Positions 1 through 64,000 of a DNA stretch of 64,000 nt are shown here, piece after piece (the stretch's first letter is position 1; each line of letters begins with the position of its first letter). The stretch covers positions 1 through 64,000 of the forward strand of contig JAHLWZ010000171.1 of the NCBI GenBank assembly GCA_020536535.1, in the 5' to 3' direction. The notes below the pieces were generated by a model. It ran no database searches. It was not told the origin of the DNA and was given only the letters and a program-made list of their open reading frames with translations. Source of the DNA: Pelomyxa schiedti (taxonomy: Eukaryota; Protista; Evosea). The position numbers were made by a program, and so were the translations under genes.

Positions 1-700
1 ATGTCCTTTCCCCATAAGTTTTTGAAGTGTGTCATGCAACTCCTTAGGTAACCAGACAGGATGCTGGTTTGGGTGGTCTTTTTTGTTTGGGGAGGAAGTG
101 CTTTGGCTCATTGTGTGCCCAAGAAACCAACACCACAACTTGCACCCACCTCCTTCAAGAGCAATAGGTTGTGTTACTCCCAATCGTGCTCTCCCGAGCT
201 TTTTCCGCAGTTTTATGTGAAAAACAACTTGCGTCGGGAGTAAACTCCTGATCGTTTTTGGAGTTTACTCCGAAAAAACCCTGTTTTTTGCCGATTTCTT
301 GGCTCTAAGCCACGCTTCTGACATCGCCTGATCACCATGTCTTCCCAACACTATTTGTATATTTATGACCTTGTTTTGGTTGAGAGAGAGCCCTGTGTTG
401 CAAAGAAAGCAATTTTTTTATATTTTTGAGTAAACTCCATTGGTTGTCCCAATATCTGAGCATGGTACCTGACGAGGCAAAACGCATTTAGAGCACACCA
501 CAAGACAGTACAACCGATGGTACCACAATGGGCATGTTTTTGGTCTGAACTGAGGCTTCCCAGCTCTGTACCACTGCACACAAGTTTTGGAGCAAAAATA
601 AAAATCATCAGATCCAGATTCATTTTTTTCTTGCTGGTTTTGAATTATTTTTTTAAAGGAGGATTGTCCCAGAAATTCCACTTTTTTGAATTATTGAGTC

Positions 701-3700
701 ATGGGGAACAACACGAGCGGTCGTTCTCGCGAGCCGAAAATTGCAGATTCCGGCAGCGTGTCGTCAGCACCCTCTATCCCGCCGGTCTCGGCCACCGTCG
801 CCGCGGAAACGACGACACCAACAATCAGCAGCAACAGCAACGGCGCCAGCGCCCAGCCGCCGCCACGAGATCGTCCAAGCGTCGTTGGATACGACGAGTT
901 CCAGAGGGTGTTGCGCGACCGCGCCGCTTTCTTCACAGCGATGTCAAAGTCGGTCACCGTCGCAGAAGTGCAGAACTCGTCGGGGAGTCTCGTTGTGGCC
1001 AGGAACTTCAGGCTCGTGAGGAAAATCGCGCACGGTTGCAATGGTATAAAGCGGTGCATGGGCATGGGTTGGGCTGGGTGTTACTGACGTTCGTGAATTT
1101 TTTTTTTGACAGGGATTGTGTTTGAGGTGAAGTGCATTGGGGAGGGACACCCTCAGTTGTTCAAGGACCAGTCTTATGTCCTCAAGGTTCCTTTCAATTA
1201 TGGTATCAGCACAAAGAGTGTTCAGAACGCCTTTGAGGTGTGCATTTAGATCTCTTCTTTTTTTTTTCCACCCTCTGCCAGAATGAATACCTCATGTCAT
1301 CCACATTGGCCCCACACCCAAATATCAACCAATATTTCTGTCACTTCACAGACCGCATCCCGCAAGAGTATTATGACCACCTCCCAGAGGTGGCCAAGGA
1401 GCTTGCATTTGACAAAGCGAGGAATCGCCTGCATGCGTGCATGTGGGTTGTGCTTGAGCATCACTCAGAGACATTGGAGCAGTTTTTGAGACACCTCAGT
1501 ACCACTGCTCCCCAATCAACCGCCACCATCACCACACCATGGCCAATTGTTCACAAGTACGCCAGGGATATTTGCGCTGCTCTTGTGCATCTTTTCAAGA
1601 ATCGCACGATTCACTTTGACATCAAGTTAGACAACATTGTGATTTCCTCTGTGTGTTTCTCTGTCTTTTCTCCCACTCCATCACACTCAATTGATAAAAC
1701 AACTCAGAACAAGGAGCAGGCGATTTTGATTGATCTTGGGTGTGCAATAAAATTTCCGAAGACAAACAACAACAGGCCGTTCGAGACCGAAACACTGGCT
1801 CTCATGTCTGTGCAAGGAAATCAAAGCCACAGAGCACCTGAGATCATCAATGGAATTGCAGAGTACAAACAGAACCCAGAACGGGGTTCGATGTTTTGTT
1901 GTGACAAGGTACCCCCAAAAAACAACTACCAACTCTGTAATAATCTCATCTCCCGCTATGTCCAAAACAGCAACCTTCATTTGAACTTGGATGCATTTTG
2001 TTTGAACTTGCAATGTGCGGAGAACATCCACTTCCAGGATTCCCTGGTGGCTATGGCCCAAGTGGTCAGATCACATTCTCATTTGAGAGTGAGGAAGAGT
2101 TCCCCATGAAACCACTGGCATTCCCAAAGGAGTTTTGCAACCTTGTCCGATCATTGTTGCAGTGTGACCCTGATAAGAGGATTCCTCTTTTGGAGGCTGC
2201 AGATGTGCTGTCAAACATTGATCCCCCTGAATTCCTCTCATTTTACAATATTGTTATCCCTCAGATAAATGATGCAGGTTTGAACACAAAAACCATGAAG
2301 TTTCTCAATGACAAAAACCAACACAGGAACGATGACAGGCAAGGCAATATGTCAGATTCTTTGTGGTTATGCAAGAGATTGTGCTGACACCCTCCACAGG
2401 GCTCTGGAATTGGAACCGCTGTTCTCACCTGCTTTGCTGATTTTGCATTATCTCAATTCTTGTACTGCTATTACCTCCCCCACCTCTCAACATCCCGGCG
2501 TTCTCCCGGCACTCACAGGGCTAACGGCCACATTCACAGCCACAGATGTGGAATTCATGAGAGCCGTCATCAACAAGGAACACAGGAACACACTCCCTGA
2601 ATTGATTTTGACAGCACTCTGGACAAGGCACATCTCACATGAGGCTTGTCATCGCAACCCCACTGAGTTGCTTCTTAAAAAGGTACCAACCACAACGTTG
2701 GCCTCCCTTTTTTTGAGGTGTGCTGTCCACACACGAAACGAGATGATGATGCAGGCACTTTCACAGTTGGAGGTAGGAGACATTGACTCTGCCCTTGACC
2801 TTGTTGCCAGTGCAACCTCCCTTTTTGAACACGAGATGATGAACACCTGTGTGTGGAAGTCTTCTTTTTATTTTTCCTCTCATCCATGAAACAAACAAAG
2901 CGAAAACAGGCAACAACCATCCTGGGCAATGTGAATACCTCCCTGGACTGTTGTTCCTTTTTCTTCTCTGTCTTGTTGTCAACGACCATGTTGCACTTCA
3001 TCAGCACATACCAGCCAGCCTTGCCTCAGCTTTTTCTCATGCAGTCTCTTCCTCATTTGAATCAATGAGAGACCATTGCACACATGTGTTGAACAACGGG
3101 GAGACTTGGGAAAATAAAGTGGAAGTCACTGCTGAGTGGTCTGAACTTGTCTCAACAGCTGAACCCACAGGCAAGTACTCACTTACAGCTGCTGAACAGA
3201 GCCAAACACTGTGGGCCTGTACGAATTTTGTTGCCATGTGGAATTTCTGCACCTCCAATCAATGTGCTGAACCTATTTGGGTTGAACTAAGTGCAAATGC
3301 TGCAGCATATTCACGTCAATCCACTGTCAGCACACCAGTGGGACACATCCATTGGTGTTCTTCTTCCCTCATGCACCTGGGTATCTGTTACAACTTTGGC
3401 GGTGTTGTCACAGACATTCACAAGGCAGTTTCACTTTACCAGTGGGCTGCTGATGCTGGGAATGTCAGTGCAATGTTCAACCTTGGTGTGTGTTATGTGA
3501 ATGGAGATGGTGTTGACAAAGACAGTCACAAGGCAGTTTCACTTTATCAGAGGGCTGCTGATGCTGGGAATGCCAGAGCAATGTTCACCCTTGGTGTGTG
3601 TTATTGGTATGGTGATGGTGTTGACAAAGACATTCACAAGGCAGTTTCACTTTATCAGAGAGCCGCTGATGCTGGATATTCCATGGCAATGTTCGACCTT

Positions 3701-5034
3701 GGTGTGTGTTATGTGAATGGAGATGGCGTTGACAAAGACAGTCACAAGGCAATTTCACTTTATCAGAGAGCCGCTGATGCTGGGAATGCCAGAGCAATGT
3801 TCACCCTTGGTGTGTGTTATGACAATGGTGATGGTGTTGACAAAGACATTCACAAGGCAGTTTCACTTTATCAGAGGGCTGCTGATGCTGGATATTCCAT
3901 GGCAATGTTCAACCTTGGTGTGTGTTATGCGAATGGAGATGGTGTTGACAAAGACAGTCACAAGGCAGTTTCACTTTACCAGAGAGCCACTGATGCTGGG
4001 GATGCCAGAGCAATGTTCACCCTTGGTCTGTGTTATACAAATGGATCTGGTGTTGACAAAGACATTCACAAGGCAGTTTCACTTTACCAGAGGGCTGCTG
4101 ATGCTGGATATGCCATGGCAATGTGTGCCCTTGGTGTGTGTTATATGAATGGAGATGGTGTTGACAAAGACATTCACAAGGCAGTTTCACTTTATCAGAG
4201 GGCTGCTGATGCTGGGAATGCCATGGCAATGTTCAACCTTGGTGTGTGTTATGTGAATGGAGATGGTGTTGACAAAGACAGTCACAAGGCAGTTTCACTT
4301 TATCAGAGGGCTGATGATGCTGGGAATGCCAGAGCAATGTTCACCCTTGGTGTGTGTTATGTGAATGGAGATGGTGTTGACAAAGACATTCACAAGGCAG
4401 TTTCACTTTATCAGAGGGCTGCTGATGCTGGGGATGCCAAAGCAATGTGCAGCCTTGGTTTGTGTTATTGGTATGGTAATGGTNNNNNNNNNNNNNNNNN
4501 NNNNNNNNNNNNNNNNNNNNNNNNNNNNNNNNNNNNNNNNNNNNNNNNNNNNNNNNNNNNNNNNNNNNNNNNNNNNNNNNNNNTGGTGTGTGTTATGTGA
4601 ATGGAGATGGTGTTGACAAAGACAGTCACAAGGCAGTTTCACTTTATCAGAGGGCTGCTGATGCTGGGAATGCCAGAGCAATGTTCACCCTTGGTGTGTG
4701 TTATGTGAATGGAGATGGTGTTGACAAAGACATTCACAAGGCAGTTTCACTTTATCAGAGGGCTGCTGATGCTGGGAATGTCATGGCAATGTTCTACCTT
4801 GGTGTGTGTTATGCGAATGGAGATGGTGTTGACAAAGACATTCACAAGGCAGTTTCACTTTATCAGAGGGCTGCTGATGCTGGGGATGCCAAAGCAATGT
4901 GCAGCCTTGGTTTGTGTTATTGGTATGGTAATGGTGTTGAAAAGGACATTCAGAGGGCTGTGTTACTACTTGAGAGGGCAGCACAGCTGGGTGATGCTGG
5001 AGCACCTGCCATACTGGGAGTACTGCAATCATGA
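701..5034 (+). CDS. Ser/Thr kinase (PINK1-like) with C-terminal Sel1-like repeat array; multi-exon; spans an assembly gap
   Basis: MGNNTS N-terminus (myristoylation-like). Spliced kinase motifs IAHGCNGIVF, LKVPFNYGI, LAPHPNI, HFDIKLDN, IDLG, RAPE, LLQCDPDKR. First intron 1044-1112 restores frame. 36-aa Sel1 repeats (AMFNLGVCY..GDGVDKD.HKAVSLYQRAADAG) run to TGA at 5034. Confidence 0.85.
3380..5000 (+). repeat. 108-bp coding tandem repeat (Sel1-like), about 15 visible units
   Basis: Near-identical 108-nt units containing GACAAAGACA(G/T)TCACAAGGCAGTTTCACTTTATCAGAG; 11 units before and 4 after the N gap. Confidence 0.95.
4484..4583. other. Assembly gap (100 N)
   Basis: Run of exactly 100 N inside the repeat array. 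Confidence 0.99.
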
Positions 5035-5185
5035 TGTTTTGGTGAATACCTGGGGGGCAAGTCAAATGGTTGCATAAACAAACACAGACCACCAATCCTG
5101 GTCCAATCTCCCAATTCGAACAGGGAAAAAAATTCTTGGAATGTTTCTAATTTTAGTTTTTGTCAAACGAATTGAGTTTTGTCAC

Positions 5186-7024
5186 ATGTCTGCAATGGCG
5201 ACGAGGGAGTTCGACCAACGTGTGGCACGAGCCGGCGCCGAGGCCACGTGTGACTGCACTGCCGTCATGGACGCCCTGTGCTGTGACTTCCCTACTCCCC
5301 AGCACCGCAGCGACGTCGCGGCGCTGAGGCAAGTGCTGTGCGACAGGCTGATGGAGGCACCCGACGGCTTCGCCATCGCGCCAAAGCTGCTCGAGGGTCT
5401 GTGCTACTCAGTGACCTGCTCCACCCGCGAATCCAACGGCACTCTCGGTCCCAGTTCCACTGGCGCCACGGCTTCGGCTGCGGCAGAGGGAAACACCGAC
5501 GGGCGGGAGAAGGGCCCGGAGGGGGACATTATGGGAGGGGGGTGCGGATGGGGTGCTACGAACTGCGCAACCGGGCAAGACTACGAAGAGTTATGGGCCG
5601 TTTTGTTCCGGTTTGCCGCCAAATTGCTTAATTCCCCTCGAGAAGTCATGGTTCATTGTCTGCGGAACTATAACATTATGTCAGATGCACCACCACCACC
5701 AGCTACAAGCACACTTGAGGTACCTCCCATAACTCAGCCACAGCCACAGCAGCCAGCTTCATCGGCTATCCCCGGGCCACCACCTATTGAGCCAAGTAGT
5801 GGTCTTGAGGACGAGCACTTTGAACCTTTTGACACTGATTCTGACTTGCTGGATGTAACTCGGTGGGAACTTCCTGGACCTACTCTGGAGCAGAAATTAA
5901 GACATCTCATTGGAAGTCTCTGCCAGCAAGTGCACGTAAGACCTGCTGTGTGGGAGGCATGCGGGATGTCTGCCCAAGTTTTGGAGCTAGTCACTGTTCT
6001 TTTAACATGCGATATGCAACTGCAGGTTTGCTTTTCCTTGTTGAGGGTGAGCTTACCATTCCTAGGTTTTGATACCACAACTTGTCTTTATGTTACGCGA
6101 CCACATGATGGACAACGAAGAGTCCATCCCTTCTCTCCTTAAAGCTATTGTGAACACCCTGTGTGGCTCTTCCGCTGAAATACTTGCGGAACTTGTACAA
6201 CATAACCAGACACCTCTTGTCATGGCGCTCTTGCTCTCTTTAGCCAGCAGTAAACTCGGCCGTTCTTCTGTGGATGCCATTCTGCAGGTATTCAATTAAT
6301 CATTTCACTGCACCACTCACGTTCACAAGTATTTACCCCTGGCAGGGGGTAGACTTGATTTTTTGGTGTCCAGGGCTGAAGGTGAAATGAGTGCTGCTGA
6401 AGTTGGAGTTGTGTGTGAGTTTATTCGGTCTCTATCGCGCCAACCTCATGACCTTTCCAGGTTAGACACCAAAAGATAATAGAAGGCCATTAACATTCTA
6501 AATCTAGGGAAATTCTCCAATCTGGAGCTTTCAGAAGCTTGCTCTGTGCATATATAGATTTTGCTCACCCAAGGTTCCACAACGCTGCACAGCCGGCACT
6601 CCTCGATTTATGCACTATCAGCGATGTTTTCAAGTCTTTTGTGCTACGCGTGGATGAACTCCGGGCCGCATGCAGTGACGTGGAGTTTCCCCACCGACAT
6701 CCGGTTGACGCATGTGTGTGGGCCGCATTGGGTTGCGCACCTCAGCACTGCTTAACAAGTACAACCTTGAGTGCACTTACTCCGCCGGCCTGTATAATGG
6801 TATTGGAGCTTATAGCAAATACTCACACAAAACCGGACTGGGTGACTGCGGAGCTACAGAAATACTCAAAATCACTACCACGCAAACTTCCTGGAGTTGC
6901 CCATGAGGAAGGAGAAGAGAGTGGAACCACAGATGATGAACCACAAAGAGAAAAGCAGGAAGCCTCCACCAACAAAATCCACACCCTCCTTAAAAGAATC
7001 CTATTTGCATCAAAATCTGACTGA
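5186..7024 (+). CDS. Hypothetical protein, probably alpha-helical; multi-exon
   Basis: Consecutive ORF fragments (5141-6142, 6069-6299, 6539-7024) joinable by short GT-AG introns; no family recognised. Confidence 0.6.
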
Positions 7025-7103
7025 CAGGGAGGAATGAAGGCTCCCTTTAACACACGTAGTAGAAGAACGTCTTGTCACATACATACACAAAACATTCTTT
7101 AAA

Positions 7104-9036
7104 TTAAGAATCTTCTGTTAGTGCATGTAGGTCAGGGGTGAGTTTAAAGTGGGCAACAATCCACATAGTGCAGTCGTGGCTTAGGTCAATCCTCTTTGGG
7201 AACTGGGGGCGATAACTCAGGAGAGACCTGCCAAGTGCACGAGATTCCTCAGAGGTCATCCCCCGACTGTCAACAAACCACCCCACATCTTCCTTTGGAA
7301 CAACAGGATCATCCATACACTCTGATACAATGTGGGCAAAGGTTTCCCAGCTGATCTCAGAGACAGAGAAAAAACTGAGCTCACACAGCACTCTTATGAG
7401 GGCAACGTCCTGCTGGGAGATTGCAAGATGAAAGCAATGACGCCGGTTGTGGTTATCCAGATTCATGGCGGTGTTGAACCTCGTGAGGAGGCACCGAGCC
7501 ACTTTGGCAGGAGCTATTTTTGCACCATATGAAGAAGAGAGGAACGCGGGGATCAGCGCCCAGATGGATTCCCTGCGTTTGCTCAGAGCGAGATCGGTGC
7601 CGTAATTGTCAAATATGAAGTTGACACAATCAATATTTCCGGCCATGCAAGCACTTTGAACCAGGTCACTATTTATAAGATCTTCTTTAGTCAGCTCAAA
7701 CTTAGTTATGATCCATTGCGCTCCAGTACTGGACGAGCATGCATCCTTTAACGGCCAGTAACCGCGGTCTCTAAAATCGGAAACAGTGAACCCTATGGTC
7801 TCAAGCCATGGCCACAGTTTCTCAATCCCAGACTTTGCACATTCTGATAATATCACATCAGTCTTTTTAACTTCCAGCACTCTCCCAAAATATTCCAGAG
7901 CTTCTAAGTTGGTGTTTCTGAAACAGTGTATCAGCAGGTCGGGCCCTGACATTCTGTGGCGTAGATCAACAGCTGTGATAGAAAAATGACTCCTCACGAA
8001 TTCCAAACAAGTAATGATCGAAGCTAATGACGGGGTCCACGGTTTTGAGCATTCCATACATACTTCGTACATAGTTTCAACAACGTCCCGCTTAGTGAAC
8101 CTGTTACAATAGTTCGTCACAAGATACGTGCAAAATTCGATGTTTCCACTTTGGATTGAATGTTTCATGACCTGTCAGCTGAGTGTTGAAAAGGTTTGAA
8201 ATGCACCACACCTGTGAGCTAACAATGTCCCATGGCTTAATTGCAGCAGATATCAGAGATTTGGAAATGATCCATTCAGCAAGAGTGGAGTCACCCCTCT
8301 TAGCGTTGTAACTGGCACATAACAGTGCCGCCTTAGCCCAGCCGTATCGTTTGTCTGTGTTCAGTACCTCTTCTATGAGAAATGGTGGTGACAATAGCAT
8401 TCTAACGCATTCTCTGGTGGCCTCTTCAAGAAACATAGCTCTGGACCAATTGTTTTCAGGTAGTGCAACGACTGTTTTCCCAATTCGTACTATAGTGTTG
8501 CATGCTGCAATGTCCCCGACATGGCAAGCAGTTCCAAAGAAGCTATCCATAGCCTACAAGAAAAAAACTATTGTTTGTTTTTCATCCAAAGCAGTTGAAA
8601 CAGTACCTGCAAATACAAGGAACGCACCTCGGCATTTGGTGGGCCACATGCCTCTAATAAATAAAGGCCTACTCGTGGAGCAAGGTATTGAGCACAGAAC
8701 CTTGCTGCTTCTACCAGGATAGAAGCCTCTCGATATAAGCCCTGCAAGTACTTGGCTACAAATGGTGTCAGCGGGAAAAAGGCTTCCGCCAGAACAACCA
8801 GCTGGTCCTTGGTTACAGCGACAAACAAAAAAAAAAAACACATGGGTTTATACCTCTCTGACAGAAAACTTCCAATTGGGGATAATGACAGTCCTCAACA
8901 CAGAACTAATTCTCAAACACTCGCTCTTACTACTGCTCATCACGTTCGACGTATTAACACCAATAACAGTAACGAAATTCTCGCAAATAATTCTTCTTTT
9001 TGTTGATGATTTTGGTGCCGTCGTTAGAACAGCCAT
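7104..9036 (-). CDS. Degenerate ankyrin-repeat-like protein; start uncertain
   Basis: Repeated motifs TACHVGDIAACNTIV, HSIQSGNIEFCTYLV, SACMAGNIDCVNFIF, LAISQQDVALIRVL across ORFs 8104-8550 and 7104-8168. Confidence 0.55.
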
Positions 9037-12000
9037 TTACAGGTTTGTGTATTTGTTGTGTGGGGCCGTTGGTGTTGGTGTTGTTCTTGTTATGGAATTG
9101 GCGTTGATTGGAGCCGGTGGTGTGGTGAGCGGGGGCAGATCCCTGAATGATGAACCCGGGCCAACCTGCTTGGTGACTGTGAAAATCCTCCCAGCCTCGG
9201 TGGGTACAGCTGGTTGTGGCTGGGTTTGCAAGGGGTCAGAGGACTTTCTCTTGTGCTTCTCTGACGACAGCCGGAACCACTTGAACCGGGGCGTTGGCCC
9301 GCCGGCTGCGGCTCCACTCTCAGGATCTTCTGTTGTTGCATGTTGCTGAGGGATTGGCGTTGGTTGTGATGAGATCGATGATGCTGTTGAGGGTGGAGAT
9401 GTTGATGAGGATGATAGCTTGGGTTTAGAGGGTTGCTCTGGGTTCACCGATTCTTGGTTGAGAATGGTTGATGTGCGCTTGATGGGAACTTGCAGTGCAC
9501 CCATGTTGATACCGGCCTCTTCATCTTTCTGCTGTCATTGGGTTGGTGTTATATGAGAGAGGGAGAAATACTGTTGTGTCAACAGTCAGATGAGAAACAC
9601 TCTCCCCGGCACTAATTAACCTTTCTTTTACCACGCGCTCTGTATAACACGTGAGACGGAGAAGGGAAAAAAAAGCACTAAGAAGGAAAGCAACCTGCGT
9701 GAATAATTTGTTCCCCTTCGTCGATTTGGGTTTCGTCATAATCATCATAGACATAACGAGTAAGTCTTTTGCAGGGCATGAGCCTTACAATTCGTGGCCC
9801 AATATCGAATGCACAAATCAAACATAGTGGAACAAGCATCCATGGTATGTTGTTCAAAAATTTGTCACCTCCAAAGAAAGGGACATCACTCATGTAGCTC
9901 ATCACCTGCAACTTATTTAGAATGGAGGTGCTAGGAACTAAATTTACCTCCTCAAAAGCAGTGTCATGGAATTTAATTACATATAGAAAATTGAATGCAA
10001 GCGGGGGGCCAAGGCGGCACAAGTACCTAGCCTAATGAGATTTTGAGAAAGTTGGAGACTTTTACACACGCGGCACTAAACATAATGCTGTTTGCACTTG
10101 AAAGTTGATTTGGTATCAACCGATAATAGTTGAAAAACCGAAGCGCAAAGAAAGCTGAGTAAGTAGCAATAATTAAGTAGAAAAGAGGCCCGATAAGTAC
10201 AACCTAAGAGAGGATTAATACCAGAAAGCGAAGAAGGAACTACGATGAGTAAAATACTACTAAGTCGAACCACTTCAGGTCGAATCATCAGAGCAAACAC
10301 ACTCAGAGTGGGGTCATCCCATCTGAATGTAACCTCACTGAAAACGACAATACACGAAAGAAGGGCCAAAATAACTCCTGCAACTTGCAGTGTGCGCGGT
10401 TTGACATAGCAACACCACATGTACTCTAGAAAATGTGAAAATTAGGTGTAAAAGCAATCTCGCTCGAATACCGCACCCATTACTGCAAGGAAACGGGGAA
10501 ACTTTGAACGGAAACTCCAGCGTATTTCACTACACTAACATCATTTGTTAAAAAGGAAGTTCAGGCATACTGTTCAGGCCTGCCTTTACTATTAAGGATA
10601 TCTTCCAAATAAAATGCAGTCTCAAGTATTTGATTGTATAATCTAGTTTACGTTAGTCGTGCACTGCCCAATTACTGATATTACGACATACGCTTGAGAT
10701 TGGGTCGACAAGTGTTGGTATTCCATCAAATTGTGGTGAAGTTTTACAACTGTTGAATAAGAAATGTGACTATCTCCCTCTGGCCTTACTTGCATATACT
10801 CAGCAGGGCACTAGTTTGTTTCTTTGTGAGCAAGAGTTGTATTCAACTTTGTTATCACAACCTTTTTTACAATGATATTGACATAGTCTCGTAATGGATC
10901 TAGTTCTTCAAGTGTTTCGTCATACTTCTTGATTTGCTAGTGGGAGGGTTAAGTTGTGAGTGTGTCACATGAGGTTTTCCCTTGTACCTGCAGGGTTTTC
11001 GCATATTGTTCTCTATAGCTAAGTGCATCACGGTGAAGATTTACAGCGTGGAACTGGCAGTATCTTAATCTTGTTTCCAATTTGCCTCTGTAAATTGTGG
11101 GTCCCATGTGTCAAGAATGGTAGTGATTATGGGTGCTTTTTAAGTCACGACACACCCACTTGCGCCAAAGTTTGCGAGGAAGTAATACAAGTCCATAGCT
11201 GAGTAGTAGTAGATACAGAATAAGACCATAAGCATTGCTGCATGACATGGCTACTCCAAACCAGTTTCTAAACTAACCATTACAAAATAGCTACTATATT
11301 TGTTATTTTCGTTACCCATCTCGACTGAGGGCTATGAAGATAATTAAAAATATGCCTAGAACTGCTCCACCTACAACATAGAACAGAATATTCTCCTTGA
11401 TAGCTGTTCGTAATTTCGCAAAAAAAGAGAATTCTCCCACAGTACTGTACGATTGCATTACCGGGAAAACAAACCTAATAAAATGAGTGTGAAAGCCAGA
11501 AAGAGTGAGAAGAAACCAGCAAAGGATAAATGTAGTCCAGTACAATAAGTTCCAGCATACAACCAATACCTCTTTTCTCATATAAAGAAGATCAAAGCAA
11601 GGTGAATGTTCTTTGTCATCGCTACTTTCAGAAGTACCGCTAGGACTGCTTGAATGTGAACTTGACTTAGAAACGCTGGTACTAATGCTACCACTGGTGC
11701 TAGTACTCGTACTTGTAGATGAACTGTAGCTACTGCTGGTACTGATGCTGTTGCTAGTACTAGGACTTGAACTGTAACTTGTACTGGAGCTTCCAGAGAG
11801 GCTGGTGCTTAAAGGTTCATAGGAATCAGTACTAGTTTCCATCAATTCATCGCAGGTAGTAGCTTTCTCCGCACTGGTACTGGATAGGTTATTTTCCGCC
11901 AAGCAAGTCTCATATGATGTCTATGAATTAAAAAAGGAAGAAGAAATTAGCTCACTATGTTTACATAGAAGTGTGATGTACACTAGAGATATCTATTGGA

Positions 12001-12272
12001 AGCATAACAGCAATCCCCATTGCAAGGAACCACCCCAAGAAAGTCAACCAAAAGGCATATCCTGGTGTTCTCTTCCATGCAACGTATCTGAGTTGCCAAC
12101 CCAACGAAACCCATAAGTAACCCCACACTGTAGAGAAGAGAATCCAAATGGCGAATTCACAAGCACCACAAAGCAATAAAATGCCGGGCACCACACACCT
12201 TCTGAGAAGAAAGAAGACAAAGACACCCAGAGCCCCCAGTTCGAAAAACACAAGCCACCACAGCGACACCAT
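9037..12272 (-). CDS. LMBRD2: LMBR1-domain membrane protein (LMBRD2-like)
   Basis: FLGWFLAMGIAVMLPIDIS; WNLLYWTTFILCW; PVMQSYSTVGEFSFFAKLRTAIKEN; YLCRLGPPLAFNFL; low-complexity C-terminal tail ending at 9037. Confidence 0.8.
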
Positions 12273-12532
12273 CCTCGCTCCTCCCGCCACGGACACCCAG
12301 AGGCCCCGATGATTTCTGTGCGTTTCGGGCACGAAACCCCAAAGATCAGATAAGTCGGGTTCCAGGAAAGTACTTTTCCCAGCGCTGAGGATTCCGCAGC
12401 AAAGAATTCTTCGGATGCCAATTCTATGTGCATAACGTGCACATCGCCCTTGAACGGTGATTGCACAAACTGCAATCACCTAGGAGCAGAACTTCCATTC
12501 AGTGCCCCTCGGTCACTTCTCGGTTTCCCACA

Positions 12533-13686
12533 ATGAGTAGTTACGTGGAGGAGGCGTTGTCGTCGTGCCGAGTTGGAGCCACTACTCGAGAGCAGCTTGG
12601 TGTGTTTTTGTCCGGGCACCGCGGGGGCCTCAGCCCCGACGTGGTCTACACCGACCCCGCTGCCTTCTCAGCCTTCTGCTCGGGCGGCGGCAACGTGCCC
12701 CTCTACGACAACGTAAGCAGCGCTCTGGCAGCTGAGATTTCGGCGTGCATTGCTGCGGCCACAACGACGGCCACGGGTGTCCCACAATCTAGAGTCGTTA
12801 GGGTGTTGGACGTTGGGGCCGGGCTTGGGGACGCACTGGTGCCTGCGTTGGAGAAATTGAGACTGAGCGACGAGGGAAAAGCTGGTGTGTGCGTCGATCT
12901 GGTGGAGCCGATTGCCAAGTCGCTGGACTCGTGCTGTGAGGGAGTGTCAAGGTTTTGCCATTGCGGGAGAAAGTTCTGCGGAACAGCACAGGCGTTCATG
13001 GAGTCCTGCAAAAACGAGGTTTGTGTAGGGGAAGAGGATTATGGGACGACGCACAGGGGAGAAATCAGCGAGTGCATACTTCGCTGTATTTTGCCACTAA
13101 TATTTTGAAATAGCTACTTTTTTTGTATGAAGATGAAAACTAAATAAATACCAATTTTAATCACTTACGGTTTTCAAGAGCATTTCATATGACATTGTAA
13201 TATCTTCCTTTGCTATGCAACATGTACCGCCACATGAGAGACCGGCACTGTTTGAATGGCTCAGGGGCATTTCAAAAACTTTTTGCCTTGTGGAATTTGA
13301 TGTAACTCTGCCACAGAATATTCACGATCGGCAACAAGTTCTTTTTGGTATCATGTTGTTCTCTATTCCCGCAAGTTTCATTTTTTTTACAGACAAATAT
13401 GAAATGGGTCTACAGGAATACCGGGGGGCTCCTTCTTTTAGTTTAGTCTCTCAGGTATCACTTCTTGAATGAGTACTAGTCCCTCACCTGATTTTGCTTG
13501 CAGGGTTTTTTGATGCCCATGCTGGTCAGTGTGCTATCACCAGATAAGACCCATATTTCCTATGAACAAAGCACAAACCTATGGGTGACTGCACTTGGCA
13601 GTGCGGGCTTTTCCAACATCACAACACGTCATATCTACAACTACTGGTGGGCCCCCTGTTGTCTTGTTAAAGCCACAAACAACTGA
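12533..13686 (+). CDS. Class I SAM-dependent methyltransferase
   Basis: Motif I RVLDVGAGLG; VDLVEP; YDIVISSFAMQHVP; C-terminal W..AL..AGF. Confidence 0.8.
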
Positions 13687-13893
13687 AAGACCCTACTGAG
13701 GTATATGAAAAAGACATTTTTTTTATGCTAAAACACAAAATCAAATAGGATGGTGTCTTCTACCTACACCCATTTGAATTTTAAAAAAAAAGAACTTGTG
13801 CCAAAAAGGCCTTCAAGGGAATAATTGATAGTATTGCATACAAGTATGAGTAGTAGTGTTGGTGTTACGTTGTCATCAGAGATAGCAAGAGCC

Positions 13894-16800
13894 TCACTCA
13901 ATGATCTCAACAAAGTTGGATGGGAACACGCCTGACCTGCCGCCGAGGATGCCGTTCCACCACCCGCTAGGATCTTTGCAGTCCTGCACTTGTATAATAT
14001 CTCCCTCCTTGAACGACAGATCACCCTCGTTCTCGGCCTCGAAGTCGTACAGCGCCTTGACTTTGCGTGGGTCGGCCTTGTTTTCCTGCCGTACAAAAAA
14101 AACAAAAGGGGGGCGTTGTTGGTATCTTTCTATTCCAGAACTCAACAAGATACCTTGTCCATCACCTCTCCGTCGAAGAGTGTTACAACTAAGTTGGTTC
14201 TCTTTCAGGGAATGAGTGACGACGGGTTTTAGGGCGATACGGATAAAAGGTTGTTTTGTATGTTTACGATGAGCGCCTCCACACATCAGAGTCATTAAGA
14301 GGTGTGAAGATCTCTACAGTAACATGGGTGCCCTGGAGCATGGTGGCTAGATCTGAATTTTCTTCTGGAATTTCAGGATTAAGTCGCGAGAACCAAAAGG
14401 GAAGAACTAAATACTTGATAGTCTGAGCTTGGAAAGCACAGAACCACCCTTTATAACAGTAGCAAGAATCTTGGCATGTGCCTTGGATAGTGCTAGTGCG
14501 CCAACATCTTAAGTTTTGTTTAAATTTATTTTCCACACTGAGGGAATGAAACACCTTCACTAATGTCTAACTCACGGAGTCTATCAACTTTGATAATGTC
14601 TATTAAAAACTTTGGGGAATCATCAAGCCTATTGCCTGGAAAAAAATGGGAAAGGAGTGAATTTGAATTTTCTCAAACCTGCAAGGCGCAGAGTGGTGAT
14701 TGAACTCACTTTGAGTGTTTCAATGAGCGGCTTTAGAATCGCAGGGGCTGAAAATCCAGTTGCTACAAAATTGAGACGATAGATACAATAAAGGGGTGAA
14801 CATTGAAGGTTGAGTGCTGTGATATGTCTGTTGGTCCTTAATGCCTCCAGAAGGGATACAACACCGTCAGAGCCTATCTTATTTCCTTTTTTTTTTTTTT
14901 TTTGGGTGAGGTTGTAGAATCGCGAAATTTTGAAACCTGAAATGTCAATACTTATTGCGGAATTAAGTCGGATAGCATCAGCTATTATAAAAGCTGAGGC
15001 ACTTGTTAATTTATTACCTGTGGGCGTCAGTGATGGCTATGCGTTTTGAAGAACAACGAGAAAGGTTTAGTGTCTTCAACACAGTAGGAACAGCATCCAC
15101 TTCTCCAAGTGGTTTAAGTGAACCGCCAACAATTGAGTTGTCAATTGCGAGAGAAGAAATGATATCTTCAACACCCGAAAATGATTGCTCTGTTTCAGGT
15201 AAGAACATAAGTCAATTTGGGCAGTTTCTAGCTTCGAAATCTCGAAGCTTCATTGATGATAAATATCAGGGCTGTCATTAATACTTGGGCATGCTTGTCC
15301 ATCAGATTGTTACCTAAGGTTTTATTTTTACATTTACAATGGCTACAAGGGGAAGAATTACGCGAGCAATTTACTGTTGTCAGAGAATGGTTGGCTTTGA
15401 GAACCTCAGCAAGGTCGTTTACACAACTAAGGTCGTTTTCATAACCCTGGCTCAGGTGAGAGCAATCTAAACAACCAGTTTGAATTTCTAGTTGAAAGAT
15501 CTGAGATACCAGAAAGATTCAAATCTCTGAGTGTACGATTGACTTTAATGGCTGAACAAAATGATCTCCACATTGGCAAGGCGAGAGAGGACCCTACGGT
15601 GCATGAGTGAGGGTACTTCAATTAGGGAAGAAACCAGAGAAATCCAATCTCATTAGGGGTGGGACATTTGCTTTCAGTACGTGCAGAACTGGATTTATCC
15701 AAGTTCCTTGCAACTCAGACAACTTTATGCCCCCAGCTATGTACTTCTTAGATCCGGGAAACAATAGACGGAATTACTTTGAAAGAAAGATGTTTGGTAT
15801 TGGCGGGCACGGTTCATTATCCACTGGTCTGAGCAATTGTTCCCTGAAGTAGTTGGGGGAAGGGACAACATAAAAACTGTGGTACCAATGAAATCCACAT
15901 TTTTTATTGCTGGGTTAAGTGCTAATGCTTCGGCAATAGCCTCTGCCCCACTGTCTTTGATTCTGCAAACTACAAAGGGTATCAACCAGGAATGGAAGGG
16001 AAAAGTAAAAGAGAAAAGGCCTCACAAGAAAGGTAAAGATGCTCGCTCCGAGTTATTTTCATTGCCTGCGCAATGGCTAGTGCTCCGGCATCGCCAATAT
16101 TGTTTCCTTACAAATGAGTTATGAGGAACTATAAGAGAGATATCAACTTGACAAATTGACATTAATCTTCCCAGTAATTTTGAATGTGCTTGCAAATGCC
16201 TGAGTACCAAGTGGTCCAATCTTGTTCCCTTAAAAGTTGTTAGGTTTACTTCTTTTTTCTGTTGAAAACCAGAAAGATTGAGAAACACAGTGGAGTTTGT
16301 TTCTAGAGTACGAGCAAGTGCTTGTGCTCCGACGTCCCCAATACAGTTGTCTTCACTATGTCATTCTATTTGAATGGAGACGGTGGTGAACCTGAGAGGT
16401 TAATTTCCTTCACTTTGGGATTTTGTAATAAAGTAGATGCAAGTTGTTCCGCGCCAGAATCCCCAATATCCATTTCTTGTGAAAGTAAATTGTAATAGAA
16501 AATTCGTGCCACAAAACTGGAAAGGTTGACCTTCAGAGGAATAGCCTCAAGGGTCCCATTTCCAAGATCTTGAATTTTATCCTCTTTTGTTGTTTACAAG
16601 AATGGAAAATAGTTTACAAACCTACCAAGAAGGGAATTGAGGGCGCTGAAAAAAATTCTGCTGTTCTCTGGGAACGCTTTGAGAGCAGATAGAACGACCT
16701 CGATCCCACCAAAACGGACTATCCTCGAGATATTTCCTGGAGTAGACATTAGATATCCCGTGGTGTGAGACACAGTGGAAATAGTGCCTTGGGTATGTGA

Positions 16801-18206
16801 TAGGAATTCCAAAAACTGACATCCATGTTGACATGCTTCCAGGGAGGAATTCCCAAAGTTTTTGAGGATTGATAGAACAGCCTCAACCACTTCTTGCATA
16901 ACCAGATTTTCTGTATAAGTGCCAGATGTTAAGGGCAGAAAACTAAACTACTCATCAGTAGAACTGAATATTAAACGTGGGTTACCTTCTTCTTGGTGTG
17001 GATTACCTGACAAGAGTTAGTTAAGTAGAGAAAAATATAATACATTTCTCAATTATAGTCTTCAATACAGCACAAGATTGCATAAATGCTGAACAAGAAT
17101 AAGAGAATAGGTTCATTTTTTGTATGACTCGGCGGATAGAAGAAATAGAGTATTCAGCAATCTCTTTGTCAAAACATAAGTGACCGTCTATTTCAGGGAA
17201 TGAGTAAAAACTTGGCATAACTATAGCCCGTTCACTTTCAAAAACCTTCAAATTTTTTTTTAGCATACCTTCGATCAAATGACGGAATAACATGGAGCAA
17301 GAGTTAAACTCCAATTCGATGGTGATAAAGGTGGATTCTAAAACGCTCAACACCTTAAAAGACGTTCCCGGCTCCAATAAAATTTCTATATTTTGTTAAT
17401 TCCAAAACTTCGGCCTAAAATTACCTCCATTGCGCAAGGTGCTGGAAAAGGGATGGAGGCGGTAACCCCAACTCTTTCGCAGTATAAATAGTGTTCCGCC
17501 AGGAGCATTTGAGAATTGTTCGGCTGCTTCCAAATCAGGGAAAGTAGACACAAAGGTATTCCACGTTACTGTGCTGCCAATGGGGTATTCTGCTAAATTA
17601 ACGGTCTCCAATCTTCTGAAGAGAGTGACCTCTCCGTTTCTTCCAATGCAAGGCAATTTCCTTAGTCCTTTGACCATCAAAAATAACAATTTCCACGCGC
17701 TTCTCAGTATTGGAACATTCAACTGTTGCAGGCCATGGTTGATTTTCAGAAATGGATTTTCATCGGAGTCATGTACTATCGAATTTAAGAGTTTAAGTTG
17801 AACAGTGAGAGACACTACAACAATCGAAGCATAATGCTACGGCGTATTTATCATCGTTTGAAAGAGAGAAACAGTGATCAAGTACACTGGGAGGAACACT
17901 TGAAGCCACTTTGTCGCAAGAATGTAACAGCAAATCAAGGTTCTGAGGAGATACTTCAGCTAGAGCCTCCCTGAAGGTAGGGGGCTGCCAGTTTGGTGGC
18001 ATGAAGCTATTTTGGAAAACTTGTGTAAAATGGGATGTGTAATTATGGAGGTAATACCAATAAATGTCCTCAAGAGAATGTAAGTGGTCAAGGTTAGCAT
18101 CAACAGACAATTCTCCTCCATTACTATTCTGACTTGGGTCATTGTTTGTAGTATTTGGCTCACATGAGACTTCATTGTTGGTCACTGGTACCACCAGTTC
18201 AGACAT
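13894..18206 (-). CDS. Multidomain protein: ADP-ribosyltransferase-like + ARM-like + RI-type LRRs + C-terminal SH3; 5' end uncertain
   Basis: LFRR / VTWNTFVST / GGTLF / EILLEPGTSFKV (ART); RIVRFGGIEVVLSALKAF (ARM); IKDSGAEAIAEALALN and related LRRs; KALYDFEAENEGDLSFKEGD..GWWNG..GVFPSNFVE (SH3). Confidence 0.7.
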
Positions 18207-18812
18207 TGTACCGGTCTCATCAGTGACTGGGCAAAGACATTGTGGTGGAGGAGGAACGTCTTCTAGCGCACTTTTTTTTTTCAAGAACCGGGTGAACTGG
18301 GTATGTAAAAAAAAGGTGCAAACATTTTTGAAGCGATATTGGTAAAAAACTCTATCCTAGCTTTGGAGTTTTCAATGTACTCTTGTCTTAAAACAGAATT
18401 ATGGAGTGAACAAAAAGTATAATAAAATTCAAAGATTGTGGCATACATGTCACATATTAAGTGACTCGTTGAGGGTTTCAACCTTGACAGCAAATCAGTT
18501 GTGGGAAAAAGAAAAAAAACAAAAGACGCAACGAGGGTTCAGAGGTCAAATTATGAACAACAAAGGACAGTTCCTTCAGTTGTGCTGCTAGTTCTTCTCT
18601 TTGATTTTTGTTTTGGTTGAGCGAAAGGGTTCGAGGACAGAGAGGACAACGAAAACACCTACATTTGTACAACTACAACGGATGTCATTGTGCTAGTGGA
18701 AACAAACTAAATAACCGCTTTGTAGCAACTTATTTTTGCAGAAAAAAAACCCAACCACATTGGCTAGGTGTGGAGTGGCAAATCAAGGAAGGAATCAAGG
18801 CTGTGGTTGTGG

Positions 18813-20275
18813 TTAGTAAGTACTAAGGCATGTATGTGGTCGTACGTGAGATGCGGGATACACTGGTGGATTTGGGGGAGCGGGGTCCCAGACGTCGGTG
18901 AACGCGGGATGAATCTGGTTGGGATCTTCGCCAATGTTGCAGTATTTGCTCATGACAATCCTAACTGATTCGTCACTGTAAGACACGTCCCAGCTGCCAA
19001 AACGGGTCTGGGAAACAAGAATTTAAGTTTGCAACGGTTTGTAGGAAAAACGCAACACTTACAGCTGTTCGAATGGCGCTGACAGGAGCACCTGTTTTAT
19101 GATCTACAGCCTCCTTAGAGGTTAGTGCTCGTTTCACCCAGATTCCCCATCTGTCCCTCTTAGTCCCACTAAATCAGTAATTCATTCTTACTTGAAGAAC
19201 CCAGGCTCATCTTCCCAAGAGTTCCCTTTTTCACGTGCCACTTTTGCAACCACCTACTGGGATGTCAAGATTTTTCTCAGATAAATGAAGGTTACAAACC
19301 TCGTCGGAGGTAAGATTCTGCAGTTGCTTCGTAGAGAAGAATTTTCTGCCAAAGGCCGATTTGCTACGGGAAGTAAACTTACTTATTCCGTGTGGACAAA
19401 GATACCAATACCTATTTCTTTTGGCATCTCTGCAACGCCATAAGATATTATTCTGCACCAAGAGTTAGACCAGTGAATGCATTCTTGAAGTTATACCAGG
19501 CACTCGTTTTCTGAATCCACATTGAAAGTTCGTCCATCAAAGTGGGCTTGAAAATCTCTCACTTTGGAAATCAGAGGCTTGTCCTGAGGATCCTCTTCGT
19601 CAAACTTGCACTTATTTAGGTGAAAATTGAATCTTTTGCGTGTTATCAATGATTTCATATTGGCCAAATACCTAATCGAGCAATAGCTGGCAGCCAGGGT
19701 AGAAATCTTTCCAACTCGGCCACTAAACATGAGGTCTTTCATTTCCTATTTGGAGATTGGAATCCGAATTAACTTGGGTTCCTCCAACACACAGTAGCGG
19801 GGGTCCCTGGAGGGTTTAGGGCAGGGAAAATCAGAGTTATCTCATCACTCTGCGTATATCCCGTTACAGCATGCAGCTTGGTGATCAAATCAGCAGTCGC
19901 CATTATCATGGCATAAGAAACTGGTTTTCAACCAAGAACTTGAGGAATTCCCACGGAAGCAATCATTCATGAAAACGATAATGCAGGGTGCCACATGACT
20001 CCCTAACACCAAATCCGAAACAGGAAGAAAAATAACAATAACAACAACAACAACATACTTCGCTTGTCGTATGGCTTCGTGAAGCCGCCCGTGAAAGTGC
20101 TGAAGGTGTGACCGTCCAGCCTCATTACAAACGGTTTGGTCGAATCCAAGCAAATCTCAGTCACCCCCTCATACGCCTTCATCCTGTCACCGAGCGAGTC
20201 GGTAGTCGGTGCATGCGCCGGTGTGCTCGTGCTCGTGCTCGTGGTGGTGCTCGTGACTGCGCTCGTCGCCGCCAT
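18813..20275 (-). CDS. tRNA(His) guanylyltransferase family, Thg1-like protein (TLP type)
   Basis: SLGDRMKAYE, MRLDGHTFSTFT, GYTQSDEITL, FSGRVGKISTLAAS, AHFDGR, WRCRDAKRN. Confidence 0.9.
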
Positions 20276-20522
20276 TTCGTTGTCCCGCTTTAATGATTGT
20301 TGCTTTGTTTCTTCCTGTGTTTCGCGAATGAAGTTCAAGGAGCAGGATTAGGTAAGGAATTCTATCAATGGATCTGATCTTAGGAATAATTTACTTTCTG
20401 TTATAAGGACAAGGATTTGCTTGGCACTGCCACATACAGTTTCCTTCCTTTTGGGAGTAGACTAGAAAGGTTCGCGTACTCCCTTGCAGAGTTGCAGGGT
20501 TAAGTTTGGCTACACGAAATCA

Positions 20523-21488
20523 TCAGGAATTTTTGGCAGCAGTGGCCATGGCTTGGATTGCTTCATGAGATAGCCCAGGGAACTGCTTGGCCAGTAGTTG
20601 AATGAGGTGGTCTGTGTCAATCCCGGTGTATTTTTCTCTGGTCACTACAGACTCCCCGGTTACAAATGACATCCACTGTTGAATGCCGGCATTGCTCTGG
20701 TAGTGAGCAAGCCACTCAGGAAGAGTGATGAATCCATCTTGGTTGTCATCCGCTTGGAACACCAACTGAATAAATTCATCGGTGTCGGCTGACAGTGCCG
20801 TGCTGAGTACTCGGCTCAGCATGCCACCTAGAATACGAAAATTAGGGGAAGAAAAGTGGGGTGATGAGGGAGCTGTGGTACTGCCGAAACTGTGGCCAGT
20901 CTGCGTGATTAGGTGCATCTGAACTTGTCCTTGCATGAGAGTTTTGGCTGCACCTATGGACTGGGCAAGAGCCTTCTTGAATTCCGGCTTTGTAACTTTG
21001 CCATCATCTGTTGAAATTTTTAGGATAAGGCTTTGTTTGGTTGCCCGGGTTTACCATCTAAATCGCAAGCATGGAATAAAAGTGTGGCCTTCTCCGCGCG
21101 GTCACCACGTGCCAGGATGCTGAGGCCTCCAAGAAATTCTTTGAAATGAAGCCTCCCTGAGCAAAGTGCTTAATACACAACAGCCAAGACACATTATGTT
21201 TTATGTAATTTGAGTCTCTAGACATATATTCTTTGACTGTAGTTAAAGCAAACCATTGTGGTCTGAATCAAACAACAAAAACAGAACTTCAGCAAAGTTT
21301 TCCTCCCTCACTCCCGGCACATTTGGGAATTTGGCCCCCACGTGCTCCATGAACTCCTTAAACTTCGGCAACCTCATCTCTTCGTCCTTGCTCCACAAAC
21401 CCATAATCTCCTTCACGTTCTCCACCGTGAGCCCCACCCCTTCGGCCAACGCCTCCGCAGAATGCGTCCTACTGGCCTCAGCCCCCAT
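20523..21488 (-). CDS. N-myristoylated EF-hand calcium sensor (NCS/calcineurin-B-like)
   Basis: MGAEAS; FDSDHN.G.LHFKEFLGGLSILARGDRAEKATLLF; DDNQDGFITLPEW. Confidence 0.8.
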
Positions 21489-21580
21489 TTTTTCCTTCTT
21501 TTTTCTTAAAAGTCCTTGGTTTGTGCACAAATTAAGTTTATTCTGCTTCGTGGAATTCGTCTAACAACGTTCCTCCTCGT

Positions 21581-24500
21581 TTAGGAGGAAGAGGAAGTGG
21601 CGTCGTCTGGGGTGTTTCGTTTCAAAATGACAAAGCCTTCCAGTGTGGGATTAAGTGGAGTATCTGTTTGGGTGTTAGTGTTATTAGCGGGTTTATGGGT
21701 TAGGGAGGTACAGTCGTCGGTAGCAAGCTCAGCGCGGTCGCCGTGTCCCAGTAGGACTGGTGTTGTGTGTGTCTGGAAGCCTGAGGGAATGTTAGGCAAT
21801 GAATGACCCAACGGGAAAGAACCTGTGATGGCTTTTGGCCGGCCGGCTTGCCCCGCCAAATCAACGGCAAGACCAACGCGTGCGGCTGTTTTTATTTGTC
21901 TCAACTCGTCGTCAAACGTCATCAGCATCCTAGGGTACATGGCAACGGCCATACTAAATAGTATGTAGTGTGATTGTCCAAGGATAACTGAGAGATAAAT
22001 AAGACAGAAAAACACTGTACAGTAAGTGTTACTTGTTTTCATGTCGAGGCAAGAGTGAATGACTGCCAGCAATCCGGCCATAGCAACAGGATTCATTAAT
22101 GTTCTATCACTGTGAAATGGGCTAAGAGTTACAGTTCCTTTTCCGAGGTGAAGAAGTCCTTGAGCTAATCGAACCTGATTTAAATTAGAGGTGAAAAGGA
22201 ACCCTGTTCAGACACACAGCGAAGAGAACACTCGGTTCCTTGTTATAGTAGTTGGCGAGGTGTTGCAGCATAGAACCCTCACGGCTATTATTGGTACCTG
22301 CTCCCACAAGTCCAAGGGCAAAGATGGCTGGGAGCCACATTTCCTGATCGCTATCATGTGTGAGCTTCGAAAGAGTATCCATAATTGAGATTTGTGGATT
22401 TGAAACACTCAGTAGCCCGAGTGCCAGAGGAACGGCTCGTCTGACAGCAGGGTCCCCATACCTATTAATAAAGATTTTAACTTCACTCTAAACATACTGG
22501 AGTCGGCTTACTGCAGAAGATGGTCAAAAGTCCTGGCAGCCATAGCCGAACCAAGCTCCTCCCCCATGGCAATTAAAGCAATTCCGAGAACGGCCACTCC
22601 TTGGGGGTTGGGTCCAGGAGGTACCTCCGCTCCTTCTTCTGCGTGCTCACCACAAATTTGCAACAATTGTTGCACCTTCAAAACGTTCCCGGAGCCCGCA
22701 TAGGCACATGTGGATATAGTAACAGTTGTGTATTTCCCGAGTGATCCTTGAAGGACTTTGGCAAGTTCTAGTGCTACTTCAGCAGTATCTCCTTTTCCTA
22801 CAGTAAAATTAGAGGTCGCCAAAAGTTAACTATGCAACCCAGGTATAGAAGGCCGAGTCCTACTGCTATAAATCTGGAGTATGTGGAATTTGTCAAGGGT
22901 TCTCTGGCGTCAAGAAGGCGTCCCATCAAAGCGTCAGTGATTTGGAAATTGGCAGTTCCAACAAACACCATACCAAGAGCCAAAGAAATGACTCCAATTA
23001 ACTGGAAAAACAACGATGAGATAACATATTTAAAACCCTTTGGCATACTTCAGGATTATTCATTGATTTGTCCACCAGGCCTAAGAGTAACTCCATTACA
23101 TCGTCTCTAGCGGTTCCAGCATACGCCAGACCAATGCCCATGATGGAACCCAAACGAAGGTTAACCTGTGGGGAGTCAACATGCTCCTGTAGAAGGGCAA
23201 AAGCAGGATCGAATTCATTTCTCACAGTGCAGTTGACAATACCTGTAAGGTCCATTATGTGCGGGTAAGGAAAGTGGTAAATCCAACCAATTCCGAGAAG
23301 AGCGCCTGCCTTTATGTACGGATCGGCAGTATAAAGGTATTTATCCAGCTGAGAAAGGCCTTCGTCAACATCCCACATTAATATCATTCCCAGGGAAGCT
23401 GCAGCGCTCATCATGCCATGGTCTTTATTTTTGAATATCCATTTCTTATCTTTTTTGTATTGGTTAAGGGTACGAAATGAAGAGGCTTTGCCTTCTTGGG
23501 TAACCAGAGCGTCTTTCCCAGATGCAACATTTACAAATGCGTTGACAAATGTTGAAGCGAGATTTGATCTGGCTGAGTCCACTGTGGTGCCAAGCGTTGA
23601 CCCTGACGCAAATCAACAGACAAGACCAAAAACAAGGGAATGTACTTGTTTCAGATCCGGATTTGTAAACCTCTTCTGGATCCTTGGGATTTGAGACTCC
23701 CAGATCCGTCTGTAAACTTTGGAAGAACTCGGATAGTTGCGCATTTCTTAGTATGGAGTTTATAGCCTCACATTCCTCGCTTTCTTCAGGAAGACCATGG
23801 ACTTGTGTGCTGCATGTTCCTTGTCTTGCAAGTATGAAAGCTAATTGCTTCTTCATTGGCCTATGTGCCCGTCAGATGAACATTGTGAAGAACCTCCCAT
23901 ACACGGAGTCACATTGTTGGAAAATCTGTTGGATGATTTCCATCTCCCCAAGTTTGAGGCAAAGCTGAATTGCGCGAGCGTAGTCGCCAGCCCGCCTAAT
24001 TGTAAACAATTACTCGAGTTCTGATATTTCAAGTGGGTATTCACCGGTAGATCTCAAGTGAAGTTCGATAAAACACTTTGTCTTCAGGTTCCGGGTAGTA
24101 ATTTGCACATGAAATTAAGTATAAACACACTCTTTCATACTTCGAAGGGATTTTAGTATCAACGTGCTCTAAAATCCGTTCCAACTTCCCAATCTGGACT
24201 ATGTTAGATTAGGTGTTCAGGGAAAGAAGATGATGACCTCCATCAACAAATCACAGGCATCCGGCTCTGCATTGTGCATCATATGAAATGGTACAATTAT
24301 ATCAGCTAGTGTCAGAAGCTCTGAAACGTCCTCTTCATTAGCCAACCGTTTATTGTACTCGTCGCCTATTTCCCCAGCTAGATTTCTTTATAGGTGTTAA
24401 TGCTGTTATTGTCAGTGAACATGTGTTACCTGACATATTCATGACCCCACGACTCCAAATCCGTTAAGTTGCCTTGCAGCTTGAATGACAGACTAGCATT

Positions 24501-25111
24501 TTTGTCAGTGTCATCAGCTATAGTAACGGCAAGCATTGACATTATATCTGCAAGCAAGGTCTACTGCCAGGTTGGTGGGAGAAAATGCTGGATTGAAAAG
24601 ATACCTTATTAGGGCCGATGGGAAGAGTGGCGAAGCATTCCTTCAATGCAGGATAATGCGGGCGAAGGAATTTGAGTGGTTTGGGTGCTGATGTCATGGT
24701 GGATGTGGCTTGTCTGATCTCCTTTCTATGCAGGTTAGAGAATGACAATGAAGCCGGATCTCATTTTAAAAAAACCTCACCTTAATGTTTCTAGTCCTGC
24801 AGCCTGCAAATTGGTGTCTACGTCTTTGATTCTGGTTACACATGTTTCAATAATTACTTTGAGTTCAAGATCTTCAGGGGACTGCACGCAAAATGGTTTT
24901 TAGTGTTGTTTGCGTCGTTATATAAAAAAAGAAGGTACCACGTGACACCAACAACAGTCACAAAATTTAAATACCACTGGGGATTAAAGGGGGGGGCAAA
25001 AAAAATAAAAGAGCCACAATGACACACCAGCTCAGATTCATCGTCCCCCTTCTTTTTCTTGGCAGGTTTGGCAGCTGCGGACGTGGTGGGTGTCGAAGTG
25101 GCCTTGCTCAT
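21581..25111 (-). CDS. RPN1: 26S proteasome regulatory subunit RPN1 (PSMD2)
   Basis: [17 protein letters not shown]; [17 protein letters not shown]; [18 protein letters not shown]; [12 protein letters not shown]; [10 protein letters not shown]. Confidence 0.95.
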
Positions 25112-25474
25112 CGCCTCGTTTGTTTTTTCTTCTTCTTCTTTTTTTTTTTTTTTTTTTTTTCTTTTAATTTCCTTTTTAATTTGGAAAACAAACCTTCACC
25201 TCGAAGACTGGGACCCACTACCACTCTTGTCAACCCATGAAGGAGGTTGTGGTGCACCGTGAGTCCTGATTCCCAAGCGACGGAGGATAAGCTACCAGAT
25301 TCTATCACAAAAAAGAACAAGGAAGGAAAAAAAAAATCAATTCACGGAATCCTTTGTTAATCGGACAAGACAAACACAAACACACCCCAATTTGCATGCG
25401 TGCATGGCAAGGCAAGGCCAGACCAGGCAGGCAGGGCCGGCCTATCCTCCGCCCAGAGAGAGAGAGAAGTCCCC

Positions 25475-28400
25475 TCAGTCGCTTGCATAGCCCTCGCTCT
25501 CTTCCCCATCCGCGTCGGGCTCGGGCGCCGGCTCGTCAGGCTCTGCCTCCTCGGGCTCCTCTGGCTCCTCCGGCTTGGGCCTGGCCACTGGGATGGTCAG
25601 CCTCGGGGGCGGGGGCGGGGGCGCCGGGGCCTCGTGCTGCACCTCCCTGGGCATGAGGGGCGGGGGCGCCCGCAGGGTCGTGGTGGCCGCGGCCCCCCCG
25701 CGCATGGTCCCGCCCGACGAGGCGGTGGCGCTCACGGCGGCGACGGTGGCGGTGACCGCCGCGGTGTCGGTCAGGGTCATGGAGTTGTGCTGGGACTGCA
25801 GGTGCACGGGCATCGGGGGGAAAGGCAGGATTTCCATTGGGGTGGGGCAGCTGCGCCAGTGGCGGGGTTTCAGTGTATGCCAGAATACTTTTTTTTTTTT
25901 GTTTGTTTGTTTGTTTTTGAAGTGTGTGGCGTTAGAAAATTGAGTTGGTGTTTGGTTGGTTTGGTTTGTATGGTTTGGTTAATTTGATTGTATTGTATTG
26001 TATTGTATTGGATTGATTTGGTTTGTTTCGCGTGTACTGTGTGGTATTGTTGGGGTGCAAAGGGGGAAAGGTGGAGTTCACATACCGACTTCCTGTGGAG
26101 AGTTTCGTTGTAACGCTCTACCGATTGACTCTAATATGAATACTAACCGTTCTCTGGGCTTGCCTTGGAGGGAAGAGAGCTCCCTCTGTGCATCCTCACT
26201 GTAGTTTATTCTGCCAACAGTTTTGTTGAGTATAAAGGCACTGCTCAACACCTAAAATAGGATTGATTTATTAACAAAAACAACGATGGAAAATAAAATA
26301 CAGCAAATCCATTGGTCTTGGTGGCGTTTTTGTCCATCTCTATATATTGCAAGCGTCGATTATTTGTGAGCATGTTGGCGAGGGCTGCAGCTCCAGAATC
26401 GCCCATCTTTGCAAAGATGAGAAGGGGAGAACAAAAATAAAGGGTACATTATTGTTTGAGATGTCTATCGAGGTGACTGCAACAGACTCATTCCAAGTAT
26501 CAAAGAAAGGAATTAAAACCCGCTTGCCTGTAGACAAATGAATTTTCGAAGATCGATAAAAGTGAAAAACCATAGCAAGTTGCAAGCTTCAAGGTTGTGA
26601 TTGTTGGACAGGCCTGGAGAAGCCCGGATAGAGCTTGAACGATTGGTCCCTGCGGGCCGCTCCTGCTTAAAGTATCACTCAAGTTTAGGGTATGAAGCAT
26701 GTTCAGTTTCCCAATAGTCTGAAGGATATTAGCTCACGTAGTTGACATTTTCTTTGACGAACCTGGACCATCTCTATCCACGTGGCATCTTTGGTTTTAA
26801 TCCCTGTAAGATCCAGGGAAGTGATCTTGGATGCAGCTTGAACAAGATCTTTGTGAATTTGCATCTGTAAACTGTGAGAAGTAAAACTGGAGCCACTTGG
26901 TGATAACCTTAAGCTCAGTGTTTTCAGAGAAATTGATTGTGCAATTGGCAGCTTTGGGATTCCGGGAGAGAGCTGTGAACAAAGATTTGGCTCCGGCATC
27001 ATAGGACAGAGAGCAGCCAGAAAGATTAAGGTGGGCAATTGAAGGTGAAACCTCCAAGAATGTAGACAAAACAAAGGTAGCATTACCATCCAATCGGTTA
27101 TTTGACAGATCCTTTACAGAGATAAGGGAACATAATTGGTGAGCACAACATACAAGTTCCGCTATTTCTGTCATGTGTTTAAGTGACTGAAGTACATTTA
27201 GTGACAATGTGCACCCGGAAAGAAGTAAATGCCTATTGAATGTTGCCATGGGACCCTTTATATATGCAATATAAATACCTGATTTTTGCATAGACCTTGA
27301 GGGCGAAAAACCACTTCTCCATTTCTTGGGACCCAGGAAGTTCAAATTTGTTGTTGGATAAGTTTAGGACTTGCAAAGACAAAGACATCGAGGGATTTTC
27401 AATAAAAGCAGAGAATATTAATTGGACAGCTCGTGGCTGAGTATGTGTAAGGTAAAATGGGGAAAAAAAGAGGAAGAAGCAACCTGCAGTGAGCAGTTAG
27501 ATAAGTCTAATTCGATCAAAGGGTGGCGGTAACTTTGAAACACTTTAGCCAATTCCATTGCTGCTTTGAGAGAAATGTTATTTCCTGACAAATCCAAAAT
27601 TTGCACAGCATGAAGAGAATTCTGAGGCGAGTCAACAACTCACTGCAATAGAAAGAAATAACCTTTTTGAGTGCTTCCGCAACTTCTATGATATGCTGCT
27701 CTGAAGCACCCAGATCAGACAGTACAACTTTTGTCAAGGTAACATTCGTTTGTAAGACATAAGCGAACATTGACATTATTGCAGGTTGTGGTGTATCTGT
27801 GCAAATCACACTAAAGAAGTCAAACTTAGGAAAAAAAACAAAAAGGTGGACCTTCTAAAATGTGTATCATAGCGCAGAGAGGCCACAAGAGCTTTCAATT
27901 CTAAAAGGGGTGCTTTATCAGCGTCATCTTCAATAACTGGAATCTGTGTAATATCCAGCTCTGTGACATTGTTGTCTATCAGATCTCGTAAGTAGTAGAC
28001 AATTTCTCTGAACGAACTTCAGTGTTGCTTAAAAAAGATAGAAAGATACCGGTTAGCAAACACTTGGTAAAAGGAACATTGTCCATAGTAGTTGTTGATG
28101 AACTTGGTAGCAGTGTCAGCTTCATAAGGGTCAACAGGGGAAGCCCTAAAACTACATGACCAGAGAGGAAAAACCAGTACAAGACACACCCACTATCTTC
28201 CAGTTGGAAGTAAGTGGCAGGAAAACCACTTGCAATTATTGCAAAGGATTCCCTAATACATTTAATCATAGGTCCCGCTGTAGTACAAGTGACTGTGAAT
28301 TTATTTGATTTGGCGGGGGATTTATATGCTATGATGACCTTTTTAGGTGTTTGGAAAGGACAAAGTGAAGGTGAAGTCAACATACTTGATCACTATTGCG

Positions 28401-28780
28401 ATTCAGAGATTCCAAGTCATACAAATGAAATTCCCTCACCTACAAGACTCAAGGCTCAGTATATATTTAAAGGATTTGTCAAAGCGGGGGAAAAAAAGTA
28501 CCATTTTCAGTTTCATCTTCTTTTCTTTAAGGAAAACCCATATCCGGAACTTTCCCACAACCAAGAGAAGTTGGAAATCTTTTTTTTTCTTCTCCTGTCG
28601 CTCCACGCAGTGGTGCACCGATTTTATTTCTTCTCCATAAGGCGCCCATTTAGCGATGTGGGTATCAGCTTGGGCGGCATCTTTTTTTTTTTTCCCCGTC
28701 GGTGGGTACGAAACATAGGGAAAGAAGACATAAAGAAAGGCGCGGAATTTACTGCGGTATTGTTCGGTATCGTCGGCCAT
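25475..28780 (-). CDS. CARMIL-like LRR protein (PH-like N-terminus, RI-type LRRs, Pro-rich and acidic tail)
   Basis: FQLLLVVGKFRIW N-domain; many LDLS.N/LNLS.C repeats; NESVAVTSIDISNN; tail PAPPPPPP followed by E/D-rich end. Confidence 0.65.
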
Positions 28781-29137
28781 TCAAAATTACACGGTTCGGC
28801 GGCTGCGGGTGGTTTGTTTTTTTCTTTGGCTTTTTTTTAGGTTGTTCAATGAAGGGAACTGTGTCCTAGATTTCGGGGAGTGTGTTTGGACGGACATCAC
28901 TTTTCCATGTTCAGAGATTGGACGGCCCGCTCTGTTGCGGAAGCTCGCGAAATGAAAGAGTGCGTGGGTGAGCGCTTCCCCTCTCATGAAAGGACTGGAG
29001 AGGAGTCGCTGGGATTCCCAACTTCTGAATTCACCAGACGTGGTTTGAGGCAATCTCAACTCATCAGGGAACCCGGCGATCTGGAATCCGGGCCCTCAGC
29101 ACCTTCAGATCTCCACTTTTTGTTGAATTAAATAACA

Positions 29138-32100
29138 ATGTCGACATGGAAGAGCTGTCGCGCCAATGAAAAGGCCATACGGTCTATGTTATATGATCAA
29201 AGAAAGCGTGCTGAAAGGAGGGCTCTTGTTATGGCGAAACACGTATTCTTTTTTTGTGCCTTTTTTATCTGTTTTCTTACAGTCGAAGTATACTGACCCA
29301 ATGCAATCTCTGAGAGTGTATGGTCAAGCTGCAAAGGTTTACTTCGACACCTCTCAGTATAACGTCACCGAGGCACTTGAAAATTTGTTTGTTGCACTTT
29401 GCTCCCCTTTCTCGTTCTTAAAGTGCAACTGTAGAATGCCGTGGCAGGGTCACACTGACAACTTGATTGACAGGTACTATCGTTCCCAAAAAAAAAAAAA
29501 AGAAAAAAAAAGGAAGGGATCATTGCTCAGATTCTTTCGTTCTCCTTGCAAAGATACGATGGTCGTGCTCTTTTAGATTCCATACCAGAATACAACGAAG
29601 CACTTTCACGTAAACCAGCTGAAGATCCTGAATTGACTCAACAACTTAATTATGAGCGATACGGAGTTTTAGTTGAGCACACACGAAAAGGAAGTATGAC
29701 AATCTTCAAGCTCGTTATCACACCTTAACTTCAACAACCAAAGCCGATCCTAAAGTGGTAGTCACAAATGTTGCCGAAGAGCTCATGGAGTCCATGTCTC
29801 TTAACAATGCTCCTCAACCGCCTTCCAAGTACTTTCCCATCCTCTTTCTCTCTCCCTCATTCTTCTCAAGGCAGGCATCCACTGCGCCCCCTGCTGTGGT
29901 GGGTGAGTACTCCTCAGTTGGTTTCAAATACACGGATACAGACACTATCTCCGAGGAAGCTCGGGATGATATACATTCTGAGTCATTAACTGTGGCAGGA
30001 AGCTCGATTGCCTCTTCTACAACCACAACTGTGGCCAGTAACTCTGACACACTAACCCCATTGGAACCTGCACAAGATGAAAGGCCTTGCTGGGATAAAA
30101 GTTCCGCATTCCTTAAAGAAGTGACAGAACTCTCGCCTCGCAGCGAACGCGAGACTAATTCAATTGGTGAGATGTTTGGCATACAAGACTATTGCCGGTT
30201 AGCACGTCTTGATTTCACCGAGGAAGAGAGAGTACGAGACAGGCTTCGTAGGAAACTAAGTGCAAAGCCAGCAGTAAGAGCTTTTCCCTTTTTCCTTCTT
30301 CTCATAATATTTAGGAAAGGGGGCTAACAAGGAAAGAGCGAAGACGTGAACGTGATAGGATAAGGCAATTAGGTCTGAGGAGAAATTACAGGTGTGCCCT
30401 CTGAGCCCATTTACAACTTATTTATCTCTCAAGAACCGATAGGCGTGGAAGTCCAACCTATGACCCCTATGGCACAGACAGGTTTCCATTTGACTTTTGT
30501 TGTACCCCTTACTTAGTTTAGCAGTCCAAGCAGCTCGGGTTCCAGTGATTCCGAACCCGTTGCTGATGCACCGGAGGGTGAAAAGGAGTACATCACAGAA
30601 CTGACAATAAGTACATCAGCAGATCCCAATCGCTATGACGATGGATATATACCAGAGAATGATGAAGATACCTCTAGTCGTGTCACCAAAATTCACTCCC
30701 ACAGTCATACAAAAAAGGGTCGTGGGAACACTGCCGTGAAACATGGACATTCCACCACTCCTTCCAACGTTCCTCCTCCAACGCCAGTTCAATCCAACAC
30801 TGCTAAGGGTGGATCTAGTACCACTGTCAAGACCACACAACCCACTGTTGTTGATACATCCCGGTCGGTAAAGACCCCTCTTTTAAATTTACTGTGTTTG
30901 GTTTTTGCTTTTTTTATGTACCCAAAAATAATCTATTCTGACAACTTTTCTGGGAGACCCCTTTTGCTCCACCTTTTTTCCGACTCACTTTGGCAATAGA
31001 CCTGAAACACCAGCAGCAGAGGACCCAAAGCCAGCTGCAGCACTTACGGCACAAGAGAAACTGAAACTTAAACTTAGAATGCAACTTACAAAAACAAGTG
31101 CGTAACAGATCTCATAATGAAACATAACCCTTCAATAGTTCATAAAGACCAAGTTTTGACGGAGAAGAAAAAGCAAGAAAAAGAACTTGAACGCCGAGGT
31201 ATGCAGAGTCCACTTTTTGACATCTAAGATTTTCTAGCCCGGGCTGAGGAGTTACGTGCCTTGAAATTGAAATACGAGCACAGTGCTGCCCAACTCCGTT
31301 CCTCATCAAGTAGAAGCCACAGTAGGAGCAGAAAACGGAGCCGTGGAAGAAGCCAGAGCCGGAGTAGAAGTACAAGCAGGAGCTGGAGCAGGAGCAGGAG
31401 TCTGAGTAGGTTAAGCAGCAGTCTTAGTCCTAGAAGGGGGAGAAGTGCCAGCAAGAGCAGGAGGAGTAAGAGCAAAAGTAGGAGCGCCAGTAAGCCCAAG
31501 AGGAGTAGGAGTGGGAGTAGAAGCAGGAGTAGAAGCTTGAAGGGGCGAACTAAGGGAAACGAGAGGAATCACGATACGGAAAGCAGTCTTGCATCTCCTA
31601 ATAAGCCGATACCGACCAACAACGAAAACAGGAGCCAAAATAGACACAAAGGGAAAAGTAGAAACAGAAGCAGAAGCGGAAGCAGAAACAAAAATAGAAG
31701 TAGAAGCCACAACAGAAGTAAAAATAGGAGGTTAAGTAGAAGCAGGAGTACAAGCAGGAGCAGAAGTGCAAGTACGAGTAGGCACAACAGAAATAGAAGC
31801 CGAAGTAGAAGCAAAAGCCGTAGCAGAAGCCGAAGCAGAAGCGGGCGAAGTGGTAGAAGGACGAATACAGAGAGACCTTCACATGAAAGCAGAAGCAAAT
31901 CTAGGAGTAGTAGACACAGGAGTACAAGTGCAAGCAAACACCCAGCACAAGGATCGGCAAGCAAAACTTCAGTGACTACTAGGAGCAGGACCAGGAGCAA
32001 GAGTATCAGTAGTAGAAGCCGAAGCCGAAGCAGAAGTAGAAGTAGAAGCCAAACCAGAAGCCGAAGCCGAAGCAGAACCCGAAGGAGTGGGAGCAGGAGC

Positions 32101-32437
32101 AGGAGCAAGAGCAGAAGTAAACTCAATACAGACAAGGGGATTCCAGGTGAAAGCAGACGGCTGCATGCTGCCACAGGTAAGACTGGGGCAGACATAAAAC
32201 CAAGATCAAAGAGCAGGAGTCGGAGCCAATCAGATAGACCGAGCCCCAAACCAAAGTAGCACTTCTTGCCCTGTGTTTTAACCTTCCCCCATCGCTTTGG
32301 TGTTCTGTGTGTTTGCTCCTAGCCTATGGAGGGATCCCAATTTAACTATCGTATCCTTCACCTACTCACAAACAAATAGGTCACCAACCCCTGGCAATAC
32401 TCCCGTGGAACCAAACCCCAAGAGAAGGCGTTGCTAA
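29138..32437 (+). CDS. CLASRP: CLK4-associating SR protein (CLASRP/SFRS16-like; SWAP N-terminal domain + RS domain)
   Basis: W...RANEKAIRSMLYDQRKRAERR; DPMQSLRVYG; MPWQGHTDNLIDR-YDGRALLD; LNYERY; long RS tract 31261-32256. Confidence 0.85.
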
Positions 32438-32566
32438 GCACGATGCACAGTTTTCTTAGGTTTTCCTCATTTGTCTCAATATTTCACAAGTATAGAAGAA
32501 ATAGTGGTATTCCTAAAACAGTTTCTTCAAACAACAATTTTGTTCCCAAAGTTTGGTTTCGGCTTT

Positions 32567-33340
32567 TTAGTCGTCTTTCATGAGCTCACAGAATTCATCG
32601 AATGACAACAGTCTGTCTCCATCAACATCTATTTGTTGGGAGAGAAAATGAGAAACAAAACGGAAGTCAACGTGTTGAAATGGCACATACCAACATCACT
32701 AATGATCTGCTTGACCTCCTCAAGAGTCATTCTTTGTCCACCCTCCAAAAGTCCCCTTCTCAATTCCGCGGCACTAATTTCTTTGTTTTTGGGTTTTTTT
32801 TTTAGTTAGTTGAGGATTAGCTTTGTGTGTTTGTTGCGGGAGAACAAGCAAGGGCTTCATACTGCCACTGTGGTTCTTATCGTATCCATTGAAAGCTTTC
32901 CTGAGTTCCACCTGCGTGTGTGCCATTTTGGAGCAGAATTCAGTGAAGTCGATCATCCCGTCGCCATTGGCATCAGACTTGTGGGAAATCAGAAGAGGAA
33001 AAGGAAAAACGAAACAAAACAAAAAAAAAAGCACAGCCGCACCTCGGCGATGATGGCGCGTACTTCAGCTTCGGTTGGATTTTGGCCAAGCTTCCTTTTT
33101 GGTTGGTGAGGATTGGCAACAGCAGGGAAAACGAAAGAAAAAAAACAAAAAGAGCAGAGTTAAGAGAAGGGAGAAAGTACTTCATGGAGGCCATCATTTC
33201 GTGGGCGTCGATGCGTCCATCATCTGCAGCCACAACGTAAATGCGAGGAAAAGAAAGGGAACAAGAGTACGGTTAAGGTCAAAGAGGTTGAATGTTTCCT
33301 GGTACTCCCTCCTTCTTTCTGGTGATAATACTGCAGACAT
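32567..33340 (-). CDS. Calmodulin-like 4-EF-hand protein
   Basis: EYQETFNLFDLN; LGQNPTEAEVRAII; DANGDGMIDFTEF; DKNHSGKISAAEL; DVDGDRLLSFDEF. Confidence 0.85.
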
Positions 33341-33517
33341 TGTTTGCCCTGTTGCTTGTGTGGTTTTTCTTTTTTTTGTTTGGGTCTTTTCGTCCGTGGC
33401 TTTTGCGAAAAGCAGTGGAAGAGCCAAAAAAAAGAAACCACACAGCGGCCGATCTGCAGCCAGTCTGAGAGATCGGAGAAACAGCAAATTGCCACTAAAA
33501 AAATCTTCGCAGCTGGA

Positions 33518-34902
33518 ATGACGGAGAGCGGATACGCGACTTACGGTGCTACTACATGCGGCCCAGATCTAGACGGTGTTACGACAGTACAACCAGATGC
33601 GACAGCGACAGATGTTCCTCTAGCTGATTCTTCCGTTGGATCTACGCCGGCAACAGGGTGTGAAAGGCGCAGTGTTGTTCCTGATGACTTCAAAGAGGCG
33701 TGCGATGTGGTTTTTTCTGCGCTCTCGTATGACGCGGGCACTTTATCTTTCGACGTAGCAATGGCCGCGTGGGTGAGATACGGTGCACCTCAACGCGTGA
33801 TGAAGAACACACTTCGCATTGTTGCCGCGAATGCTAACGGCCACCATTTGATGGGAAAGGAGGCTTTTGCTTTGGGGTGCTACTTGCTTGCTTCTTGGAA
33901 ACGGGACAGAATGCATTCCTATTGTTCCGTGCGGGAGTTCATTGGAAGGTACTCCTGGCATCATTGAAACGTTCCCCTCAGCAGTATCTAGCGGATTTGC
34001 GCTGTCTCGTGATTTTGAGAAAATATGTTGCACAAACTACTTGTCATATTTCCGTTTCCTTTGCCTTTTACTTGTCTTCAATGCCTTGCTCACGGTAACT
34101 ATTTTACCACGAACAAAGATAATTTACAATATCTTAGATCCTGTCCCAGTATTCTTGGAATCTAGAACCTCTTGCGTTAATAACATCTGCCATAAGTTGT
34201 TATGTGTTCAATTTCAGCCGGAAGTATACCTTTTTACTAAATACACCGCTCTTTGCAAGTGGGTTAATCCCTTTCTTGTGTGTACTTTAATTTTACCAAA
34301 TGCTTTCTCTTGGCTGACTGACCTCTCCAAAAGGATTGATGCTTTTGACAGGACTCATCGTCGGAGTATTCAGCATTGGGGCGTTTGTGGGGGTTGGATT
34401 TAGTAATCCTGACACTCCTTTTGCTGATATGTGGTCTCTGTACTTTCCTGTTACTTTGACATACAAGATGGCCTACCTTGTCCTAAGCTGCACAGTGTTG
34501 GTTATCATGATATCCCACTTGAGAAGTTATCACTTGGGCACTGCTATGGTCCTGGTTCCAACGGTAATCACTTTCGGACTAATTACCTTTATAACAATTC
34601 AAAAGGTTGATAACGAGCTTCCACCCCGACCTTCCAACATCCTGTTGTGCCTGGGTTGTGTTGTATGTGGAATCGGAGCCGCCACTATACTGGGTCTCTT
34701 TCTATTGGATTTCCCCACACAAGGGGCAATGACCCACAGGCTCTCCACTGTGGTTGTATGGAGCTTGGTAGTTCCCGCAGGACTCATGACAATGGCCATC
34801 ACAATTGAGCTGATTGTTAGAACCAGCACCAGACCCATGCTGAAGGTACTGAGCATTCTTTTAGGTTCCCTCGAGATCCTCTCACCATTTTACTGCTATT
34901 AA
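33518..34902 (+). CDS. Multi-pass membrane protein with degenerate EH/EF-hand-like N-terminal domain
   Basis: VFSALSYDAGTLSFDVAMAAWVRYGAP..MKNTLRIV..EAFALGCYLL resembles the EH pattern; several hydrophobic helices in 34336-34902. Confidence 0.5.
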
Positions 34903-35004
34903 CAAACTCGCCCTCAATTGCTGCGGAACCCTTTTAAACAAATTAATGAAAAAAACCATATTTTCATAAATCTCTGAAAGTCGCCGAAAACACAAACACC
35001 CGCA

Positions 35005-37235
35005 ATGCAATCAGACGTCGCTGCCCCATCTGCGTCGCCGACGACGACCACGACACCCGAAGTGGCCCCGCAACAACCCCAAGATGCTGCCGCCCCACAA
35101 CCGCAACCAGAAGAGCAGCCGCAACAAACAACAACAACAACAACGGCAACAACAACAGGAGGACCAGGGGGCGAAATGCCCGAGATGACCCACACTAAGT
35201 TCAAGGTCGACACCGCTGCGGCGGAGGCGGCCAAGGCCGAGGGAAACGCGCTGTTCAACAAGGGCGACTACGAGCAGGCCATAAAGAAATACGACGCGGC
35301 TCTGGAGAGCAACCCCAGGGACTGGGCAACTTACAGGTCTTCTTTCAAAAGCATGTCTCATCGCACATCTCCCACCCCGGCAAAGCAAGCTGTCTCGTGA
35401 CCACACTCACCTCACGCCAATGCCCCCCCCCCAGTGCAATCCTAATTCTTAAAAATGGAAATAGCAACCGGTCATTGTGCCGCTTCCGGCAGGGGAATTA
35501 CCCGCAGGCAGTTGGCGACGCTCTCATGTGTGTCAGGCTCAACAAGAACTGGCCCAAGGGGTACTACCGCCTCGGCACCGCTTTGGCCGCCGTGGGGAAC
35601 CCAGTAAAGGCCCTGGATGCCTTCCAGGTGGGGCTCGTGGCTGCTCCTGATAATGCCGAGCTGCGGGAGGCTGCTGAGATGGTGCCGTTGTAGTACTACT
35701 CTCGCTCTCTTGTTGATGTCTTTGGCGCTTGCGCCTTGTGTACACTGCCAGTGTATTTGATGTGTTTTCGGTGTTACGGTGCGTGTAATATGTGGAAAGG
35801 TTGTTGACTAGTCAACATTTTGACCCTGTATCCCCTTCAGGCACGACAGGCAATAAAGAAATCTACTATTATAACCTGGCAGCCAATGCCTGCGGTGGGC
35901 CGCACGGGAGAACCACCAACAAGAAGATGTGCTCACAGTGCTTCAGTTATAGGACCTCGCATCTTTTGCTTTGGGGGCTTTGGAAATGGGGTACTGACCT
36001 GGTTTTCCTCCTCCGTTGAATTCATTTGTGGAATAGAAAGTCTTCAATAGCTTCACCGTCATAGACACCGAAACAAACTCCACGGAGGAGCTTCACAATC
36101 CCAGTTGGAAGATACCCGTTAGGGCCTCACATTCTGCAGTAGTATATGGATCATCTATCATTGTCTTTGGTGGCTATGATGGCTCCAGTACATTTTACAA
36201 CGGTTTGCATTTCTGTGTACCTTACACGCACTGATCCGACAATCAGATGTATGGCAATACGAGGTCCTCACCGGCACATGGACTGAATGGGCTACAAAAG
36301 GAACTAAGCCACATCCCCGGGGCAGCCACACTGCTTGTGTCTTTGGTCACAAAATGTTCATATTTGGCGGAATGGCTGGCCAAGAAGACGCTTCGACTGT
36401 GTGAGTATCCAAAGACAGAAGCTCACTTGCTCTCTTCTCTGCATTCGTTTCCCTAATCCGAACTTGAACAGGTTCTCCGATTTGCATGTTCTGAACTTGC
36501 GGACGCAGAAGTGGTCGCAGCCCACAGTAACCGGCAAATCACCTGATGCCAGGAACTCCCACGCAGCCACAATTGTGGGTAACAACATGGTAGTCATTGG
36601 CGGCTGCAACACCGCCTCAAAGTACTACAACGACGTCTGTAAGTAGTCCCTACCTCTTCTAGCATTTAGAATTTGGAATTTTGGCGTACCCAAACTCACC
36701 AACACTGAAAAATGCAGGGTTCCTCGACCTTGGAACGTTCAGATGGAACCAAGCAGGCATCTCCAACCCCGAAGCCTTCGAGCCCCGCATGGGCCTCACA
36801 ATCGCCTGCCTAGACTTCAAAATCTACGTGTACGGCGGCCTGGTCATCAAAGACAACTCCTACCGCAGTGAGATCTGGGTACTCGACACCCTCCCTACGC
36901 CGATCCCACAATCCGGAGCCGACCCATCGACGTCGTCACCAACAGCCGCGACCCCGACCGCGACCGCGACCGCCGCGGCACCAACTCCAATGCCAGCAAC
37001 AAACATGCCGGCGCAACTCACGTGGGAAGCCACTGTTCCCAGAGGCAGGATACTGGTCCCCAGGGTCGGCCACTCAATGAGCCTGGTGAGGGGATACAAG
37101 TTCGTCGTGCACGGCGGCGACGGCGGCCCAGAGCACGGCATCATGCAAGACCTGCACGTCGCGTTCGTGGATCTCGCCGTGCAGCACCTGTTGTCCCCCG
37201 ACTTGGCCGAAGCCACCAAACCGTCTCGAGACTGA
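35005..37235 (+). CDS. TPR + Kelch-repeat protein
   Basis: AKAEGNALFNKGDYEQAIKKY, SNRSLC, WPKGYYRLG (TPR); RCAHSASVIG.RIFCFGG, RNSHAATIVGNNMVVIGG (Kelch). Confidence 0.85.
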
Positions 37236-37331
37236 GCCAGCTCCTCTGCTGCTGCGAAACTTCCCGGAACCAACTTGGCCAGATCGAAAACCCAACAGGA
37301 AAAAAAACTTGCATTTTTTTTGGTTGGTGAA

Positions 37332-38677
37332 ATGGCGGCGCTGCCACTTCGTGGGCGGACTGATTCTGCTGCAGGTTGGTTTAATTGTTCCTTGACACGC
37401 GTGTGTCTTTGTTTGTTACCCTTTTTTTTTCACGCACGTTTGCAGCGTGCGTGGTGTGTACCTTTGCAGGAACGGGAGTGGAAGGTCACATTAACGGAAG
37501 TGCGGCGGCATCCGCGTTCCGTTTCCCAATGGGGATCGCAATTGACAACGTGAAATTCCAGGGCTCGGTGGTGGTTGCTGACCAGACAAACGACGCTATT
37601 AGGAGAATCACTCACAGTGGGGCGAACACCACGGTTGAGTCGATTTCGCGGGTGCCGCAGCGAGGAATCATAGACGGACCCCTTGATGTGGCTGTGTTCA
37701 GCAGGCCGAGGTCTGTTGCTGTGGATAGCAGGGGTGACATCATTGTGGCCGAGCAAAGCAATTGCATTAGAAAGATAGACCTCACTGCCGGTATGAGTGC
37801 AACATTTTCGTATTCAGTTGTAGTCATTTTTCAACGGTGCAGGTAGAGTGCTGACAATAGCTGGAAAACCCCAGCTTTCTGGAAAGCTTGACGGGGTAGG
37901 TGAAAATGCTCTATTTCATGGACCTTCCAGTGTTTGTGTGGGGCCAGATGATAGTATTTTTGTTGTGGATAGTGGTAACAAGTCTATCAGAAAAATTGCA
38001 CCAAACGGTTTGCAACTCCCTAAATTGTGACACTTACTAACAATATTTTTAGGTGCTGTTTCTACTATCATTGGAGATGTTCCTTTCGGTGACAGATCTG
38101 GCCCAATCTCCGCTGTGAATCTTGATTCGCCACAGGCTATTCATGTGAGCGGTGACGACCTCCTCATTTCACAAGCACATACAATCAGCCTTGTGCACAA
38201 TGGTATTCCAAGATCTTTGTTTCACCATCCTGATCACTTTCTCCATAGGAAATGTGAAACTTCTTGTTGATTCTGATACCGGCCGTGATGCGCCAGGCCC
38301 AAGTGGGACAACCAAAGTTGTTGGATCATTTGGAGCCCCAGTATTCGATGCCACTGGCCAGTTTGTGATATTTCCCGATTTGTTCACACATCAGATTTGT
38401 TATGTTTCAGTAGGTTTGTGAATCCTCCCTTTCTTCCCACAATTATGGCCGTGATCCTCTCTCACGCGCATAAGATATCGATTACCCGCCAAACTGCCAC
38501 GTGAAATTACTAGCCGGAAAGTTAAACAAATACGGCAGAGTTGACGGCCCTCCGTCTGAATCAAGGTTCTCTAAGCCTTTTGCCCTCGCCCGATCTGCAA
38601 ACACCCTGTACATATCTGACAACTATAACCACTGCATACGTGCCATCAATGACATCAATCACCTACTCAGGCTTTGA
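37332..38677 (+). CDS. Stand-alone NHL-repeat beta-propeller protein
   Basis: FRFPMGIAID, FSRPRSVAVDSRGDIIVAE, FHGPSSVCVG..IFVVDSGNKSIRKI, LYISDNYNHCIR; own ATG at 37332. Confidence 0.8.
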
Positions 38678-38798
38678 TCCTCCCTGTACAACAGAATACC
38701 CAACAACAAACAACCATACTCTTGTATTACACCCTCGCCACCAAATTGGCCAAATAACAACAAAAAAATCCAAAAAAAATAAAAAACCAAGAGAAAAA

Positions 38799-41700
38799 AT
38801 GAGCCGGACAATGTGGACGTCGTCAGCCTGGCCACCCACCCCAACACAGTCCAGGAAGCAACCACCAGCAGCAGCCACCCCAACGCCCACGAGAGAGAGC
38901 AGCACCCCCGTTGTCCAACAAGGGGACGTGAGCTCCTCAGCGCCACAGTCCCCGGCGCGGCCCCCCCATACTCCCAGTCTCTCGGTCAGCACAAGCGCGC
39001 CGCATGCCCCGGCGCGGCCCGCCCATACCCCCAGTCTCTCGGCCAGCAGCAGCGTCCCGCAGACCCCCGGGGGCACCGGCAGGGCCACCGCCGACACGGG
39101 ACCAGGCGGGGGCAACGAGAGGCGGCCGCCACAGAGGGGATCGCAGGGGCAGGGGGCGCGGGAGGAGGCGAGCTACGGGGTGTACCGCGGGGCGGGCTCG
39201 GGCGAGGGCGGGCGCGGCGACCCGGGCGCGGCCTCGTGGGGCGGCGCGTCGAGGGTGACGGCGAGCGACGTGGCGTGCAAGGCCTGCCTGAGGACGTTCT
39301 GTAGCCCCGTGTTTTTGGGCTGCGGCGACACTCTGTGCAGAGAATGCGTTCGCGTTCTCGTGGTGAAGAAATTGCTGACAGAGGGATTCTTTTGGAGCCG
39401 CCCTCCAAGCTCCTCCTTATCGAATATTCCCAGTCCTGGTTCTGCTTCGAGTCCTTCTGTGCCCCCTCCGTGCCCCCAAAACCAAAGTAGATCACCTAGA
39501 CTGGTGGAGATCAAGGTGTGTTTTTGCTTTGTTTCCAGCCCCACTGAAGATTGTCGTTAACTTGTGAAAAGTGTCCTGCCTGCTTGAAGCTAGTTCCTGT
39601 GCTGACAGATGTGGCAGAGCGTGGGACAAACCCATTAAACCTGCAAGACGACACTACTGCTATGAAGTTTATTACTGGCAATAAAAGGGTAAGCGGGGGT
39701 ATCCTATGAGTAAGATTGAAATTTTCTGCAGGTAGAACCTCAGTCATCAGGTACAAGCGGGAAAAAAACCAGTCTCGTGTTTCTCCTTTACTGATCTTTT
39801 TAGTAAAGGGTGAAGCTTTGGCTACAGAAATCAAGTCCAAGATCCTTCCTCTTGTAGCTGCTCTACTCAGCCAAATTGCCTCCCAAAAAAAGAAACTCAA
39901 GCAAACGGTCTTTCTGAAGGATTTGTATTTTGTTCTGAGAGAAGTACCAAATAGAAAGACGACACACTTAACGAGGAAATAAAACGCATGACAAAGAAAT
40001 TTGACGAACACAACCGGAGAATTGAAACCTTTGCTCAAGAACATAGGAGGACCATGGGTAACTCTCTTAACGAATATGTTTTCCTTCATTTCTTTCTATA
40101 GCGGAGAAACTTGATCAAAGAAAAAGGGCACTTCAGGCTTCAATAAACATTCACAAAAGCCTCTTTAGTGCAAGTCCAAAAGACCCTGTTCTCCAAGTAC
40201 AACGGCACTTCAGAATTTTAAATACACTTCGGGTACTTTTATCACGTTTTCCCCAGCTTATTGATAAAAGGGATTCTCTAGTCCAGAATCCAAATCACAC
40301 TTCAGGCGCAGCCAACTGGAAATCCGGGATGGTTATGAAATGTATACCCTTAAATAAAAAGAGAATATTCACTCATATTGTACTTGCTCTAGGGAGTTCG
40401 AACTTCAATCTTTACCCAAATGCCGCTACAGTGGTCCTAACAACTCGCAAATTGCAATCACTCTTAACTGGCAATTGAAGAAGGAAATACCTTCCAATTT
40501 CAATGTCAAGTTGAAATGGATGCGGGACACAGAGGAATTGAGTAACTGGGAAGTAGTAAAGGCTTTATGCATCAAATCACCAGAAAAAAATGGCTTCACT
40601 GCGGAACCTGTTGCAGTACTATGTAAATTTTCGGCAACAACCAATCCGCAGGCAAACAAGATCGACTTACAAATTACTCCGTACTGGGAAGAAAGTGATT
40701 ATAAGGGCAGAACAAAAGTATTTATGGGAGAACTGTGTTTTCAAAAGCTAGTACCGCTACCAGAACGTAAGTAACTGCAGCTACTTTTTTTTGGACTTAA
40801 GTCACTGAAGGAGCTCCTAGTGTCAGCCTATTTCCACGGAGCCCTTCATTACTTGCTCCTCCTAGTTCTGTAGCTCTTGAGAGAAACAGTGACACATTAT
40901 CAGTCATATTTTCCGATCCTGCTAATCACTGTATACGACGAATGAAGCAACAAGGGGGCGGCCTATCAATTCTAGAATTTGTAGTGGGGAAGCGGACACA
41001 GGAAGGATACAAGAACGGGTCAATAGACGAAGCCGAATTCCGACAACCTCATGGTGTTGCTATCGATAGCAGTGGGAACCTAATCGTTGCAGATACATAC
41101 AACAACTGCATAAGAAAGGTTGACTTTGGCACAGGTTAGCTTCAAACCCGAAATTTGAGCCTCTCCAAGATAAATCAAAAAAAAATATAGGGAGGGTTAC
41201 CACACTAGCAGGGTCTCCAGATCCTGGATTCACAAACGGGAAACGGCTTCAAGCACATTTCAAGGCGCCTTCCGGAGTTGCTTTCGATTCAAAGGGCGAT
41301 CTTCTTGTTGCTGACCGCGGAAACAATGCCATAAGAAAAATTGACCTCCGCAGTACTGCTTGTATGCGGTTAATTCTCGTCGTATAATCGTGCTCTTCGC
41401 AGGAGATATTGTATCGACCTTCATTGGACCAGAGGGCTCTTTTGCAGTTGTTGATAAACTAGTGGATCCCAGTTCAATCTGCGTAACCCCAGATAATGAC
41501 ATCGCCTTTGTCACCCATTCGAATAAATTAAGCATGGTCACTCAAGGTGTGGTTTTCTTCAAGCAAAGCTCAATTAGCATAACAAAAAAACCCTAATCTA
41601 ATGTAGGTGGGATCAAAACCCTGTACAGTTCCAAAGCCAAATGGGGACGAATTTCCGCCGTGGTACTCGACGCCTCCGCGCAGAACATCATCTTATGCGA

Positions 41701-41989
41701 AAAGAACCGCATTCTGTCGTGCGAAGTAGAACCCCTGACGACTAAGGGAGGAGGATCGGCCGTTGAGATTCACGTTCTTGCCGGCGACGTGGCTAAATAC
41801 GGCAGCCGCGACGGGGCGCCGGCTGAAGAGGCCCTGTTCACCAACATTGTGGGACTGGCGCTGGACCAATGGGGTGATGACCTGTACTTGGGAGACAAAT
41901 CTGAGAGTCCCACAATCAGGGTGGTGCACGGCATAAAGGCACTACTTTCATCTTTCAAAGTAAAACCAAAAACACCAGCACATGAATAA
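38799..41989 (+). CDS. RING + coiled-coil + NHL-repeat protein (TRIM-NHL-like E3 ligase)
   Basis: CKAC..PVFLGCGDTLCREC..CPAC; FRQPHGVAIDSSGNLIVADTYNNCIRKV; FKAPSGVAFD. Confidence 0.75.
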
Positions 41990-42081
41990 ACCCAATAAGA
42001 TAACAACTATTTTGTACCTGTAAACCACAGAATTAATTTTTTTTCTACCTCTTGAAGATTTTGTTTTTGGTTTAAAGAAGG

Positions 42082-42237
42082 AAGGAGTTGCGATAAACGC
42101 AAACTCCACTCACAAAAATTACACTGCTGGGCTCCCTTGCGGGATCCATATCGGGTCTCTGACCTGAGTGCTAAGTCAGAAGCCACGACAGCACACCAGT
42201 CCTTTTTGATCAACGGTGTGCACAGTCAGGTATGTAT
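42082..42237 (-). ncRNA. U1: Variant U1 snRNA (5' AUACAUACCUG)
   Basis: Minus strand: AUACAUACCUG; helix H ACUGU/GCAGU; SL1 loop GAUCAAAAAG; SL2 loop AGCACUC; SL3 with GCAA loop; Sm site AAUUUUUG; terminal SL4; about 156 nt; ACCCATAA at -62. Confidence 0.88.
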
Positions 42238-42291
42238 GAATCGAATTACTGTTTCCCCAGCGCAGAAACTTCCCGGAGGGTCCTGGGACAG

Positions 42292-42314
42292 TTATGGGTC
42301 ACAGCAACCCATAA
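42292..42314. promoter_or_regulatory. Bidirectional snRNA promoter: two inverted ACCCATAA (DUSE-like) elements
   Basis: TTATGGGT at 42292-42299 and ACCCATAA at 42307-42314, lying 62 and 63 nt upstream of the two U1 starts; fits the Dictyostelium upstream sequence element in consensus and spacing. Confidence 0.8.
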
Positions 42315-42369
42315 TCGTCAGGCGAAACACCGTACCCTTGTTTCGCAGTTACTTGAGATCTCCAATCTC

Positions 42370-42531
42370 ATACTTACCTGGTACTCACAGGCACTGATCA
42401 ATAAGGGTGTCTTGTGTATCAACATCTTTTCTCTTGCACTCTGGGCAGAGGTGTTGGTATGAGTCTCCGCAAGGGGATATCTAGTACACCATTTTTGAGA
42501 AGCCGAGGTCTGCGAAATTCGCAACCTCGCT
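42370..42531 (+). ncRNA. U1: U1 spliceosomal snRNA (canonical 5' end)
   Basis: AUACUUACCUGG; helix H GUACU/AGUAC; SL1 loop GAUCAAUAAG; SL2 loop UUGCACU; SL3 GCAA loop; Sm site AUUUUUG at 42491-42497; SL4; about 162 nt. Confidence 0.93.
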
Positions 42532-42686
42532 ACAGTAAAAAAACAGAAAAAGACAGGTCTTTGTGCTTGGAACCTGGAGTTGTAGAGTTGGCTTGAGCTT
42601 TGTGCAAAAAAAAAACTGGAAAAAAAAAGGAAGCTGAAAGTGTTGACATTTTCACATTAACAGTACAAAGGCATAAAATATTGTTT

Positions 42687-45078
42687 TTAATGTCGTTGAT
42701 AAAGGGCTCTAAATTTGGTTTTCTATAAGGAAATTAGAAAGGGTGACGCCAAGAGTTTTTACAAACTGCTTGTGCGAGCCACATGTGTCCTAAAGTGGCC
42801 TTTGCATCAGGTCTTTTACTTAACGGTACCAGTAAGCCCAAGGTGAACTGCGTTGCTTTTTGGCGTTTCATTTAGGGTGCTTTAATATTTGGAGAATACC
42901 TGCTGGTGATCTAAAACCCTTGGGTGGTTGCCTGATGTGTAATGCCTGTACATTTCTGTTTATATCATCCACTGTTATTCCCTCAAAAGGTTCCGCCCGG
43001 AACAACCTGTGGCGAGAAATTAACATAAAACAAGTTTGTAGGCAGCCATACAGATTGTATGTAATAACACCAAGCGCCCAGATGTCCGCCTTTAAATCAT
43101 ATTGTCCAACTAACACCTCTGGTGCTAAAACACATTAGAATAAATTGATGACAAAGAGGTGGGTACCCATGTAACCAGGGGTACCACATAAAGTTGTAAG
43201 CCACTCGTATTGAAGAATCTTGGACATTTCAAAGTCCTACATTGCAAATTACATTGGTTCCTCTAAGTGTGGGTGGAAACCGCAATTTTTACTCTCCTGT
43301 AGTCTGGGCACAGAAGGACGTTAGCCGGCTGCAATAAGTGAGAATGAGGATGTAATGGGGGGGAGGAAGTAACGTAGGACCTTCATATCCCTGTATTTGT
43401 TTTTAAAATGCGGGTTAGGGTGAAGAGTTTATGCATCGAGCTTGTAAGAAACCTGTGGGCAATAGCACGAGAGTGCAAGAATGAAAGCCCTGCGACTAAT
43501 TGAAATACTATCTCGGCAACAACATCTTCCTCTATGTAATTATTCATATGAATGAAGCTGTGAAGATCACCCCCAGCACAGCTGCAAGTAGTAATTAAGA
43601 ATGCTTCAAGGTTGAAATAACTCACTATTCTGTTATTAAACAAATTGCGTCAGGTTTCCATCCTACATCCAGTAGCTCTAGTAAATTTCTGTGCTTCTTT
43701 CCTTCGGCAGGTGATACAACACTTTGAAGTGATGAAGATGATATCTTGATAATTTTGGCCACAAATGTTTGCTTGTTGTGCGTGACTTTGTAAACAGAAC
43801 TACAGCTGGTAGATCTATTGTAGGAAAATGGACATAAGAAAAAAAAAAGACTAAAAAAGAAGGGACAGCACTGTGCGGGTGATAAACAGTCATAGTTGAC
43901 GTTGGCGTAGTACTCTTTATTATTAACACATATCCGTAGGATGCCACTTGGTTCCGCTGTCTTGAGTGAGTAGAAGTTGTACAAGCATAATGTACCATGA
44001 ATTTCTAACGAGTTGCAAGTAGGTGTAGATACAGGGTGAATGCTACTAGGAGAAGGGAGAGGTGAAGTGTGGTGTGGCGACGGGGGCGAATCATTGTAGT
44101 GGTTTGTCTGAGTGACGGAGATATCTCTTCCCGTATTGATGTTATGTGACATTGGAGGAGTTCGTTGCACCAAGGTTGTCTGCTGGGGGATGTCGATTGT
44201 GTTTCCGGGAATAACACATTCCTCGAACAGCTTTTTCCCCCTTGCAGAATCAGTGTCCTCTTTCGCTACAAAATAGCCTCAGAACCGCTTAAGAAGGGGG
44301 AAAAAAAAAAAAAAACCAAACCTCCACTGTCACCGTGAGGAAGATAGCCCCGCGTTGCACAGGTCCCATTCAGCGCCACTGAAGGTCCCAAAATGCCACC
44401 AGGAGTAGGCCTGGAACCAATGCCAGTCACTACTTGGAGAGGCATGATATTGGTACTAATCACCGGGGGCGGCATGTTGGTAATGTTGGAAGACGCCGTT
44501 GGAGGCCTCGAGGACGTGCCCTGGTAAACCGTTCCGGGAATGTCCCTTGAGAAGTCAAACGTCGCGGACGAGAGCGCAGAGGCCAGCGACGGCGGGGGCA
44601 GGCGCGTGTTGGCCGACTTTGCGAGGTGGCGCGGCTGCGGATTATGGGTCGCCAGGCACGAGGAGGCAGGCGACGGGTACGGCGACTGCGACGGCGACGA
44701 CAAGGTAGGCCGCTCGCGAGGATACGGGCCGTGGCACACCGTCGACGCAATCGCCGTTGTAGGCAAGGACAACGACTCGGGGTAATACAAGTTCGGGTGC
44801 GCAGGAAACGCAGGCTCGGTAAGCGCAGTCATGGACGTGGACGTGGACGTCGACGTCGATGTGGATGGGAATGTGAATGCCGATGTGGTGGGTGTGGTTG
44901 GGAACGCGGACGTGGAAGTGGAAGTGGAAGAGGAAGTGGGTGGGCGAGATGAAGTGTGGTGGTGTGGGGGAGGGCCTCGGTTTCGAGCGTAGTTGTTGTT
45001 CGAATGCGGTAAAGCATTAGGGAATGGATCGAAGGGGAGCGCGTTTGGGTTCATCATGCCGCCACCGCCTCTATACAT
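42687..45078 (-). CDS. Ser/Thr kinase-domain protein (CAMK-like, atypical) with long low-complexity N-terminus and PAM2-like motif
   Basis: VAK; AHRDMKPANV; KIADFE; LCGTPGYMAPE; KADIWALGVI; N-terminal MNPNALPFDP; 3' end approximate. Confidence 0.8.
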
Positions 45079-45287
45079 CTATTGCGGTGCGCGTCCGTTG
45101 TTGATAAGTGTTCGAGTTACGGAGGTGACTTCTTTTTTTTTTTTGAGTTTTTTGGTTTTTTTGCCATTCCATGAAGCGCTTTTCGTCGGAGCAGATGAAC
45201 TTGAGTTTCTCATTCTACAAACAACGGGTTCGTCCGTCGGGTAGTTCTGGATAAAGGAAACACTTTCCAGGGGGTGCTTGTTTTTTT

Positions 45288-47056
45288 TTACTGGTTCTTG
45301 CATTCTGGGGGTGGTGCTGGTGCTCCTGGTGTTGAATCTGGCGTGGACCCAGTGGGCGCAGATGGGGAGAAAAGGGATTTTTCCTTGAGAGGTTTCCCGC
45401 GCCTTGCCTTTTTTTGAGTGAGAACCTGGGTACTACCAAGAGAAAGGAGAGAAACTCACGACTTGTGGGGCACATCTTGGCCTCTTGGATTTGGGTCCTC
45501 CATAGTGCCGAGGCATTGCCTTTTCCTCGTCCTCTTCGTCGCCCTCGCCCTCTTCGTCTTCCTCCTGCTCTTCGCCTTCGTCATCATCTTCCTCATCTTC
45601 GTCATCGTCATCACTGTCTCCTGGTGGGCCCTCTTCATCACTCGCAGTGCTTTCAGACACGACTTCGCCCAAATACCACTTCAGGGCATTGGGACATATA
45701 TCATCCTTGAACTGTATTCCGACTGTGTGCCTATTTAAGTCGAAAAAAAAGGCTTGGGGGAAGAAACCTTCTACATCCAGGCTTCGTTGTTCTTCTTCCT
45801 GCTCAGTGATTATCTATGAATGAAGGAAAGGAAATATGATCATTACCAGGGGCTCAGGATCACCTAGTAACGCTGGCAATGGTGTGAAGAACTCAAAGAA
45901 AGAGGGTCTTGGGGCTTTCATAATAGCAACCTTCCCCTTTGCTTTCTTCCTGGAGATAATTTAGAACGGAGAATTTCGGGCTTTAAAAAGGGAACCTCCG
46001 CGTCATGACAGTGAGGTCTTTCCCATCTTTCCAGTTAGGTTTTGCGCTACAGGACGTTACATCCTAACATTAAAAGTCGGACAACCTGTCTGCATGGTGG
46101 AATTGAGATTCTGGGTCCTCTGCAGATTCAAAAAAGAAATAGGACTTGAACAGTGCAGCATCAGTAAAGAATGGGTTTGGAGCAAAAGTGAAAGTTAATT
46201 TGAAACCGCACTGAAGTGTTTTAGGGAATGGAGAATTGGGAAGGAAAGGGATGCAAACCAGGTATCGCTCTTTGCCATCAATAATAGTAGGGTTTTCCTT
46301 TGGTAAATTCTCAACAGAAATATCTTGCAGGAAATCCAAGGCTTCTGGATCGTGAGGTGACAAGTGGGAAAGCTGGCACAGCGTCTCGTTGTGAAGAATA
46401 GCTTTCCGCCAAAACTGTGGTATGCCTTTACCTTTTTATTTCCAGTCACTTTGTGGTCCTTTTTTTTAAAAAAAAAAAAATACATGGGGCAGTGGGTGCA
46501 GAGGCATCAGCCACAAACCCGGCACATTGTTCTTCACTAGGTTCTTGATCTCCTTTCACAATTGCACCTCGCTGTAAGGGAAGGGAATTTTTCGGTAGAA
46601 AGCATTCTTGGTTACCTTATCAAAGAGTGGCTTGGCCAACAACTCATACTTATGTTCCAATTGCTCTTGTTCTTCCCGTAATTGCTTCATAAGTTTCGCA
46701 TGTTCGTCCTTCACAATTCTTTATAAGCTAGATGCCACGGATGTTGAAAAAAAAAAAAAAAACCTCATAAAATGCACCCACAAAATCGTTACCTGAATAG
46801 ACCGCAACGCGTGCAACCGTTTCCTTACATCGTTAGACAAGTTGTCGTCCAGAGGCTTCTTCGTCGCCGCAGCCGAAAGCGGGAACGCGGGCAGCACAAG
46901 CGAACCTGGGGCAGAAAACAGCGACGCTGTCGGCGGTGCTGCAGCAGCCGTCGTGGCGCTCGCCGCCGTGGCCACGGTGCTGGTCGCGGCTGAGGACGAC
47001 GAAGAAGAAGGCGTAGCCGGAACAGACGTGAAGAGACCTGATGGCTTGTGTGACAT
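45288..47056 (-). CDS. NAP1: Nucleosome assembly protein 1
   Basis: VRKRLHALRSIQ; LEHKYELLAKPLFDK; GFKLTFTFAPNPFFTD; PNWKDGKDLT; acidic tract; C-terminal PECKNQ* (like the CKQQ prenylation motif). Confidence 0.9.
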
Positions 47057-47176
47057 GCTGCTGCTTAAGGCCGATTTAATTAGACGGAAGGCAATTCCAC
47101 TTAGGGGCGGACAATAAAACTGTTGTTTATACAAAAACGTGTGGAACTGTCCAAAAAAAATCTGTTGGTGAAGTGA

Positions 47177-47380
47177 TGCTCAATACATGACGTGGAAGGT
47201 CACCATGCAGAGCACAAATCTACCGGTTTATGAATCTGCCACAGACATGACCCGTTTCCCGCGCATTTAGGGACCCGAACAAACGGCGCCCAGGCTATAA
47301 TCCCGCCACTTGCCAAAAACTGGGTCGCAGCTGAACCAACCTGAGCCATCCCGTGGTGCGGTAGACTTAAGGGCTGTGGT
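47177..47380 (-). ncRNA. Putative structured non-coding RNA of unknown family
   Basis: AACCCATAATC element at -62; extensive G-U-containing helices on the minus strand; 3' hairpin; downstream T8 tract at 47153-47160; intergenic. Confidence 0.6.
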
Positions 47381-47434
47381 ACCAATCACAGGTTTCTCTG
47401 CCGCATTCCGTCTTGCACTTCCCTGTCGTTTGGA

Positions 47435-47442
47435 TTATGGGT
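47435..47442 (-). promoter_or_regulatory. DUSE-like element ACCCATAA
   Basis: Shares the 11-mer AACCCATAATC with the canonical U1 promoter. Confidence 0.6.
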
Positions 47443-47512
47443 TCCGAAAAGTAAATCACCAACTTCGTGGGGGGTTTCGCTGAACAATCGGTGTAATTGG
47501 GAGCGCTCCGGT

Positions 47513-49583
47513 ATGCAACCTGTTGCCATTCCTGCGAGAGTGGACGTGACTGGATCACGTCGTTTAGCTTTGGTTTTCGGTGCAGGGTTTTTGGTGGTGC
47601 TGTGTGCCGTCATCATTGGGCCCACTGCGTGCCCAGAGGCCGCCACCTCGACGCACTACTTCGCGTACGAATGCGACAACAACTCCCACTTGTGGGATCC
47701 AGACAATTGCCACGGTGTCCAGATGTCGAATGTGAGTGTGCAATTGCCCAATTGACACAGCCAACACCCATTTTTGGCCTAGACATTTGTTATTTGGCAA
47801 ATTTAATACCTGAACTAGAGCACGTCACACTGGGTCAAGGTTTTACCGTCAATAGACTTGTTTAATCGATTTTGGATTGTTACTGCCACCCCGTATTATA
47901 AAGATTATACAAACCAAGGCATGGATAGATTTTTTTTTGTCCCCCTTCTAAGCTCCACGAAGAAGAAGACATTAGACAGGACATGATTATCAATGTAAGC
48001 TTGTCTTATAGAGAGGCATCTTCCACTTGGAGTGATTATGTGGTGGGCCAAAGTGTGGAAAGTGAAGTTTCATGTCCAGTTGAGGTTTAATTGCATGTTT
48101 TGTTGAATTTGTAACAAATATGTTACTCCAGCTAGTTCAGGAGACCAAAGGTGGGTGTATCAGCATCCCTCTCATAGTTGAGGTACTCAGAAGAAATAAA
48201 GAAAAATCAATGACCCTCAAAAGCAAGTTGTGAGACATCCTGAGTGGCTCATAAATGTAAATTTTGTTGACCCTGGCTCATTCATTGGCGATGTCAAGTT
48301 TTCGGTACTTGTGAAAAATGCTCCTTCTTTCTAAGACTGCTGTAGTTTGCGACAGGAAACACCTCATATTCCATGATGCAGGTCCCCTTCACTTCTCTTG
48401 ATTCTTCTGATCCGTTGTTAGTTGGCCATCAATATTGTATTTGTAGGACTGTCAGCTGTGATAGTTATAATAACTGTTGTGCATATGCGGAAAATTAATT
48501 TGATGCAGTGGAATTTTGATCAACGGTTAAGATTCTTGGTAATAAAGAAGCCTAATATCTGAACAGTTTTCTGCTTGCACTGGCTGTTGGTCTTCTATTA
48601 TTTGACAGTAGTCTTTTTCTATTATTTGGAAGTTTGTGCTCATTTGAATCCAAAGATCCCTTTTACTCTATGCGTTTTCTTGTTGCCAGCTGGTTTTTCT
48701 TATTTCTCGATTCCGTATTTGGTGCTTGCTTCAGTACAATTCTTCTGTTGTATTGGCTATTTTCCTTTGAGAAAGCACGCAAGGTAAAAGCCTATCACAA
48801 AAATGGCAGGTGCTCAAACTGCTTGGCAGAGTGGGAAGAAACAGTCTACTTTTAGTATAGGCATGAAGCTCGCTTGTGCTTCACTTTTCTTCGTTTTCGT
48901 GGTCATAATGTATTCCTGGAGAGAGTGTGTAATGTGAAAATATTTTCCACTCGTTTACTTACACATTAGTATTGTGGACAAAAAAGATCCCATATTCGGG
49001 ACCACCTCAACGATGTCTGGTGCCTTGGTTTGGTCACCCTTCTTCCTTCCCGCAGCTAAGTAAAACTAGGCTTTCATGGTTCTTGGCATTGTAATGTTTC
49101 TCCTGTGTTCTTTTTGGGCAATAATTCTTGGTGTTACGGGACTTTCCGCTGCACTAAAAAGGAAGTCTCCAATAGTTAGGTCACTTCCATTACCTTTTTT
49201 TGCCAAAACTAATTGAATGCAGATTTATATTCCTTGGAATTCCTTCCGTAGTTGTGGCATTGTCTGAAATAGCTGCGCTTTTCGAGGTAGTTTTTAATCC
49301 CAAGGAATCAGGTAAACCCTGTCCATATTCCGCAAACTTATTCTAAGGCTATGCAGCCACCGAGTACCTTTACTTCCTTGTCATCAAGAATGTGTTTGTT
49401 TGCCTTGTCACCTACGGGCTTCTACCTCCACATTCCTTTATAGCCTCCCACACCCAAAAGGTAGAGGCAGCACAAGAGGAAGAAGAAAACGTGGCCGAGA
49501 TGAGAACCCACTTGGTACCCACAACAAACAGTATCAACACCAACAAAACCCAACACAATCCCACGACTACAACAACAGAATAG
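47513..49583 (+). CDS. TMEM181: TMEM181/Wntless-like membrane protein
   Basis: RVDVTGSRRLALVF..IIGP; WNFDQ; DPFYSMRFLVASWFFLFLDSVF..ILLLYWL; many short exons. Confidence 0.7.
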
Positions 49584-49640
49584 TAAATACTATAAACAAG
49601 ATTTATTCTTTCACCTGTAAATACAATGCTGGTGTTTGCT

Positions 49641-51000
49641 TCAGGTGTCCCCATGGGGTTCTGGGTTTTTATGTGACCTTTCAGCTTCATATCTTCTAAA
49701 AGCATCTGTACAGGAATCGGCAGTTGCACCTGGTAAGTTGGGTATCAAGTCAGTGGGCAGAGTGGAGATGTCAAAGTCATTGGGAAGCGGAAATTGGGGA
49801 GTTGAGCAAATGGTGATTCTATCTGCTGCCACATCAGTCATTGCAAAGAATCTCAATTCTGGACCGCCAGCAGTGGTTGCCACTGTTAGGGCGTTGCTTT
49901 CTACCTCTGGTGGTTGTGTGGGTGTTGGTGACTCGATTATTAGGCCTCCCTGCAGGATTCCATCTTTCCAGAACCACACCATACATTTACTGATTGTGGA
50001 GCCTTCTGTGTTGATTGGATGTGCTTTGTTCAGCAAAACGCCGATTCTCGCTCCAGTTTTGTAGTATTGAGGCCAGCGTCCGTGTCCAGCATATGCAAGA
50101 TTGAAAACCGTTCCTCCAGCTGCAAAACCGGATCGGTAGTTGTTGTAGGACCACAAATGAGGGTTTCTAATAACATCGTACCTGTGGAGAGAATTGTGAG
50201 AGGGGAAGACTAAGGCACCACGTACCCAGTTACTTTGGCGGCAGCCTCTGCACTGTCTGTAATTCCCACCCACAGTTCATCATTAAAGTTCGTAACTGTC
50301 CAACCCAGGTTGTTGGGTTCATTTAACAAATACCAATATCACACATACGAAATTCAACAAAGGCCAAATCGGTATTAATTGGAAACGTAACTCCAAGACT
50401 TGCATCAGGTGAGTTACACTTCTTGACTATTACGTTGCTGCGCTTTGTAAGAAATGATTTTGAGAGAAAAAGGTCATTTACTGTCTAGGAAACGTCAAGT
50501 GGGCATTGTTATATTGTTCATCAAACTGTATTGCACCAACGAGATGCTTATACATTATATACCAATCCATCCCCTCTCTCTGTTTGACCAACGGCTGATG
50601 CCAGAAATCTCGACTATTTGGGTGTTTATTCCATTTGTCAGATAAAGTAAAGTCAGGAAACGATACAGATAGATGGTCCTCCACACATTCGTTGACATGA
50701 ACCAGTCATTCCACTCCTTGTTAATTTGAGGGTTCAGTGAAAAACAAAAAATATGTACAAAAAAAAAAAAAAAAAAACATTCACCTACCCTACACACACG
50801 CCTACATAGTGACACGGTGTGCGTACTGAGATATACAGCAACCTCCTCAGTCAAGGTTGCCATCACTCTCCTCACTAACTCGGTTAGTTGCAGGTCCACA
50901 ACTACTGCTTCAGCCTCATGTGCAGGCTCCGAGGCCTGCCGAGTACAGTCAAAATCTGTCCCATCATCGCCGTCGGCACTGATGTGGAGAAGAGTGTGAG
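49641..51000 (-). CDS. F-box protein with C-terminal SPRY-like domain; start unresolved
   Basis: EVAVYLSTHTVSLCRRVCR-EWNDW..NVWR (F-box); GARIGVLLN..VWFWKDGILQG (SPRY-like). Confidence 0.55.
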
Positions 51001-51239
51001 AAGAAAACCTTGGCGACAGAATCCCTCCCCCATCGGAACAACGCCGAAGCTAGACTCCGCATTGTGGGAGTGAACAGTTGACAATCTACAGATGCTGCTC
51101 GCGGGCGATTCGAACCACGCTCCAGACTATTCTCGTTATCCCTGGCGTCTAGACTCGCAAAAAAAAAAAAAATAAAGTCCTCCAGAGGTCGATTCGGAAA
51201 GAAAGGGAAACAGCAAACAAAAAAAAAAAAATAAACGGA

Positions 51240-52047
51240 ATGGGTAACTTCATCACTACGATCTTGTACGAGTCGCCCTACCTGTGGGCGTTTACGTCCG
51301 TTGCTCTGTGTATGGCTCTGTCCGTTGTTGGTTCTGCTTGGTGAGTGCGCGAGAAGGAAACACTCAAAAAACACACAAAAAAAAACACCACAAAATCGAA
51401 TTGTTGTGCATTTGCTTCTCTCAATCTCTTCTCTCTATCGTTGTCTCTTTGGTTGATAGGGAAATATTTATCGCCGATTGAGAAAATGACAGGGGTATTT
51501 GGACAATTGGAGCGTCTACTTTGGGTGTTTCTATCCACAAGGGGAGACTAGAAACACGGAACTTGGTGAGGTGAATTTTTTTTATTATTATTTAGTTTTT
51601 ACGAATGGGGCTGGGTTATTTGTGGGTAAGGCACTTTCTAACGAACATAAACGGAAACAACAGCGTGCTGTTTTGTGAGGCTTTGTCTATCTATGGGATT
51701 ATTGTCTCCATCATCATGACAACTAAGGCACAGTCACAAACATGCGACCCTATTTCTGCTGGTGATTATCTCGTAGGATACCAGCTAATGGCTGCTGGCC
51801 TAATCTCTGGGTGTGGAAATCTTTTTGCTGGGTACATTTCCTTTACCATAGACCTCACTTAATAACAAAATGCAGACTCACTTTAGGGATTGTGGGGAAA
51901 GGAATGGCAGTGTGTGCAGCTGCTGTCTCATCTCTTTTTGTCAAAATGCTGATTGTGCTGATTTTTGCCGAAGTTCTAGGGTTGTATGGCATGATTGTGG
52001 CATTGATCCTTGCCAAAGATGAATTTGGCATAGTGTGTTCAGTTTGA
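51240..52047 (+). CDS. V-ATPase V0 proteolipid (c''/VMA16-like N-half, c-like last helix)
   Basis: SPYLWA..ALSVVGSAWGI; RNLVSVLFCEALSIYGII; LFVKMLIVLIFAEVLGLYGMIVALIL. Confidence 0.9.
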
Positions 52048-52088
52048 AAAAAAAAAGAACCTGTAGCAAATGGTTTTTTTAACCTATT

Positions 52089-53234
52089 TTATCCACCCAA
52101 CACTGCTTCACTTTCCAAAAGCATTATGTTGTGAATTTTTGTTTGGGCCAAAATTTCCTGGTGGGAGCCCAACAGTGCCTGCATCCCTGTTTGGGACAAA
52201 AATACACCAAAGAAGGCCCCACAGTGTTTTCTAGCCAATTCAAGCTGAAGTGTTATGTGTGCCTGGATGGTAGCCAAATCTGAGGAGTACACAGTTGTGT
52301 ACCACAGGCTCCCAGCAACTTTTCTACATAGATAGCCAGTGGATAAAGATGTTTCACTGGTCAGAAACACAGTTTTGTCGTGGTCCTCTAATTCCCTGAG
52401 TCGTTCAAGGCTTACAATTTCAGATTTCCAGTCGTCGATAATGTGGTACACAGGGAACATTCCTGGGCCATTTACAATTGCTTTGTTGGTGGTGATGAGT
52501 GCGTGAACAGCCTCTGCTGTGCAGGGGTGGATTTGTCCCATAACTGTTGGGGAAGCCTCTGCTGTAACACGGGAAAAAGCTAGCTCGGCTTGGGATAAAG
52601 GCACCACCTGAGTCACTGAGCAGAGTACGAATTGTGGTGCAAGACCCAACTTGGATAGAACGTGGAATGATGCCGTGTTATTTGACTCCACAGTAGCCCG
52701 ATATCTTTTCACATCTGGAAAAAAGGTATGAGAAAACGGGTAGGAAGAAGCAAAGCGGAACTTGGGCCAAATTGCCGCTGTGATACAATAGACTGTATGA
52801 AGTCCACAAGAGCTTTTCCCACGCCTCTCCCCTGAAAGTCTACATTCACAATATAGAAGCCATAAGGCACAAGAACAAAGATGCCTCAGAATGAAAGTCA
52901 CAAACCAGGGTGGGTCCTGAGTCCCTTTATCATAATTGTTTGCTGTCCAGGATCCACAAGTTGGCCGCCACACATTCCCACAATATCTCCAGGGGGTTCC
53001 AAAAAAGCACCAACAAGTAACATTTTGTTCCTTCCTGTGTCACCATATTAATCCCCACGCATCTTTGCTTTGGGTTTAAAAAAAAAAGGAAAAGAAACAA
53101 GTACTGTGCAAATCAAACCAGTAATGAAGGACACAAGGCAAATAGTCCATTCCGTTCCACATCCCTGGTGGACTCAGTCTTCTTATTGTTTTCTCGATGT
53201 CCCCTTCATCTAGTAGCCTACAGCGCACAGCCAT
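52089..53234 (-). CDS. GNAT-family N-acetyltransferase (NAT16-like)
   Basis: WNGMDYLP..W; IKGLRTHP; RRGK; ATVESNNTASFHVLSKLG. Confidence 0.65.
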
Positions 53235-53354
53235 TTTCGGTTTTGATTTCAGATAGAGTGAATTTTTAGTCGATAAACGGAAGAAAGTAAAAAAAAAAAT
53301 TTTTTTTTTAGCTTGATACAGAAGGTCCAGTTTACGAAAACAAAAAAAACAAAA

Positions 53355-56300
53355 CTACAAGATGGAGCACCAGCAGGGGAGATGTGATTGTCTGAATTGT
53401 TGTGTCTGTGGTGACTTGGTCTCTGGTGTGCAACATTGTGTGTTTGTGTCTGAGGCATAACAACTATTTACTCTGAGGCTGTTGCGTTCTGCGGTGCTGA
53501 TTCCTGTTGTCTCTGCTGTTGCTGTTCTGTGCCTGAGTCCAGAGTGTTGCTGCTGTTCCACAGAAGCGAATGACGCCTCGGTGTCGTCGTCGTCATCAGC
53601 GAGAGCTGTGCTGGGCTCATCAGGGTTGTCGAAAGTAATGTGGGTCGCCGGAGGCACCCCAGGCGGCGACGGGGCGCCCGGGAAGTCCTTGAACTCCGCC
53701 TTGATCGAGCGCAGGATCTGCGCCGCGCGGAGAAGCTCGGCCATGCTGTGGTGCGAGTTCACGTTGGTGCGGACCCGCGCGGAACCGGGCGGGACCGACC
53801 CCCCGCGCGAAACTATGGGAGTCGCGAACAGCCCGTTGTCGAGCATCCGGCGGGAGAAGGCCACGCAGGTCTCGTCGTTGCCGATGAGGATGGGCACGAT
53901 CGGCGTGCTGGTGCCGAAGGTCACGAAGCCCGCGTCCTCGAGCGCCTTCTTCCACGCCGCGGCCTTGTCCTGTATCATCTTGACGCGCCAGGGCTCCTCG
54001 CGGATTATTCGGAGCCCGGTTCTGGCGATGTGGCACTGCATGTCTGAAATGCCGGTGCTGAAGACGTAGGGCCGGGAGTTGTACACCAGCCAGTCGATCC
54101 CGTCCTTTGGGCCACAGACGTAGCCGCCAAGAGAGCATATGGCCTTGCTGAGGGTCCCTGACTTCCAGTGAGCTGCACCGAACATGTTGAAGTGCTCTTC
54201 GATTCCGCGGCCTGTGGCCCCAAGTACTCCCATAGAGTGTGCTTCGTCAAGTACAAGCACGCAGTCGTACTTTCTGGCGAGATTGTCAAGTACCGGGAGG
54301 TTCGCTATGTGACCCTCCATGCTGAACACGGCATCAGTGACAATAACTTTTCCTGCGTTTTGGGGAGTATCTTGCAACAAAGACTCCAAATGTACATAAT
54401 CCATGTGTTTGAAAGGGACTATACTGGCACCTGAAAGTCTACACCCATCATTGATTGATGCGTGGTTGAGGGCATCACTGAAGATATAATCTCCAGATTG
54501 TGCAACAGCTGAGAGAAGCGTTAGATTAGCAGTAAAGCCCGAAGGGGTGATAAGGGCAGCTTCACAGTGACAAAATTCTGCTATTTCACGCTGCAACTCA
54601 GCTTGTTCAGGCAGGATTCCTGCCTGAAGGGCACTTCCGAGTGAGCTTATAAGTGGTTTATCTTGGCTTGCTTTAATCATTCGCGGGTCATTGAATAATC
54701 CATGGTAGTTATTAGATTGAAGCAGGAGAGCGGTTTTTAGCTCGCCCTTGGTGCCAGGTGCATTTCTGAAGGTAACTTTATTGTTTTTGCCGTAGTGATC
54801 GATATCGAGGTGATGCATAACAATTCCAGCGGATCGCATCTTATTGAGCTCGGTAATAAATGTAGAAATACGACGCTTTTGGGGTGCCGGCCACTCAGAT
54901 AACACTCGGCGGCGAATTGCGCCCGGTGCACTGAGTGCGCCCATAGGAGCAGTGGAAACGGAGGCAGAGCTGGTGGCGGGAGCGGGGGTGGAAGTTAGGG
55001 TTGCAGTAGAAATAGAGCTGGTGGGGGTGACTATGGCTGTTGAGGAAGGTTTTTTGGGATTTTCTGAAGAAGTTTCTGCAATTTTAGGGACTTCCGTGCT
55101 TGCTGCCTTCGCTACGGTATCTGGGGCCGCTGCCTTTGCGGTGACTGTGGACTGTGGTGGACTGTCAACTGAAGGAACTTCTCCCCTCAAAGTGGAAATT
55201 TCCGCAGCGAGCTCTGCAATGGTGATTCCACTGAGGAGTTTCAGTGGTGAAATGCTCACACCAAGTTCAGACATAATCCAAGTGCGTAGGCTGGTTGCCA
55301 CAAGACTGTCAATGCCCTGGGATGCAAGAACCATGTCTTCTCCTATAGTCTGTTCATCTATGCCAAGAGTCTTCGCCAGCCGAGCTTTCAATAGTGAGAA
55401 GACTGACGAATCACCAGAAACGGGCTTCTGGGTGGTTTCGTCCACAAAAGTATTTTCAGAGAAGCGAGCCAAATTTAGGGTTCCTTTATTACTTGGATAA
55501 AATGCATTCATATCTATCGAGAAAACGGAAACTGCAGAATCCGATTCCTTTCGAGAAAGAAGGGTATAGAGACAGGCGAGAGATTGCTTTGCTGGGACTT
55601 GATTAACGCCATCAGCAGCAAGAGTCATTGCCATCCAAGGAGATGTTGTCAAAACTCCTGTTTCTCCAATTGCTCCCCATTGAATGGATAAGGCAGGTAA
55701 CCCAAGGTAATGTCTGTACTGTACGAATTTATCCATAAAATAGTTACCAGCAACGTAGGGTGTTTGCCCTCCCCTTCCAAAGAGAGATGAAATTGACGAG
55801 AACATTACGAATTGCTTCACTGGGTGTGAGAGGGTAACTTTGTGTAAATTCCACGCGCCAAGAAGTTTTGGTAAGCAAACGCGAGAAAATTTCTCACTTG
55901 TAAGGTTATAGAGGGAGCAATCACCGTGAGTAGTAGCACAGTGATAAACACCTTCTATTCTCGGCATCTCACTCTCTACAACTTTAATTGCTGCCACAGC
56001 AGACTCATAGTTACAGACATCAAGAGATAAGCACAGAACTTTACAGCCATGGCGTTTTAGCCATTCAACTTCCTGAGCATCAGAAATTGTTTTCGGTTTA
56101 CCTTCACGGGAAGCTAGTACAATATTTTTTGCTCCGTGGTCATACAACCACTTTGCAGTTGCAAATCCAAATCCACTTAAACCACCAGAAATCAGGTATG
56201 AGGCATTAACATTGCATAACCAACTATGGCCACTGTGTAATGGATGAAGATCTTCTTTGGAAGGTGTGTTGAGAGTTACGGCTATTTTTCCGATATGATC

Positions 56301-59300
56301 TGGATTGCTAAACTGTTGCAAGGCATCTTGGATGTGTGAAGTGTCATACATTTTGACAGGCAAAACACCAGATAACTGGGATGCCAGTTTCAAGATTTCA
56401 GGGCCAAGTTCATAGAACACCTCTTTGTCTGGTATTCGAGATAATTCGACTATGTGGACAGATTGATTGTCAGAAAGTGTGTTGACTGGGAGTTGTTGTC
56501 CTGGGATGAGTTGAATAAACCTTCCATTACTGGCGAGCATTTGTACTGACTGTTCGGCTAGTGCTCCAGTATATGGATTCACTACTATATCTACACCTCT
56601 ACCGAAAGTAAGATCCATAACCTTTTGTGTCAGGCTAGGATCCTTTATCATAAAGACATTCTCCAAGCCTACAACCTGCTTGAGGTGATTCATCTTCGCT
56701 TCGGTGGAGGCAGTAGCTATCACTTGGAGACCGAGTGACCTAGCAAGATGAACAAACGCAAGTCCAACACCACCAGCTGCAGAATGAACCAAAATGAGCT
56801 CTCCTTTCCGTACCTTGGTGCAATGGAGCAGTGAATAAACAGCAGTCCACGATGGAATCATCACTACTGCGGCTTCTTCCGCCGAGAGAGTGGGTGGTTT
56901 TGGAAACACTGAATAGAAAGTTGATATCAAGTGGGAACAGAGGGTTCCCAGACGTGTCATAACAATAACCTCATCTCCAGGTTTGACATGTGTAACTGCA
57001 CTTCCAACACGCTTTACCACACCAGATCCCTCTAGACCAAGCTTGCCATATTTGTGCCAATGATCTGTTGCTCTTCCTACATCAAGCAATCCTTGAGAAA
57101 GAAGGAAGTCCTTGAAGTTGAGACCAGTGTATTTCATCTCTGTGCACACTTCAGTTGGGGCAAGTGCGCGACCAGCATCAAATTTCACAAATCTGATGTG
57201 CTTTGTTCCTTCATCAAGTTGCAACTCCCACCCTTCTTCTGTGACTGTTGGGACAGGTGGCAGTTCAAGGTGCTGAGCTTCGTCTTTCAAATCATAAAAA
57301 TTAACTCGTTCACAAAAGCGTTGATTCTTGTGAATACAAATTTCAGTCTCAACTGGAGCATTCCACCCAAAAAGTATCTCTGAAGAAATGTGAGCTGTAG
57401 ACTCTTGAATGTTAGCAGAAGGGTCAAGGTCTATCACCTTGACACACAGTGACGTTTCTGCACAAATCACACGTGCAACTCCCCAAACAGAAAATAAAGA
57501 CATTCCTGGGAAGTGACTCCTGGTTTGTTGGGGATCTTGAACGCCTTGGGTGATAACAACCACTCCGCATATTATATTAGCTTGGCCTAAAGCTGTGCAC
57601 ATATAGGCCAGATGGAGGGCACCGTCAAGTGAAGCTCTCTTCAGGTCTTCCTCAAGTGGTTCCTGTGTTGAATAGTAGGATGCGGGCCACAGGTCAATTA
57701 TGTGCTCAGTGGATTTTCCAACCGATTTAAACAGTTGAAGCCAATGCTCTTTGTTCAATGGATCTAGGGAGAGAACTGACCCAGTTTCTTCATATGTAGG
57801 ACCCGGCACAATCACAATAACTTCCCGATACTGTGGACGGAAGGAAGAAACAAGAGAGTGCGAAAGTGCACGGCAATTCTCACAAGATAGTACAAGGAGA
57901 GTTCCATTGTGTACTGTTGTTGCTGTGTCAAGGGGGATTTCCAGTGGTTTGGGAATCCATTTTTCAGTACCAAGAGAAATATTTGTTGCTTTATTGGTTA
58001 CACTGCTGAGGCATAGGTTTTTCACCGAAACCAGAGGTTTCCCTGTGATATCCATCAATATGGCATCTCCAACAAGTGATTTCTGAGGGACAAAGTCGCG
58101 GATCTTTGTGTGGCACCAGAAGGAAGAAAAGTTGCGTGCAGAAGACAGTGGTTTTTGTGCGAGAAAGGAGGCAAAGGCCAACTCTATTCCCTTTGACCCT
58201 CCATTATCAGAAACGACAGCAGAGAAGCCTGTCTTGTATAAACGTTGGGTCCATTCCTCTCTGCTTAGACAAACGTGATCCCTATCTTTTGGGTCGTTAG
58301 CCCACCATTGGTCAAAAAGACCAAACAGGAAGTTGAAGAAAACGGAGTCTTTTCTAGTTGGTTCTGTAAGAAGTAACACTCCCCCTGGGGAAAGGGCATC
58401 AAAAATTCTCGATAGCACAGGGCCCACTTCTGAAGCAACGTGGACGACAGCGAATGCTATGATTACATTTACCTCTCTAAGTTCGTCGGGGAAAGGTTTC
58501 GCAATATCAAGAGTACTACATTGCACAAAAGGTATATGCCCGAACATCTCTTTTGCACTGCTTACAAAGAAAGGTGAGACATCAGTAAAAATGTACTCCA
58601 CATCGCATCCATTTGTATAAGCTTCTTGGCAGAGTGGAAGGAATTGTTTTGTTGCTCCACCGGTACCACCACCAATTTCAAGAATTCTAATTCGCTTTCC
58701 GCACTGCAGTAATTTTCTCAATACCGGGAATGAGGTAGTATTAATGTTGCAGGTAACAGACTCAGAATAAAACTTGGAAAGTTTGTCATCCTCAAAGAGG
58801 GAGCCTGAATTGTTCAGAACGTGAACAACATTTTTTCCCACACTGTGGATGATTTCAGATTCTATGGTCATCACTTTGAAAGGGAACAAAGGTATATCAG
58901 GATTGGGCACAAAATCTGTAGAAATGCTCCTGTGCCAATTTATGTACTTCTGCTTACTTGGTGTCCAATTTGTGGTGCCTTCTACCGCTTTGCAAAAAAG
59001 AGCAGAATAATATTTACAGAGTAATATCAAATGAGGATTTTCTTGCAGAGCCATTACGAGTCTGTCTTCTTCAACTTTGTCATACTGTGGGGCAAAGTCA
59101 CCTTTTAATTCCACTTGAAAATCGAAATCCTTGCTTTGAATGGGACTTGGTTGAGAAAGTATTTCGAGCTCGCCCACAGATGCAGGAAGGAGGATATTGG
59201 AACCCCTAAGGTCAGGTACACTTAAGAGACCGCCGATAATGCACTGAAAGCAGCCGTCCAAAACAGTAGGATGAAGAGCGAAGTTTTCTGTAACTGACTC

Positions 59301-62300
59301 CAAAACACTGTGTCGAAAGGTCAGCTGACCCAGTGCTTCATTAAAGTTGGTATTGTTGATGAAAATTTTGGAAATTGGGGAAAATAGAGGCCCATAGTTG
59401 AGGCCCATTTCTGAAAATGCTTTGTAGACTGTTGAGTGTCCTTTTTGTAATTTGCATGCTGTCTTGAGGGCGGAAAGCTCGTCTGTTGACTCTTCAGATG
59501 GGGAACTGACTTCAATATTACATGAGGCACGCTTTGAAAGAGATTTCTCCGATTCAGCTTTAGTGTGAACTTCAAATCCCATGCGCTTTCCAGTTGGGTG
59601 ATAGTTTGTGACAATGCACTTGAACTCTACATAAGAGTCTGGGGATAAGATAACTGGGCTGTGAAAGACAAGATTTGCAACCCGAACTTGACTAGTCCTA
59701 AAGACTTCCCTTGCGGCAAGAGTGGCAAGTTCGGCGTAAAAAGCACCTGGGACTACAATGTCCTCTCCTGCACTGACCTTATGGTCAGATATCCAAGGGT
59801 ACAAGTTTAATGCAACAACGTTACTCCATGAGGGTATTGGGGAATCATCTCGCAGTCCCAACAAACTATGTGTTGCACTTAATCCCCGCCGGTATGTTGT
59901 GAAATGTTTTGGTTCGAAAATTTGAACTGTGTTTTGCCACACTGGCGAGTTAGGTACTTTTATCCACCTCATTTTGTCTTCTGGCTCGATACCAAGAAGC
60001 GGGTGCTTGGAAATATTGTCCCAGTTCAGATTTCCAATGCCGTTTACATAGAGAGTGGAAAGCGCTGATAAGATCACGTGGCGTTCAGGCTTGTTTCTCT
60101 CGATTGAATGCACAATAAAGGTAGGAGTTTTTGGCGTCGAGGCTGCAGTTGCTTCAAGGTATAGACTGAGAACAGGATGATTCGCCAGCTCTACAAACAC
60201 GTTGAATTTTTCCTCAAGAGCTGATAAAATCGCAGGGTAGAAAAGAACACTGCATCGAACATTTTTCCACCAGTAGTCTGGGCCTGGAGGATCGTGAAGG
60301 ACTTTTCCCAGGACAGTGGAGTACATAGGGATTTTTGGATGAGGAGCGGGGGCTAGAGTCTGTAACTCTTGAATTAATTGCTCTTTGATAGGCTCTGTTT
60401 GATAACTGTGGAAGGCATTTTGCACATGTAAAAATTTTGCAAACTGATCTTTTGCTTTCAGTGTTTTTTCAACAGATGCGAGTGCTGCAGGATCCCCTGC
60501 CAAAACAACAGAGTCAGCACTATTCACAGAAGCAATATCCACATTGGAAACACCAGTTATCAACTCTGCAGCTTTGGCTGCAGACATATTAATTGCCAGC
60601 ATTCTGCCCTTGCCACTTAAAGCCTGTTGTAGTCTAGATCTGACGCTGATTACAAGGACACCTTCCTCCAATGTCAAATAACCACAAGCAACAGCTGCAG
60701 CTACTTCGCCAACACTGTGACCAACCACAGCATCAGGAACTATCCCCCAGTGTCGCCAGAGGGAATTCAGGCCAATTTGAACAGCAAAGATCAATACTTG
60801 TGCAAACTGAGTCTGATTGACGCGTGACTCTGCTTCAGTTTTGTGCAGCTCTTCCACTACTGACCATCCCATCACCCTTTTGCCAATGACGTCAACTTTA
60901 GAAAGTGCATCATGAAAAATTGCGTCCTCAGCATACAGCTGCCTCCCCATAGCATACCATTGTGGTCCCTGGCCAGAAAACACAAATAAAACCTTGTTAT
61001 TTCTCTTCAGAAATTGAGCTGTGCCTGATTTCCAACCATCCTCTTGCGCTTTTGGATTTTGGATGAAACTTTCCAGGGATTGGCACATTTCAGAAGGATT
61101 TCTTCCAAGTACAACAAGACGTTGTGAGTAGTGATTTGATCGTTTCCCAGCAGAGTAAATAATATCTGATAAGGAAGCTTTGCTTGTAGAAAGAAAACTG
61201 TGCCACTTTTTTGCACATCCACTTAGAGCTGTGCTTGTGTGTGCGGATATCGGTAAACAATAAATCGGTTTTTCTCCAGGGATACTCTCCTCGGAGAAAG
61301 TGGGTGATGGTGGTGTCTGTAATGGTGGGATGTACTCCTCTATAACTGCAGTGGCATTGCTGCCACCAAAGCCAAATGAATTAACAACAGCTATCTTTCT
61401 TTTGGTCACTTTGCTCCACTGTTCTCCTTTCCAGGGGATTGCAAGGCTTCCAAGATTGAAATGGGGATCCAGTGGCACTAATCTTTGCGGGAATATTTCA
61501 TTATGCTGATTTTTGTTTTTGTTGGTTTAGTGAACAAAAAAGTCTAGGAGATTTCGGGAACCTGAATCATGAGAAGAACTTTTGTAAGACTTGCTAACCC
61601 TGCTGCTGCTTCAGTGTGTCCAATATTCGATTTGACTGATCCTATGAAACAGGGACCTCTGGTGCCAACAGCGTCTTCACTAAACACGCTCCTGAGAGTG
61701 TCAACCTCGATGGGATCACCTACTGGTGTTCCTGTGCCATGGGCTTCGATATATGTTACGTCTCTGGGATCAACATGGGCAACTTTGAGAGCCTGCTGCA
61801 AGACAGTTATTTGCCCCGTTGATGATGGGCGATTAATAAACTGCTTGCTACCGTCATGGTTATTGGCAGTGCCTGCTATGACACAATAAATATGGTCGCC
61901 ATTTGCCACAGCATCGGAGAGAGGCTTTTGGTGAAGTTGGTAAGGTTTTATTTATTTTGACTTATAATGGCGCTTCTTTTTCTCTACACTGTTTTAAATG
62001 CAGTATATAATTCTAAGTTTTGTGTTGTGTTGCGCTGCTTTTGAATTGCAGGGTGTATTAAAGTGTTTATGTTTAGGGACGCACTTTCAATAAGAAAGCC
62101 GAGCCACCTTCAGCCCTGACATATCCATCAGCGTTGGAGCCAAAAGTGTTGCACCTGCCAGAGGAAGTTGTCATTCCGGCCCTGGAGACTGCCAGAGAGA
62201 ACTGGGGCAGCAGAAGCTGGTTCGAAGCAGCCACCAAGGCCGAGGAGCACTCGCCCGCCCGCATGCTGCTGTACGCCAGGTGCAGCGCCACCAGGGAGCC

Positions 62301-62989
62301 GCTGCAGGCCGTGTCGACCGTGAGGCTGGGCCCGCGGAAGTCGAAGAACCACGACAGGCGGTTGCTCAGCATCGCGAGGGCCGCGCCGTTGGCAGTGTAG
62401 GGGGAGATGTCCGGCTCGCTCTGCATCAGTATCACCGGCCAGTCCACCCCGAAGCTGGCCACAAACACGCCCGTCGAGTTCCCCCCGGGCAGCACCTTCC
62501 TCGTGCACGAGGAGGACGAGGCGACGGGGAAGGGCTCCCCGGCGTCTGCGAGGGCCTCGCAGGAGAGCTGCAGGAGTTGGTGCTGGACTGGGCCCAGGAA
62601 GGAGGCTTCTTTGCCGGAGAGGCCGAAGAAGGAGGGGTCGGCGCTGGTGACCGGCTCCTCGAGGGTGCCGGCGTAGGGGGTTTTGATCTTGCCTGGCCCG
62701 CAGTGCACGCCCGTGTCGAGCTTGTAGGCCGGGATCTGCCGAACGGCGTCGGCGCATTCGTGCAGGAGCTGGTAATATTCGTCGAGGTTTCTCGCGGTGG
62801 GAAATTTACAGCTGGTGCCGATTACTGCCACGAGAAATCTGTTCGTTCGTTATTGGTGGGGTGGAATGTTTAATTGGGGTGTCGGCGGAAAGGAAAAGAA
62901 AACCGCGAAGTAATGATGACGGGAATAGGAACGGTTTGGGAAAATGTGGAAAACAACCTGTCGTTGCCTGCATCATCACCACCGGACAT
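53355..62989 (-). CDS. Highly reducing type I polyketide synthase fused to a PLP-dependent alpha-oxoamine synthase (KS-AT-DH/cMT-ER-KR-ACP-AOS), about 3,099 aa
   Basis: Exons 62989-62958, 62838-62085, 61924-61562, 61505-53355 join in frame. KS: DTACSGS, EAHGTGT, NIGHTE. AT: GHSVG, AFHS. DH: DHKV..VVPGA, HPTVLDGCFQ. MT: LEIGGGTGG. ER: HSAAGGVG. KR: GGLSGFG, QTPYVAGN. ACP: GIDSL. AOS: NHASI, DAVFSMEG, DEAHS, TLSKA. Confidence 0.95.
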
Positions 62990-63382
62990 TGCCTTGTTTC
63001 GGGCTGTTGTTGATACAACAAGAAGAAAAATAAAAACAGTCTGTTACGGTAGGAACCGCCTGTGTGTGATTAAAAACTGCAATTACATTCCCATATATTT
63101 CGCATATGCTTGTTGTTGACCGCTGACTTCAGACACACCCCATTTTGAGCAACTGTTCCCTGATCACCGGCCGGAATGTCCCAAATCTCATCACATCAGA
63201 TTCATCTTGCCCTCTCTAAGAAAGCGAATTCTGATCTCGTCTGAACATTCCAACCGACACCCCAACGCGGAAGGTGCGCCAATCCAGGGTTTTCGTCTCT
63301 CTTCTAACACCAAAGCAAACAACCAACTCAACGCCAACAAAAAAAAAAAAAAAAAAATACCAAGCTAGGTGACGCGCCGCGC

Positions 63383-64000
63383 ATGTCGTCACCGACGTCG
63401 ATGTCGGTGCCGACGACGATGGCGAGCACCACCACCACGCCGACCACTACGTCGTCGCCGATGAGAGTGATGTGGAGGTCGCGCGCGTCGTTCGCCGCCG
63501 AGGAGGCCGGCGTCCCGCTGGCGCGCAGCTGCCACACCACCACGCTCGTCCCCGCCGACAACGACGAGGAGATCGCGCTCGTTTTCGGCGGGTACCTCAG
63601 CCACCACTCGGCGTTCAAGGTCGCGCCGCCGTCGTCGTCCCCGCCCTCCTCCTCGTCCTCGATGTCGATGGCGGCGGCGGCGGCGTCGGCTTCGTCCTCG
63701 GCGTCTTCGTCGTCCGCGTCGTCGGCGTCCTCGTCGGCGTCGTCTTCGTCGGGGCTGGGGTCCGGCGGCGGCGGCGTCTCGAGCGTGACTGGGCCCAACA
63801 GCCTCATGATGATGTCTGCGTCGTCGTCGCTCGCGGCGTCGCCGATGCCTCCTCTGCCACCGCCGCTGATAATTCCGGGAGGTGCCGGGGGAGGTTCTGG
63901 GAGTTCTATGTCGATGGGGATGGGAATGGGATGCAGTGGTTCTATGATGCTATCCAACGCACCTGTCTCGGTGTCGCAGAGTGGCGGTGGATTGTCATCT
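63383..64000 (+). CDS. 5' part of a probable Kelch-repeat protein; runs off the window
   Basis: Open frame from ATG 63383 to the window end; PLARSCHTTTLV..ALVFGG Kelch-like motif followed by a Ser-rich tract. Confidence 0.55.
   Translation, partial: MSSPTSMSVPTTMASTTTTPTTTSSPMRVMWRSRASFAAEEAGVPLARSCHTTTLVPADNDEEIALVFGGYLSHHSAFKVAPPSSSPPSSSSSMSMAAAAASASSSASSSSASSASSSASSSSGLGSGGGGVSSVTGPNSLMMMSASSSLAASPMPPLPPPLIIPGGAGGGSGSSMSMGMGMGCSGSMMLSNAPVSVSQSGGGLSS

Follow-up and report, generated by a model that had tools for sequence, protein, structure and literature searches.

A dispersed head-to-head module of U1 snRNA genes with two types of 5' arm in the genome of Pelomyxa schiedti

Modified U1 arms in Amoebozoa and elsewhere

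The 5' arm of U1 snRNA with the sequence ACUUAC belongs to the most conserved RNA sequences of eukaryotes. The sequence-only reading of the locus described here had taken it as nearly invariant, which does not hold for Amoebozoa, since exceptions are found in Physarum polycephalum, Mastigamoeba balamuthi and Entamoeba (bioRxiv 10.1101/2022.06.08.495308). According to this preprint, a U1 with the arm ACAUAC coexists with a standard U1 in Physarum. A U1 candidate with the arm ACGUAC is reported for Mastigamoeba, and the U1 arm of Entamoeba, ACAAAC, is complementary to the local donors (bioRxiv 10.1101/2022.06.08.495308). U1 is unchanged in yeasts, Giardia, Trichomonas, Micromonas and Thecamonas (bioRxiv 10.1101/2022.06.08.495308).

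The window analysed here, a stretch of 64,000 nucleotides from Pelomyxa schiedti, contains a canonical U1 gene and, head to head with it, a U1 gene with the arm ACAUAC. Going by the preprint, both organisms share the U-to-A change at arm nucleotide 5, which gives Watson-Crick pairing with GUAUGU, and both hold a standard and a modified U1 in one amoebozoan genome. In contrast, Pelomyxa belongs to another amoebozoan lineage, and its donors are weak everywhere, whereas the preprint gives GUAUGU as the commonest donor of Physarum. A fixed head-to-head module, a third class or co-duplication is not described for Physarum in bioRxiv 10.1101/2022.06.08.495308. Like Mastigamoeba, which is also an archamoeba, P. 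schiedti has U1 genes whose nucleotide 5 is G and would match C at intron position +4; the same arm is found on contigs C804 and C919. However, it belongs to the single clear candidate in Mastigamoeba, whereas the Pelomyxa genes form a minority class (G5) beside the classes with U (U5) and A (A5) at this position. Entamoeba resembles Pelomyxa in that a U1 arm has co-evolved with an atypical donor (GUUUGU in Entamoeba) within the Archamoebae. Unlike Pelomyxa, it has two arm changes in a single gene that replaces the canonical arm, few introns and a strict donor consensus. The variant U1 genes of P. schiedti combine what characterizes the amoebozoan variants, namely an intact body, a substitution at an arm position pairing with +3/+4 and complementarity to a frequent donor. 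Changed U1 arms themselves are already known from related amoebae. New from the genome-wide comparison are the three coexisting deep classes, the co-duplicating U5/A5 promoter module and the class-fixed arm nucleotide.

Variant U1 genes are also known from animals (human vU1 and developmental variants of frog, sea urchin and insects). Most of these multi-copy genes, some of which have changed 5' arms, are recent, expressed at low levels or restricted to certain stages. Pelomyxa differs by its deep classes, saturated flanks and class-fixed arm nucleotides. Zhuang and Weiner reportedly found in 1986 that a mutated donor is used again once the U1 arm carries a compensatory change. Such engineered suppressor U1s provide the mechanistic basis for a switch of +4 specificity through nucleotide 5, but they are artificial and do not represent a natural standing set of readers. 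Regarding snRNA promoters, a Dictyostelium study describes the DUSE, a C-rich box located some 60 nt ahead of small-RNA genes of both the Pol II and the Pol III type, whose conservation outside dictyostelids is not expected (PMC7919456, citing Hinas et al.). In the literature we found no paper on Pelomyxa snRNAs, and the published P. schiedti assembly paper never mentions snRNAs.

The U1 gene pair and its putative promoter

In a cmscan search of the 64-kb window against Rfam 15, U1 (RF00003, gathering cut-off 69.5 bits) was the only family above its gathering score. The two matches lie on opposite strands and both span model positions 1-166 (Table 1). Hence, the opposite-strand pair with starts 132 bp apart, as noticed from the sequence alone, is real. 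The plus copy is identical to the donor-complementary arm AUACUUACCUG, with U as nucleotide 5 at window position 42374. The arm of the minus copy, AUACAUACCUG, departs from it at nucleotide 5 alone (A for U, window position 42233). In helix H, GUACU pairs with AGUAC in the plus copy, and ACUGU with GCAGU in the minus copy. Both copies possess a GAUCA...AAGG loop in stem-loop 1, a GCAA loop in stem-loop 3, the Sm site AUUUUUG between stem-loop 3/helix H and the last hairpin, and the terminal hairpin; these elements, all claimed earlier, are seen in the sequence as well as in the Rfam alignment. The folding of each copy beats 200/200 dinucleotide shuffles (z -3.8 and -3.9). In the A5 copy, the loop of stem-loop 2 reads UAGCAC, one change from the AUUGCAC type. 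This alteration of the U1A loop had been noted as a property of the variant and is indeed present, but since only 2/10 A5 copies and 1/2 G5 copies have it, it is no class character.

An assembly error at the variant arm had also been considered. An independent contig of a DNA run matches positions 42124-42303 with zero differences and thereby confirms the ACATAC arm. Another, low-depth contig of a DNA run joins 42137 to 42221 within the A5 gene and skips 83 nt (TG..TG), probably because paralogous U1 copies were collapsed when this run was assembled. The contigs of two RNA runs leave 42161-42554 uncovered, so that neither U1 is covered. Since these libraries carry ends of the template-switch/oligo-dT adapter type, this gap is uninformative rather than negative.

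Table 1. Positions of the two U1 genes and their putative promoter elements in the window
Feature	Position	Strand	Remarks
A5-class U1 snRNA gene	42082..42237	-	RF00003, 73.9 bits, E 2e-16, full length
A5 U1 Sm site AAUUUUUG	42113..42120	-	seen in the sequence; A-UUU run invariant across copies
A5 U1 stem-loop 1 loop GAUCAAAAAGG, U1-70K type	42201..42211	-	GAUCA and AGG invariant in 21/21 aligned copies
A5 U1 arm reading the 5' splice site, nucleotides 1-11	42227..42237	-	invariant in 10/10 A5 copies
Spacer, putative bidirectional snRNA promoter	42238..42369		132 bp; two back-to-back CCCATAA and two GCG boxes
Putative proximal GCG box of A5 gene	42260..42264	-	about -27
DUSE-like box CCCATAA of A5 gene	42292..42298	-	at -61
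DUSE-like box CCCATAA of U5 gene	42308..42314	+	at -62
Putative proximal GCG box (UCGCA) of U5 gene	42343..42347	+	about -26
Canonical U5-class U1 snRNA gene	42370..42531	+	RF00003, 71.5 bits, E 9.9e-16, full length
Canonical U1 stem-loop 1 loop GAUCAAUAAGG	42396..42406	+	seen in the sequence and alignment
Canonical U1 Sm site AUUUUUG	42491..42497	+	seen in the sequence and alignment

The mirror-image boxes of the spacer recur in front of other snRNA genes of P. schiedti. CCCAYAA is found at -59 to -64 in 21/25 U1 copies, and all intact U1 genes of every class have either this box or a form shorter by one C (CCAYAA) near -61. It also precedes 36/36 examined copies of U2, U5 and U6 snRNA genes at -58 to -66 (one U6 at -53). 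A second box, GCG/CGA, lies between -34 and -21 in 23/23 U1, 12/12 U2 and 12/12 U5 snRNA genes, but in only 2/12 U6 genes, against a background of 0.36. Near -27 it thus marks the Pol II-type snRNA genes (47/47) and not U6. Each of the ten intact A5 copies carries CCCAYAA or CCAYAA near -61 together with the GCG box near -27. Within the window, 37 CCCAYAA boxes are observed where 20.9 are expected. We liken CCCAYAA to the DUSE, on the basis of the consensus sequence that we take the latter to have. The position near -61 and the occurrence before U1, U2, U5 and U6 agree with the DUSE. In contrast, the Pelomyxa boxes are fused back to back, and a GCG box at -27 is added on Pol II-type genes.

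In addition, the starts of U1 and U2 come after YTC. A further CCCATAA box (47441-47435, minus strand) lies about 60 nt ahead of a stretch of about 220 nt that ends in a T run. This region (47153-47442) may represent another small-RNA gene with the same type of promoter; it is without an Rfam match (the best E value, 0.12, was obtained elsewhere in the region), and its fold is no better than that of shuffles (z -0.63). A scan for promoters and terminators of the bacterial type was irrelevant to these genes and was set aside.

U1 classes and the history of the module

The Rfam model was searched on both strands of the whole P. schiedti assembly (52,367,397 bases in 5337 contigs), a check proposed along with the initial observation, and yielded 25 U1 matches. 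They fall into three deep classes, set apart at arm nucleotide 5. The canonical U5 class comprises eight intact copies with the helix H sequence GGUAC, the A5 class ten intact copies with GACUG, and the G5 class the two solitary copies with the arm ACGUAC, which share helix H with the A5 class. In the intact copies nucleotide 5 is fixed by class (8/8 U, 10/10 A, 2/2 G). In a maximum-likelihood tree (FastTree) the U5 and G5 clades have local supports of 0.975 and 0.998. Within the arm that pairs with the splice site, nucleotide 5 is the only fixed difference between U5 and A5. The remaining fixed differences concern helix H with its 3' flank or one compensated pair of stem-loop 1. A fourth class with C at this position was not found in a genome search with an arm-plus-loop pattern; an arm match on contig C1614 was rejected, as it is not a U1.

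The bodies of these genes have changed considerably while their structure has been retained. In 21 aligned copies, standard pairs make up 94.3% of the cells in 28 consensus pairs, compared to 70.3% after shuffling, and 0/500 shuffles reach the observed value. Both sides have changed in 22 of the 28 pairs, and the covariation score is 0.748 versus at most 0.256 with partners slid. The four-way junction (helix H and stem-loops 1-3) and the 3' hairpin are supported by covariation, and GCAC in the loop of stem-loop 2 is invariant in 21/21 copies. In the A5 class alone, pairing is kept through two-sided changes in 17 of 42 predicted pairs, and the terminal hairpin is recovered from an alignment of this class only. 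Mean identity among the ten intact A5 copies is about 75%, yet nucleotides 1-11 are the same in all of them. Only 38% of the alignment columns are invariant overall, and a naive estimate from this fraction gives a probability of 6e-6 for the invariance of the A5 arm. That the variant is an old, selected U1 paralogue, as had been proposed from the window, is well supported by A5-specific covariation, the invariant arm and the promoter boxes.

Intact head-to-head modules of a U5 and an A5 gene are present on seven unlinked contigs (C171, which holds the window, C716, C290, C448, C455, C966 and C1082), with 132-152 bp between the two genes. An eighth module, on C22, has a degenerate U-type partner, and degenerate versions occur on C918 and C1151. 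Homology between the modules is limited to the 450-520 bp of the module itself, and the flanks are non-homologous. Since homology ends at the module edges, the modules represent distinct loci rather than alleles. The distance matrix of the U5 genes correlates with that of their A5 partners (Mantel r 0.74; only 2/5040 permutations are as high), and the tree contains parallel sub-clades in both classes; therefore, the module was copied as a unit. Judged by these comparisons, the head-to-head pair represents a dispersed, co-duplicated module at no fewer than eight (at least 8) unlinked loci.

The module copies have now diverged by 7-33%. Between modules, mean identity is 76% and 81% for the two genes and 54% for the spacer, which outside the boxes is barely conserved above the level of shuffled sequence (48%). 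Hence, the duplications are old, and purifying selection acts on both genes. U1 copies are 71-75% identical within a class, compared to 99% for U6, 96% for U2 and 90% for U5 snRNA. On the evidence of these identities, U1 alone escapes concerted evolution in the P. schiedti genome.

Several copies show signs of decay. The U-type partner on C22 (L023, C22:72485-72641, minus strand) combines a U-type body (helix H GUAC) with A as nucleotide 5 and U as nucleotide 11. It scores 53.9 bits, below the Rfam cut-off, and its stem-loop 3 is damaged; the A5 gene paired with it is normal. Either this copy has decayed, or U changed to A independently for a second time. Beside its ten intact copies, the A5 class includes three copies of 139 nt without stem-loop 3. 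Such copies are located on C1151 (L021, L022) and C918 (L024, L025). They have A at nucleotide 11 and are about 95% identical to one another, and the spacer of the C918 pair measures 43 bp and is without a promoter box. From their sequences, the C918 and C1151 loci are probably dead or dying modules.

No module like that of Pelomyxa was found in a metagenome scan for A5 arms. The scan returned contig Ga0114972_10029052 (L087), which carries U1, U2 and histone 3' stem-loops in a tandem cluster of animal-like type; the complete U1 of this cluster scores 152 bits, and its arm is ACAUAC. It also returned four contigs Ga02099xx (L084, L086, L095 and L096) with an identical U1 of 72.6 bits and the same arm. 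The latter are GC-rich (54-59%) eukaryotic DNA, unlike Pelomyxa; hence, the A5 arm arose elsewhere, too.

Donor sites and possible roles of the U1 classes

The published single-cell assembly of P. schiedti has 52.4 Mb, 5337 scaffolds and 7.43 introns per gene, and 149,016 introns with RNA support are annotated in it. In the surroundings of the module (40232-45459), contigs of two RNA runs support 13 introns, all of the type GT..AG and 38-60 nt long, most often 44 nt. Their donors are very weak and degenerate at +3 to +6. Position +4 is U in six, A in four, C in three and G in none of them, and the best-pairing arm is that of A5 for six, U5 for four and G5 for three donors. A larger set was predicted by a gene finder to which GT was the only donor signal given, with strand competition, a maximum intron length of 80 nt and codon usage trained on joined exons. 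It found 215 introns versus 3 in decoys for the window, and 327 unique introns versus 4 in reversed-sequence decoys for the window and the fetched loci together. The predicted introns peak at 41-45 nt. The introns of this genome are extremely small. Among the 327 predictions, +4 is U in.37, A in.27, C in.21 and G in.16, shares that are diluted towards background, since the finder places the donor correctly in only about 8/13 known cases. Despite the small RNA-supported sample and the noise of the predictions, +4U is the commonest donor class in both sets; the comparison of A with U at +4, which had been suggested as a genome-wide check, hence favours U in these sets. Two other intron finders were discarded: one based on ORF continuity was powerless, as a decoy dinucleotide pair outscored GT..AG in hits, and a second drifted into over-prediction during unrestrained self-training. 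An uninterrupted ORF of 2707 codons (53355-61478, minus strand) lies amid the otherwise intron-dense region.

The sequence-only reading had listed GTATGT and GTAAGT donors in the window and had proposed a dual-U1 system for degenerate donors. The hexamers are present; the GUAAGU at 40767 is RNA-supported, and three of the five GUAUGU sites as well as the GUAAGU at 36639 were called by the donor-blind finder. GUAUGU as a dominant donor could not be upheld, as the donors are weak at every position. The degenerate donors of the proposal stood, with U, A or C at +4, but there are at least three U1 classes (U5, A5 and G5) instead of two.

We therefore propose, with a probability of roughly two thirds, that both genes of the window are genuine U1 genes in an ancient bidirectional module and that the U1 classes together cover the degenerate donors. 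The back-to-back CCCAYAA boxes, each some 61 nt ahead of the gene it serves and followed by GCG near -27, would drive both genes. One strand would yield canonical U1 (ACUUAC) and the other the A5 paralogue (ACAUAC). As the protein-binding loops are shared by all classes, each of them presumably assembles with the same proteins into a U1 snRNP. Nucleotide 5 would pair with intron position +4. Canonical U1 would fit +4A and form a wobble pair with +4G, A5 would fit +4U, and G5 would fit +4C with a wobble pair to +4U. In this way the three classes could jointly cover the degenerate donors of a very intron-dense genome with tiny introns. The ACAGAGA box is invariant among the U6 copies. The A5 U1 probably helps in recognizing the unusually sloppy intron starts of P. 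schiedti, and a working division of labour among several U1s is plausible from the sequence comparisons.

A stricter form of this proposal is that +4 of each intron selects the cognate U1 (U5 for +4A/G, A5 for +4U, G5 for +4C/U), that the promoter module matches the dosage of the partners and that this system allowed donors to decay to little more than GU. We put this forward only tentatively and consider it rather less probable than its opposite. As to the main proposal that the U1 classes together cover the donors, the contribution of pairing at +4 may be small, because no donor position is strongly conserved. There are only two G5 copies although +4C accounts for about 20% of the donors (3/13 RNA-supported, 0.21 of the predictions), which also counts against this coverage. 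A matching U1 is not required, either, as yeast, Giardia and Trichomonas splice +4U donors by means of a canonical U1 (bioRxiv 10.1101/2022.06.08.495308).

Three observations, namely donors degenerate at +3 to +6, splicing of +4U with canonical U1 in these organisms and uniform protein-binding loops, would also be expected if all classes were functional but interchangeable old paralogues. In that case nucleotide 5 would be of minor importance, and donors would be read via GU, U1C-type proteins and later contacts of U6 and U5. We regard this as unlikely. Nucleotide 5 has remained fixed in each class while the bodies diverged by 25-30%, whereas a neutral site would have mixed, and the sole exception is the degenerate copy on C22, which lies below the Rfam cut-off. 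It is less likely still that A5 and G5 are stage- or condition-specific isoforms or serve outside splicing, for instance in the suppression of premature cleavage and polyadenylation. U1 variants that are switched during development are known from animals. However, the U5 and A5 genes share a compact putative bidirectional promoter with mirror-image boxes, which argues for their co-expression, and within the arm they differ consistently in the donor-reading nucleotide alone. Finally, the assembly stems from amplified single cells and some copies are clearly degenerate (C918, C1151 and the partner on C22), but a pseudogene, an assembly or sequencing error, an allelic haplotype or contaminant DNA is a very improbable source of the variant in view of ten intact A5 loci with non-homologous flanks, within-class covariation, an invariant arm and intact promoter boxes, the arm in an independent DNA contig, and a position only 132 bp away from a canonical U1 and amid genes with RNA-supported tiny introns.

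Under the proposed coverage of degenerate donors by several U1 classes, the separate cases of Physarum, Mastigamoeba and Entamoeba join into an amoebozoan pattern. Why donors drift without U1 following is an open question in intron evolution. Three deep, selected classes which differ in the arm only at the nucleotide reading +4, two of them in a co-duplicating module, would constitute a natural experiment in a free-living amoeba rich in introns. The system could show whether introns are divided among U1 snRNPs by pairing at a single position. For the annotation of archamoebal genomes, the promoter signature of CCCAYAA at -61 and GCG at -27 may be of use, and donor models with a single consensus will presumably fit these genomes poorly.

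Follow-up and report, generated by a model that had tools for sequence, protein, structure and literature searches.

Between positions 47,153 and 47,442 of the 64,000-nt stretch of Pelomyxa schiedti DNA analysed here (hereafter the window), the minus strand had been predicted, from its letters, to carry a structured RNA of about 200 nt behind the promoter element of an snRNA gene. On one side of the locus lies a minus-strand NAP-domain gene (NAP1) and on the other a divergent plus-strand gene that starts at 47513, raising the question of whether a separate RNA gene sits in this gap and, if so, to which class of RNA it belongs. The evidence laid out below shows that the candidate is a real orphan small non-coding RNA gene that falls in no described RNA family. 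Archamoebae are poorly explored for non-coding RNA, and we set the locus against the whole 52.4 Mb P. schiedti assembly of 5337 scaffolds (PMC8887013). Of the two neighbours, NAP1 is a multi-exon gene whose NAP domain was confirmed with Pfam; the first exon of the plus-strand gene had no Pfam match, and its name, TMEM181, is that of the original prediction. The window also holds a PKS open reading frame of 2707 codons, residues 2100-2700 of which match an NCBI Pelomyxa schiedti protein at 100%; this neighbour has no close orthologue that could be used as a synteny handle. The features discussed throughout are these:

47433-47443, minus strand: DUSE-type upstream element AACCCATAATC, with its CCCATAA core starting at -61
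47404-47415, minus strand: possible proximal promoter element CAAGACGGAATG, -35 to -24, picked by eye in aligned upstream regions
47380, minus strand: transcription start and RNA 5′ end (A), from the template-switch-oligo junction of four contigs
47160-47380, minus strand: 221-nt RNA, from the contigs and their empty flanks
47369-47380, minus strand: 5′ leader ACCACAGCCCUU, nt 1-12, unpaired in the minimum-free-energy and centroid structures
47216-47368, minus strand: predicted Y-shaped 5′ domain with a long arm and a second arm, its closing helix pairing nt 13-22 with 156-165
47213-47219, minus strand: Sm-like heptad AUUUGUG, flanked by the closing helix on one side and the 3′ hairpin on the other
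47177-47214, minus strand: predicted 3′ hairpin (-12.8 kcal/mol, z -2.35)
47153-47160, minus strand: T8 tract, a probable Pol III terminator, with the RNA 3′ end at its first U, 47160
47107-47110, minus strand: separate NAP1 mRNA start, where a contig of run X3 ends at 47109 and continues into template-switch-oligo sequence

The promoter element was found where it had been proposed, at 47443 to 47433 on the minus strand, and is the same element that precedes snRNA genes. The identical AACCCATAATC 11-mer is found ahead of the U1 gene on the plus strand at 42370, and a closely similar box stands upstream of the minus-strand U1 gene. Allowing one mismatch, motifs of this type occur six times in the window against 1.35 expected, a number that none of 100 shuffles reached; other DUSE-like matches in the window lie inside or beside protein-coding sequence. 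To our knowledge, DUSE promoters are known only from non-coding RNA genes. Across the P. schiedti genome, the DUSE core CCCA[TC]A[AG] was present at -58 to -68 in all 18 of the non-SRP small-RNA genes examined, and the candidate’s position, -61, is the modal one among the known genes of this set. In the SRP genes the core lies at -22 from the Rfam start, which is probably an offset of the model. The first base of the candidate’s box is 63 nt upstream of A47380; in Dictyostelium the DUSE likewise sits about 60 nt upstream of non-coding RNA genes, whether Pol II or Pol III transcribes them (PMC7919456).

Between this box and the start, an alignment judged by eye suggests that the other snRNA-type genes share, at about -35, a stretch rich in A and T and then CG, and CAAGACGGAATG is a possible proximal promoter element of the same kind. 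No TATA-like box was seen near -30 of the candidate, and the other Pol III-type genes here also have no clear one. As a separate observation, a second DUSE-like box, AACCCATAAAC, marks a minus-strand locus at 21520-21701 of the window; about 215 nt downstream of it comes the ATG of a gene for a protein with an MG...-type N terminus. Some 100 nt past the predicted start of that locus lies a AAUUUGUG motif, and Rfam has no match there.

Whether the element drives a transcript could be read from public single-cell RNA libraries, represented by four runs that all derive from one sample of one study. The four runs contained 61-70% of the words sampled from 47150-47450. When assembled contigs were aligned to 46300-48300, each run gave one contig over the candidate, extending from 47160, 47164, 47168 or 47178 to 47384. 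Past 47384, all four contigs read on as reverse-complemented SMART template-switch oligo, and among the aligned bases 47381-47384 there is a single mismatch, which is what an oligo GGG abutting A47380 would produce. The A-initiated start that had been predicted is thus the observed 5′ end, at the same nucleotide in four runs.

The opposite ends of the contigs are of two kinds. Three run into the Nextera adaptor on their 3′ side, and these ends therefore reflect tagmentation. The contig of run X1 instead carries 25 A (in RNA sense) after U47160; because the genomic sequence reads U there, this tail is not templated. In the P. schiedti single-cell libraries published in 2023, a modified Smart-seq2 protocol was used in which all transcripts were tailed with poly(A) polymerase (PMC10579272), and from year, organism label and library type we infer that the coded runs belong to that study. 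If this assignment is right, the RNA was tailed in vitro, and the A25 stretch marks a native 3′-OH rather than polyadenylation in vivo.

Coverage was zero in all four runs in 47439-48300 and in 46903-46969, which argues against carry-over of genomic DNA. The transcript could also have been the 5′ untranslated region of NAP1, a result that would have undone the original prediction, but the NAP1 contig has its own template-switch junction at 47109, about 50 nt beyond the 3′ end of the small RNA, so the small RNA is not part of that leader. In every run the k-mer depth of the candidate’s contigs was greater than that of the NAP1 contigs, although the tool itself describes depth as a poor measure. 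With contigs confined to 47160-47384 and NAP1 starting separately, the claim of independent transcription held, and a discrete, independently transcribed 221-nt RNA starting at A47380 is confirmed. It is this expression, not the fold statistics, that raises the locus above chance. The two genes are very tightly packed, the NAP1 start lying only about 50 nt past the T8 tract of the small RNA.

The fold gave a more divided picture. Every helix that had been named (the closing helix, the inner helix, the long arm, the second arm and the 3′ hairpin) is present in the minimum-free-energy structure, and the fold of the minus strand is more stable than that of the plus strand by 10.5 kcal/mol. The further statement that the RNA folds extensively was not supported by comparison with shuffled sequences: taken whole, the RNA has a z-score of -0.53, its folding energy being equalled or bettered by 61 of 200 shuffles. 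Only the 5′ domain (z -1.99) and the 3′ hairpin (z -2.35) score better, though the limits of both were set post hoc from the fold. As no homologue was reached, there is no covariation to draw on, and both fold and function are without evolutionary support.

The U8 tract at 47160-47153 and the AUUUGUG at 47219-47213 are likewise both present, but for the second of these the presence of the letters and their meaning have to be separated. An Sm-like heptad occurs in 8.5% of shuffles. In every checked copy of U1, U4, U5, U11 and U12 in this genome the Sm site reads A-U5-G/A, from which AUUUGUG deviates. The candidate’s heptad is identical to that of human U1. The Sm-like site that had been pointed out therefore exists as a motif, whereas its reading as a mark of the Sm class is weak.

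The 3′ flanks of the recognisable small-RNA genes provided a second view of class. We compared loci L015, L017, L022, L024 and L056-L082 together with 42082-42531 of the window. A run of T6-T11 ends all eight Pol III-type copies examined (two of U6, one each of U6atac, MRP and RNase P, and three of SRP). In the 13 Sm-class copies examined, which come from U1, U2, U4, U5, U11 and U12 genes, an A-rich box lies 5-25 nt beyond the end of the RNA, and a long T run is mostly absent. The candidate gene lacks such a box and ends in T8, so that its anatomy places it among the Pol III-type genes. The mapped RNA keeps a single U of the tract. In Dictyostelium a T-run has been read as a sign of Pol III (PMC7919456), and, judged purely by gene anatomy, the T8 tract probably acts as a Pol III terminator here. 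The distinction between A-rich box and T-run offers a practical rule for sorting orphan DUSE genes in P. schiedti into Sm-class and Pol III-type.

Having defined the RNA, we compared it with the known families. The original prediction had seen no hallmark of U2, U4, U5, U6, U11, U12, U3, SRP, RNase P or MRP, and Rfam bears this out, giving no family match at the locus either at the gathering threshold or at E<=10. Most of these families are accounted for elsewhere in the genome. U11 and U12 proper, scoring 67.5 and 58.2 bits, lie on other contigs, and the candidate has neither AAAGGG nor GUAAGGAA; RNase P is on C676 (91 bits), MRP on C811 (81 bits), SRP is present in five copies, and U6atac is at C841:53279-53397. 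U4, U5, U2 and U6 are multi-copy in this genome, and the minor snRNAs U11, U12 and U6atac are single-copy apart from a weaker second U12-like gene. That second gene, at C859:7899-8035, scores 41 bits, below the Rfam cut-off, has its own DUSE at -59 and the 5′ end GUGCCUUAAACC, and may be a U12 variant. A weak ‘U11’ match at C290:54746-54876 (24 bits) is a U1-type gene, with the 5′ end AUACAUACCUGAC followed by A16; this 5′ end is a variant shared with the minus-strand U1 gene of the window.

The one canonical snRNA not found in the whole genome by Rfam (RF00618) is U4atac. Patterns built from the complement of U6atac found no DUSE-linked U4atac gene genome-wide, and weak U4-like matches on C354 and C174 are ordinary U4 variants, not U4atac. 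The candidate was rejected for this role: it contains no ordered complement to stems II and I of U6atac, no K-turn and no UGCUAAC, and its duplex with U6atac is no better than those of shuffles (z -0.8). U4atac was likewise not found in Acanthamoeba or Physarum (PMC2396436).

Telomerase RNA is the other family for which a gene is owed. A telomerase RBD domain is encoded at C931:32777-33290, so a telomerase RNA must exist in P. schiedti; a 2025 review of the evolution of this RNA names none from Amoebozoa (PMC12133305). The candidate holds no template with one repeat plus overlap for TTAGGG or TTTAGGG, and the only strings of 1.5 repeats in it would encode C-rich DNA. The telomere repeat itself was not recoverable from the assembly, which has no long arrays: the only TTAGGG repeats are two interstitial (TTAGGG)4 blocks, at C1298:7124-7147 and C1866:2659-2682, and the GGGATT arrays are microsatellites.

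Three further classes were considered. The candidate’s leader slightly resembles that of U7, but at 221 nt versus about 60 nt, with no match to RF00066 and with histone genes that generally have no stem-loop, U7 was rejected. No histone stem-loop scored above the Rfam cut-off, and the H3 and H2B-like loci examined have none. A single H2A gene on C248 (L028, minus strand, about 1506-1540) does carry a stem-loop, GGCUUU-UCUC-AAAGCC, about 100 nt after the stop codon; a 9-mer complementary to the leader lies about 125 nt beyond it and was judged a chance occurrence. An H/ACA RNA was also rejected: an ACA sits 3 nt from the mapped 3′ end, but the RNA has no ANANNA box anywhere and its hairpin ends 11 nt before the ACA. 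Finally, the contigs show no joints leading from the candidate RNA such as a spliced-leader RNA would give, and Amoebozoa are not known to trans-splice.

Neither relatives nor targets of the RNA came to light. BLAST and a single-sequence covariance model recovered only the candidate’s own locus, making it single-copy, and a metagenome scan for a DUSE together with the leader gave one chance match with no further likeness. The complementarity of the leader to snRNAs, which had been put forward as a check, yielded nothing: against U1, U11, U12 and U6atac there was no pairing beyond that of shuffles. Leader complements are not enriched in the genome (84, versus 125 for a control), no leader targets were found near histone genes, and the assembly holds no tandem array complementary to the leader.

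We also considered whether the RNA could be translated. Its first AUG opens a frame of 49 codons that takes up 67% of the RNA, with 31 nt before it, a 22-nt trailer and a G-3/G+4 context, and a 49-codon frame from the first AUG arises in only about 4-5% of shuffles. No word-sharing protein was found for it, and it is not among the proteins of this genome, though the neighbouring PKS is. A phmmer search of 1.84 billion representatives returned four weak, multi-stretch matches to repeat-like proteins, none of them credible. The one match that was aligned fits a short repeat unit, none of the matched proteins has a Pfam match above cut-off, and all four are taken as noise. Pfam gave no family match to the 49-codon frame itself.

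Taken together, these data lead us to favour, with somewhat better than even confidence, the reading that this is a stand-alone, single-copy, DUSE-driven gene, probably Pol III-terminated, whose orphan non-coding RNA scaffolds a lineage-specific ribonucleoprotein. On this model, the DUSE box at its standard distance would drive initiation at A47380, the T8 tract would terminate Pol III as the T-runs of the U6, U6atac, MRP, RNase P and SRP genes are presumed to do here, and the U-tail would then be trimmed to one U. The RNA would fold into a Y-shaped 5′ domain with a closing helix of 7-10 bp, linked to the 3′ hairpin by a short single-stranded hinge; a leader of 12 nt at the 5′ end and a tail of 17 nt at the 3′ end would stay free. 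Most likely the RNA would act as the scaffold for a ribonucleoprotein specific to this lineage, and its leader, being unpaired, could form base pairs.

The most substantial competitor is the one that the original prediction implied, an orphan Sm-class snRNA transcribed by Pol II, with an Sm ring at AUUUGUG, a TMG cap and a leader that guides RNA processing in the manner of U1, U11 or U7. The layout resembles that of U1 and U11, the absence of a TATA-like box at -30 suits it, single copy number is shared with U11, U12 and U6atac, and the heptad is that of human U1. Against these points, the heptad departs from the local A-U5-G/A, 8.5% of shuffles contain an Sm-like heptad, the gene ends in T8 instead of an A-rich 3′ box, and the leader has no complementary target in snRNAs, near histone genes or genome-wide, so that we regard an Sm-class snRNA as unlikely. 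A different kind of explanation is that a chance DUSE-like box in the divergent promoter of NAP1 and TMEM181 gives rise to a stable but functionless upstream transcript. In favour of such a by-product, no sign of conservation came to light, the overall fold is no better than that of shuffles, and other DUSE-like matches in the window do lie in or beside coding sequence. Against it, the 11-mer is exact and sits at the modal distance, transcription starts precisely, the 3′ end is defined at a T-run, and the contigs are deeper than those of NAP1 in every run, poor measure though depth is. We consider a functionless by-product improbable.

A very short mRNA for the 49-residue peptide would account for a first-AUG frame that is rare among shuffles (about 4-5%) and for the A-tailed 3′ end, which fits natural poly(A). 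The tail is, however, explained by in-vitro tailing (PMC10579272), the DUSE is an element of non-coding RNA genes (PMC7919456), and the protein, phmmer and Pfam searches produced no credible relative, and we consider a peptide mRNA very unlikely. We consider it just as unlikely that the RNA is a strongly diverged representative of a family for which this genome has yielded no gene. That explanation draws on the presence of U11, U12 and U6atac with no U4atac found by Rfam, U4atac not being known from any amoebozoan, on the presence of TERT where a review names no amoebozoan telomerase RNA (PMC12133305), and on a single-copy gene with an snRNA-type promoter. As U4atac, however, the RNA fails on the order of U6atac pairing, on the K-turn and on the duplex (z -0.8), and as telomerase RNA it has no TTAGGG or TTTAGGG template and no array complementary to its leader. 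We treat the ‘Sm-class’ and ‘new class’ readings as possible but unproven. In its boldest form, the proposal would be that this RNA founds a new archamoebal small nuclear RNA family, with its own ribonucleoprotein and a target read by the leader, or, less likely, that it is a replacement for U4atac or the telomerase RNA; we offer this as a doubtful, speculative extension of the orphan-gene reading.

Apart from U4atac and telomerase RNA, the set of recognisable RNP RNAs in this genome is complete. Public data now fix the promoter, start, end and size of the candidate, which makes it a clean case for direct probing.

Compared with RNAs of known function, the candidate combines traits of several systems. 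It has the single copy and snRNA promoter expected of U4atac, but lacks the pairing with U6atac and the K-turn. With U1 and U11 it shares a free 5′ leader, a multi-branch domain with a closing helix, a U-rich heptad, a 3′ hairpin and a similar promoter. It differs from them in a leader that is not complementary to the 5′ splice site of either class, in having neither the U1-70K and U1A loops nor the AUCAAGA loop of U11, and in a 3′ flank of another type. From RNase P and MRP it is set apart by the lack of the P4, CR-I and CR-V cores and by 5′ and 3′ ends that are unpaired; in gene anatomy, however, the RNase P, MRP and U6atac genes of this genome are like the candidate, with the DUSE located roughly -61 to -68, 3′ tails that are rich in C and A and precede a T-run terminator, and single or low copy number. 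The Class I RNAs of Dictyostelium, at 42-65 nt and with paired ends, are found in dictyostelids whereas the candidate is found in an archamoeba, and the candidate has no likeness in sequence or structure to any DUSE-driven RNA. In the organisation of the gene there is a resemblance: as in the DUSE-driven snRNA, SRP and Class I genes of Dictyostelium, the upstream element sits near -60, transcription starts precisely and the product is small, stable and non-coding, and the gene ends in a T-run as the Class I RNA genes do (PMC7919456).

Follow-up and report, generated by a model that had tools for sequence, protein, structure and literature searches.

A polyketide synthase of the protist Pelomyxa schiedti that ends in an alpha-oxoamine synthase: a candidate membrane-anchored synthase of a specialised amino-lipid

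What is made by a reducing polyketide synthase (PKS) whose last domain is a PLP enzyme, and how does the chain leave it? The question is raised by a minus-strand gene of Pelomyxa schiedti (62989-53355) whose product, KAH3766105.1 (3099 aa), carries the GenBank label 'type I polyketide synthase'. The window, meaning the whole 64-kb stretch of DNA analysed, is part of a 220-kb contig (C171) that carries eukaryotic genes, in an assembly of 52.4 Mb and 5337 contigs. An exhaustive search of GT-AG introns yielded a single exon set that reproduces KAH3766105.1, with four exons separated by introns of 119, 160 and 56 nt. The features of the gene are the following.

62958-62989, minus strand: exon 1, with the ATG at 62989, from the GT-AG set matching KAH3766105.1
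62085-62838, minus strand: exon 2, KS amino-terminal half, catalytic Cys189 at 62306 (PF00109, E 3e-54)
61562-61924, minus strand: exon 3, KS carboxyl-terminal half with His324 and His365
53355-61505, minus strand: exon 4, from the end of KS to the stop codon, 8.15 kb, intronless and without internal stop
60042-60986, minus strand: acyltransferase (AT), malonyl-type by its GHSVG and NAFHS motifs
59145-59870, minus strand: dehydratase (DH) part 1, profile positions 1-236 of 313, His958 and Asp1133
58140-59132, minus strand: C-methyltransferase (MT), inserted within the second hot-dog of DH; best PDB match CurJ cMT (E 1.6e-26)
57981-58127, minus strand: DH part 2, covering the last strands; profile 237-285, in direct continuation of part 1
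57180-57932 (approximate bounds), minus strand: structural pseudo-KR subdomain, from a weak PF21394 match and its position in the module
56265-57158 (approximate bounds), minus strand: enoylreductase (ER), by Pfam
55665-56204, minus strand: ketoreductase (KR), by Pfam
55200-55394, minus strand: acyl carrier protein (ACP), Ser2450
54915-55187, minus strand: linker rich in Ser/Thr/Ala/Pro, flexible; identity to the paralog 30%; covered by RNA contigs
53691-54914, minus strand: alpha-oxoamine synthase (AOS), His2731, Asp2803, His2806, Lys2837 and Arg2962
53373-53690, minus strand: low-complexity acidic/polar tail, little conserved
53358-53372, minus strand: carboxyl-terminal W-CaaX motif WCSIL, a predicted prenylation site

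The fusion of ACP and AOS is independent of splice prediction because everything from the KS carboxyl terminus to the stop codon lies within the last exon. The RNA evidence consists of assembled contigs from one sample, sequenced in two single-cell RNA-seq runs; they are strandless and lie on an intron-free stretch of the gene, whose 3' part they cover. One contig (53316-56699) runs ungapped through half of ER, KR, ACP, linker, AOS and the stop codon. It does not reach KS, and its 3' end coincides with a repeat at which reads are truncated. RNA contigs and gene differ by two SNPs, both synonymous. It is barely conceivable that the protein is an artefact, be it through chimeric assembly, bacterial contamination or the merging of two genes. 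The assembly comes from single cells of an endosymbiont-bearing host and the AOS looks bacterial, but the gene has three GT-AG introns within a 220-kb contig of eukaryotic character, the junction is spanned by a single contig of DNA as well as of RNA, and an independent paralog has an intron inside its AOS.

Downstream, on the same strand and starting 120 bp past the PKS stop, an intron-containing gene (52089-53234) codes a GNAT-like acetyltransferase (Hisat_C match, E 8e-6) that could N-acetylate an amine product. Read-through into this ORF was rejected, as this ORF starts from an ATG of its own (53234) and the RNA contigs end at 53316; no RNA contig lies on its first 200 bases. Elsewhere in the window, a Sel1-repeat protein gene (2843-4597, plus strand) adjoins a gap of 100 N at 4484-4583.

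The Pfam domains succeed each other in the order KS, AT, DH, MT, ER, KR, ACP and Aminotran_1_2 (53715-54728; E 3e-44). The motifs of KS (DTAC189S, H324, H365) and AT (GHS647VG, NAFHS) are intact, DH keeps its catalytic residues (H958, D1133) and MT its LEIGGGTG motif together with its His and Glu, while the motifs of ER (HSAAGGVG), KR (GGLSGFG and YVAGN) and ACP (GIDS2450L) are all present. KAH3766105.1 is a highly reducing type I PKS with the organization KS-AT-DH-(MT)-ER-KR-ACP. The module is single and none neighbours it within the 64-kb window, which suggests that it is used iteratively. Behind the ACP, a linker made up to 63% of Ser, Thr, Ala and Pro leads to the AOS (motifs SNNY, NH2731AS, D2803EAH2806S, TLSK2837A, R2962), and no TE or R domain was found in the gene after it. 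The sequence-only reading, which had proposed a full reducing PKS with intact catalytic motifs ending in such an enzyme in place of a thioesterase or reductase, is borne out on both points.

The position of the MT is unusual. A survey of PKS methyltransferases placed them only in AT-KR, DH-ER or DH-KR linkers (PMC2613160). In KAH3766105.1 the MT does not follow a complete DH: on a profile built from 66 contiguous DH domains, residues 929-1170 match positions 1-236 and residues 1510-1558 match positions 237-285, so that the DH is interrupted by the MT between profile positions 236 and 237. With the MT excised, the DH scores 168 bits instead of 139. The insert itself resembles a cMT (CurJ, E 1.6e-26). 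The same split is found in a sister PKS on contig C151, while the DH is unbroken in all 19 non-Pelomyxa MT-bearing PKSs checked, bacterial and fungal. A single-sequence AlphaFold model of the DH-MT-DH region (pLDDT 35) was discarded.

To which family does the terminal domain belong? Its best PDB sequence matches are ThAOS (7POA) and Sphingobacterium SPT (3A2B/8GUH), with E-values of 1e-64 to 1e-60 and 33-37% identity to ThAOS and bacterial homodimeric SPT. The same two enzymes are the best fold matches of its structural model (pLDDT 87; TM ~0.89). The PLP residues of SmSPT are His138, Asp210, His213 and Lys244 (PMC10196870) and the carboxylate-binding Arg of ThAOS is Arg366 (PMC11906848); the alignment shows equivalents of the former four in the AOS, and Arg2962 matches the latter. 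Sequence and model thus identify the domain as a fold type I alpha-oxoamine synthase, closest to BioF/SPT/KBL/ALAS and predicted to carry out a decarboxylative condensation, in agreement with the family placement made at first sight. All PLP and substrate residues of Sphingobacterium SPT and ThAOS are kept; unlike these enzymes, the Pelomyxa AOS is fused to a PKS and scores below every curated NCBIfam cut-off. Its best score is for bioF (320 bits, cut-off 426), followed by KBL (278 against 460) and SerpalmtaseCFB (264 against 640), and ALAS is not passed either. Since no curated cut-off is passed, SPT included, the amino acid substrate is not predictable. A Ser at the selectivity position, counted from the alignment as ThAOS Val79 and SmSPT Ser81, would fit a small amino acid without specifying which.

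The closest relative of the AOS is a stand-alone 422-aa protein of Mastigamoeba balamuthi, annotated KBL-like (55-57% identity). The next ones are P0083, a partial ER-KR-ACP-AOS protein on a JGI contig with the look of a eukaryotic transcript (single ORF, AATAAA near its end), and L135 (JGI 3300016744), an intron-bearing contig coding a eukaryotic PKS with the order ER-KR-ACP...ECH-ECH-AOS-AOS-HMGS-HMGS. The tandem AOS of L135 suggests an LCB1/LCB2-like pair in one chain; its first AOS misses the PLP-stacking His. In the AOS tree Pelomyxa and Mastigamoeba group together (support 100/99) and are joined by the L135 domains (96/76), while the placement of P0083 is unstable (SH-aLRT 99 in a large quick tree, 85/9 in a careful one). 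The LCB2-like set forms its own clade (100/100) that excludes the Pelomyxa AOS, and AOS domains of RedL and cyanobacterial fusions form another (99/96), apart from those of Pelomyxa, Mastigamoeba, P0083 and L135. The phylogeny proposed along with the sequence-only reading sets the AOS with Mastigamoeba and, less firmly, with the two other eukaryotic PKS-AOS proteins, away from LCB2 and bacterial fusions. An ER-KR tree joined the three eukaryotic lineages weakly (SH-aLRT 90, with a long-branch warning) and was not relied on.

Fusion of an AOS to a PKS is not unique to Pelomyxa, contrary to what had been supposed: bacterial PKS-AOS fusions are long known and were surveyed as a class in 2013 (PMC3870968), and at least six cyanobacterial genomes, together with other bacterial contigs, encode the order KS-AT-DH-ER-KR-ACP-AOS in a single ORF. 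Nearly all of 80 long PKS-AOS matches are of RedL type, and the matches listed from a scan of JGI metagenomes have 39-45% identity and a bacterial look. The RedL/MarL-type prodiginine enzymes (FAAL-ACP-KS-AT-ACP-AOS) likewise have the AOS in cis after an ACP as release step, but they are FAAL-primed, non-iterative and have no reductive loop, and the RedL AOS clade is well supported and separate from the Pelomyxa AOS. The S. coelicolor CAA16183 cluster corresponds to RedL, with glycine chemistry. SxtA, TamD and PigH are further enzymes with an AOS fused in cis after an ACP. The cyanobacterial proteins (Thermosynechococcaceae MGB7414820.1, Okeania, Oculatellaceae) share domain order, single ORF and full reduction with KAH3766105.1, but they have no MT match, no CaaX and a contiguous DH where tested; their AOS groups with RedL and their ER-KR lies elsewhere in the tree than that of Pelomyxa. 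Cyanobacterial and Pelomyxa proteins thus apparently arose by independent fusions. Among amoebozoans, the dictyostelid Steely enzymes are highly reducing PKSs that also bear a second C-C bond-forming enzyme at their carboxyl terminus, which is a type III PKS and not a PLP enzyme.

In fungi, chain release by an AOS acting in trans was proposed for highly reducing PKSs without TE, the pairs being Fum1/Fum8, SphB/SphA and MyrB/MyrA (PMC13612406). These pairs have a KS-AT-DH-MT-ER-KR-ACP module without TE and a PLP-dependent AOS, as in Pelomyxa, where all is in one polypeptide with the MT inside DH, a CaaX motif, an AOS distant from SphA and no recognised cluster. By analogy with them and with RedL, the Pelomyxa AOS very probably releases the PKS-made chain as an aminoketone, a reading favoured by the lack of a TE or R domain since an AOS frees the chain of those fungal highly reducing PKSs that have neither (PMC13612406). 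It is weakened by the stand-alone Mastigamoeba relative, which implies that fusion to a PKS is dispensable for enzymes of the clade. It is highly doubtful that the AOS would instead act on free short acyl-CoA in the manner of KBL, BioF or ThAOS, or that PKS and AOS together would make a biotin precursor (pimeloyl-ACP to KAPA). The annotation of this stand-alone relative as KBL-like and the best NCBIfam score, to bioF, speak for such roles, while a separate KBL-like gene on contig C466 and the fusion directly after the ACP kept in three lineages speak against them. For biotin in particular, the genome has no BioD and the MT is cMT-like, not BioC, so that this idea was set aside as unlikely. The only BATS match in the genome is perhaps that of a hydrogenase maturase.

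About ten loci of the genome code type I PKSs. One, on contig C291, is a full paralog with 78-82% identity in AT, DH, ER and KR, 72% in MT, 86% in ACP, 30% in the linker and about 90% in the AOS, which was searched by its first exon alone. Preservation of the AOS next to such a diverged linker favours an amino-lipid synthase. Two further copies of the same PKS body (62-63% identity), on contigs C753 and C151, lack the AOS and continue into a weak SAT-like domain, a carrier and condensation-adenylation NRPS modules, an alternative way of amino acid addition that also favours the amino-lipid reading. The ACP of the C753 copy has Gly in place of Asp in its DSL motif. On both contigs a divergent KS-AT-ACP gene stands head-to-head with the PKS. 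A third PKS copy, at C151:11200-21199, has frame breaks in KS and AT, ends after AT and is likely a pseudogene.

The genome also carries LCB1 and LCB2, the presence of which was to be checked, in three loci with LCB2 followed by LCB1.

C253:65434-67951: tandem LCB2-then-LCB1 locus
C171:104061-106344: tandem LCB2-then-LCB1 locus, about 40 kb from the PKS-AOS gene on the same contig
C800:37639-39640: tandem LCB2-then-LCB1 locus

They probably code single-chain SPTs like the 951-aa LCB2-LCB1 protein of M. balamuthi. The 'self-contained route to sphingoid lipids' proposed from the sequence therefore stands as to its single chain of reducing PKS and AOS and is weakened as to self-containment; with three canonical loci, the enzyme probably serves a specialised amino-lipid route and not the main sphingolipid entry. 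It is improbable that Pelomyxa obtains its long-chain bases or fatty acids de novo chiefly from the fusion, a FAS-SPT channel beside which LCB2-LCB1 would work on scavenged acyl-CoA. The fully reducing module, the RNA contigs in single-cell libraries and the two conserved copies would suit such a role, as would the KS loci examined, incompletely parsed, in which no FAS of evident animal or fungal type was recognised. It is opposed by the elongases and three LCB2/LCB1 loci of the genome, by Mastigamoeba having a single-chain SPT plus a stand-alone copy of the AOS, and by the intact MT, which points to a branched, specialised product.

Where would this product be made? The carboxyl termini of KAH3766105.1 (WCSIL), the C291 paralog (WCSVM) and P0083 (WCVIS) end in the CaaX boxes CSIL, CSVM and CVIS, the former two with Ser instead of an aliphatic residue at a1. 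In the paralog the 45 residues before WCSVM barely align with KAH3766105.1 and yet the CaaX is kept; WC at that position occurs in only 2 of the 483 proteins compared. WCSIL, which the sequence-only reading had passed over, is thus a predicted CaaX prenylation signal, and prenyltransferase-family (PF00432) genes occur on three contigs of the genome. An anchor of this kind would suit a membrane lipid better than a secreted inhibitor. Our preferred reading, moderately favoured, is that of a membrane-anchored single-chain synthase of a specialised amino-lipid, to which conservation of the CaaX in three proteins with diverged tails and the presence of prenyltransferase-family, PPTase-family, TLC-family and elongase genes lend weight.

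The same chemistry could yield a defensive or signalling sphinganine analogue (of the fumonisin, sphingofungin or 2-amino-3-ol types) directed at microbes, symbionts or predators. Fungal highly reducing PKS and AOS pairs make compounds of this type (PMC13612406), the MT motifs are intact, the sister genes are PKS-NRPS hybrids in a genome with about ten type I PKS loci, and resistant copies could be among the three LCB2/LCB1 loci. We consider this unlikely. The fungal clusters assemble a separate AOS with PKS, KDSR and tailoring genes, whereas the PKS-AOS gene of Pelomyxa has unrelated ORFs and the GNAT-like gene for neighbours, and among the longer ORFs of the window no cluster of tailoring, transporter or KDSR-like genes was recognised. 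Furthermore, the AOS is distant from SphA (E 7e-16 against 1e-60 for bacterial SPT) and the CaaX suggests a membrane site.

For a membrane-anchored amino-lipid synthase the following sequence of events can be envisaged. The single module, once phosphopantetheinylated, would work through iterative rounds, consuming malonyl-CoA, NADPH and probably SAM, until its ACP carries an acyl chain that is largely saturated and probably methyl-branched. Dimerization of the PKS would pair two AOS domains into a homodimeric PLP active site, where a small amino acid, be it Ser, Ala or Gly, would lose CO2 as it condenses with the acyl-ACP; the chain would leave as a 2-amino-3-keto long-chain base, or in the 1-amino-2-keto form with Gly. 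Prenylation of the CaaX would tether the enzyme to the membrane, where the product would be reduced and N-acylated to a specialised sphingoid/ceramide-like lipid, beside the ordinary LCB2-LCB1 route.

Eukaryotic long-chain bases are made from acyl-CoA by LCB1/LCB2 or, in fungi, by a PKS and a separate AOS. AOS chemistry and the principle of PKS-AOS fusion are known already. The literature searched, outside which most subscription papers lie, yielded no account of PKSs from Pelomyxa, of a PKS fused to an AOS in a eukaryote, of an MT inside DH or of the eukaryotic, prenylation-tagged form that combines them. It is possible, albeit short of probable, that archamoebae and no fewer than two further protist lineages share a eukaryotic family of prenylated PKS-AOS megasynthases in which one protein builds methyl-branched sphingoid bases of its own, with malonyl-CoA and an amino acid as precursors, as a second sphingolipid entry that would bypass FAS and LCB1/LCB2 on a PKS with an MT grafted into its DH. 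If so, anaerobic protists would have a compact, one-protein, membrane-tagged route to sphingoid-like lipids, useful as a chassis for amino-lipids and for studying how an ACP passes its chain to an AOS in cis. How megasynthases acquire domains is a question touched by both the MT inside DH and the exchange of AOS for NRPS tails on one PKS body.

No product of the cyanobacterial PKS-AOS proteins was found in the literature searched; their fully reducing genes (L136-L141, L133) may belong to a route to sphingoids or amino-lipids in cyanobacteria. A bacterial protein of PfaA order (KS-AT-ACP-KR-DH; L044), coded within an operon, also ends in an AOS.
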